Origin: Hyphochytrium catenoides
Lineage: Eukaryota > Protista > Hyphochytriomycota
Direction: 5' to 3'
NCBI GenBank assembly: GCA_900088475.1
Contig: FLMG01001135.1
Coordinates: 1 to 54,067 of the forward strand
Length of the DNA stretch: 54,067 nt
In this document: piece by piece, positions 1 through 54,067 of the stretch
Layout of the letters: every line of letters begins with the position of its first letter
Numbering within the stretch: position 1 is the first letter of the stretch
Translations under genes and position numbers: made by a program
Notes under the pieces: model-generated
The model's database searches: none
What the model was told of the DNA's origin: nothing
The model's input: only the letters and a program-made list of their open reading frames with translations

Positions 1-31
1 AGAGAAAGAGAGAGAGAGAGAGAGAAAGAGA
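1..31. repeat. (GA)n microsatellite
   Basis: agagaaagagagagagagagagagaaagaga at the window start. Confidence 0.9.
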
Positions 32-320
32 GCAGGACTTTCGGACAAGCCAAGTGCTGCCTGTTCCCACCGTGGTGCGGAAGAGAGAGATACAGAAGGA
101 GGAGGAACCGGGCTTCTCACGCTTCTTACTTTGATGTCAAAAGCTATAAAGAGACAAACATGACTGTTTACCTTCCGTCCTCCCTTCCTTCCTTCCTTCA
201 AGCCTTCCTTCAAGCATTAGTCCTTCGGCGCAGAGATCTGCAGACAGCTTACTAACAGCAGAGACCGTCATACCGGAAGGGAAAGAGAGGCTCCAACGAT
301 AGTGGAAAGAAAGGAAAATC

Positions 321-2672
321 ATGGGAGAAGTGGCACCGAACGCGCTGGGGAAGAGGCAGCTCTCCTCGACAACCGAGCGTGCCATCGTCCTCGTGCTACT
401 TACTGGACAGTTTCTATGGCTTTTTTTCACTATCTTTCTGCTCTTTGCGTCTAACATCACGTAAGTGGAAAACAGTGGTGCGCCGAGGAAAGACAGACAT
501 GAACAAGAGAAGGAGAGAGAGAGAGGAGAGAGAGAGAGATATTAGAGAGAGAGAGGAAAACAAGGGCGAGAGAGCAACACAGAGAGAGAGAGAAATGAGA
601 TCAAAGGACGAGACATGGGAAGGAAACAACCAGAGAGAGAGAGAGTGTACTATGGAGGCAAACTAAATCGAAATGCAGGGAAGGGAGTACAGAGTAAAGT
701 CTGGTCTTCGCTTGCTTATCCCTCTTACTTCTACTGCAGAGCTGCATTCGTCATTGCTTATGTGGCATGGATTTACCAAGATCCAACACCTTATCGCGGC
801 GGCATGAAGAAGGATTGGGTCCGGAGGCTGAAGATGTTTGAGTACGGTGTAACCCTGGCTAGGCTCTTTCGCTCTGCTTTGTCCTGCTTCTCTGTCCCAT
901 GATCTTCCGATTACCCCGTCGTCTCTCGCCGTCCATGTCCTTTATCCTCTCTCTTCATTCTGTCGCTTTATTATCTTTTTTTCTTGACTGTTTCTTGAAG
1001 CCTAGAGCAAAGCTGCTGTTGTTGTCTTACACGTCCTTACTTCTGCTTGCTCCGCTTAGTGTCATGAGAAAGTACTTTGACGCTGAGCTTATCAAGACTG
1101 TGGACTTAGATCCTTCCAAGAGATATATTTTTGGGGCCCATCCCCACGGCGTCATTAGCGTCAGCGTCTTTCTTACCTTTCTCACTGAGACGACTGGGTG
1201 GTCGGATAAGTTTCCAGGGGTCGATGCCAACCTTCTCACTCTGGACACAGTCAACAGGTACTCGCGGCATTGCGGCTCTCACCTTTTTCCGTTCTTCGCC
1301 TTGCACGGACGCAGAACACGTTTTCCCGGCCTTTGGTGCTCCATGCCACTTCGTCTCCTCGCTTGTTATACCTTCTATAGCTCTGGCCTGCCTTACGTGC
1401 TAATTCCCGACCCTGTCTTTCATAGAGTACCTTTCTCCCGGGAGTGGCTCGGCAGCTGCGGCACGGCAGACGTTAGTAAGAAGAGTATCGACTATATTCT
1501 CACGGATCAGTCCAGGCCACGGTCGGTCGCCATTGTCATAGGCGGAGCACAGGAGGCGCTAGACGCCATTCCTGGTAAGCAACTTGGCTTCAAGGACTAA
1601 TGCTCTACTCTTCTCAGTCTCAGTCTCTCAATTTCTGTCTCTCTTTCTCTATTTTCTTCTCGTATTGCCTGCTTTTAAGAGTCTTTCACTTCTGGCCATG
1701 CCCAAGCTTTCTATTGCGTCTACTGTTACTAGAGCACTACTCATTACTCTCATTGGCCCGCTGTTCCCCATCAGGTACTCTTTCCCTTACGTTGGCAAAG
1801 CGGAAAGGATTTGTTCGAATGGCTTTGAAGCACGGGTATGATGGCTGTAATCCCTATTGTTGAAGCACCACTAACTAACAGAGTCATCAGAGCTTCTCTG
1901 GTCCCTGTCCTCTCTTTTGGCGAGAACGATCTATTTGATCAGGTATGCTGATATATCCTATGATGCTCTACACGATGAACGAGGACTGACTCTCTCCTCT
2001 TATCTCTAAACAGGCTCAACACCCAGTCTTACGGAAGATTCAGGATTTTCTTCAAAAGCGAATGGGCTTCTCTCTCCCTGTCATCATGGGCGAAGGGGTA
2101 AGTCCACCTAACCAACTAGGGCTTCTTCTTCAGTCTTAATCAGGATATCTTTCCACATTTCCTTCCTCGGCATTACATAGCTCGCGTGGAGCAACTATGG
2201 ACTAGTGCCTCACAAGACGAAGCTTGTGACAGTAGGTAGGTTGGACGGGTTTCTGACTAAGGATGTTAACCACAAGGTTCTTGGGAAACTACTAGAGCCC
2301 AGAATGAGATAGATACACCTCCGCTGATCGCGAAGGAGGGAAAGAGAGAGAGAGTAAGCGGGAGCGAGCAAGAGAGAGTGCAGGATAAAAGGCGGTTAAG
2401 GAGAAGAGGCTGTGTAGTTTATTCTGAGAACAGCGAGAGGAAGATACAGCCCATTTCTAATGAGTCGCACGTCCTGTTTCGCTGTTGACAAACAAATGGC
2501 AGTGGGTAGACCAATAGACTGCCCGAAGCTCCCTGCAGATGTTTCTAAGGAAGAGCTGGACGCAAAGACAGCGGAATACCATGAACTATACATGAAAGAG
2601 CTAGACAAGGTGTACCAGGACAACAAGGAGAAGTACATGCCGCATAGGAAGGCCAGTCTGCGCATGAAGTGA
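321..2672 (+). CDS. DGAT2: Diacylglycerol/monoacylglycerol O-acyltransferase, DGAT2 family (about 9 exons)
   Basis: Spliced product MGEVAPNALGKR...TM segment...RKYFD...RYIFGAHPHG...IVIGGAQEAL...[27 protein letters not shown]...VVGRPIDCPK...SLRMK*. Carries the DGAT2 motifs HPHG, GGxxE, RxGFxxxA, VPxxxFG and GxPI. GT-AG introns with compatible phases, first intron 461-739. Confidence 0.92.
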
Positions 2673-2806
2673 AGGGGAGTGCCCTTGCTCTATATATTAC
2701 AGATCCACTAACACCGGCCCCTAGGCAAGGCGAAAGGGTATGGAAGAGAGATTCCCTTGTCTTCCTGCCCTGCCCGTGATCGCTTTTTTTATAAAGAAGT
2801 TTTCTA

Positions 2807-3693
2807 CTACCATTGTAAGCCACCTAACATAAGGTAGCTCTTCACCTCCACGGAGTGCTGGATGAGGTTATGTCGTTTCTCCAGAGCCTCGTCGATGAAT
2901 CCGCAGGCCTCCTCTACTGTCTCGTAGTCCCACACAGTGAAGCCAGGGTTCCCTCTAATTAGTGCAGAGAGGCTTCGGCCGCAAGATGGCCTAAAGAGAC
3001 AAACAACAGGCTTTCCTAGCGCCTCTGCCAGAGCAATCTCATAACCAACGCCTGATGGGTCCAAGAAGGGGCGACACGAGGGTCAGTTTTAGAAGAATAG
3101 TAAGCTCTTTAAGCATTGGGAAGGTATAGATTAGCCTTTAGACTTTGACGAAACGACGAAAGAAGACTACAAAGCCTTCCTCCAGCAGTAACCCAAGAGT
3201 AAAGGAGTCTTACCTAAAGAAGGTGATGTTACTTCGGCGATGACAATATCAGCTTCTCTGAGCCAGCTGACGTTGCGGTGGTAGATCTTTTTGTCCGCTT
3301 CAGGTCCTGCAGACTCCAACACATACTCCGCATCCCCTATATCTTCAGTTAAGACGTCACACCTTCGTCTCATATGCGCAATGATCTCCCTATACACGCT
3401 GGCATCTTGCCTTCCACCGCGAATAGAGCCACAGAAGTAAATCTGGTCATAGAGAACATGAGAACGTCACCGCATACCTCTAAGATGTAAACCACACATA
3501 CCTTCAGATTCTCAATGTTACTACTCACTGAGGCTCTACGTGACTCGAGGGAGGCCGTGGGCTCTTGGCCTCTCGCCCTGGATACCTCTTCGCCAATTTG
3601 ACAGCTCACAGCCTCTACATCCCCAGGTCCTTGTGAGGGTAACTCCTGCGTAACAATACTGCTGTCATCGTGGCTTTCAGATAGCTGCGGCAT
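2807..3693 (-). CDS. DNPH1: 2'-deoxynucleoside 5'-phosphate N-hydrolase (DNPH1/Rcl; nucleoside 2-deoxyribosyltransferase fold) with N-terminal extension; 5' end uncertain
   Basis: Spliced: ...IENLK|IYFCGSIRGGRQDASVYREII...VLTEDIG...IYHRNVSWLREADIVIAEVTSPSL|GVGYEIALAEALGKPVVCLFRPSCGRSLSALIRG. Closely matches human DNPH1 (LYFCGSIRGG, VAEVTQPSLGVGYE, CLFRPQSGRVLSAMIRG). Confidence 0.92.
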
Positions 3694-4528
3694 GATGAAG
3701 GCAAGCGCAGGAGCTCTTGAGGTCCTTTATCTGCCAAGCGCTAGGCCGTATTAGAAGTCTGACCTCGTCGGGAGACTAGAAAGCCGAGGGCTGGAGGAGG
3801 TTGAAGCTTCCAGTCGGCGAAGGTGTCCGATTGACCGATGATCCGCTATGTCTCTCAGAGGCTATGTCATCCTCATCTCTATCGTGTCATGGCCCTATCT
3901 ATCTGGCGCTCTGTCTTGGCTAGCGTCTTTGGTTAAATCGGTAATCTCACTAGAGATCTGCGTAATGTCAACTATTCTGTCACACTCTTACTGTTCCTTG
4001 ATTGCCCTCTGTCTCTTCTTACCTCTTCATGTCCTCTTCTCAATTTCTGCAGTAGAACGTTGTAAGCCTTAGTTCCTACTCAGACCCTGATACCCCAGAA
4101 CCAAACATTGCGTTCTGAAACTGTAAAAACCTCCATTTTACGATACAAACGGCCACCAACAAGGCCGTTAGCGGTCACAGTGATCTGATCACAAGCTGCA
4201 TAATTTGCGTTGTTTTGTCTGCATTGCCTTGTGCTGAGTGCTGAGCGATAGCGCCGCTGTGGCCTCGCTCACTTCCACTTCATTAAGGAGATTGAAGACT
4301 CCGATGGACGATGAATCCGCTGTCCTCGTAGGCACAAGTAGCCCCGCCCATGTGGGGTAGGAAGGATATTGAGATGTCCTGAGTGGAGGTGAGCGACACC
4401 CGATGTTGTGGCATCGGTCTGGCACGGCTAGGCTAAGCAGGGAGCCTTTTATACCTTCCGACGGCATCCATCCGAGGTGATGTCGCCCCAAAATCAGTTT
4501 CCACAGCCTTTTCTACGGCACTCTAGCG

Positions 4529-5275
4529 ATGGATCTGCATGGGGTGGTAGAAATATCAGATGATGATGAACCGTTCTTTGAGCCACAAAGCCATGTGGAC
4601 GTAGACCTTTCGTCCACCCAAAAAAGCAGGCCTAGGCTTCTTCACACTCCGCCAAGAAGCTCCAAGAAGCGTAAAGTAAATGTTACGGAGGCCTCGAAGG
4701 TGGAAAATACACAGTTGCCCCAGAGGTTAGCTGCCAGTTTTCCTGGGGGCAAGAGTGAAGGCGTTCCTAGCGCAGAACAGAGCATCGTTACGCTACCTTC
4801 CGATGACATTCTCGTCTGCATGCAGTGTTATGCTTGTATTGAGCGCAGCCAGTGGTCTGAGCATAGCGATTATCACATCGCTCTAGACTTTCAGGGCAAA
4901 GCAACCCAACCGCAGATCTCAGGATCATCCCAAATACGCTCCTCGCCTAAGAAGCAGGGTCACCGAAATATGGCCGGCACAGTCTACGACGATAGAGGAG
5001 AAAGAGCTAAGGAAGACACCTTACAAGTTCACGCGCAACCCAATCACACCAGGAGAAACGCGCAAACTACCGAGTGCTTCAATAAGGATCAAAGATTGAA
5101 AAATGATACTGCTCTTCGGACGGGATATAGTGACCCAGAAGACCTATTATCAGTTTCGGAGGCTCTCAATCTTTTGCAGACTCCACAAAGGGCCGAGGAC
5201 TACCTCATCGCCTACCGGAGTAGATATGGACCCCTTCCATGGGATGGCATTGTCGATGAGTCTACCATTAAATAA
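4529..5275 (+). CDS. Intronless 248-aa protein with a UBZ3-type ubiquitin-binding zinc finger and SIM-like motifs
   Basis: ATG-initiated ORF. CMQC-x11-HSDYHIALDFQ (4817-4894) matches the Pol eta-type UBZ (CxxC...EHxDYHxAxxxQ). N-terminal VVEISDDDE is SIM-like; KKRK is a possible NLS. Confidence 0.75.
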   Translation: MDLHGVVEISDDDEPFFEPQSHVDVDLSSTQKSRPRLLHTPPRSSKKRKVNVTEASKVENTQLPQRLAASFPGGKSEGVPSAEQSIVTLPSDDILVCMQCYACIERSQWSEHSDYHIALDFQGKATQPQISGSSQIRSSPKKQGHRNMAGTVYDDRGERAKEDTLQVHAQPNHTRRNAQTTECFNKDQRLKNDTALRTGYSDPEDLLSVSEALNLLQTPQRAEDYLIAYRSRYGPLPWDGIVDESTIK

Positions 5276-5423
5276 CCGAATGACGACGTTAGGATCACCA
5301 TGCATGAGGTTTCTCGATGAGTATTCCGGAGAGACGCAGGAGAGATGAGGGCGATAACATGGAAAAGTTTGGCCACTTTGGCCTCGGTAAAGGTGCAGTC
5401 AATCATCTTCAATAGTAATTGGG

Positions 5424-6420
5424 TCAAGGTTGGCCTTCTCCACTAGCCCAACAATCGCAGGGTACAACCGTGCTGCATCCACCAGAATTCGAATAAGGCG
5501 CTGCTTCTCATACTTTTCCAGCGTTTCTCGAAGTTTTGCATCCTTCTCGGCCTGGCTGTCTTCGTGGTGACGGGCAGCTTCTTCTCCTTTCCCTTCGCTC
5601 TCTTGGTCTTCTTGTTCGTCTTGGTGGACTGTCTTTGGCTCCTCATCTGTGGGTATGCCGTACGCTGCAGACAGCCATCTATGTAGAAAAATTTGAAAAT
5701 CATGCGTGGCTCAGAAGCGAGAGGCGTGACGCAACACGTCTGAACAATCTACAGAGACAGAAGATCGAAATTGTAACCTTTGATGCTTCATTGGGTCACT
5801 TGCTGCTACTACGGCCGAGGCGACACCAAAGATGGATGTGTGCTGTACATCCATCCTTCCTAGCAGCACAGCCACCGTGTGCTTGCAATAACCTAATCGG
5901 CCAGGTTAAAGGTTTGGATAGAGCGCTAAAAGGAATATAAAATTTGCTGACCTTGACGCTTGTCAGGGCAGGTGCAGGAGCAAGAAATGTTGGTCTCTGA
6001 CACTGGATCTTCTTTGCGCCTAAGGTAGCGCACCGGTGTGTTTCGGGTCACTACTCCATTCTCCACCCTTCTATGTAGTCCTCCTAACGTACCATGTAAT
6101 AATAACGAGGTAAGGCTGGTCTTTAGAACCCTTTACAGAGGCTTCAAGTCTCCCTGGCTCCTCCTTCGTGACCTCCACTTGGCCTGGGAAGAGACAATCG
6201 TCACAAGTAGGCTCGTTCATTATAGGGCTCAATCCCCCTTGCTCACCTTCATTATAGAGCTCAATCCCCCTTGATAGAGAACCCGCAGAGGCATGTTCCC
6301 TGTGGATACCGAAGAAAGATTCAGTGGGCTGAAGAAGGCATTCACTAGGAGCCAAAGACTAATGCACCTGATGAGATCCTCCGTTACTCCGTCGATGATA
6401 CTTCGATGCTTACGCTTCAT
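5424..6420 (-). CDS. SWIM zinc-finger protein, bacterial COG4715-like architecture (6 exons, about 210 aa)
   Basis: Phase-compatible GT-AG splicing gives MKRKHRSIIDGVTEDLIR|EHASAGSLSRGIELYNE|GQVEVTKEEPGRLEASVKGSKDQPYLVIITW|RKEDPVSETNISCSCTCPDKRQ|GYCKHTVAVLL...|WLSAAYG...KLRETLEKYEKQRLIRILVDAARLYPAIVGLVGEGQP*. Contains the SWIM motif CxC-x6-CxH. Confidence 0.8.
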
Positions 6421-6561
6421 CGGATGCCTGTGTTTTTGTGGTGGGATCGTTTGATTTTGCACTCGCCCTTCGTCTTCGCTGTGTTTCTGACAGATTCGAC
6501 CGGGCCACTTCAAGTTTGCTCTTTTCTCCTACTTGGCAGCTTCCCTGAGTGATCTCTTCAC

Positions 6562-6639
6562 TTATTGTCCGCCAGCGTCCGTCACTGCTGCCCCGAGTAT
6601 TGTCTCCAGTTATTGTCTATCAGCGTCCGTCACTGCTGC
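6562..6639. repeat. Imperfect 2-copy direct repeat, period 48 bp
   Basis: ttattgtcCGCcagcgtccgtcactgctgc at 6562 and ttattgtcTATcagcgtccgtcactgctgc at 6610. Confidence 0.85.
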
Positions 6640-7349
6640 TGTCTCTATCAAGCGCTGCTGTTAGCACAGCAGCTACTTCATTTGGAGCCGCTGTGCGGCC
6701 CAAGCTGCTGTACTCTAAAGGTTCCCCGATGCGAATCCCACTTATAAACAAAGCGAAGGGACATCATCAGACAAGAACACATAAGAATGGAGAACCGGAG
6801 AATCAGAGATAAACAGGTATTTCTGCCAGTAATTCATCACCCAAATCCCCCGATCAGGAATATGTTTACCTAACTACCTTGAAGGAACTCCTGTCACCGA
6901 CTAAATCTTTGGAGAGAGCAACGCCGCATGCCATCTGAACTCTATTGACTTTCATTCGGCGTTGCTCTGACTGAGGCTCACTTTGGTGATAGAGTTTGCC
7001 TCTAGATTGGATGATTGGAGACTATCGGCATCCGTCGCCAGATTCACATTACCGGCTGAAGTACTATATTGGCCAACAGGTAAGCCGGAGTCATGGCTAG
7101 GTCCAATGAGTCGACTCAAGCAACCATCCCGTTCAAGGACTGGGTTGCTAAGCAAATGAGAAGCCAGAATGCGTCAGGAACATGCCAAGAGAGGCACACG
7201 CAAAGCTCGTGTTCATGAGATCCTCGCCAAGATTGAGGAAGGGCTGTCTTGAAGGAGGAAACTGTATGAGAAATAGAGAGAACTAGATAGATCACTTTCG
7301 TTGTTCAGTTCCATTTATGGCTCATTGCTAACTTCCTTCGAGGTAGCAC

Positions 7350-10225
7350 TTAAGAGCAAGAAGAAGAAGAAGTCGACCCCTCGATAAGACGTTTGATAAC
7401 GCTCTTCCCCAGGTCGAATATATTAGTAGACTGGATAGACCAGAAGCGTGATACGGGATGTGCAGTCCTTCTTGACCACCTGGTTTGGCAGGGCTAAGAT
7501 GGCTATGTATGTTATAGTGCAAGGCGGACGTGACTTATGCGCAAACCTCTGACCAGGTGAGTAGCGGATGGCTAGGACAGCATCCTCTGTAAAACTTGCC
7601 GTACGATTTTCTCTGTCATCCCGAGAGACAATGGGATCTGAGGCACAGGCATGCGTCTAACGGCTCAAACGTACATGTTGGTCTTGTTCAGACTGTCCTC
7701 GTATTCAGTCAAAGGCGTCGTAAGTTCTATGTATAATCAACACAGGATCAGGTTCTTCTCCCAAAGCTTCGTTATACATGGCTCTCACTGCTCTCGGTAG
7801 CATTAAGCTCTCGGCCAGACTGCTTGCTCGTACCTAGAAGGACCCTTGGCGGTAGACCCTCCCACGCTACGCAGCTGCTCAAAAGAGAAGTAAACAAAGA
7901 GCCCTTGGACTCTCTTGATAACTGAGGGAGGTTGATGAGCGCTGGCGCCATCTCTGATTGGGGGGATCCTATTGAGATATTCCATCACTCTCGAAAGTGT
8001 CCATTCATCAACAGACATCGGTGCCGAGGGTCCACAGCGGCCCCTAAAATAGGAACGAGCAATGGCCGGAAAGGAGGCCTGAGCGTAGTGTGTAGCTCAG
8101 CAAACTTGATCTGGGACGAGGTACACAGTCACACATTTAGCTATTAGAGGCAAGAGTGCTATTCTCTCTAGGTCTACTAAGTCGATAGCCGAGGATCTTC
8201 AGCTTGTACGTCAGATTATCGTTAGGGTTTGCTGCCCCAGTGATACTCTTCCGCTTTATGCTCTTTTCCTTCTTCAAGTGACTTTTCTTCGCTCTGATGC
8301 TAAATCAAACAGAAGTGCAAAGGAGGCGTAGCGCTCAGCAAAGAACTATAAGCAATTTTAGATAGGACGTGGGGAGCACATTGCTAGGCCATACCAAAGG
8401 GCGATAGGAAGCGGTGAAAGGCAAAGGATACAGGTGCTATTACAAAGACAAAACGACGAAAAGACTTGTAAGTCCTCACCTTAAATAACTCGTGGTCAGC
8501 GACATGACGGCAAGAATGACGCCTACTTTTTCCGCTAGAGAGGGCTCTTCTCCACGTTGTATCAAGTAGGACGCTACCAGGTATAAAGCACTAATCAAAC
8601 CGATTATCTCCTCACTTTTTAGAGCAGTGGTTTCCTATGTTTTGGTGTTAGCTTGAACGTTGAGTGCTGACGCCGTTAGCTAGTGCATTCTAGATAGTGC
8701 CAAGTACCGAGGAAGGCTAAATCGTGGCAACATGTCAAACCGACAGACGGGGAGAACTGATATCTGGAACAATTTAGGAAGGGGCAAGACTAGATAAGCT
8801 CTGGAATTTACCTTTGACTCCAATTCTATAGCGTCCGCTGAGTAGGCCGTACTCAGGTTGTCAGGGACTTCACAAGATACATGTACTGCACGGACCAGGA
8901 GTCAGGGCTAACTCTATGTTATTTCATGCCTCTCAGCCCTTTCTTCCGATTGCTAAATCTCCACTTGTGCTCGTCTTGCTGCTCGATCTCTCCCTTCCGG
9001 TGCCATCCTCATACCAAAGGCCGTGTCCCGCACAATATGCTTCTCCTTATAAGCTATACATGTCGCAGGGCATACCTTCGAGAGATATAAGAGGTGTCGA
9101 GCCCTGGACCTCCAGCCACGCGGGTTCTCCCGAGTTCCAACAAGAGAGCAAGGCCGACGTTCCAATCCTATCACACGAAGACAGTCAGCTTTAATTTAAA
9201 TCCCTCAAAGCCCAGCAAGCTCCGTCACCTGGCGCTATTGCCATCCCTCAGAGTTACTATTGCAATTCCCCCTTGCTTTAAGTTGCCGACATTTATGGTT
9301 GAGCCCCAGGAAGGATTCCGATGCACTACGCGCTCAGGCAACTTCCCATCCTCCACAGAAACAAGAAGCACAGAAACCTCCTCCGGCTGTTGAGACAAGT
9401 GTCAGGTCTTTCATTACAACGAGGGTACCTCACACTTTTGTTATTACCACGTTCTCGATCTCACTCGGTGCTATGGATGTCTGCGAAGCTCGTTCCGAAG
9501 GATGTATCGGCGCTGCCAGCGTCTTGTCAGCTCCTGTACTTAGTGAGCCCGCCGGTGCTCTGGGGACTGCACCTATCGCCTAGAAAGGGAACGAAGAGGT
9601 GATAAAAGGACACTCCTAGCAGACATAGCCCTGGACAGAGTGGAGTCGGGAGCTAACCTCAAGGATAAGGTTGCGCCACCGTTCGCAGACTCCTATCGCT
9701 GTCACTGGAACACGGAGCATGACGTTTGTCGTCACTTTCTGCGATAAGAGAAGGGGTGAGAGAGCTGCTTACTGTTTCAACCTGGTACTAAGCCTTACCA
9801 TCTGAATCTCCAGAAATTGGTACTCAGTGCTGCAGCCAGGCTCAAGGAGTGAGGCAGCAACCTCTGCCGATGAGAAAATCTTGGCAGATGAAATGTCTCT
9901 GAGCGGCAATCTCCCTCTTTCCTCACCAAAAAGATCATCATCTTTGGCCCGTCTGAAGTAGTGCAGCGTATTGGCTGAAGATAGGAAGACCGTGACTACA
10001 GAGATTTTAGTGAGCTAGAGGGCCGTGCTGGACTACTCACGTGTCAAAACGAAGTATCTTCTTGCCCATCCAGATCTGACCGCCCCGTCTCGCTTCTTCT
10101 CCATATAGCCTTGTGACGCCCAACAACAGTTCTGATCAGCCTACACGAGTGCCAGCTTAGATGAGAGGTATCTCACCGGCTGCGATGACGCGCAAGTCAT
10201 TTTTATATGTTGGAAGCGTCTCCAT
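7350..10225 (-). CDS. PH-domain protein with two central hydrophobic helices and an unrecognised C-terminal domain (many exons)
   Basis: Exons METLPTYKMTCASSQP|ADQNCCWASQGYMEKKRDGAVRSGWARRYFVLT|PNTLHYFR...ERGRLPL...|...CERWRNLILE form a PH domain. Later exons give IIGLISALYLVASYLI and VGVILAVMSLTTSYL, then ARSYFRGRCGP...SVIKRLIEGSTSSSSCS*. Some internal junctions are uncertain. Confidence 0.72.
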
Positions 10226-10869
10226 TACTGCTGCAGGCGGTGTAAACACAGCTAGTGCTCAGAATGTCTCGGAGTTGGCTGCATCGAAGTAGCGGTGGTC
10301 CTAGTTCAGTTCAACCTTCTAGCTCGACGTGCGTGATAAAGCTCGCCGTACACTCATGAGGGCCCTCCGAACGCTCCTTTAATAGGTTGCTAAATATGTC
10401 TATCAAAGGCACGCTAATGGAGTCCAACTATCAAAGAGTCGCAGTGCTAGGAGGAAGCGAAGCTCCTCTTGCAGCTTGCAGCTCCTCTGATCCCTCCGCT
10501 AATAGAACAGCAACTGCACTTCACGCTCTTCTGCTGAAGAGTTTTTCTGCTTGTCTTTTCCCACCCCCACGATATTTTTGATAACTGATAACTGATTCTG
10601 AGGATCAATTTGAAAAATCTCGCCCCACAGTAGTGCACGGTAATCTCTGATTGATAACTAAGGATTTCCGTTACAACCTCCCTTCGAAGCCTGTCATCTG
10701 ATTCCTACAGGTAACAAGAAGTTGCCGAACGAGGTCAATTGGTCCGTTACTCGGTGCGGGATGGAGCGCCTAGTCTTAGGGCACTTGGCGACAGTCCAAA
10801 GCTTAAGACAGGAGCAAAGAGCTAGCGATTGCTAGGTGGGCAGACAGATGCTTGTGTCAGAGTGACGGG

Positions 10870-11053
10870 AGAAAGGAACGAAGAGGGACAAAGAGAGAGA
10901 GACAAAGAGAGGAAGAGACCAAGAGACAGAGAGAGACAGAGTGAGTGAGAGAGAGAAAGAGAGGGAGAGAGAGGTGAAGAGGAAGAAGTAGTGGACAGGG
11001 AGAGACACAGAAGAGGGAAATCGAAGGTCAGGGTGAAAGAGAGATAAAGAGAG
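10870..11053. repeat. GA-rich polypurine tract in the divergent intergenic region
   Basis: Near-pure purine run with (GA)n units. Confidence 0.8.
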
Positions 11054-11450
11054 GTGTGTCCCTTCCTAGATTCGTTTGAGTGGTGGCTGTGAGTCGAGCA
11101 CTAAGCGGTCCGTAAAAATCTTCTCTAACCACCGAAGTCCTTGACTGCTGTCTTCATAGTGCGAGGTACCACTTTGACGTAACGGCCGTCTATAGTCGAC
11201 ATCGCCGTTATCACTTTGGCTGCACGTACCGGCCTTCTTGACTTACCTCTTTGCAGCCTCAGCTAGTGAGCTGCAACCTCTGCCGCCAATTGTGTTTGTT
11301 TGACGGTTCGGATACGCATTCAATCTGGTGGTCAATATCTTTTGGTGGGCTTGCTGGGTAACGCTAGAAGCCCGGACCACAGGAAGAGCGTCATTATCAC
11401 TTTGCCGTCTCACGCAGCAGAGCCTTCGCAAACTCCAACGCAGCGAAGAC

Positions 11451-14400
11451 ATGGCTACCGACATCGCCCCTATTGACGAAGTTTCCCCTGCTTCTGAGCC
11501 CATTAGGTATGGGGGTCAGCCTTCCTTCCTCTTTCCCTCTTTTCCTTGTAAATGTCGATTTGGTTCAAGCGACCTCGCAGCCTATTGGCATCTGCTGCCA
11601 CTGCCTTCGACGTCCGTACCGTTTCTGTTCTTTATATGTACCTGCTTCTCTTCCTTTCTTGACACGTGTGCTCCTTCGACGACTGCAGCGCTACAAAGTC
11701 TAAGTCTACTGTCAGCAAAAATGCAGTGGTGGTGGACACGCAGGTGCTGGCCAAGAAGGAGGAGAAACCCCCTCCCACAGCTACCTTTCGAGAGCTATTT
11801 CTCTTCGCCGACTCTCTGGACTATTGTCTCATAGCGATGGGGTGCCTGGCAGCCGCCGCCGCCGGAGCATGCATGCCACTTTTTGCACTAATCTTTGGTA
11901 CGCCCTCCGCCCCTATACTGGATTACTGGCTCAAGGCTCTACTTCTTTCGCCTCAAACATGTCGTCCTCATTCTCTACCTTTAATCTGTTCCTTTTAGGC
12001 TATAACCCCTTTATAACCGTTTATCTTTCTTCTTCCTCCTGCCCTCCCTCTTTCTCTCTCTCTCTCTCTCTTTTGCAACTTCTTTTCTTAATTGGTTGTC
12101 TACTTCCCCTCATCTTGTACGTCCTCGCAGCCTCTGTTGCCAAATGCCTCTTGCAATCAGACTCATCTCTTGTACTATTGTCTAGGTCAAGCCATCGACG
12201 CGTTTGTGCCGTTTGTGGACATGGACAAGGTGTTCAACATATCTATGAGCCTGTTCGGTCTTGCTATCGGTGTCTTCAGCGCCGGATTCGTGCAGTACAG
12301 CACCTTCGCTATCACATCCGAGAGACAGATGAAGGCACTCAGGAAGGCTTGTCTTACCTCTGTGCTCTCTCAAGAAATGGCATGGTTTGATTCCCAGTTG
12401 CCAGGAACTCTGGCTGCCAGGATTGCAGGGTGAGACAGGACCTAACTCTCCCTCTTCTATGTCTCTCTCTCTCTCTGTCTCTCTCTCTCTTTTATTCTCT
12501 CTCTCTCTACGAGCTCAGTTATCCTGTATTGCTACTTACTCATCCGACATACCTTTAACTCGTTCTTATCTCCTGCTGGCCGGTCTCTTACCTCATGTCT
12601 TTTTGCATCTGGGCGACCGTAGGGACGCGCTTGTCATTCAAGAGGGTATCAGCGTGAAGCTGGGTCAGCTCGTGCAGTTTACAAGTGGATTCATCGCTGG
12701 CTTTGTCATCGGCTTTCTCAAAGGCTGGGAGCTCGCGCTCGTGATGTGCGCTAGCATGCCAATCTTGGCTGTCTGCATGGGGATGCTTTTTAAGATGATG
12801 GGCAGGATGACGGAGAGGGGGCAAGAGGCATACGCAAAGGTGAGAAGGGACGTAGGTTGTGGAGCCGGGAAGAAAGGACAAGTTCGTGGAGGCGCAAGGA
12901 AAGAAAGGAAGCTCTGCTTCTTCTGCAAGAGCCTCTACATCCGCCCAACAGCTCTGCCGGGATGAACTCTTCTCCTTCTCTTAGGTGGTCTGATTTGCTC
13001 CCCTCTGTCTGTGTCTTTGTGTTAGGCTGGTGCCATCGCAGAGGAGACGCTATCCTCAATGCGCACCACCGCTGCGTTGAATGGAGAGCAGGAAGCAGTC
13101 TCTAAGTACAGCGCTGTGCTAGGTGAAGCCGAAAAAGTGCTCATCAAATCCGGAATCTGGCAGGCGGCTGGCTTGGGAATGACCATCTCTATGATATTCT
13201 ACACATACGCCCTTGGGTAGGTGGGAAAGGATGGTTAGCGCGTGCTTTATCTTCAAGTGTACCGTCTCTTACTCTCGCGTTCTCTTTCTAGCTACCTAGA
13301 GCATCTCTTGTTCTCTCTCTCTCTCCTCCTTTGCGTATATACCTACTGGCCCTTCGCTAACACTGTGTCTCAGGCTAGTTGAGACCGTATATCTCACTTC
13401 CTCTAGCGCATTGACGATTCCTTCATATGCTAACTTGTCTCTGTCACTGCTGCCCTTCCCTTGTCTTCTATCCTTCCTACAGCATGTGGTACGGCGGCAA
13501 AATGGTATCAGACAGCCTGAAGGGTGACGGCAGCACCAGTCCCGGGGACGTGTTCTCGGTCTTCTACGCCGTGATGATGGGCTCGATGTTCTTGGGTCAA
13601 GCCGGCCCCAACATGAACGCTATTGCAAGCGCAAAGGGCGCAGCAGCCAACATCATCTCCATTTTGAAGAGGAAGCCAGAGATCAACGCTCTTGATACAT
13701 CAGGAGAGAGACCTGAGACCTGCAAGGGAAGAGTGGAGTTCAAGGATGTTACATTCTTTTACCCTTCTAGACCTGACGTGAAGATTCTTCGTGGTTATAA
13801 TCTCACGATAGAGGCAGGAGAGACGGTGGCACTTGTGGGAGGAAGCGGCGGCGGTAAATCGACGATAGTCTCCCTCTTGGAGCGGTTCTATAACCCTCAA
13901 GAGGGAGAGATCTTCTTGGACGGCCAGAACATTAAGAAGCTGAACCTACATTGGCTGAGGTCCCAGATGGGCCTAGTGGGTCAAGAGCCAATTCTCTTTG
14001 CGGCTTCAGTGCTTGATAACATTCGCTATGGAAGGCCAGGAGCTACCAGGGAGGAGGTGGAACAGGCGGCGAGGAGCGCCAATGCCTATGACTTTATACA
14101 GAACTTTCCAAAGGGCTTCGACACCTTTGTAGGAGAGAAAGGAATTCAGCTTTCTGGAGGTGTGAAAGCTTCCTTTTAGAGCTCTCTCTGTCTCTTCCTG
14201 TCTCTCTCTTTCTCTTTTTCTCTCTCACCCTATCTCTCTCTCTCTCTCTCTTTCCCTCCTCCTCTCTCGCTCATATCTCTCTCTCTGTCTCTCCCTTCTT
14301 TCCCACTCTTTCCCCCATCTCTCTCTTGGGTTGTGCTCTGGATCTCTCAAGATAATCAGTGTGTCCCTGTCCGACTCATCTCTGGGGCAATATTCCTTCG

Positions 14401-17400
14401 CTATCAGCGCTCGCTCCCACTCAATCCTCTACTCCTGTTCCTACGGCATGCCCTCTGCGTTCGATTCCCTTAATGTCTTGTCCTCATTGATATCTTGTGG
14501 CTGACCCGTCTATCTGTGTACGGCGTTGCAGGTCAGAAGCAAAGAGTTGCAATCGCTCGGGCCATTCTGCGCGACCCTACGATTTTACTGCTCGGTGAGT
14601 CTGCTCTGTGAGCTTTCTAGACAAGAGTGTATGCTGATCAGGTTCTTTTTATCCTCGTTATGACCCCTATCTCTCTGATCTCCATCTCTTCGACGTTGCT
14701 GTCTTTCCTGCTAAACGTAACAGATGAAGCCACCAGTGCTCTGGACAATGAGTCCGAGGTGAGTCAAGATATTTTTGGCCTTTCAGGGATCACACCTATC
14801 GCTCAAGTTTGCTGCTCGTCCATGAAGATACTTGCTGCTTTTGTCTGTTTGCATCCTCTCTCTTCTTTGTCATGCAGATGTCTCTCTCCCATGGCTCTCT
14901 CCTCTCCGTCTCTTCTTCTCCAAACATCTCCCTCACTTGATATAGCCCACTACCTTGTTTCTGACCCGTCCCCTTATTTCCCGTGCAGCGAGTGGTCCAA
15001 GAAGCCCTCGATCGCCTTGTCAGAACCAAGAAACGCACTACAATCGTCATCGCTCATCGCCTGTCTACGATTCGGAACGCTCATCAGATCGCAGTGGTAA
15101 AGGACGGGGCCATAGCGGAGAAGGGGACACATGACGAACTAATGGGACGTGAAGGAGGACTCTATCAGCAGCTGGTGGCAGCTCAGGAGGCAAAGAAGAA
15201 GGATGCGCTCTCCCCTGTCTCCTCCCCTGCTAATAAGGCACCCATATCTCCTTCGGACCCCGCCTCTCTCCCTGCTACTCCATTGGAGACGAAAAGCGAC
15301 ACCGCTCCAGTATCGGCTTCCGTCACTAACGTACCGGCCCTTCCAACAAAGAAAGAGGAGAGTAGTGGCTCTAAATCTTCACCAGCGCCGGAGTTCAGCA
15401 TGAGCCGTCTTTGGGCTCTGAACAGGCAAGAGCGAGGGTACTTAGTCATCGCGTACCTTGGAGCAGCTCTGCAAGGGTTCACGTTTCCTCTTTCAGCTCT
15501 CCTGATCGCAGAGATTTTGGGAGTGATGCAGACCTACTATGGAGATCCCGACCGCCTCTACTCTAAAGTCTCTCACCTCTCTTCTCTCTACGTTGCGCTC
15601 GGAGCTGGGTGCTTCGTGTCTATGTTTGGCATGCTCGCGGGCTTTAACGTGATGGGTGAGAGGCTCACCACGAGGCTGAGGGACATGACCTTCAAAGCCA
15701 CAGTGAGGCAAGATATAGGTATGGAAGGGAACAGCAAAAGCGAATTTAGACTGCTACACTGCTAGGGAAGAGGCCGTCCGGATACTAGAGCAATAGGAGA
15801 ATTTGAGAGACAGTTAGCTATATGGAGAAAGAGAGAGAGAGAGAGAGAGAGTCAAGGCAAAGAAAAAACTCTTAGTGTGCTAATCTGAGATCATCTTCTG
15901 CAGGCTTCTTTGACCAAGAGAAGAACAACACGGGTGCGCTTTGCTCTCGTTTGTCAACGGACGCCACGCTTGTGAAGGCAATTGCAGGGGAGAATCAGGG
16001 CAGAATGGTGCAGACAATCTTCACCTTTGCTATCGCCCTCGTTATCGCCTTTGCGATGGGAAGCTGGCAGTTGACACTCGTCATTCTTGCTCTCCTTCCT
16101 CTTCTCGTGGCTGGTTCGATGCTACAGATGAGAGTGATGCACCGCTCTTCCAACGCCACTCAGCAAGGTCAGGAGGAGAGTGGAAAGATAGCCAATGAGT
16201 CCATTAGTGCAATCCGGACGGTCGCCGCCTTTTCCCTTGAAGAGACATTTCTCGCATCCTATGAGGTCTCTCTTCTTCAACCAATGAAAGAAGGCTTCCA
16301 TAGAGGTTTGGTTGGGGGCGCCAGTGCTGGAGCAAGCCAGTTGGTGATGTTTGGTGGCTATGCGCTGGTCTTCTACTACGGAGGGACGCTTATAAGAGAC
16401 GGAACCGTTACTTTTGAGGAGATGATGAAGAGTCTGATGGCAATTATGATGGCAGCACAGGGCATGGGGCAGACGGCCTCTTTTATGGGGGATACAGCTA
16501 GAGCGAAGGCAGCCGCAGGAGACATTTTTGCTCTAGTTGACAAAGTCCCTCCCATTGATTCCTTCTCGTCAGAAGGGGAGAAGCCCGACGTAGTGAGAGG
16601 AGAGATAGAGGCGAAGGGAGTGACTTTCTCCTTCCCTACGCGGCCTGAAGTGCAGATCCTTCGCAACTATAACCTGAAGATAGAGGCAGGGGAGACGGTA
16701 GCGCTTGTAGGAAGCAGCGGAGGCGGAAAGAGCACATTGATCTACCTACTGGAGCGCTTCTATGACCCTCAGAGCGGCTCCATCTACTTGGATGGCAGGG
16801 ATATCCGGTCTCTGAGCCTTCACTGGCTTCGCTCTCAGATTGGGCTTGTCAGCCAGGAGCCCATACTCTACGCAGGAACCATAGCAGAGAACATTGCAGC
16901 CGGAAAGCCCGGTGCCAGTCAGGAAGAGATAGAAGAGGCAGCCAAGAAAGCGAACGCCTTTGCCTTTATCCAGAACTTCCCAGATAAATTCCAGACACAG
17001 GTGGGCAACAAGGGCACACAGCTCTCAGGAGGACAGAAACAGCGCATTGCTATCGCCCGTGCGATCATCAAGGATCCGTCTATTCTTCTGCTTGATGAGG
17101 CAACCTCGGCCTTGGATAGTGAGAGCGAGGTAAGAAGAGGAGCTTGTTCTTTTGTCTGCAATCCTTTTCTTCCATCTCGACAGCCGTATCGTCTATCCCA
17201 ACAGTCTCCCCTCCGTTTATTGCGATTCTTGTCTGACGCTCCCCTTTATCTCTCTCTTTCTCTCAGCGTGTGGTCCAGGAGGCGCTTGACAAGCTCCTTC
17301 AGATGAAAAAGCGGACAACCCTCGTCATTGCTCATCGTCTTTCGACCATAATCAACTCAGACAAGATTGCTTTCATTCACAAGGGCAACGTGGCAGAGCT

Positions 17401-17476
17401 AGGAACCCATGCAGAGCTACTGGAGAAGAAAGGACTGTATGCCAAGCTCTATGAGGAGAAGAGTTCCTTGGAGTAA
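11451..17476 (+). CDS. ABCB1: Full-length ABCB1/MDR (P-glycoprotein) transporter, TMD-NBD-TMD-NBD
   Basis: Walker A GGSGGGKS and GSSGGGKS, Q-loops QEP, signature LSGGQKQR twice, Walker [12 protein letters not shown] twice, IAHRLSTI twice, two 6-TM blocks. ATG at 11451, stop at 17476. Confidence 0.95.
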
Positions 17477-18166
17477 CACTCATGCAACAGTCATAAAACT
17501 TAGAAAGGCTTTCTGGATATCTAAAAGAGAGTAAAACTTTGCCTTTTGTGTCGGCCGAGGTATAAGGAAGACTTGTTTGTCACACCGTCCATTACTGGGA
17601 GTCTGTCATAAGCATGTACAAATTACAGGCGAAGAAAGGATAAGAAGAGCAAAAAGTACCTGGAGCAAGAGATAGGAGACTTCTAGGAAGGGCGGCACAG
17701 AAGTGGCGATAGGGAGATAGAACAGAAAGCTATAGTAGAGCAGGAGAGAAAAGTGAGAGCAAAGAGAGAGATTTGAGAGGGAAACGAGAGAAAAGAGGGG
17801 AAAGGAACAAAGAAACACTGACCCAGAGAGAGAGAGATATACAGAGAGAGAGACGTACCATAGTCTTCAATGGGTAGGTAGCGATAGTGCATCTTAGAAA
17901 GAAGGTTGGCGAGAGAGGAAGAGGGAGAAAGAGAGATATAGGTAGCGGGAGAAGAGAGAGCGATGTAGTGAGGTGGGTAAATAATTAGTTAGGGGTTGTG
18001 AGACAGAGAGGTGCAGCCCAAGAGAGACGAGAAAGCAGCTTCTTTTTTTTTATCTTTCTTTTGATTCCACGGTAACTTCACGGTACAGTGTACGTTAGGG
18101 TACTTTGAGAGAGAGCGAGGACAGAGAGACAAGAGATGATAAGACTAACATAGACCTAAACTATCG

Positions 18167-19882
18167 CTAGTGCAGAGCGGGGTCTTGATAGTAAATTTCT
18201 CCATGAAAGAGCTGCCGAAATGCTGTGACCATCTGCTTTTGATCATCCACGTGCGACACACCATGACCGTCGGCCAGCATCACAAGCCAAAAGCCGCACC
18301 ATCGATGAAAGTTGAACTCCTCTGCAGGATCATCAGCATTGGTTAGGAGCTTGATCATCTCCCTCGTCAAGTGCAACGCGTTTTCCTCCCGTTGTCCTGC
18401 GTTCCTAAGGGCATGAATCATGTCCTCCGCCGTTATAAAGCCGTCTCCATCCGTGTCCATAGCCTTAAAAACTTGATAAATCGCCGTCTTATGCTCCATC
18501 TCCCACTTGGCGAAGAACTCCATAGCAGCATCCACTGTCACCTGCATGTCCGTCTTCATCCCTAGAGGAATCTCTAGTGGTTTCCCCGTGCTAGGTCTGC
18601 AATCTTCAAGGTGCAACGTAACAAAGCGGACGGCATCCGGGTCAGGTGAAGGTTCATACTCTTGTCGAATCCTAGCTGGAGATCCTGTCTGTGGGTCCAA
18701 CATGTAAATAAAGCGCTTTCCTTGATCAAAGTCTGTGATGTAAGTCACGAACTGAAGTCCTCTTATCCTTTGAGACTTCTTCTCTGTTACCCTCCGCGCG
18801 GAAGGGCTTCTCGTGACTGCGGCGTAGATGTCAAACATCTCTGAAATCTCTACGAAGCTGGTGAGCTTCTTATACTCGTCTGACTCAGGATTGAGACTGA
18901 GTGCGTACTCTCGGTATTGTTGCAGTCGGCCGTCTTTATGTGCCACCCACTTGCACGTGCATCCTGACTTATTCAAGATGACAAGCTCCACGTCGTCGCC
19001 AGAGCTGAGGAACTCCACCCTGATGTCCGCGCCATGAATAGCTAAGGCTGCCGACGGGGTGACCCCTACCTCGGGAATCTCAAGTTTCACCTACACCTCT
19101 CATCAGTCACGAGCACAGTGAATGGAGAAGTACAATGACAAACAGCAAGATAATTAAAGCAAACTTCGATGATAAGCTGGAAGTGTTAGACTCTGCGAGA
19201 AGCGGCTCACCTTGCATCGAATATTGCGGAGAACGTCTGGTAGAAGCCGGGAAGCTGATGGACCCAAAAGGCTTGCTCCATCGACGCTGCCGTGTGTCAA
19301 TGCCTGGAACAGAAGTCTTCTGGCTTCTTCTGAGAGCTGCCGGCGCAACAGCGGACTAGGACTTACGGCCGGCATGTGGCCTATCTCTGTGAGAGCTATC
19401 CCTTAGTTTATGAGAGTGAGCAACTGAAGCCCGTTATCTTCTCGGTCTTGCCAAAAGTTCACCTCGTCTGTCGGCTGAAGCTCTAACTGTAAGCCAGCTC
19501 TAGAAACTCTCTTCAGCTTTCTCTTAGTAGCTCTGCCGCAGATGAATCAGCGGGAGGCTAATGCGGGAAATCAAAAGATTGGTGCGATAGACAGAGCGAG
19601 GAGATGTTCTGTTCTGCGGGGATAGAGAAGAAAAGCTGAGAGAAGAGAAATAGAGACAAGAGACGGCGAGCTCCGTCAGATAGAGGTAGGTTAGAGCCAG
19701 AGTATGAGGGAGAGGGCCATAGTTAGCGACTACACTGCTATCAAGGCTGAGACAGAGGAAGCAAGAGATAGACCTTCCAAACTATGAAGTTGATGGTATT
19801 CTTGAGTTCCAATGCGGGTGGAGAGCCTGAGAGGAGAGAAGGAGAGAGAGGGAAAGAGAGAGAGACAGAGAAAAAAAAAAAG

Positions 19883-19927
<45 letters not shown>

Positions 19928-20288
19928 CTGCACTGTGGAAGACAGAAAGAAGGCCAACGAAACCAGAAACTGCCATCACCACAGACCTTCCCCAGTACTG
20001 CAGAAGCATCAAAGCGGAATTGGCCACCCACATACTGAAGGGACTACTACAACGCACACAGACTATTATAGAACTTGGGGCGTGTCAAAAGTCTTCAATA
20101 TCCGAAGATATGCCTTCTAGTAGCTGAGATACCAACCGACTGGCCAATAATTGCTTCAGATCTTCCTTAACTCTCGCCGCTAGACCCACACTTCTCTGAT
20201 GGTATTTGACCCGTTGTCTTCCTTCTTCAGCTTTGCGTGTGCCTTCGTCATCTGTCGAGGAGTTTGAATCTCTTCCCAATGCCAGCAT
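18167..20288 (-). CDS. EF-hand calcium-binding protein of unknown function
   Basis: Long terminal exon (18167-19090) with the canonical EF loop DTDGDGFITAED and a degenerate second hand. Upstream phase-compatible exons can be threaded back to ATG 20288 with lower certainty. Confidence 0.7.
19829..19923. repeat. Intronic (GA)n microsatellite with poly-A run
   Basis: Perfect (GA) run of about 38 bp following an A11 run. Confidence 0.9.
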
Positions 20289-20912
20289 CAGCTCATGATA
20301 GTCTCTTCGTTAGTCAAGCTCAGCACGCCAGATCTTTTCTGTCTCCACCTCTGCTGCCTTGCTGCCTCTCACTTGACGATGTCACGGCACTGCACTATTA
20401 GGGTGGTCTGAGAAGCTAGCCAGCAAGACAGCTAGCAGCCTCCTTCCTTCTGCCTGGTCTGCTCGTTGGACAGTCTGTGGGAGGAGTAGCGCCAATAAGT
20501 TATGATGAGTAAGGGAAGACGTTATTGGCCTAGGATGTAGGGCCCCTGCCTGCCTCTTACACTTCCCCCCTCTCTGTCTACATGTACAGGTACCCGCATC
20601 CTGGTACTAAACCATTGCTGGTGACCATTCCAGATTCCGCGTCTTCTCTCTTCTTCTCTCACTCTCTTCTTCTCTCTCTGTCTTCTTCGCTCTCTCTCTC
20701 ATTTTCTGTCTCTCTCTCTCTCTTTGTCTCCCTTTTTGTCTCTCTCTTTCTCGTGCTCGGTCAGAGACTTGCTTCTGCTAAGCCGGTTGGACAATATTTG
20801 CGGACTTCTTTCCTCCGTCTATCTTTATCTCTTTATCTCTCCTCTTTGTGCCCAGATTAAACTGTCGAGCTCAAACACTCGACGATAGTTACAACGAGTC
20901 CTATCATTTAGC

Positions 20913-23429
20913 ATGGCCATGAAGAATGATGATCAGAATGTTCCACTAAGCCCCAAGTTGGCCCATGTCCGACCTCCTCCTAGCAACCTTCCTTCAGAGT
21001 ATGAGTTGCTAATTATAGCACCGTCCTTCCGAGACGGAGAACGATGCGGAAAGATGATCCTTTCTGCGTTAAAAACTGCAGATCACCCCGAGAGGCTACG
21101 CTTTGCCTTTATTGACCAGGTAGGAAGACAACTATAAGGAGTAGATGGAGACACCTTGGTAAGGACAGGGAAGAGACTCAAAGGAAGACATTATTTAGAA
21201 GGATGGTGTGATCCACCTTATGAACATGAGGAGTTACGTATGTGGTTGGCAAAGAAGCACATACTTGGAGATGGGACGGCGCCTGTAACTTCCCCATCAG
21301 CAATTTCTGGTGTAAATGCCCGTAGAAGGTTCCTTTTTACAATGTATCCTCTAGAGGCTGAGCATGTTACCTCTTCATCCTCTGTCTGCAGGTCCTTCCC
21401 GAGGATGCAACATGCGTTGAAGTCTACTGCAGACTTGCTAAAGCTGAAGGCTTCAGCGTCAGGGGAGAGGAGAGAGGAGACGAGCACTGTCCCTATGTGG
21501 AGCGGATAAAGTTTGAAAAGGTGGATGCACTGGAGTCGAAAGGTAAATGAGGGTTAATTGTGAACTTCCGCCCGAAGAACATCAATGAGAAGGGAAGAAG
21601 GAGAAGTCACAGAAGCTTAGCAGAGACACTTGATGCGATGTTTACAAAGGTAGAATCTCAATCGCTTCTTGCTGCAGGACCCATGGTTGCTCGGGCACGC
21701 GCGCAAAAGTTGGTCGGAAAGGAAGAGTTCTGCCTGTCGATCGACTGTCACTCGACTTTTACGGAGCACTGGGACTCCATCATTCTGAAGCAGTGGCTCA
21801 GTGTTGGGAACGAAATGGCAGTCCTCAGCGCCTATCCGCCACCCATAGGAGGCTCCTCTCCCACTATGTCCTACTACATGTGCGAGGTGATCTCCCTTAC
21901 TTAGAAAGTCCCACTGTCTCCAACCGCTTTGTCTTTCGCATTGCACCCTAGTGCGGCACTTCTTGCGGCCAGCACTTGACTATCTGCTCATCACTCTCGC
22001 ATTAGATAGTCCGCAACTCAATGCTTCTTGCCGTAGAGCTCTTCTAGGGAGATTGTGGTCTGCGGTCCTTAAGGCTTTCTTCTGAGAGTGACCTATACTT
22101 GAAATTTAGCCACTACGTGCTCAGTACAGTGCAACGCCATATACTTTTTTCGATTTCTGCCTTAACGCTTTGCCCCTCCCTTAGGTAGTCTCTTCCAAAA
22201 GTGGCGTAGGAGAGGGCTTCGTGCGAATGTCGAGTCCTCACCGAGTTAAGTCGACTCTTCCTCTCCTGCAGCCTTACTGGGGAGCTGGCTTCTCTTTCTC
22301 TAAATGTCATGCGGAACGACGCGTGCCCATAGATCCTCTTACTGACTGGGTGTTTGATGGGGAGGAGTTCAGTCGCGCATTGAGTTTGTGGACTAATGGC
22401 TATGATATGTATGGGCCGCAACATATCCCTATCGAACATGACTACAACCCCGTCCCGCACAATGTATACCAGAGATACGCAACGGTAAGGGTCGCCATCA
22501 TTCTTCAATCTTCTTCCTCTCTACTCGTTTGATTTTCCGTCATCGATGGCTCTCTTCCTTCGGTTTTATACTATTGCTTTGGTCAGTCCATTGTCTCTTG
22601 CGCTTGACGGTAGATGGGCACACTTCTCCGTTGTCATTTACTCTGCTATCACCTACTTTGACCGTTCCGAGGTCACTGGCTGCAATTGTAGTAGCTAGGG
22701 AGAGCTTCCTCAGAATGCCGCACTACTTGTAGAGTGTTTCCTTCATTGTTGAGAAGCTCGTGCTTAAAGCTCTTCCCTCCCTGACCCTAGTTGAAATTGG
22801 ATTTCGTCATACAGCTTTTTCTGAGCTCCTTGAATACCTAGTTGTGCTGGCCCTGCTCACCTCTAACCCTACTTTTGGCTTCGATATTCTGTCAGGTAAA
22901 CGCAGAGAAAAATGTAGCGGACGGTAAGAGGGCAATCAACCGTCTGAAGCTGCAGGCTGGTGTTCCCTTCGATGAGAGAGTAAACACGACGGACATCTCC
23001 CTCTATTCTCCAGGAACAGTGCGGACAGTTGCTCAGTATAAGGCATTTTCGGGTGTCAACGTTCTCCAACCGGATAATTCGGAGAGCAACTGCGGAAAAG
23101 TGCTACACTGGATGCCCTACGATGACGTCAGGCCCCTACACGCACTGCCTGGGATCAAAGATTGGCTTCGGCAGTATGAAGCAGCCAGATGTCAGGAACA
23201 GAACAGAGAAGAAGGGTTGCGGGAGAAGGATAGGGAAGCGGAGGTCCTACAATTAAGAGGGATGGCAACACGAGGGCCAACGTTAGAAGTGGCCTGGAAC
23301 AGTGGAGCCTGGCTTTTGCTAGGCGCTATGCTAGCCATTGGCTTTCTTCTCTGGCGAAAACGCCATATGGCACCACAGTCTGTGCGCAGGGCCCTTGGTC
23401 TTTCCAAGCCGCCTTCCAGCGTCCTCTAG
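20913..23429 (+). CDS. GT60-family GlcNAc-transferase (Skp1-hydroxyproline Gnt1/Gnt2-like, Pfam GlcNAc) with C-terminal TM helix; true start probably further upstream
   Basis: Motifs IAPSFRDGERCG...ADHPERLRFAFIDQ; GPMVARARAQKL...CLSIDCHSTFTEHWD; VLSAYPP; QPYWGAGFSFSKCHAE...WVFDGEEFSRALSLWTNGYD; TM segment AWLLLGAMLAIGFLLW followed by RKR. Confidence 0.88.
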
Positions 23430-23494
23430 AGCTGTCAGCACTAGGATTAGCCCAAGACTAGGCAGATGTTTCTAAATTATTCTTATCAGGGCAG

Positions 23495-24580
23495 ATTGCG
23501 CCTCTCGTTCCCCTCCTCAGTCCTGGGTCTTCTCTCTCACTGTGTTTCTTTCCTTTTATCTATGCATAAGACCGCTCTTTCGTCCTCAACTTCAAAAGCC
23601 TAGCACACACCCGCTTTATTGAAAGAGCAGAACCGCCAGATGACAGAAGCCTTGTTCAGAGGAAGTGTAGCTTCGTCGTGGCGCTAGCGACCTCAAGAAG
23701 TGTCTGTACAACCCACCCAGACCACTAAGCCTGAGGTCTTCTGACTCTCTTAGTGCTTCGCTTTCATCTCTTCATGCGTTGACATAACTCAGCATGCGCA
23801 CATCCTTGGCACTTCCAGAAGGGCAACTGAAGCGCCGCGTCTGGCCTACATGCAGACCATTGTTGCTCTATCCGCATGCTCTAGCGTCCCGGAGACAGCT
23901 CTCAGACTTCGCCGTGGGTCTCTATGTTTCTCCCCCATAATCTGCGGCACTCTCCTCCTGGCTTCTTATCAACTCTTACGATTCTCTCTTAGTACACGCC
24001 TTGCTCTCCCTCTCTCTGTCTGCGCCTGTTACAATATCTCTTGCCTCTGTCCCTCTATGTCTCTGTCTCTATCTGTCTTTGTCTTTAGCGCTCGGGCTCC
24101 TGACACATATCTCTCCGATCTCTGTCTATTATTTGTCATTCTTTATCCTATTTTGCCCCCTGCCTTTCTCTGCTCTGTCTGTCTCATTCTCCTCTTCCTC
24201 TGTCTCTGCCCCTCTCTGTCTCCCTATTTATTGTCCTTAGCGGATCTTTGCATCAATGAAGAGAAGCCCCACAGGACGGAACCTATTATTATCCTTTAAG
24301 CCCTCGTAAATATCCTCATCTCCTGGCCCTTCTATGTATTACCACGACTTTCCCTTAGCCCCTCCCCCACCAAACTCTGTCTATTCCTCTCAACAACACC
24401 ATGCTCTCTTGGTCTACCTCGCGGCCTAGGATTAGCAAACGTCTCGGCCAACCTAGCCCAACCCCATTCAGGGTATCATGGTTAGCCCCAGTATCATCTA
24501 AAAGAGTTGGGCAGATCGCCCAAGTCAACGAACTTACAGGTAACCTGGGTCTCTTGGGTGTTAGGTGGAATATGTTCTAG
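23495..24580 (-). CDS. Possible small multi-exon hypothetical gene
   Basis: Phase-compatible short exons can be threaded (RLAETFANPRPR|EGPGDEDIYEGLKDNNR|PDAALQLPFWKCQGCAHAE|HFLRSLAPRR). No recognisable domain and no clear start codon. Confidence 0.25.
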
Positions 24581-24935
24581 AAAGCTTCACATTCCGTCAC
24601 CTGCAGCCGAGCCAGACTAAGGCGTTAATACGGAGTACGATTAGATGCACTGTACCCCGTTACATAGTATTGAGCGGAATATGATCAGGGTGAAAAATGC
24701 CTCTCAAAAGTCTGAGAAGCGGCTGATGAAAATCCAACACGCATTTTTTCTTGGGGTCTATCGAGCATCCTCGCCCGCCCCGGCCCGCCCCGCCCGACAG
24801 CAGCAGCTAACAAGAGCGCAAAGGAGAAGATAAGCAGCAGCGTCGAAGATTGTCGGGGTCTGGGGTCTGGCGTTGATGACGGACCTCTCTTTATCTGTCC
24901 CCGCCTTGGTCCTTTTGACGCCTTCCTTTTTATAG

Positions 24936-27900
24936 AGGTTCCTCCATTTCGTTGAAGCTTCACTCAGAAGATATAGTCGCAGGCGGAGGGAGCTTGATAG
25001 AAGTCTCCTTCGGACGTCTTACCAACTAAAGTTCAGCCTAATCTCTCCCAGTAAATGGTAAGCTCCAGCATAAGTAACTGCGGTGGCATCGCTTGTGTCC
25101 ACTAGACCCAACCCTCACTCTATTCGCAACTCTATTCGCACTTGTTAGGTCCCCACTGGCAAAAACACCTGAGGGTGTGACGGTGGGAGTGCACCACCAC
25201 CAGCTGAAGATATTATCCTAAGGAACGCGCTTCCAAGGCGCTGGCGGACAGAGAGGAGAGCAGGTGGGCTAGGCTTGCCCCCATCTTGGGACGATGCATC
25301 GACCCCCTTCGCAGGTATGTTATGCTGGTATCCCTTCCTCGAACCGTGACCGATTCATTCGGCCGTTTAACATGTCATGGGCGCAGGGGCTTGACCAGCA
25401 GGCTCTCATGCTGGAACACATCGTAGCGGATGAGCAACACAGAATGCGGCACAAGCTGGGGATGATTGAGTCTTGGATCCCAAACGAGGCTAGTCTTAAC
25501 TGCTTTCTTCTCCGCCTTAGTAGTTACCAATCCGGATCTGTATCAATTGTTAGTCCTGCACTATCTGTGTACCGACCGTCTTACCCCTCTTTTGCTGGCC
25601 TCCTCTTAGGCTTCTCCTGCCAAGTGCAATATCTTTATGACTCGTGATTGGGCGACAAACTCCAAGCTTCTGCTGCTTGTGAACTGTGGCAAAGGCATCC
25701 CTCCAGGCATCTGGAGTCGTAGTCTGGTGTTGGAGTCCCAGGCGCAGGGTCAGACTTCGGGGGGCAGCAGGCCAGGATCAATGTAAGCAGCATAAAAGAG
25801 GAAAGCGATTGCCACCTCTGGGCTGCTGACACTTCCTTCTCTGTAATTTTCGTTTCCCGGTCTGTCGTTCTTTGTCTTGCTCTGCCTTGTACTCTCCTTC
25901 TCTTCTAGGTATGCATATATTGGAGCAGCGATCCAAAACAGGATGGCGTGCGTCGTGCTTAATCCCAACGTCAACACCTCCATTGTAGGCGACCAGAAGG
26001 TAATGATAACATCCACTCCTCAGGTTGTTCGTTACTTCCTCTTGTCCGCACAACTGGCTATCCCTTACCTACTCTCATTAACCCCCTCTCTCTCATCTCT
26101 CTTCTCAATGCCCCCAGATCCCAATACCTTTTTCGGGCACCCCCGAGCAGCATGTGAACTTTGTTTGGGAAGCCTATTTGACACAAGCATCAGCAAAGGA
26201 AATCTTCATCGTAGCCTACGGGAGAGGTGGAGCACTGGCAAAATACTTGCTTGAATCCCAGCCTGGGCTCAGACAAAGACTCTGTGCCATTGCTTTCGTC
26301 GAGTCGAGCCATAGAACTTCAGCCACAGACCTACCAGTAAGGAGTAGCGACGTCGGCCTCTCTCTCTCTCTCCCTTTTTGGTGCCTCTCCTTCGCCTTTC
26401 AAAGCTCAACATGTTCCTGGCGTCAGCCTTAGTGCGCTTGCTATTCAGTGACCGCTAAGTCAGAGGGCCTAATATCATACGCTACGAATGCTCGTCATGT
26501 GCTCTCAGGATATTCGACGGCTTTTAAGCACACGTGCCATCAACTGGAAACGCTCTACGGAGATGGCGGGCGTACAGCTGCATGACACAGACGCGTTAGG
26601 ATGCCTCAGCCTATCAGCAGGAGAACCTCCTGGCAACACGACTTCCAACACTGCCTGGACCATCGGCGCAAGCATGGAGACAGTGTTTGCGTTTTTCAGG
26701 ACAGCTTCAGGTACAATCCTTATCTATCTTGTCTCTTGCGGATGTGACGCGGAGTGCCTCCTTCTGCTCAAGGCTTCGATTGCTGCTGGCCGTACCTAGT
26801 TTCTTCTCATTATTGACAACTCTGAGATCAATCTTTCTTTCTTCCTCTGTTTCTCTCGCTGGCCCCCTAGCTTCGACAGGTCAACCATCCTCGGAACCTA
26901 AGCAACCGAGTGGTAGTCCGTCCGCTAGTCGACAGGGCCATGAGTCTCCGTCTAAGGACGACAGCATGGACATGCACATGGATGATAGTGACATGACAGA
27001 CTCCTACCCAGAGATCAGGTCGGTAGTCAGACGGGCGTGTAATCATCTCACTGGCCAAAAGACGATTTATAGCGCTATCTTTATCTTGATCCTATCCTCT
27101 TAATGGTCTAAACGGGGATAGAATATTGAGCAGAGAGTAGAGGGTGCTATAGGCTTGCAGGGTATTGTCAGCTCCTCTCGCTTAAAGAACCGCTCATAGT
27201 AGCCTCTCTTCCACAATTGCCATACTGTAAGCTCTGCCTGTCTCATCTTACGCAGGGTCTATGACCTGCGTCTCTGTGGCCTCTTACGGTTTCGATGCCT
27301 CCTCTGCGTTCTCTTCTTCCAAATCATTGTAGGGCAAGCAAGATGGGAAAGGATGTTTTTACCAAGACCTTAACAGTGAATGACTTTGAGTTTCTCTCCG
27401 TGGTGGGCAAGGGCGCATATGGAAAGGTTTTCCTTGTGAGAAAGAAGACAGGAAAGCACCAAGGCAGGGTCTTTGCGATGAAAGTCCTTAGAAAGGAATA
27501 CGTCTTCAAGAAAAAGCAGGTCCCCCTTAGTGCTAGCTACCTTCTCCTTGTTCCACATCCCACTGTTGTTCCCTTGTACAGCTATCACTGAGTTGCCCTT
27601 GCATGGTGCAACCTTCGCCTGACATCGCTTTCATTGCAGGTGGAGCACACCAAGTCCGAGCAGCGGATCCTGAAGTACGTGGACCATCCTTTCGTGGTGC
27701 GCCTTCGCTATGCCTTTCAGAATCCAGCCAAACTCTATCTGGTTATGGACTATTATAGCGGGTATGGTGTCCTTTGCTTTAGCTTTCTCTTACTTTGTCG
27801 GCCTTGGTTAGTCACTATTGATCACTACTTTTTTGAATGCTTCTGTTGCGTCTTGCAATGCTATCTGACCGAGCTACTAATCCCTTAACTACTTTCCCCT

Positions 27901-29793
27901 TCATGGGAAATGTATCTGTTTCATCTCCTGCTTACTTGCTGCCATCCACAGTGGCTCTCTCTTTTATCACCTGCGAAAAGAGAAGCGTTTTCCGGAAGAG
28001 AGAGCCCGGTTTTACGCTGCTGAGCTGGTCCTGGCTATCGCGCATCTACACAGCCTCCATATCATGTACCGAGACCTGAAGCTGGAAAATATTCTAATGG
28101 ACGAGTCGGGACACCTCGCCATCACGGATTTTGGGCTTTCCAAGGAGAATGATCAGGGCACCACGTTTGTCGGGACTCCAGAATGTAAGCAATAGCATCC
28201 CTTCCCACCACTTTCCTTCTATCGCAATCAAGCTGGACTTCCCTTTTAGAGATTGTCATCTATGTCTTGCCTTTGCTTTTCTTTTTCTTTTGGAAGATGG
28301 CGACTCAATGTCGTCTCTGCATGTTCCGAAACAATTAGGGCAGAGCTTTGGCTATGACATCCTCTTTGTCAAGTTGTGTTTGGCCTCTGGCGTTGCTTTT
28401 TTCTCCTTTCCTATCTAACGAAATGGTATTTGGTAGCCGTCGCCTGGCATCTATATATTACCTCTCTGGATGATCGGACGTATCTATTTTGCCATCCAGG
28501 CGCTGACAACTGACCTCGGTAGCCGCTTCCTAACACTCCTCTACTCCTCTTTCTTTATGTATCGTTATTGGACTCTTTCTCTCATAGACCTTGCCCCAGA
28601 GCTCCTTTCGAGCCAGTTGACGCCCACACCTAGCACCTATGGCAAGAGCGTGGACTGGTGGAGTTATGGCGTTCTGGTTTACGAAATGATTGCCGGACGG
28701 ACGCCTTTCTTTAATGCGAACAGGAAGACAATGTTCCAGTCCATTTTGCAGGGAGATGTCCAGTTCCAACCTGAGCTATTCTCACCAGTTGCCCAAGACT
28801 TTGTTAGAGGTAAGAATGTTGATATGATAATCTTGCTTCCAAGCTCTGCGATCTCCGTTTTTCTTACGGAGATGGCTAGATAGAGCTAGTTTAGGAGTCA
28901 GTGTTGAAAAACTTTTAGTGGTCTCTATCTAGTTAAGGGCTGTTGCTCTTCTCCAGCACCTTTTCCTCTTCGATTGGACTCTTTCTTATCCCGGCTTCCC
29001 TTTCCGACTGTTGCTGACTCCGCACTGGCTAGCCCTTTTGGTTAAGGATCCGAACCGCCGGTTAGGGTGTGGTCAGGACGGACCGCGTGAGATTATGGCC
29101 CACCCATGGTTCATTGGAATCGTCTGGCCGAATCTCATGAGAAAGGAAGTCACACCACCTTACTTACCGCCAGTCACTAATAGTGCAGATACAAGGTGAC
29201 TTGATCTCAGCTGATGCTCCTTGCCTTACCTGGACCACGCCAATCGGGCGCGTTATGTTCGTCAAACGTACACTATTGGCGTTCGGAATCCTAACTCCGT
29301 TTGTTATATTGACTGGCTTTGGCGCCTCTATCTCACTCTCTTACTCACTGGCCTCTACTGCCGGGCACCGTAAGCTCAAGTTCCTCTAACCTCTACACCT
29401 TCAGTTTCGTCCCCACAGTCTTTAAAAAACAGGAGGTGGCCGACTCGCCTGTTCAGAGCAGCCTACAAGGCAGAAACACTGCCTGGCACTTTGAAGACTT
29501 CTCCTACATGGGGTCAGAGGCCACAAGAGCAGGAGGCTCCTTCTTCAGCAGGCCCAGCGAGGCCTTTGCCAAGTCTATGGATATGAGCACCTCTATGGGT
29601 AATGATCGCCTGTGTTCATTCATACACTCCCTGTCCGCTCCACTTTGATCGTCGCCCTTCACCTGGTGGGATGGTGTTCACGAGATATTGCACGCTTTAC
29701 CTCTGCATTAAGTACAGAAGATTCAATATGTCCCTGTATTTCCTTTTTGTTGCTGCGCTGACGTCCGCTTTCTCCGATGATGTAGATCGATGA
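24936..29793 (+). CDS. Arb2 (FAM172A/ARB2A-like) domain fused to an AGC Ser/Thr kinase (AKT/S6K/SGK-like); 5' end not resolved
   Basis: Arb2 part: CNIFMTRDW...LLLLVNCGKGIPPGIWSRSL...GSM|YAYI...VVLNPN...TPEQHVNFVW...IVAYGRGG...AIAFVESSH...AINW. Kinase part: GKGAYGKV, FAMKVL, YRDLKLEN, DFG, GTPEYLAPE, DWWSYG, RRLG, PPYLP, turn motif DSP, hydrophobic motif FEDFSY. Linker exons are phase-compatible; last exon DR* ends at 29793. Confidence 0.88.
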
Positions 29794-30782
29794 GTGGCAA
29801 GATAGCGGCCCTGGACACAAGTCTATCTAATTGGGCTTTCAGGGCAAAGTTTTTACACTCAAAGGAAGTAGTACCAGCAAAGTTCTCTGCCAAGGCTAAG
29901 TTAATGTTATTTACTATCACATGGCCGACAAAGCGCTTTGAGCAAGGGCAGGGGTAGTAGGACTGGAAGTCAGCGAACGAGGAGGGAAGTCCTTCCAACT
30001 TTCTGCACTTTCTTTCTATAGTATAGTGCTATTTGCTACGTTGGCTCTTGTCCTCCGTGCCAATGGCAAGTTTGATAGTCTTCCCTCTTCCCGTTGACAA
30101 GCTCCCAGACCGTCCAAGGCTCTAGAGTATCTCTCTGGACCGTGACTAGTCGTTACCGGCTGCGGTCCTAGCCTTGGACGTTTTCCTTGTGATGTGGGAC
30201 TCGGGCCCCACCAACCCAATGTCTCCTGCGCCCACCCATCCTCACAACGGTAAGTTAACCGTTGGGTGCGGAGACAGAGCTGCTTGTAGATATCGTTGAC
30301 AATAGTCATTATGTTATGAATGAAGAGACAGAGGAGGAAGAGGTAATGCTTCATTTTTCCAGTTCTTTACAGATCTTTAGGCCAACCATGTGCCAAGACA
30401 GATATCTCACTAGATATGATGTGAGAGTGATAGAGTATATATAATTAATTAAACAGCTCCCCAGAGAAAGATGCAGACAGAGTGAGGAAGAGCTCCTACC
30501 AGACAAGAAGTGGCTGAATGCGGGCTGAGCCCATTTTATTTCTGGAGAAAAGCCAATACTAATCCGTAATCCAGACGCCAAGCTGCATAACAGAGATTAT
30601 TGGGCACTGTGAGGTGCCTACAAGTTCTAGGTAGGCGGTGGACACACTACTGAAGAAGCACATTGTGATTCAGAGCCTTCTTCCTAGCTCTGTCTATCAG
30701 TATCTTTTTCCTACTGTGAGTTTCCTCAGTGTCGTTGCAATCTGCCACTGCTCACACGGCGAAAGAGGGTTGGCAAGGAAGT

Positions 30783-32929
30783 ATGCAGGTCCTCGCGCTC
30801 TTCTCTTCCTGTCTCCTGGCGGGATGGGCGCTTCCTGTCGCGCACGCTGCTTTCTATCTACCAGGGGTCTCACCAAAGTCATTTGCAGTGGGCGAAGAAG
30901 TTCCTCTAGACGCTAACAAATTGACTTCGGTTAGAACCCAGCTCCCGTATGATTACTTTGACCTTCCCTTCTGTAACTCTATGGGAGAAGAGAGAGAAGA
31001 AAATCTTGGAGAAATTCTCTCAGGTTAGCGACGACACCGGCATTTGGTGCTGTGAAGAGTTTCATTGGCTGTATAAAAGCGTGCGCTCTTCGCATCCTTG
31101 GTCTTCGAGCGCGTTCCTTTGTGAAGAAATCGTATACGGACTCTTTTGGGACAAAAGTCTCTTATTGTTAGCCGTTTCTTACTTGACTTCTATTTGGCAC
31201 CATCATGCAGGTGATATTCTCAGGGAGTCTGGATATAAGCTGAAGATGCTGGAGCCGACCCGCTGTGAGGTTATCTGCCACCGGAAGTACTCCGGCGAAG
31301 AGGTGAAGAAGTTTGCAGAGATGATTGAGGAAGAATATAAAGTTCATTGGGTCGTAGACAACCTTCCAGTCGCGTACTATATGCACAGAGACGACGAACA
31401 GGGGCACCAGCTTTCTAGAGGATTTCCTCTTGGCTACATGGCCAAGGATCGTCATTATCTGAACAATCACGTTCGGATCATTATCCGCGTGTATCCAGGA
31501 CTGAACAAAGAGACAGGTGTGAAGGAGTTCGATGGCTATCGTATCGTCGGCTTTGAAGTAGAACCCAAGTCTGTGAGACACAAGCTGCACGAGGGCAAGA
31601 CGCTTGGCGATAAAATTGAAGGAGTGAAGGACCTGCGGACTTGCAATCTTCACTCTGGCGATTCGGTGAGTATCAGAGACACGACATATGCTTATTCTTG
31701 TTTCTGCTGATGCTGCTAGGAGTCTCTTTCGTGTTTTCTTATCTTCTCGCTGGTCTAGATGAAGTAGCCATCGTCTGTCTCATAGCTGTCATAAGCCCAT
31801 CCTCCCGCTAACATCACATCCTTCTCCTGTCAATGTTGTCCTTACTCTCAGAGTGCTAGTGGCGATCCCCAGCCCGTTGATGCGCCGGACACTGTGATCT
31901 TCTCCTACGACGTGGAATGGAAAGAAGATCTGTCCACCACCTGGGCTAATAGATGGGATCCGTACCTCTCTTCTTCAGATCCCAGTGACCAGATTCATTG
32001 GTTCTCGATTATCAACTCCTCTATGATTGTCCTCTTCCTTACCGGGATGATTGCACTGATCATGCTTAGGACCTTGCACAGAGACATTTCGAAATACAAT
32101 GAGCTTTCACAGGACGAGGCACAGGAAGAAACGGGATGGAAGTTGGTTCACGGAGATGTCTTCCGCCCTCCGCAGTTCTCTCCGATGCTGTTTTCAGTCT
32201 TTGTTGGCACTGGAGCCCAGGTGTGCGCGATGACAGCGTCAACTATGCTATTCGCTCTCTTGGGCTTCCTCTCGCCTGCCAACCGCGGAGGACTTCTCAC
32301 GGCCTTCCTTCTGCTGTTTGTCTTCATGGGCAGCCTTGCCGGGTACTACTCTGCTCGGATCTATAAGATGTTCCACGGCAAAGAGTGGAAGAGGAACACG
32401 ATGTTAACGGCTACTCTCTATCCTGGCGTTATCTTTGGACTCTTCTTCGTCCTAAATCTCTTTGTATGGGGCAAGGGATCTTNNNNNNNNNNNNNNNNNN
32501 NNNNNNNNNNNNNTAGGCGGCATTCTTCCTTTTGGTGCTGTCTTCATTGAACTGTTCTTCATCATGTCCTCGCTCTGGCTGCACCAGATTTACTACGTGT
32601 TTGGCTTTCTTACACTGGTGCTGATCATCCTGCTTGCCACCTGTGCGGAGGTGACCATCGTAATGTGTTACTTCCAGCTCTGCGCTGAAGATTATCGCTG
32701 GTGGTGGAGATCTTTCCTCACCTCCGGGTCTGCGGCTTTCTACCTCTATCTCTACTCGTTCATGTACTTCTTTAGCAGGCTCAACATCACTGGCTTTGTC
32801 TCTGCTCTCCTGTACTATGGGTACATGGCCATGATTGCCATTACATTCTTCTTCTTCACTGGAACGGTGGGCTTTGCAGCTTGCTTCTGGTTCACAAGGA
32901 AGATCTACAGTTCTATCAAGATTGACTAG
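30783..32929 (+). CDS. TM9SF: Transmembrane 9 superfamily protein (TM9SF2/4, EMP70-like)
   Basis: Signal peptide then FYLPGV, NKLTS..TQLPYDY, ENLGEIL, VDNLP, IHWFSIINS, EETGWKLVHGDVFRP, GGILPFGAVFIEL, EDYRWWW, and C-terminal IYSSIKID*. Confidence 0.95.
32483..32513. other. Assembly gap (31 N) inside the TM9SF coding sequence
   Basis: Run of 31 n; reading frame differs on either side. Confidence 1.
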
Positions 32930-33907
32930 AGACTGACCTCCATAGTTCTTTCTTCCACCTTCGAGCCTTCACTCATCTCTCATTTCTCTTCTTTTGGGCA
33001 ACTGCGTCACTCACCCTGACATTCCAAGACATGCCTGACAGCTACTATTGCTTGGAGAGGCTGCGGGCAGAGGGTAGAATAGGAGTTACTCTCTATCATT
33101 AATAAATATATAGGCTTAGCAAGCTGAGAACGGATTGTCCTCCCTCCTCATAGTCCAAGAGCAGTGAGAAAGGAAGCTCAGCCAGCATCTTTGCCCCGGA
33201 GTGCCGTTTAACAGGCAAAATGGCACAAAGCGCCGAAGCCAGAACGGCCTTTCTCCAGTATCTGACGCTTTATTAGTTCCCAAAGGAGTATAGACGTCCG
33301 AGGTGGCAGCCTTTATAAACGGTAAGGCGGTACATGGCTCACAAACTTTGTCTGGTGTTACCTGAGATAGTCGGAATTAGGAATCTGGTCCTGGGGGAGG
33401 GCTGAGTGGCTTTAATCAAGATCAGAATCTGCGGACTTCAAAGAGCCTGTTGACAGGTGGAAGATGCTAATCTTCATGACACTCTTCTCCCTGTCTCTCT
33501 TGCTTCTCTCTCTCTCTCTCTCTCTCTCTCGCTCTCGCTCTCGCTCTCAGGCTCCTCGTCTTCGTGCCATTATTCATCCTTCCTTTCAACCCCTGGTATG
33601 TGCGACTACAGGGGCTATCGGCAGACAATTGCGGCTGCGACCAGTAAGACAGAAGGAAGTTGAGCATCAGTGCGGGCTATCAACAATCGAGCAGGGTCTT
33701 CGTAGGGTCAGGGCTCAACAGGCTTGAACATCAAGGCGGCGACAGATAAGAAACGGTGGTCGTGGCCTCTCAGCCGAGCTCTCTTCCTTGTCTCCTTCAC
33801 AGTGCGGCTAGAGCACAAGGCGTCGTTTTTCGTTAAAGAGAGAGAAGGGTTGGAACATAGATTGAGGAGAGACTTAGAGCAGGTCACGAAAGGGCTTAGA
33901 GGGCCTA

Positions 33908-36900
33908 ATGGCCTCCCCCGACCGAGAGAGCCGCGGACTCCGATCCAAAGGAGGCGGCGGAGGGGCAACGGTAGAGGTTCCGGCGTCTAGCGCCTCGTTT
34001 AGGCAGCAATCTTCTCTCCTCAAGAGTTTGGAGAAAAATTCTTCGCCAGCACACACGCCTGATAGGAAAGAACGCAAGGCGTCGTCTTCATCTCTTGCTC
34101 CCTCTTCTCCCTCCGATGGCACTCCGCGGGAACTCCGCGGACAAGAAAAAGGAGTAGAAAGGAGGCCCCAACCAAGGAGAGACGCGCCAATCTCTCCTCC
34201 AGAAGCCTCTCCGAGACGAGGGAGAGGCAGACTTAGCGGTGGAGATGGTGACAGAGGCGCCGGGGCCGCCAGGATGCTGAGGAGAAGTCTCCAAGACTCT
34301 GTAAGGGAGGCGGAAGGGGTTGAAGGCAGAAGGTCCAGCCTTTCCGGTGGGGATAGGAACGCGAGCCAGAAGTCCAAAGAGAGACAAAGAGACGGAGAGG
34401 AGAGACTCGGTGAGACAAGGTGGGGCGACAAAGGAGTGGGCAGAAGAGGAAGCGGGAGAGCAGACGCTGGAGGAGAATGGAGACGAGCAAGTTTCAGAGA
34501 AGGAGGGACGCCTAGAGGGGATAGATGGGCCAGAAGGGACACTCCTCATCGTCCCTCTCGCTCCGAACGCCAACAGGACAGCGGGGAGGACCGTCTCTCC
34601 CGCTCCTCCTCTAAGTTGTCCTTCGCTGAAGAGGAAGAAGAAATTGATCTTGAGCAGGTGAAGAACTTGAAGGTGACAGTCACTGCCATGGGTGACCACG
34701 TGGTCTTTGAGAGCAAAGGAGGGATGGAAATGCTGGAAGACAGGAACCCGCCCCCACTTTCCCCGGCGCGGGCTTCCCCTTCTTCTCTATCAAGGGCTCG
34801 TAACCCTAACGCATCCGACTTACAGATATCTCCTCGGAGAGCTCAGACTACCTCCTCTTCCTCTCTCTCTAGCTCCCTAGCTGGCTCTTCTTCGTTAAGG
34901 TCTTCCCTAGCTGGATCTCCGTCTAGAGTTCCGGCCAGTAAAAGGAAGCCGGAGGAGGACAAGGCCCAGGAGCAGGCTCAACGGAAGAATACTGTGGCAA
35001 AGAAGGAAGAAGAGTTGAACCGAAAGAGTCAAGCTCCCGCTCAACGTAGGGAGAGCTTGCCATGGAGAAAGGACCGAGACATGACGAGCGACTTAGCCAG
35101 CCGAGGACTACTAGGCAGTGGGGAGAGTGTTAAGAGAAAGCCCATTGCATCCGAAGGCAGAGAAGAAAGAGAGAAAATTGCATCGCAGAGAGAAAGAAGA
35201 GACATAAAAAGCCACAATCCCTCTTCCGTTCAGGGTTCTGTCACATCCGATGGCTTCCCTCTCCGGGGCCCAGGAGGGGAACCTCCATTTAGGCAGCCAA
35301 CATCAAAGGATATAAGAGAAAGCCGAAGACAAGATCAAGACAGACAAGACAGACACACAGAAGATCCACGTAGCTTGAGCTCTTCCTCCCTAGCTCAGAG
35401 GAATAGTCTGGCTGGCCCGCCAGAAGCCGGCCAAAACAGTAGATGGAGCTCACTCTCCACAGGAGGTCCTTCCGAGGAAGGCAGCCGACACAACGGAAGA
35501 AGTGGTGACACAGGCGGGTGGAGATCTTCGCTACTTAGTGGAGTTGAAAAGGGCGAGTTGGCTAAAGGAGGATCTGGCAGCTGGAGGTCGTCGTCAACGT
35601 CGGAAGAAAAGAAAGAGAGGCTCTCTTCCGCCCAAGTCGAGAAGGAGAAAGAAGAAGCAAACCTCAAAAGGACTCTTGACTATTATGAGAAGCTTAAGAG
35701 GGAACAAGAAGAGAATAACAAGAAACAGCAAGAAGAGGCAAAACCCTTCGTCTCTTCCATACAAAGATCTATCAGAACAGAGCAACCTGGTCTGCTGTCT
35801 CAGACTTCTTCCGTATCCGCGGCCCGAGGGTGGGACAAGGAAGGAGATTATGGCCGCGAGCCTAAGGCCGGAGATTCCTCGTTGCGTAGGGCTAGCTTTC
35901 CTTCTTCTTTTCCTTCGAAAGGTGAGCCGGTCAGCTGGAGGGCTCAGAAAGGACCTTCGGATGCCCTACCACTTCCTCCTCCTGGCCCACCAGGAACCAA
36001 CACTTCTTCGATTCTTCCTACTCCTTTACCTCTTCCGAACCCTCCTCCCTTGCGATCAACGGCCTCTCTTAGGCGGCAGGAGAGCTCTTCCTCTAGTTCC
36101 TCGCTGTCTTCGTCGACTCCTATTGGGCAAGGTAAACTCTCCTCCTTTGGAACTTCTCCAGCTCCACACCGTTCTTCTTTCACCTCAAGTTTGCAAGCAA
36201 AGATGGAGAGAGAAAGGGAGTCTGCGCTACAGAGATCCAGCTCCACTCCTTCTGAGCCAAAGATCACTTACACAGTGCAAGAAATACGAAAGTAAGGCTT
36301 CCACCTTCTTCACCTTCTCCTCTACCGCGTCTTTGCTAACTGCTAGATTTCCTAGTACCTCAACGCTGGGCGTCTTACTTCGATACTATTGGCCAGCGCC
36401 ATGTTCTTCTCCCCATTACTTCCCATCCGTACTGAAATTGCCAATGCAACGGTCAATCCTTGCCTGCTGTCCTCGTCATTTAGCTGCTCATTAGAGCCTT
36501 GCCTGATGGATGACCTCGAAAGAAAGCACACTCTATATTTCAGAGCCATCTAATGTGCTTTTGGCTCTACTCGGTGTGCCTTCTCCGTATCGTCTCACCA
36601 TACATCCATGTCGTTCATGCCCCTTCTACGTCTCCCCGCAGTTTGAGGACCACCCGTGCTCCGCGTCCCAACGATCTTATGGACATGACCGTCGTCGCTG
36701 ATCAGGAATATGAAGAGCTCAAGACCTCACAGCGGTAAGCAGATGAACTAGAAGCTGGGGTTCACTCTTTGTTTCACTTTTCCAGGACAAGGATGTCCTC
36801 CTCATGCCCGGCAAATCATATGTCGGTGGACGTCGAAGCGTTTCCGCTTCGCTATGCAGTCTTAGAACGTTCCGTATTCTTTAGACATGGGCTAGAGTAC

Positions 36901-39900
36901 CCTCAAGAGCAAGTGACACTAGCTTTTCCAATGACTCTGCTGCACTAATTCCTCTGTAATTGATATGCTGTCCATAGGCAAGGAGGACGGAAGTACCAAC
37001 AGCTTCGGCGACCTGCTCGCGAGCTTCTTCGTCCCCCTCCGGGGGTCCTAGGCCCAAGAGACATGAGAAGGGGCCAAAAGGAAGGCCTTCTTCCTCTTCC
37101 CTTGCCTCTTCTTCCTACCACGAGATCATGGGGTCGCAAAGCCCCACAAGGCGGAGCCGGTACGTATAAGACGTATAAGGATCCTATTGGACTAGCCAAG
37201 GCGCTTGCTTTGCCAGCTGATACGTCCTTTGTACCTGTAGTATTTGGGGCTTGGCTCTCACTTCCCTCCTACGGCCCAAGGTCTATCTAGACTCTATGAG
37301 TTGGACTATCCTATCCCAGGTTTCATTCTACTGACACCTCTAATTCCAGGACCAGCTCCAAAGAGCGCGCTAAGCACGTCTGTCCCTCCGATGGAAAAGG
37401 CTGTGCAATCAATTCTAAACAAAATGACGAAGGAGAAGTTCCACAAGCTCTCCAAAGATCTGGAAGCCATCAAGATTGAAGACCTCCAGTCTTTCAGGTC
37501 CAGTTCGACGCTCGCTAGAGCTCTGGTGTCTTTTATAAAGGGATCTGCGCTAATTGCATGCTCCTTTTTCCTGGAAGCTATCTATTCGCTTTGCCGTCCT
37601 TATTTCGCTCCCGGGAGTGCTTTTGAAGCTAGATCAATGTAACGCATGTGTCTTTTGCTTAACACAGGCGTTTGATTGCGATGGTTCTTGATAAAGCCTG
37701 GAGTGAGCCCAATTTTGGGCAAACCTACGCCCTTCTTTGTTTACGCCTGGCACAAAGTCTGCCCCAAAAGGGTCAAAACTTTTACACCTTGTACCACACA
37801 GAAGAGGTTAGCGCAGCCCCGTAAATAAGATAGACGAGAGGCCCTCAGCCGGAAAGATGGCTGTGCAGCAGCTGACGCTCTATCTTTGGTCTCTCTCCCT
37901 CCCTAGGGTTATGTCTGGACCGATTACGCGGAGAAGGATAACGACCTGCATGGTCCATACAAAACGTAATGACATGGCCATGGCCTAAGGACTTCTGCTT
38001 TTGGGCCAAGTTCTACCAAAGCTGCCTGGCCTCTCTTTCCCTTCTACTTCCGCTCACAGGGATCCTCTCTACTCACTCACGCTCTCTCATCTCTACGTTC
38101 ACAGGTTAGAGGAGGTTGAGCAGGCTGCTAGAGCCTCCCCAGGACCAGGAAAACGGTTAGTGGGCCGCTTCAAGCTCCAGCGGCTACTACGACTGCCACA
38201 CGATAAAACTGAGGAACAGGAAGAGTCAGCAACTACATCGGGTAGTGCGCCTCTATTGCTTGCTGTTTATGATAGGGAGCATGACAAGGGCAATCTGTAC
38301 TGGAAAGGTTAGCCATAGCTTTTGGTCCGACCTTCCCAAAGGTTGTCTTGCCTTTTGACCTTCGCACCTGTGTGGAAGCTTTCGAATCTACCTCTCTGTT
38401 TCTTCCTCTCTTTCCTCTTTGCCTCCTTGAAATAGGTTTTACTTCGGTTTTACGTGTCCTCCAGCTTAAGTCTGTAAAGCGTCTATTCTTTTCCAGTCTG
38501 GTTTTTACCCTCGTTATCACGCTTAGCACTTATGATCCTTTTCTCTGCAGTGATAGATGTGACACAGACGAAGACTCCTGTCCATCTGAGCAAAGCGTTT
38601 GCCACGGGTTAGCTGTTGCTTCTACTATCAGTTCTACCTCCTCCTCCTGCCACTGTATCTTTCTCCCACTCCAGCACCCCTCTGTCAGCAGATGCTTGCC
38701 AAACTTGTTGCCCCAGTGCCTTAATCACAACTTCGCACTTGATCCTATAGAGACGGAAGCATTGGCAGATGCTAAAGAAAAAACCAGTTTCAAAGCTACT
38801 CTCTTCCGCAGGTGTGAAGAAGAGTTTGACGATCAGGTGAAAAATAGTTCTTTCCCTTTTTCGTCCGGCATAAACCTTGCTTCTCATCGCTCCGGGTATT
38901 GTGTGACGTTTCGAATCATCAACTTGACCTGCAATGAGGCCCATGCTTGTTCTCAACATGCCCCATCTCTATCAATGCAGGCACGGTTCGAAAAGGTGGA
39001 GGAGCAGATGAAAGAAGTAGCAGAAAACCCTGACCTTGAAGAAAGAGAACGCAGATTGAAACAGTTGGAGCTCGAGGTTTGCTGAAAGTGGTCTCAATCA
39101 CTGCGTCGTCGTCCCATAAGCGTATCGTTTCTGCTGTTCTTCCCTTCAGGCCGAGTACACAAGGATCAAGCGGCGCATGCTGGGGAACATTCGATTCTTA
39201 GGAGAGCTTTTCAATGTGGAGCTTTTGCAGGTAGCTCTTCTGGCTCTTATGTCAAGCTGAAGTCCTTTTCTCCAATGCTAGCGCGCACCTTCTAGGTCGA
39301 AGCATCTAGACTGCACTGCTTCCCTTTTGCCCCCCTGCTTTTTATTCTCCCCTCGGGCCTATAGCGAGTACGAAAGTGATCTCCGTCTTGCTTCGGATAG
39401 GGGGATTTTATCAAGCGCTGCCTACAGTCTCTGCTAGACCAAGTTCATGAAAACATAAAGCAAAATCAGAGCGCCAGGTCAGGGAGAGCGCGGGAGACAC
39501 TCTATTACATATTAGCGTCGCATCGTCTGGTCCTTCAATTTTCATTGTGTGCCTCGCTTGGGCTCCACCATTCCGTCAGCAGTGGGTCTTTGCTTCGGTA
39601 TGCAGGCAGTAACGTCCTCCGACTGTAACAGCGCAAGCGACCAAGAGAATGTCGAGGCCCTCTGTCGCTTAATTACCACGGTCGGGAAGAAACTCTCCAC
39701 AATGTTTCCGCAATGGCTGGATCAGCTGCTTGCTGGCTTATGTTCCTTGCTGGCAGAGAAGGCGCTTCCTTCACGTCTTCGGTTCATGATTGCCGATGTA
39801 GTGGAACTAAAAGAGAATGACTGGATCCCTAGAAGAGAGGTGAGCGACCAGGACATAGGTGGAAGAAAGGAGGTTGGAAATGGAGAAAGACAGGCAGAGT

Positions 39901-41338
39901 AGCAATACCTCTGTTCTAAACGGTCGCACCACCTCATTTACTTTACCATGAGCGACTATTCATTCTTCAAGCGGAACTGACTCCTCACTTTGAGCAGGAG
40001 CTTCAACAAAAGACGCTAGCAGAGATTCGTAGGGAGGCAATGACTCAAAAGAAGACGAATACTAAGAAGAGGGTGACTGTGTCAGTTCAAGCATTAGAGG
40101 CCCTGACGGAAAAAGAGAAGGAAGAGAGAGCTAGACAAGAGGCAGAACAGCTAGCTGAGGAGGCAGCGGACGAGGAAGAAGAGGAAGGAGAGGAAGGACA
40201 AGAGGAGGAAGAAGGTGAACAATGTCTTTCTTGCTACTACTGCTCACTAGTCATACTTAGGTCTTTCGATGTCGCATGTAGTGTCTTTACCGCCGCTCTC
40301 GGATGAGGAGCTGCAGGCAAAGCTAAATGGAATTGTTCAAGAGTATCTAAGCATAGAAGACATGAGTGAAGTAGCCGACTGCTTGGCCGAGATCAGTCAT
40401 GACGAAGGTAGGTCGCCGCAATCTCACCTCTGTACCATCGCCGTCCAGTCCCGTGTATGCTTTGTAAAAACGTCTTGTTTCCACTAGCAAATGCTGTCCA
40501 AGATCTCTCCCTTAAGGCCGTTGAGTCCCCTCCCCGTTCAGCTCACCTCGTCTCTCTCATTCTGACTTCCCTCTAAACTGGCAGCGGGTCCAATGTTCGT
40601 GAATCTCTGTGCCGGCAAGGCTTTGGAGGGAAAGCAGGAGGAGAGAGAGAAACTCTCTTTTCTGCTTTGCGCACTGTTTGAGGAGGGCCATCTTACCTCA
40701 GAATCGATAGAGAAAGGCTTGCAAGATACCATGGAGTTTCTGGAAGACCTGAAGATTGATCTGCCTCGTTTGGAAGAGTACGCTGGACTCCTTCTGGGCT
40801 ATTTGGTAGACGTCGGATGCTTTGACGTCGCCTGGGTAGAGGACCATATGCAGCACGTGGTAAGAAGAGTTAACCTCAGTACCAAGCAAGGGCGGTCGGC
40901 TGCTAGGAAAGAGAGGAGAGAGCACATTACCGTTAGGGGAGAGCACATTACTGTAGAGAGAGAGAGCACATCACTGTTGGGGTACGAAGAATGTGGACCT
41001 CGAGAGATTATGGCAGTAAAGATCTAGGGGAAACAAGCGCGGCCTAGCATCTGTCTTGACAGGAAAGAGAGACGCTGAAGTGCCAGTATAATAGGTGTAG
41101 CCTGAGCTTGAGGACTGGAACTAGTAGAAGGCCTTGGTTAAGGGCGTCGTACTGACCCCAAAGCTGCTATGTCTTCTAGACTGATCCCAAGCTGAAGAGT
41201 GACATCCTTGCTGAGATTGAGAAGGTTTTGGCTAGCGAGGAGGCCGAGGATCCAATCGAGCCTACGCATCATGACTCGGAAGACCGAGCGACCGACAGCG
41301 GGACGGAGTTGCCCTTGGACGTTCAGGACACCGACTGA
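33908..41338 (+). CDS. eIF4G: Eukaryotic translation initiation factor 4G-like (long low-complexity N-terminus, MIF4G, MA3); start uncertain
   Basis: MIF4G: VQSILNKMTKEKFHKL, LDKAWSEPNFGQTYALLC, FKATLFRRCEEEF, KRRMLGNIRFLGELF, ENVEALCRLITTVGK, SRLRFMIADVVELKENDW. MA3: GIVQEYLSIED, EREKLSFLL, LEDLKIDLPR. Last exon ends DVQDTD*. Confidence 0.9.
40918..40982. repeat. Intronic minisatellite, 3 copies of gagagcacat(t/c)ac(c/t)gt
   Basis: Copies start at 40918, 40939 and 40962. Confidence 0.85.
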
Positions 41339-42289
41339 GACGGTCTCATTTCCTCAGCGAGTTTATCGATAGAGGTATCACCTGCTTAGCTCTGTCTCGG
41401 CACTTTTACGGCTTGCAGGCTCAGTAAAGGGAGACATGTGCTCATCGCAGTTCTTGGAGACCTAAGAAACCCCTCATTCCACATTGAGGTCAATGCAAGT
41501 AGATCGAAGAAGGCTCCAAGGCCCATACTTGGGCTTTACCGCAGAAGCACACTCAGTGTGTGCAAACTGCTTTCTCTCCACTCTGCTGGGGAGGGCATTT
41601 CAGCCTTTCTTCGTTTTCAATGCAACATAAAAGGGTTGTTGCCTAGCCAGGGAATGAGTGGTAGTTCTCTTTAGGGTTAAGGTAGCCTGGATCCGCGCCT
41701 GCAAAGTGGCCTAAAGGACAGCAATTCATTGATGTATATGGGCGAAAACACGCAAACCGAATGTAAATGTAGTCTATCATCTGTCTTATAACCTTTCTCT
41801 GCTTTCTCGATGGTATTGCCGGCAGGCGTTCTAAACGCAACGTCCTGCTCACGCTGCTGATCACATGCACTTGTCGCTGAGGATAGAGTTATGACTACAG
41901 ACGTGGTTCTAATCAGTCCAAAGTAAGGGGCAACTCTAGTCTTCTGTATCATGCGCCGTTGTAGAGAGGGGCAACTCTGCTTGGAAACCTGCGCGGCTCA
42001 AATAGGGCAGCGACGACACCACGACTGCGACTAGGCCATGCTGCCCCTGGTAGCCTCGGAACCGTCGGGACACTATTTTATATAGTTGGGACAAACTGAT
42101 AGCTTTGTCATGACCAGGACTTTATCCACTAGTAAGAACGAGGTCTAGCTCTATTGAAAACTGAGCCGTAGATCAAATGGCACCAGTCGTCAGAGAAACA
42201 ACTCTGCTCATTGAGCATTGAGTGACTTCTGAAGCCTCCCGTTATTCTTCATCTTCAATGTCTTCTCCACTCTCATCTTCCCCGTCGCA

Positions 42290-45200
42290 CTAGCCTTCCC
42301 GCACCGGTGGCGGAGGGCGATGTATCTCCCTTATCTCATGCTGAATCTGATGCCATTGCGGTGCTGTGAGTTCTGCATAGTAGTTCTCTTCCGCATTATC
42401 ACTGTGGCGTTCGTATCTCAAGCGCTTTCGATGCTCCAGTGCATCATGAAGCGTATAGGAATGTGGAAGATAGCTAAGGATCTTCTGAAGCAGCTCCACA
42501 GAAAGCTGTAAGGGGGAACGGAGGCTCCCCACCACATCTTGCAAAGCCTCCATCAGAAGAAAGCTCTTGACCTCCCATGGTTGGGAGATAATGTCTCTTG
42601 AAGAGATTAGACGGTGTTGGGGGCATACCAACAGAAAGGTTAGCAGTTTGAGTGATACAGTAGCTTCTGTGGGCGCATCGGCAGCCGAGAAGGGCAGGAA
42701 ACGGTATTGAATGTTATTCTTGAAGGCGAACAGGCTCCCTTCTTCAATGGGTAAACTGCCCAGCTCTTGCGAGCCGACGAACCCCTGCTGAGGCAGATAG
42801 GGGAAGAGAAGGTCCAGCTGTGCCTCTGCCGGTTCCTGTACTGTAGGTGCACGGACAGGAATGGAAGTGTATGATTCCAGGGCCTCTGTTTGTCTAAATG
42901 CAATCCCTTCTAGTTTCACTGAGGGATCAGCATGATAAACGCAAAGGCCGACAGCGACGATGTCTTCAGGGGGAGTGCCCTCTCGTGTCCAAGAGGAAGC
43001 AGGAAGATTCTGCCCAGGCGTCAGCTGGTACTCGACTGAGCGCACTATGACTTGCAACTCACGATTGCGGAGCGAGAATTCACAGCAGCGCTCGAACATG
43101 GGAAGAATGGTAGAGAAGACCGAAGAGATCACATCTAGCAATCCTGGCTGGACCGTGCGACCTATTGGTCCAATGGCGGACTTTATTTCTGTCTCTCCTT
43201 CATCCGACACCCAGAAGACTGAAGGAAGGAGCTGATAAGGAGAGGTGGGCCTCTTCCATTGGTGCCTCTTCCTGTTATTCCATAGCCTGTAAACTTCGGC
43301 AAAGTCATGCGGACGAGTTAACCCATTAATACAGGGATAGAGCATCGGGTCGATAGCTCTAACAAGCTTTCCTTTTGACCCTTCCAGTCTCTCTTCCATA
43401 AGTAAGGCCCTTATACGAGGACCGTACAACGACAATAAGTTCTCCATCTCCTCATTGAGGCGCCTCTTTAACTCCAAAGGAAGTGCAGCCCTGGCCTCAT
43501 AGATTATGGAACGATTCGGAACTACACGCTTCTCCTGTCGAGCCTGGACGAACTGTACCCCGGCAAAGCCATCAGGCGGAGGATGCACAAGCACAAGCGT
43601 GGGCCCTTCGCCTGGCGTCCGCCGGGTTGATCTTCCTCTCTTTTGCGGACGTATTTCTTTAGGAAGCGGACGAAGAGGAGGGCAGCTTAAGAAGATGGAG
43701 TGCTCGACTCTCGTCCACATGTTGAATAGAGCTGTTTCCCATGGTGCGGCCCTCGAAGTACTTGCCGCTGTGCCACCACAGACTACCAAGTCTATAGGTC
43801 CCTCGATCGCTACTGCAGCAAAAAGCGGCTTAGTGTGCGCCAGTTGGTAGGTGAGGCCGGGACTTGACACTTCTCGGGTTTTAGAACGAACAGTCCGCCT
43901 GTCAACTGTTCCTGCTGAGTTTAGGGCCATATAGGGTTACTTACTAATGGCTCTCTGTCATGCATCACACAGATGACTAAAACCAGCTCCACACACACTT
44001 AAGTGTGAAGAAGGGTAAGATCTAAAGGGTAAACGATACGCTAAAATGACTAACGATATGCTTATAAAGAGGATTTGGATTACCTGCGGGTTCGCCGGGA
44101 AAGGTCTCTCGAGAAGTTCCAGGAGAGGGATATATCAGCTCACCATTCCTTGTGAAGAACGGGGTGCGGCAGATTGCATCAAACCCTGCCCCCACCACGT
44201 CCCCAGGAGAAAAGGAGGAACCTTTGGACTGTCCTGTAGCTGGTTCGAAGTGAATCAACCCCAGAGTGGAGATCTCAATCCGTCCGTCACTAGTTTCATA
44301 AGATCAGGCAGTTAAGGACCAGCCAAGTTGACTCCATGGAACAACGCATAGAAGAAAGGAACGAGGCGCCAGAACGTCAGACAGAGAAACAGGACCGAGA
44401 GCCGGAAGTAAGATCTTGCTCAATGATCTGGGCAACAATACATCAGTGCACTTTGGAAAGTTAGAAGAACATCACGATAGAAGCTAGTGATGAAGATGGC
44501 TCACCTGTAATAACCGATGCTGAACCTTGGGCGGTTACCTCTGTACGGGTTCCAGTCGTATCCTGCTACACTGGATCCTGGTGCGCCCAGATGCTGGTCC
44601 TCGGGATGATCCTCCTCAGTCATCCCCACTGAAATCTCCCACCCCTCATCGCGGCTGCTGTCCGAGAGCACCGATGATCCCAGAATCCTTACCTCAAAGT
44701 AGTAGAAAAACGGTGATGAAGACGACCCTCCACTCTCTTGCCGTGATGAGGAGGATTCTCCACTCTCGTCCTTGATGTCCGATTCACGTGGTGTTGAGAG
44801 ACGCACAGGCAGGCCGAAATGGCTCATCATACTATGGTCGGAAAGGACCGCTATCACCTTGTCTTGGTTCACTGCCGAGCTGCGAGAGATATGAATACGT
44901 CTTCCAGAAAAAGTTTGTCGAGGGAAGGAAGGTAGATCTATCGATCCAACGGTGCTTGATTCTTTTTGTCCTTCTTGCGCCTTGTCTACCGTCCATACCA
45001 TGGTCCCTTCCTGCCTCTCAGTTAAAGGAGGAAGGAGCCTGTATTTGATCCATTGCGAGCGATCGTAGTAGACTAGCGGAGAAGCTGGCAGCTGCTTCAT
45101 GTTTTGCATAATCTGAGCTTGAGCATCAGCTGCCACTCTTCGGAGTTTCCAAGCACCTATAGTAAGAGAGACTTTAGTGATCAAAACGGCAAGGAAGGCT

Positions 45201-48200
45201 TCCGACTAGAAAGGTAACGAGGAGGAGAGAGCAAGAAGACCGATGAGCAACGAAACAGGGAGCAAGATGCGCAAAAGGCGAAATAGGCTTTCTCTGCCTT
45301 CATGTACCTCCATGAACTTCATCTGGCGCTAGAGAAAGGCGGGCACCCTTCTGTCTCTTCTGTGGTGGCCCAGCGCTCACTTGCTCGCCCCGCACAACTT
45401 CTCGTGCATCCCCTCCTTGCTGCCTCAACTCCAGCGCTAGTCTATAAGCTAACTCAGGGCGTATGCCGTAGATGGCCTGTGCCTCTGCATAAAGCATTAC
45501 CTGGGCAAAACTTGAGGTTCTAAGAGCTCTTTCCCAGTCAGACAGACTGTGTATCAAATCTGTAAGATCTTTAATAAGAGGAACATCCGCTTCAAGCTCT
45601 TCTAAAGTCCACGGGTTAAACTCATTTGCCAGTGGAACGACCGTTAGAGCCTCTTCTGTTCCATGGGTAAAAGATCCTTGTCCCTGTCCATCGGGGACCC
45701 CAATTAGCGAAATTTGCCGCCTACATTCTCTAAGAAGCTCATCGCGGAACCAATAGAGCAAGTCAACTTGGCCAGATCGCGAAGAGTAAGCCAGCCAATG
45801 TGGGCGCAATCTCTCCTGATGAAGAGCTTCTAACAGAGAGAAAAGGAGCTCTGACGGTACAGGACTGGAATTGTCCAAGAGGTAACCTAGAAGGGCTTCC
45901 AGAACTTGTCGGGATCGAAGAGAGCTCTCAAGACGAGGCCAAAAGCGATCCAGCAAGTCCAGCGTGAGTTTGCCACCCTGCTGGCATAAGGTAAACAGTA
46001 TTGCCAGAGCACGGCCATATTCGTAAGGCTCTCCCTGGGAGCAGCAGGCGCCAACAAGGCCCATAGCCCGCTTGGCCCAAGAAGATCGTAGCTTGAACAA
46101 GGGATGATGAACTACCGCCAAGACTGCTTCCAATGCCCAAGTCACCCCCATGTAAGGGTTCCCCTGCTCCCAGTAAGCATGGAAACTGTTGCCATGGACT
46201 GAAAAATATTCTGATCGCTCCAGCTTGTCCATGAGCAATGGAACCATCTCTTCGTATGTTTCCAACAGCCAAGACAGGTTCCAAGCTTTGTTGGGCTTCG
46301 ATAGCCAGTAGATGAGGCCAAGGAGGGTTAAGCGGCCATCATCCTGTAGCTCTTTTGACCGTGCGAGCTGATAGAAATGGTCAAGCAGGGGATTGTCTAC
46401 TGCAGGGTCGTACGGCACATCCCAGAGACTATACACTCGCGCTCCAAACCAGCCAACTGCGAAGTAAGGCCATCTAAACCTGTCCTCCAATCGCCGCCCA
46501 CATGCCTCCTTCAGGCTTCTTATGTACAGAGCAGACAGTCGTCGAATGTCTTCACCTGTGGTGAAAAAGGGCTGTAGCAGCGGCGGCGTAACGCTTTGTC
46601 TTCCTTCAGGCCAAGTTAGTTCAGCGTCGTGTCCCACGACCTCTGGGTAGAGCCGAAGAATAGACTGGACTTCGTTCACGATCTGCAGTAGACGTCGCAG
46701 GGCAATCCAGAGCCGTGCGCATTGGTAGGCAATCCACAGCGATAGCCCCTCGTCTTCTGGATCCTCAATGCCTCTGTCGGGGATTCTCATTTGAGACCTT
46801 TCGAGACATTCTAGTAGATCGCTCGCAAGCTCCTTTAATCCCCTTAACAGCAATTTCAGTCGTTTGGCACGTTGGTTGTGGTCAGGATGCCTCTGAAAGA
46901 TCTCCACCACTATCTTCCGCATGTAAAAAAGGCCCTTTCCAACGGTGTGGTCCTCTGCTGCAGCACAGGACTGGGGAAGGTGACAGCGAGGATACATAAC
47001 CTCTAACTCAATGCTGCGACAGTTACCGTACAGATGTTCCAATAGCCTTTGAACCAGACGTTGCCACGACAGATTCAATTTCTGATCTCTTAAGTATTTG
47101 TCCTCGTCGTCCTCCTCACCCTCCGAAGTTATTTCTCCTTCATTTGAAACCATTTCTTCTGACTCTGTATCTCCTTCCGGCTTTAATAACACTTGCCTGG
47201 GCTTTGTCAGGCAGTCACGGATAAGCTCCGTAATCCGCCAAAACATAATGGGTCTCTCCTGATCGTGGACCAGCGAGGTCATACCCCAAAAGACTAGAAT
47301 CTCAATGAAAGGGTTTCGTAAGAACTGTAGTCCACATCCTGCACTTCGAGCACTCAAGATATGGCGGCAAATACTGGTCATAACGGCGTCTACGCAGGGG
47401 CACACAGAGATCATAGCTGGGTACGAGGACTGACTAACTTCGAATAACTGGTGGTGCATCATCAGCGCCTCTTGCAGTGGAGTGAGACTCCTAGTAAGAG
47501 GCCTCTCCCAGCCTTTTCCATCGAGGAAAGAGTGAAATACCTTTCTCATGAGCTGCCGCCAGGGAGCGGGCTGGTCATGCTGAAAATAACCGGAGATCAG
47601 AGGGGCAAAGATGTTTAGCGATTGGGCTATGATTCTTCGGCTAGAAGTCAGGTCTAGATGAGGCCACTGATAATCCCCTCCCGATAGGCAGAGCCAAACC
47701 TTCATCAGTCCTTCATCGTGTTGCCAAGATGTAGTAGTTCCTTCTTCCTTTCGCGCGAGGTTTTGATAGAATCGACCGGTTTCCTTCTCTTCACCAGAGC
47801 TCCTTTCAAGGTAGGCCTTCCTGGCTAGAATCAGAGTCGCGGCGCAACGTAGTAACCACGTTTTCGTCTCTTCCTCCTGCTCCTTCTCAACTTCTTGTGT
47901 GGGTAAGTCTTCTTCTTCAAATGTGACAAGGACAGAAGCGAGGGCGAAGCCTACGTGGCAGAGGGTCTTCAAGCTTATAGTTGATAGAGGAGCCTCTTGC
48001 GAAGGCTCGGCAGACTCAAACGGGGTCATTGTGTCTACGCTCTCTGCGATGCAACTATCGAGAGTCTGAAGCTGTTGCATCCATCTTCTGCCTCTTTGTT
48101 CCTTTGACTCTTGCTGTCCAGAGAGTGTAGAGCTATGGGGAAGGGTGACGGTACGTCCTCTATTTCTCATTTCGCTTGGTTGTCTTCCCGCCTCCTCATA

Positions 48201-48464
48201 TTGTTCTTCCGTCTCTTCTGGTTGTTGCCTTGTTTCTTTGTCACTCTGGCCACCTGGGTCTCCCTCTTGCATGAAAATCCCAGATGACGTATAGATCCTA
48301 CCTGGGAACAGAAACGAGTGGAAGGGCTTCTCCGCCAGGAAACTGGAGGCGACGCCCCAGACAGCCTTCTCTGCGTTCTCATCTCCAATGCTCAGGACAT
48401 CATTGACCGAGCTCTTCAATAATTCTCCTTCATTCTCTTGTGTGTCAATGTCCTCCATACTCAT
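42290..48464 (-). CDS. Large (about 1900 aa) multidomain protein: long predicted-helical N-terminus + SPRY + C-terminal DUF4246 (2OG-Fe(II) oxygenase-like fold)
   Basis: Four ORFs join through three phase-compatible GT-AG introns (VHG|GAWK, IGYY|SDGR, EPA|AGTV). SPRY: FYYFEVRI...ISVG...LG...SIGYYSDG...FSPGDVVGAG...FFTRNG. DUF4246: IDPMLYP, YQLLPS, ILPMFE, LQVIV, LTPG, EG...EDIVA, FRQ, LGS, FLLVCP...ISS, ALEHRKRL. Confidence 0.8.
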
Positions 48465-49770
48465 AACCTTCGGTAGGCGCACCTGAACCTCCTTCCAGAT
48501 GACGCCACACCCAAAATTTACCTCTCCTCTCCGCCACTCTCCCCGCCCCGCCGCCTGCGCTGGTGACTTGCTCTAGGATAAAAGCATTACCTAGTACCAA
48601 TCCATCAGCTGGAAGAGCATGTGGTTCTCTTGGTCAGATGCTACCCCATATCATCGGGATGCCGCGGCTTGCGGGCCTTCAGGGTAAGGGACGTGACGAT
48701 GAGATGAAGATTTCTCTCTTCTTTCTTACGGATCGTGTCACGCTTGCAGACAGCCCACAGCTGGACAGAGCGAGCGGTGAAAGGCCGTTACGATACCATA
48801 AAAAAGGCGCAGAGTGAAGACTCAGACTGAGGAACTGATGATAAAGGATACAAAAGAAACAGCAGAAATGGAGTGAATGAAGAGAGACAGAGAAGGAGAG
48901 AAAGAGAGACAGAGAGGTGGACTAAGCACTGAGAAAAGAGGGTCAGAGCCAATAGAGAAATGTTGGTGTGTGAAGAGAGAAAGAGACAGAAAGACAAAAC
49001 AGAGCAGTAGAGAGGCCAAGATATTCTGTAAAACTGAACTAGAGAAGCGTTCTTGGGAAGTGGTGCGCTCAGAAGCAATAGGAGTGTGCGTAACAAATAC
49101 CTAAGTAGTACAACATGCACTTAAAAGATCACAGCTTAGTGCGGATACAGAGGAACAAACTACCAGACTAACCTACATAGGTTTGTAGAGGAAATGAGTA
49201 GTTGTAGTCTGTTGCGCACAGATCAGAACCTTGCCGTTGTGTGCGTGTCACAAATAACTGATAATTGACAAAAACTAAAATATCAGCTTCCACTGTGTGA
49301 AGGGCACCAGGCAGAAAGAGTAAACAGAATGGATGCTGGGCCATTATCTGGATGACTCTTTACAGTCTTGAAGGTGTTCTTCCTGTCAATTTAGATTTCT
49401 TCACTCGAAGCAGGGGGAACCAATTGTCCTGCTGCCCTTCGGCACTGATCAGAAGCTGCTGTTGGTCATGTCAGGGTGATCACTCGCCGACAGCGTTACT
49501 GCTCGCTGAAGGAGCAGGTCAAGGAGCTCGCTTGAAGAAGAAGGGCCTATTGATAGGGAGAGAAGTGGACTGGCAGAACGATAAGGGTGCTTCGGGCATG
49601 GGTAGTGAGGCTCTGTGAAGGTGTCCCAGTAGCTGGTCTCCGTCAGAGGTGGTAGACTAATTTGAAGGACCTTGCAGCCTGATACGGGCTCCCAGTAACA
49701 GAGTTCTGTTGTTGGTGAGAGCAAACTGCAGCAGAGAATCTAGGGCAGGTGCAGGGATAGCTTCTAAAAT

Positions 49771-52700
49771 ATGGTAGGTCCTGAGTTACATGCGTGCGTA
49801 CACGCACACTATCGTTAGGTATCAATCCTGTTCGGAACCCTTACTAAGCCACCCATTGTACCTTCCTCTAGGGAAAGAAAAAGCCATTCATTGTAAAGAA
49901 GGAAGCTGCACACTTCCACTTGGTCCATCGCTCCCAGCGAGACCCCAAGTATTACGATGCTGACGCTCCCAAGTTCGTGATGGTTAGTGGAGAGCAGCAG
50001 GGTCACTTCTTCGATGGAGAAGAGCACTGGGAGGGTCGCGGAGACATAGACTATGAAGACATTGGAAACAGATTTATAGGAGACGAGGAAGAAGAGAAGG
50101 ACTACTTTGATGATGATGAAGAGGTACGGTTGCACCTTAACTTTTCGATTTTATTACCATGGCACAGCATCGTCGCTCTTGGCTCTTTATCTGCCCATCG
50201 GCCTTCACAGTGCATATCTCCATTCATGGCTACGAAGGTGTTTGCCTCATAGTAAGTGTAGATACAGCTAACCGCAGCTCTGGTGCAGCCTTCACTGAGC
50301 AGACGAAGAAGGAAAAAGAGAGGGATAAAGGGGGTAAAACAGTACGGGGACCAGGTAAATGAGCTTGGCATGCCAAATGATGGCTACGACTACAGCAAGC
50401 ATCTAAAGGAGATTGGTGAGTCATTGATTATTATGAAGATGCTTTGCTTCCCTTGCCGCTTTCACCGTTCAGATGAGATCTGGCTAGGAGCTATCTCCAG
50501 TCTCTTCCTCTCGTCATTGCCTTTGACCGGTCTCCTCATCCCTACCATGACTCTAGAGTGTTAATTGCATCGATGGTCCTTACACGTGCCCCTCGTCTTC
50601 TTTGGCAGGCAATGGAACGTTTTATAGCGCCGATGGTACGATAACGAGAGGTGGAGATGAACTCAGCCGCCGGGTGGAGCTACCGGAAGATGTACTGCCC
50701 TCCGCTGAGGAGGAGAGCAGAATGCTAGAAGCGATTACTATCCGAGACGGTAAGGGGGAACACATCACCTAGGAAATAATGGCGGCGAGGCAAGGAGAAG
50801 CCAGGAGACAGACCACCGCTGATGTCGGAGCTGCTGCTAGCACGAAAGAAGAGAGGTTAAGCTCGGTCCTGGGAGTGCGTGAGGGAGACTGCATGCTACC
50901 GGTGGTGCTCTTGCTGCTGGATGCTACCGGTGGCGCTCTTGCATTATATTCTGAAACTTCCTTTGTAGACGTGATGGACACAGACCTTCGGCAGGCTTTG
51001 TTTGAGGACACTCAGGATTTTGAAGAACTTGACGATAACTTCGTCGTTCAAGCAACTGCCGAGGGGGAAGAGGATGGGGAGCAAGAGTTCGACTTTCAGG
51101 CCCACATTGCCTCTTTAATGGCAGCAGCAGAGAGTAAGATCAGCTATCTCTTCTTTACCTTATATCTACCCTTGCATGTCAAAAATGTGTTTAGTGGTCG
51201 ACGGAGGTCTTCTTTGCACTTCATTCGCCCCATAACTTAGCCAGGGCCCAAACACTCATCGCGCAGGAGGTTCCTCCTCATTGCGCTTATGACGGGGTTC
51301 TATACATCCTCTGACTCTTCGTATGTTTAGAAAGAGGAGTTACCGCGAAACGAAAGAGTAGACTCCTTGATGAGTTCACTGATGATGATGAAGACGAGGA
51401 CACAGGTGACGAGGAGTACGAGCGTCACTCAGCTGATTTTGAGGAAGAGGATCCTCGACCACTTGGTACCGAGGAGCAGAAGCTTCTAGAAGAAAAGTTT
51501 GAAATGGTATACTGCTTCTTGGCTCATCGTCTCCTTCTTGAATTTCTCTTCTAGCTAATCTCTCTCTCTCTCTGTCTGTCTTTCCTTCGAAGCTCACCAT
51601 GATATCATCCGTATACTGTGTCCGAAGTGCTTCTATAGTGCTTCTGGCAATTCTAACCCTATCTCTTGCTTTGTAGGCCCTGCAAGAGTATGGCGAGGAG
51701 GATATCGGTGAGCTGGCAGACCCTGAGGAGGATCCGGAGGTAGCGGTAGGTTACCCGTCCGATGCTGCCCGCCATAAACTTCTACGTTCTTCCTCTCCTC
51801 TGGAGCTGTCTTTGCTTGTCTGCACCTGCCAAAAACTCTCTCTCTCTCTCTCTCTCTCGGAGGTCAGCTGTCCTTCCGTCTCGAAACTTGGTGTCCTATG
51901 TCATGCTAATACCCGTCTCCTAATAGGGGACCTTGGAACTCAACGATGATATCCTAGACTCGCTTCTGGAGGATGTCAACAAAATCAGCCAGCAGCTCAG
52001 TACCGTTGAGCTTGGTAAGGGAGTGAAGAGGAAAGATAAAAAGGGTGAAGGATTGAAGGAAGAGCCAGGTATGTACTTGTAGGCCTTAGAGCAATAATAG
52101 TCGCTCCACTGATATCTTCATTACTTTTTGTATGGACCCAAAACTCTCTTGTCACTTCGCTCTTGTTGCCTTCCATGGGGTTGGCAGAGCTGGGAACGAT
52201 TGAAGAAGACGCCATTTTTGATGAGGAGGAAGAAGAACCAGAGGAGCCTGAGACCGAGCGGCCTGAGGATTTCTTAGACGCCATTGAGTACCTGAAGAGA
52301 AAGCAAGAAGAAAAGGTGCCGGATCGTAGGTTGTTGAACTCGATATGCGAGTATTACTAACCCGTTGGCCGCCTCTCCTATCTTTGTTTGGTTGCGGTGT
52401 GACAGTGGGACTGTGAGACGGTTATTAGTTGCTACTCCAACCTGGACAATCACCCCAGGCTCCTGGATGACATCCCGAGAAGCAAAGGAAGAAAGAAGAC
52501 GAAGGTAATAGGGCAAGGCTGTTCCTCAAAGTTCATATGGTGCACGCGAGGGTGGGTACAGATGGCAGGAACGGACAAGCCAGAATGGAACTCCTGGGTG
52601 TAACGCTAGTCCAGATGGTGGAACGCAGTAGAAATGTCCGACATAGATATATATGACGACAGGCCTGGCAGCTTGTAAAGGTTGACGCTAATCTTAGATT

Positions 52701-53206
52701 TTCTTCCCAGGATGATGAGAAGATCAAGCTGTCAGGGGAAAGCGGCATCAAGTTGTCCACCAAGACAGGCATACCTCTGGAGGTCGTAAAGCAAGCCAAA
52801 AATACTGATGACATGTCTATTAGGTACAAAATTTGCAGCACGTTCTTGCGATGTCAAACGTTAGGCAGCTTCCAGGGATAAAAGTCAGAAATAATTTTGA
52901 CACCTTTGTCTTGCAGGGAAGCGGACAACCTGGGCGAGAAGAGAAAGAAGGGGGAAACAGCGCAAGAAAAACGGGAAAGAAAGGCCAAAATCAAAGAAGA
53001 ACGCAAGGTTAGAGATTATCCTTAAAGACTATGCCACAGTTGCCTGGTCGGACCCTTTACTTTCAAGTGGACACCTAACACGTCCTTCTTAGGAACGGAG
53101 AGCAAGTAAAAAAGAGCTTAAAAGTGCATTCAAGGCCCAGGAGACAACTCTGAAGAAGGACACTCTCAAGGGCTTGAGTGCTGGCCACTCCGTCTTCACC
53201 TATTAG
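49771..53206 (+). CDS. LTV1: LTV1 homolog, 40S ribosome biogenesis factor
   Basis: M|GKKKPFIVKKEAAHFHLVHRSQRDP, DGYDYSKHLKEIG, FEELDDNFV, EYGEEDIGEL, WDCETVISCYSNLDNHP, GETAQEKRERKAKIKEERK...KKELKSAFK; ends SVFTY*. Confidence 0.93.
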
Positions 53207-53302
53207 AGCGACAACGCTGAACCAAGCACAACTGCATTTTAGTCCAGTCCTTCCTAGTCTCTTCTCATGTACTATATTTAAATCACTGACCTTAAACCCT
53301 GC

Positions 53303-54067
53303 TTAGGGTTGTTCTGGCAGTGGATCGCTTACAAACGGGCTAAAGTACCTAAACAAGGATGTAATCACTAAGCACAGTCCCACTACTATTAAACAGCTTC
53401 CTAATGCTCTCAGCACTTTCTTCAGCGTCCTGTTCTTCAGTCTTTGCTTGTATTTCTTCAACAGTGAAAGGAGGAGGCAGAACCAGGTGGATATGCCCGA
53501 CGCCACACCGATGGCGAAGATTAGCGCAAAGACCTTTGTGAATTCAAGAAGCCCAGTACCATGCACTTTCCCGGCAGCAGCGGTAGTAGGATATATATAG
53601 GGGCACGAGGGAGATTGATTAGAGACATACCGTGTGGTCGAGGAGTAAGAAATGGACCGTCGTAAGATTTCCGACGCACGTCAAGACAAGTATGTTACAA
53701 TAAGGAGAGGTAAGGTCAGCCCCAGACAAGTGACGTAGCCTAGACTAGAGAGCTGTTTGAATGTTACCTGAAGCGATAGCTCCCGTGTAGGTGGCAAGGA
53801 GAGCTGGGTTGATGGCGGAGAGTGAGAGGCCAAAGAGCACATTTCGCCAAAAGTCCGCCACTCCATTTCCTGTACCCTTTTTTCCCTTTGAATGGCCGGG
53901 CAATTCCCGATCACTATTCTCAGCTGGAGGCTTGATTTCCAGCCGAATGAGGACGAAGCCAATGATGACTAAAACTGCTGCACCTAAGAGCTTGGTGAAT
54001 GGAAGAATGCCGTCGAAACGGGCAAGAATGCTGCCAAATCCCCAGAACGCTACGCCAGCATATGTCT
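53303..54067 (-). CDS. LysE/RhtB-family translocator, 5'-truncated by the window edge
   Basis: TYAGVAFWGFGSIL...KLLGAAVLVIIGFVLIR...FWRNVLFGLSLSAINPALL...|VHGTG...FAIGVASGISTWFCLL...KKVLRALGSCLIVVGL. Shows the LysE pattern: GA-x-L-xx-G helix, F..G...NP, and a C-terminal G...W helix. Confidence 0.78.

Follow-up and report, generated by a model that had tools for sequence, protein, structure and literature searches.

A probable fusion of an Arb2 domain to an AKT/SGK-like AGC kinase in Hyphochytrium catenoides: an intron-rich gene of a known and poorly studied family

Results

Overview of the locus

The contig FLMG01001135.1 of Hyphochytrium catenoides carries, on the + strand, a multi-exon gene in which an N-terminal Arb2 domain precedes an AKT/SGK-like AGC kinase. 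Comparison with homologous sequences makes it very probable that a single gene with about 12 exons occupies the locus, which would encode an Arb2-linker-AGC kinase protein of about 690 residues and be the ortholog of the plain Arb2-kinases of oomycetes. The fusion itself is not new. Because the architecture was catalogued in oomycetes in 2010 and is present in seven copies in the H. catenoides genome, the gene is regarded as an ordinary, intron-rich new member of a known, poorly studied family. All positions refer to the window, which is the whole stretch of DNA analysed, 54,067 nucleotides in length. Homology searches were performed exon by exon or with ortholog sequences, in-silico joining of exons was used for the stop count and for the 13-residue windows across junctions, and the genome searched comprises 61 Mb in 4759 contigs.

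Gene model

As shown in Table 1, five or six Arb2 exons (approximately 25372–26710) are followed by a linker exon and six AGC-kinase exons (27333–29601).

Table 1. Exons and selected introns of the Arb2-kinase gene in the window.
Feature	Position	Strand	Evidence and remarks
First coding exon, with the N-terminal helix in the Arb2 region	25372–25488	+	Aligned to oomycete ortholog N-termini; exon end set by homology, implying a GC donor
First intron, probably GC-AG (GCTAGT...TTAG, 121 nt)	25489–25609	+	Sole junction matching ortholog spacing, from the W-I-P to the A-K-C motif
Arb2 exon	25610–25782	+	Pfam Arb2 15.9 bits (25610–25780); tblastn with Saprolegnia P0001, 45% identity; junction checked
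Arb2 exon	25909–25999	+	Ortholog alignment; junctions in phase
Arb2 exon with nucleophile-elbow-like A-Y-G-R-G-G turn	26118–26336	+	PF22749 on this exon alone, 36.7 bits (cut-off 26.8); 59% identity to Saprolegnia P0001
Last Arb2 exon	26509–26710	+	tblastn with P0001 residues 194–270, 61% identity; ortholog alignment
Linker exon, 49 residues, Ser/Pro/Asp/Met-rich	26871–27018	+	Open frame; phase-1 entry, phase-2 exit
Intron from Arb2/linker to kinase (GTCGGT...TGTAG, 314 nt)	27019–27332	+	GT..AG, phase 2; predicted; alternative donor 27037
Kinase exon 1, glycine loop and catalytic lysine	27333–27519	+	Pfam Pkinase 19 bits; aligns to an internal part of continuous ortholog ORFs
Kinase exon 2, alpha-C helix	27640–27761	+	84% identity to P. 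infestans ortholog P0136; junction checked
Kinase exon 3, catalytic loop, DFG and activation-loop threonine	27952–28184	+	Pkinase 79.3 bits (27953–28183); 82% identity to P0001
Kinase exon 4, APE and C-lobe	28588–28809	+	Pkinase 42.9 bits (28590–28808); 70% identity to P0001
Kinase exon 5, C-lobe end and start of AGC tail	29033–29195	+	tblastn with P0001; junction checked
Last large exon, AGC tail, D-S-P turn motif and F-E-D-F-S-Y hydrophobic motif	29405–29601	+	Aligns with ortholog tails

When the exons between 25610 and 29601 were joined in silico, no stop codon was found and the junctions were phase-compatible. An earlier note, made from the DNA letters of the window, had placed an Arb2 domain and an AKT/S6K-like kinase here on the + strand, joined in frame through a Ser/Pro-rich linker without a stop. 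The Pfam Arb2 and Pkinase matches on the exons bear out the placement, the open exon set agrees with the in-frame join, and the orthologs and paralogs described below support the fusion at the level of sequence comparison. The two junctions that the note had quoted (TAS g|ct and EI ag|g ASKM) are exact: the intron at 26711–26870 is in phase 1, where G|CT gives Ala, and that at 27019–27332 is in phase 2, where AG|G gives Arg and is followed by A-S-K-M.

Both ends of the span of 24936–29793 originally given need qualification. As judged by alignment, coding most likely begins with the ATG at 25372, or else with an in-frame one at 25294, and the end at 29793 depends on a putative 8-nt micro-exon at 29786–29793, the other option being read-through to the stop at 29646–29648. 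The first intron is probably of the GC-AG type. A GT donor near 25540 was considered for this intron and set aside; it keeps the frame but adds 17 residues and fails the ortholog spacing.

The intron region between the Arb2 and kinase parts contains six frame-keeping GT..AG pairs in all, among which the pyrimidine context is best for the 27332 acceptor. The donor of the predicted intron, GTCGGT, is weak, and the homology-verified donors of the same gene (GTCCCC, GTGACT and GTACAA) are equally weak.

Arb2 domain

A six-frame search of the genome with PF22749 gave 34.7 bits at the same place as the exon 26118–26336. The fold was assessed with residues 1–280 of the P. infestans ortholog (P0136:1-280) in place of the H. 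catenoides protein; the structure predicted for this Arb2 half has a pLDDT of 87 and forms an alpha/beta-sandwich. The top Foldseek matches of this model were the Arb2 domains of Hda1 (5j8j) and Clr3 (5ikk), with E-values of 5e-8 and 3e-7, followed by alpha/beta hydrolases and esterases. The sequence identity between the ortholog Arb2 and the Hda1/Clr3 Arb2 domains is only 12–14%, and a sequence search of the PDB with the ortholog Arb2 half returned no meaningful match, so that the fold search alone succeeded. The position of the hydrolase nucleophile is occupied by glycine, i.e., the domain is without the nucleophile; hydrolases, and likewise FAM172A, have a serine at this position. The present protein shares the Pfam PF22749 domain with S. 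pombe Arb2, FAM172A and the C-terminus of Hda1/Clr3, and the fold predicted for its ortholog is most like that of Hda1/Clr3. However, Arb2 is joined here to a kinase, whereas in those proteins it is free-standing or joined to a deacetylase.

Kinase domain and linker

The Pkinase HMM matched four exons, and the complete catalytic core of a eukaryotic protein kinase is present. The glycine loop, the AMK lysine, the alpha-C Glu, YRDLKLEN, DFG and TFVGTPEY-LAPE were read directly in the exons, as were the DSP turn motif and the FEDFSY hydrophobic motif of the AGC tail in the exon 29405–29601, which align with the ortholog tails. The full catalytic set and both tail motifs had been described previously, and this description holds. 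Pkinase_C (PF00433) gave no match on the 54-residue piece 29035–29196, where the scan stopped short of the last exon; the paralog L002 of the same genome (31.8 bits) and P0009 do contain it. For the kinase half of the Saprolegnia ortholog P0001, the nearest sequences are AKT1/2 (E = 1e-88), followed by SGK1, RSK and S6K.

The activation-loop motif T-F-x-G-T-x-E-Y, the turn motif and F-x-x-F-S-Y are shared with the animal and fungal kinases AKT, SGK, S6K and Ypk1. In contrast to these, the H. catenoides kinase has neither the PH domain of AKT, nor the PX domain of SGK3, nor the N- or C-terminal regulatory segment of the S6K type, and carries Arb2 at its N-terminus instead. No PH domain was found by Pfam in the exons of the window or in the orthologs. 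The lack of PH and PX domains, as already proposed, is accepted on the grounds that the ortholog N-termini coincide with that of the present protein.

In the alignment, no similarity could be detected between the linker exon and the linkers of the orthologs. The ortholog linkers are acidic, non-conserved and of similar length, and AlphaFold2 predicts them to be disordered. The full-length AlphaFold2 model of the ortholog has a pTM of 0.51, with a pLDDT below 50 in the linker and no confident packing between the domains. Since the model gives no confident interdomain arrangement, intramolecular regulation through autoinhibitory docking is unsupported.

Evidence for a single polypeptide

The sequence comparison provides strong evidence that the two halves belong to one polypeptide. 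The top database match of the Arb2 exon is a 684-residue Saprolegnia 'AGC protein kinase' (P0001), in which Arb2 covers residues 32–212 and Pkinase 330–590. In tblastn, its residues 37–270 and 318–684 align in order over both halves of the gene with 45–82% identity, and the exon-by-exon alignment to eight orthologs extends from the N-terminus to the C-terminus. In P. infestans, the ortholog is encoded by one genomic ORF free of introns (L011 1501–3609). The fusion was also found as one ORF on two Logan contigs, and MMETSP transcripts from ochrophytes contain both domains.

The H. catenoides genome provides similar evidence. The paralog L002:1333-3366 is one ORF of 678 residues with Arb2, Pkinase and Pkinase_C, and at the locus L006 an open frame of 546 residues spans Arb2 and the start of the kinase. 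Seven Arb2 loci were found in the genome, and each is followed immediately, on its own strand, by exons of an AGC kinase. The locus in the window is the best match in its own genome to the P. infestans ortholog P0136, with 79–84% identity on the catalytic exons.

These results bear directly on the reading of the locus as two adjacent genes, in which an Arb2-only protein would run past the proposed donor to the TAA at 27101–27103 and the kinase would start from the ATG at 27343 (or 27295). The linker frame does reach this stop and the ATGs are in the kinase frame; moreover, some public pipelines annotate orthologs as two models, one with Arb2 only and one with the kinase (P0003, P0190, P0225 and P0226). 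However, the gap between the two genes would be only about 240 nt, compared with about 1.9 kb from the end of the nearest upstream open frame to the start of the gene, and the residues immediately after the acceptor align to an internal part of continuous ortholog ORFs. With the uninterrupted ORFs of the P. infestans ortholog and the same-genome paralog and the kinase linkage of all seven Arb2 loci, the two-gene reading is highly improbable. The public models that separate an 'Arb2 domain-containing protein' from a kinase are probably wrong.

A second possibility is that the fusion gene also yields an isoform consisting of the kinase alone, transcribed from an internal promoter or translated from the ATG at 27343, which would give the cell regulated and unregulated forms of the kinase. 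This ATG lies in frame within kinase exon 1, 10 nt past the acceptor, and a kinase-only product is therefore possible; the 314-nt intron could hold a promoter. However, the intronless orthologs have no conserved Met at the equivalent alignment position, and such an isoform is considered unlikely. The preferred reading is accordingly that of a single gene for a single Arb2-kinase polypeptide.

Discussion

Relation to known proteins

The closest relatives of the gene are the plain Arb2-AGC kinases of oomycetes, which are about 690 residues long and include XP_002898260.1 of P. infestans ('ribosomal protein S6 kinase, putative'), XP_008613027.1 of Saprolegnia diclina ('AGC protein kinase') and KAF1778742.1 of P. 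cactorum ('Arb2 domain'). They agree with the H. catenoides gene in domain order, N-terminus, linker length, kinase motifs and C-terminal tail, with 45–84% identity depending on the exon. The differences lie in the linker, whose sequence is unrelated, and in the introns, which number about 11 in the H. catenoides gene and 0 in the P. infestans gene.

The combination of Arb2 with an AGC kinase in P. infestans was reported by Judelson and Ah-Fong (2010, BMC Genomics 11:700; PMC3019232), who listed PITG_06776 as ARB2-C2-FYVE-AGC/AKT (883 aa) and PITG_01365 as ARB2-FYVE-AGC/AKT (894 aa). In both, as in the H. catenoides gene, Arb2 is N-terminal to an AKT-like AGC kinase; however, C2 and/or FYVE separate Arb2 from the kinase in these proteins, and both are absent from the H. 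catenoides gene. The plain Arb2-kinase subfamily is not marked as Arb2-bearing in the table of that report, which presents Arb2 as a kinase accessory domain unseen outside Phytophthora and notes no ortholog in diatoms, apicomplexans or ciliates (PMC3019232). The fused protein is nevertheless present in public annotations across oomycetes and in Ochromonas and Nannochloropsis, in contrast to this Phytophthora-limited range. The supposition that similar fusions exist in stramenopile annotations was correct: such proteins occur widely, and the combination had been in print since 2010 (PMC3019232). Paralogous architectures add C2, FYVE or PH modules to the Arb2-kinase.

PsZFPK1 of P. sojae (PMC10381902), a FYVE-AGC kinase that was found with PITG_01365 as the query, comes from a family of AGC kinases with a relationship to the Arb2-FYVE-kinase paralogs. 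In that study, in which PsZFPK1 was knocked out in P. sojae, the region N-terminal of FYVE (residues 2–321) and the T-loop threonine were needed for function, the protein was cytoplasmic, and removing the N-terminal region did not alter its localisation; Arb2 is not mentioned (PMC10381902). PsZFPK1 has a FYVE domain, which the H. catenoides gene lacks, and is at best a paralog and not the ortholog.

Possible function

Activation of the kinase would follow the pattern of other AGC kinases, with a PDK1-type kinase acting on the activation loop and a TOR-complex-type kinase on the AGC tail motifs. A TOR FRB domain was found in the genome. Arb2, with its alpha/beta-hydrolase-like fold without the nucleophile, may act as a tethered, non-catalytic module for partner binding or regulation, separated from the kinase by a linker of about 60 residues that is flexible, acidic and rich in Ser and Pro, and would take the place of the AKT PH domain.

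The earlier note had proposed that one polypeptide could couple growth signalling to RNA silencing or chromatin. According to this proposal, Arb2 would bring the kinase to Argonaute or chromatin and thereby link TOR/PDK1 signalling to RNA silencing or histone modification. The ortholog Arb2 fold resembles the Arb2 domains of Hda1 and Clr3, one Piwi/Argonaute gene is present in the genome, and the Arb2 protein FAM172A is described as binding AGO2 (PMC10205598; bioRxiv 10.1101/2022.03.04.482948). However, the proposal derives only from the roles of Arb2 in other proteins, and nothing was found in its support at this locus: the Arb2-AGC kinase family has no known tie to Argonaute or histones, and the identity to the Hda1/Clr3 domains is as low as given above. 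The paralogs pair the Arb2-kinase with the lipid-binding modules C2, FYVE and PH, and the FYVE-bearing PsZFPK1 is cytoplasmic independently of its N-terminal region (PMC10381902). Such a coupling is thus very unlikely.

A different view of Arb2 can be offered tentatively. In stramenopiles, Arb2 might in essence serve AKT/SGK-like kinases alone, as a regulatory module without catalysis, with the plain Arb2-kinase as an ancestral core extending from ochrophytes to oomycetes. It might replace PH as the part that senses inputs or binds partners, through G-alpha binding or control of nucleo-cytoplasmic distribution, for instance. Both roles have been reported for N-terminal regions, as yet uncharacterised, of AGC kinases in P. 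sojae; in PsYPK1 (870 aa; XP_009525581.1), such a region binds G-alpha (PMC7010300). The kinase linkage of all seven Arb2 loci in the genome, the reach of the family to ochrophytes and the absence of the hydrolase nucleophile may be of help in studying Arb2 tethered to an AKT-like kinase.

A possible link of PsYPK1 to the Arb2 family would run through its P. infestans ortholog, XP_002900048.1; the candidate that had been looked up (P0223) is another protein, XP_002898881.1.

Gene structure and kinase domain

A multi-exon gene lies on the + strand of this eukaryotic region, whose GC content is about 49%. Pieces in frame were translated by coordinate and then scanned against Pfam; exons were joined solely for stop counts and for short windows across the junctions, and the searches and structure predictions used single exons or orthologs. 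The 11 exons in the table are separated by GT-AG introns throughout and contain zero stop codons.

Exons of the Arb2-kinase gene in window coordinates, with bit scores from the Pfam scan (Arb2, PF22749, cut-off 26.8)
Feature	Position	Strand	Match or composition
Exon	25610-25782	+	Arb2, 15.9 bits on 25610-25780
Exon	25909-25999	+	
Exon	26118-26336	+	Arb2, 36.7 bits
Exon	26509-26710	+	
Linker exon	26871-27018	+	49 residues, much Ser, Pro, Asp and Met
Exon	27333-27519	+	Pkinase, 19 bits on 27334-27519
Exon	27640-27761	+	
Exon	27952-28184	+	Pkinase, 79.3 bits on 27953-28183
Exon	28588-28809	+	Pkinase, 42.9 bits on 28590-28808
Exon	29033-29195	+	
Exon	29405-29601	+	

The earlier note began the gene at 24936; alignment with the orthologs places the coding start most likely at the ATG at 25372, or at an in-frame ATG at 25294. 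The first intron, 25489-25609, is probably of the GC-AG type (GCTAGT...TTAG), since no other junction keeps the W-I-P and A-K-C motifs as far apart as they are in the orthologs. At the 3' end, the micro-exon ending at 29793 that had been proposed is one of two possible ends, the other being a read-through to the stop at 29646-29648. A long low-complexity pyrimidine-rich tract (CT/CTGT-type) without coding signal lies at 23960-24240, in the 1.9-kb gap between this gene and an open frame ending at 23429.

The window translation shows the catalytic motifs of the kinase as well as a turn motif (D-S-P) and a hydrophobic motif (F-E-D-F-S-Y); the AGC kinase is intact and has the three regulatory phospho-motifs. 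As the earlier note stated, it has neither a PH nor a PX domain. The closest matches of the ortholog's kinase half are AKT1/2 (E 1e-88), followed by SGK1, RSK/MSK, PKC and S6K.

Probable continuity of the Arb2 and kinase parts

The junctions previously proposed between the two parts proved exact: the intron at 26711-26870 is in phase 1 (G/CT) and that at 27019-27332 is in phase 2 (AG/G, then A-S-K-M). The linker frame continues to a TAA at 27101. In the upstream direction, the kinase frame has no stop as far as 27265, and it contains ATGs at 27295 and 27343. Only six frame-keeping GT..AG pairs exist between linker and kinase; the best acceptor among them is 27332, with the donor at 27019 (GTCGGT) or 27037 (GTGTAA). 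The donor is weak, and three homology-fixed donors of the same gene (GTCCCC, GTGACT and GTACAA) are equally far from the consensus.

In an exhaustive HMMER search, the best match of the 73-residue Arb2 exon was a 684-aa 'AGC protein kinase' of Saprolegnia diclina (XP_008613027.1; 59% identity), with Arb2 at 32-212 and Pkinase at 330-590. This protein is colinear with the whole window gene at 45-82% identity, its residues 37-270 corresponding to 25619-26721 and 318-684 to 27355-29597. Many further matches also combine Arb2 with a kinase, some with an additional FYVE domain, C2 and FYVE domains, or two to three PH domains. When the pieces were compared exon by exon with eight orthologs, they aligned from the N-terminal helix through the C-terminal tail, the linker being the sole unalignable part, and the residues right after the 27332 acceptor fell within an internal part of continuous ortholog ORFs. 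The Phytophthora infestans ortholog (XP_002898260.1, 702 aa; hereafter P0136) is one ORF without introns in genomic DNA (1501-3609 of L011), and in each of the Logan contigs L010 and L012 the fusion likewise forms a single ORF.

A single-frame copy also occurs in the same genome. A six-frame search of the 61.0-Mb assembly (4759 contigs) gave eight Arb2 matches at seven loci, the window and six others, and at each of these tblastn on the flanking sequence placed AGC-kinase exons immediately downstream in the same orientation; neither a free-standing Arb2 protein nor Arb2 joined to a deacetylase was detected in this search. Contig C4479 holds one uninterrupted 678-aa frame (L002:1333-3366) with Arb2 at 57-260, Pkinase at 347-605 and Pkinase_C at 626-667, and on C3189 an open frame of 546 aa covers Arb2 and the kinase start. 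By tblastn, C666 has Arb2 and then a kinase. On C521, a stretch between the two matches P0042, an Arb2-C2-FYVE-kinase, in its FYVE segment. C1868 is colinear with a protein of this Arb2-C2-FYVE-kinase layout, and C4384 has two Arb2 regions before its kinase. The Arb2-like regions on C4384 lie in tandem (1666-2376 and 2920-3568 of locus L019), and the exons of the one AGC kinase follow at 4842-6331.

On this comparative and own-genome evidence (colinear orthologs, single-ORF orthologs and a single-ORF paralog), Arb2, linker and kinase are very probably parts of one polypeptide, as the earlier note had read them. Of the loci in this genome, the one in the window matches P0136 best, with 79-84% identity on the catalytic exons and summed bits above those of C4479, and is therefore the ortholog of the plain Arb2-kinase subfamily.

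Taxonomic spread and published relatives

The suspicion that similar fusions exist in other stramenopile annotations was borne out. A full-length search with the S. diclina protein found Arb2 with Pkinase in the oomycetes Aphanomyces, Pythium, Lagenidium, Globisporangium, Phytophthora, Peronospora, Bremia, Hyaloperonospora and Albugo, in Nannochloropsis oceanica, and in MMETSP transcripts, of which two carry the label Ochromonas. In several Peronospora and Phytophthora annotations the orthologs appear as Arb2-only models of 400-520 aa (P0003, P0155, P0180, P0190, P0225 and P0226), whereas the genomic ORF of P. infestans runs without a break; these models have probably been split or truncated.

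Proteins of this architecture have been published and annotated before. Judelson and Ah-Fong (2010, PMC3019232) counted Arb2 as one of the accessory domains newly seen with kinases; in their supplement, PITG_06776 is ARB2-C2-FYVE (883 aa) and PITG_01365 combines FYVE with ARB2 (894 aa). PITG_01365 served as the query that identified PsZFPK1 of P. sojae, a cytoplasmic protein whose knockout impairs growth, oospore production and virulence and leads to an excess of sporangia; its function requires the T-loop threonine and residues 2-321, N-terminal of FYVE (PMC10381902). That paper makes no mention of Arb2. In another P. sojae AGC kinase, PsYPK1 (XP_009525581.1, 870 aa), the N-terminal region 'of unknown function' is essential; it binds G-alpha and excludes the kinase from the nucleus (PMC7010300). 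In size and layout, PsYPK1 resembles the Arb2-kinase subfamily of about 890 aa.

Arb2 fold and proposed function

By sequence, the Arb2 half of the ortholog had no match in the PDB. The AlphaFold2 model of P0136:1-280 (pLDDT 87, pTM 0.86) matched best the Arb2 domains of Hda1 (5j8j) and Clr3 (5ikk), and then many alpha/beta hydrolases. In an alignment of 20 family members, the window and its orthologs have A-Y-G-R-G-G in the strand-turn-helix that corresponds to the nucleophile elbow of hydrolases. The putative nucleophile position, placed relative to FAM172A through the motif of that protein, is Gly in these; paralogs have Ala, Ser or Asp there, which makes a conserved serine-hydrolase activity unlikely. 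Despite the absent nucleophile, Arb2-domain residues invariant among oomycete, ochrophyte and own-genome members (S120, P123, H126, Y148, G151 and E176 of P0136) may form a conserved binding site. The full-length P0136 model has two well-folded domains joined by a linker (259-331) with pLDDT below 50, and its pTM is 0.51; thus, it does not support a fixed intramolecular docking of Arb2 and kinase.

The window gene thus probably encodes a non-catalytic Arb2 fold tethered through a disordered linker to an intact AGC kinase. Arb2, standing in the place of a PH domain, would act as a partner-binding or regulatory module. Activation of the kinase would fall to one kinase of the PDK1 type and another of the TOR-complex type; the genome encodes a TOR FRB domain. 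The earlier note proposed that the polypeptide could couple growth signalling to RNA silencing or chromatin. The one Piwi gene in the genome leaves room for the Argonaute idea; the coupling is nevertheless unsupported, and signalling in the cytoplasm or at membranes appears more likely than at chromatin, since paralogs join the same Arb2-kinase core to C2, FYVE and PH lipid-binding modules.
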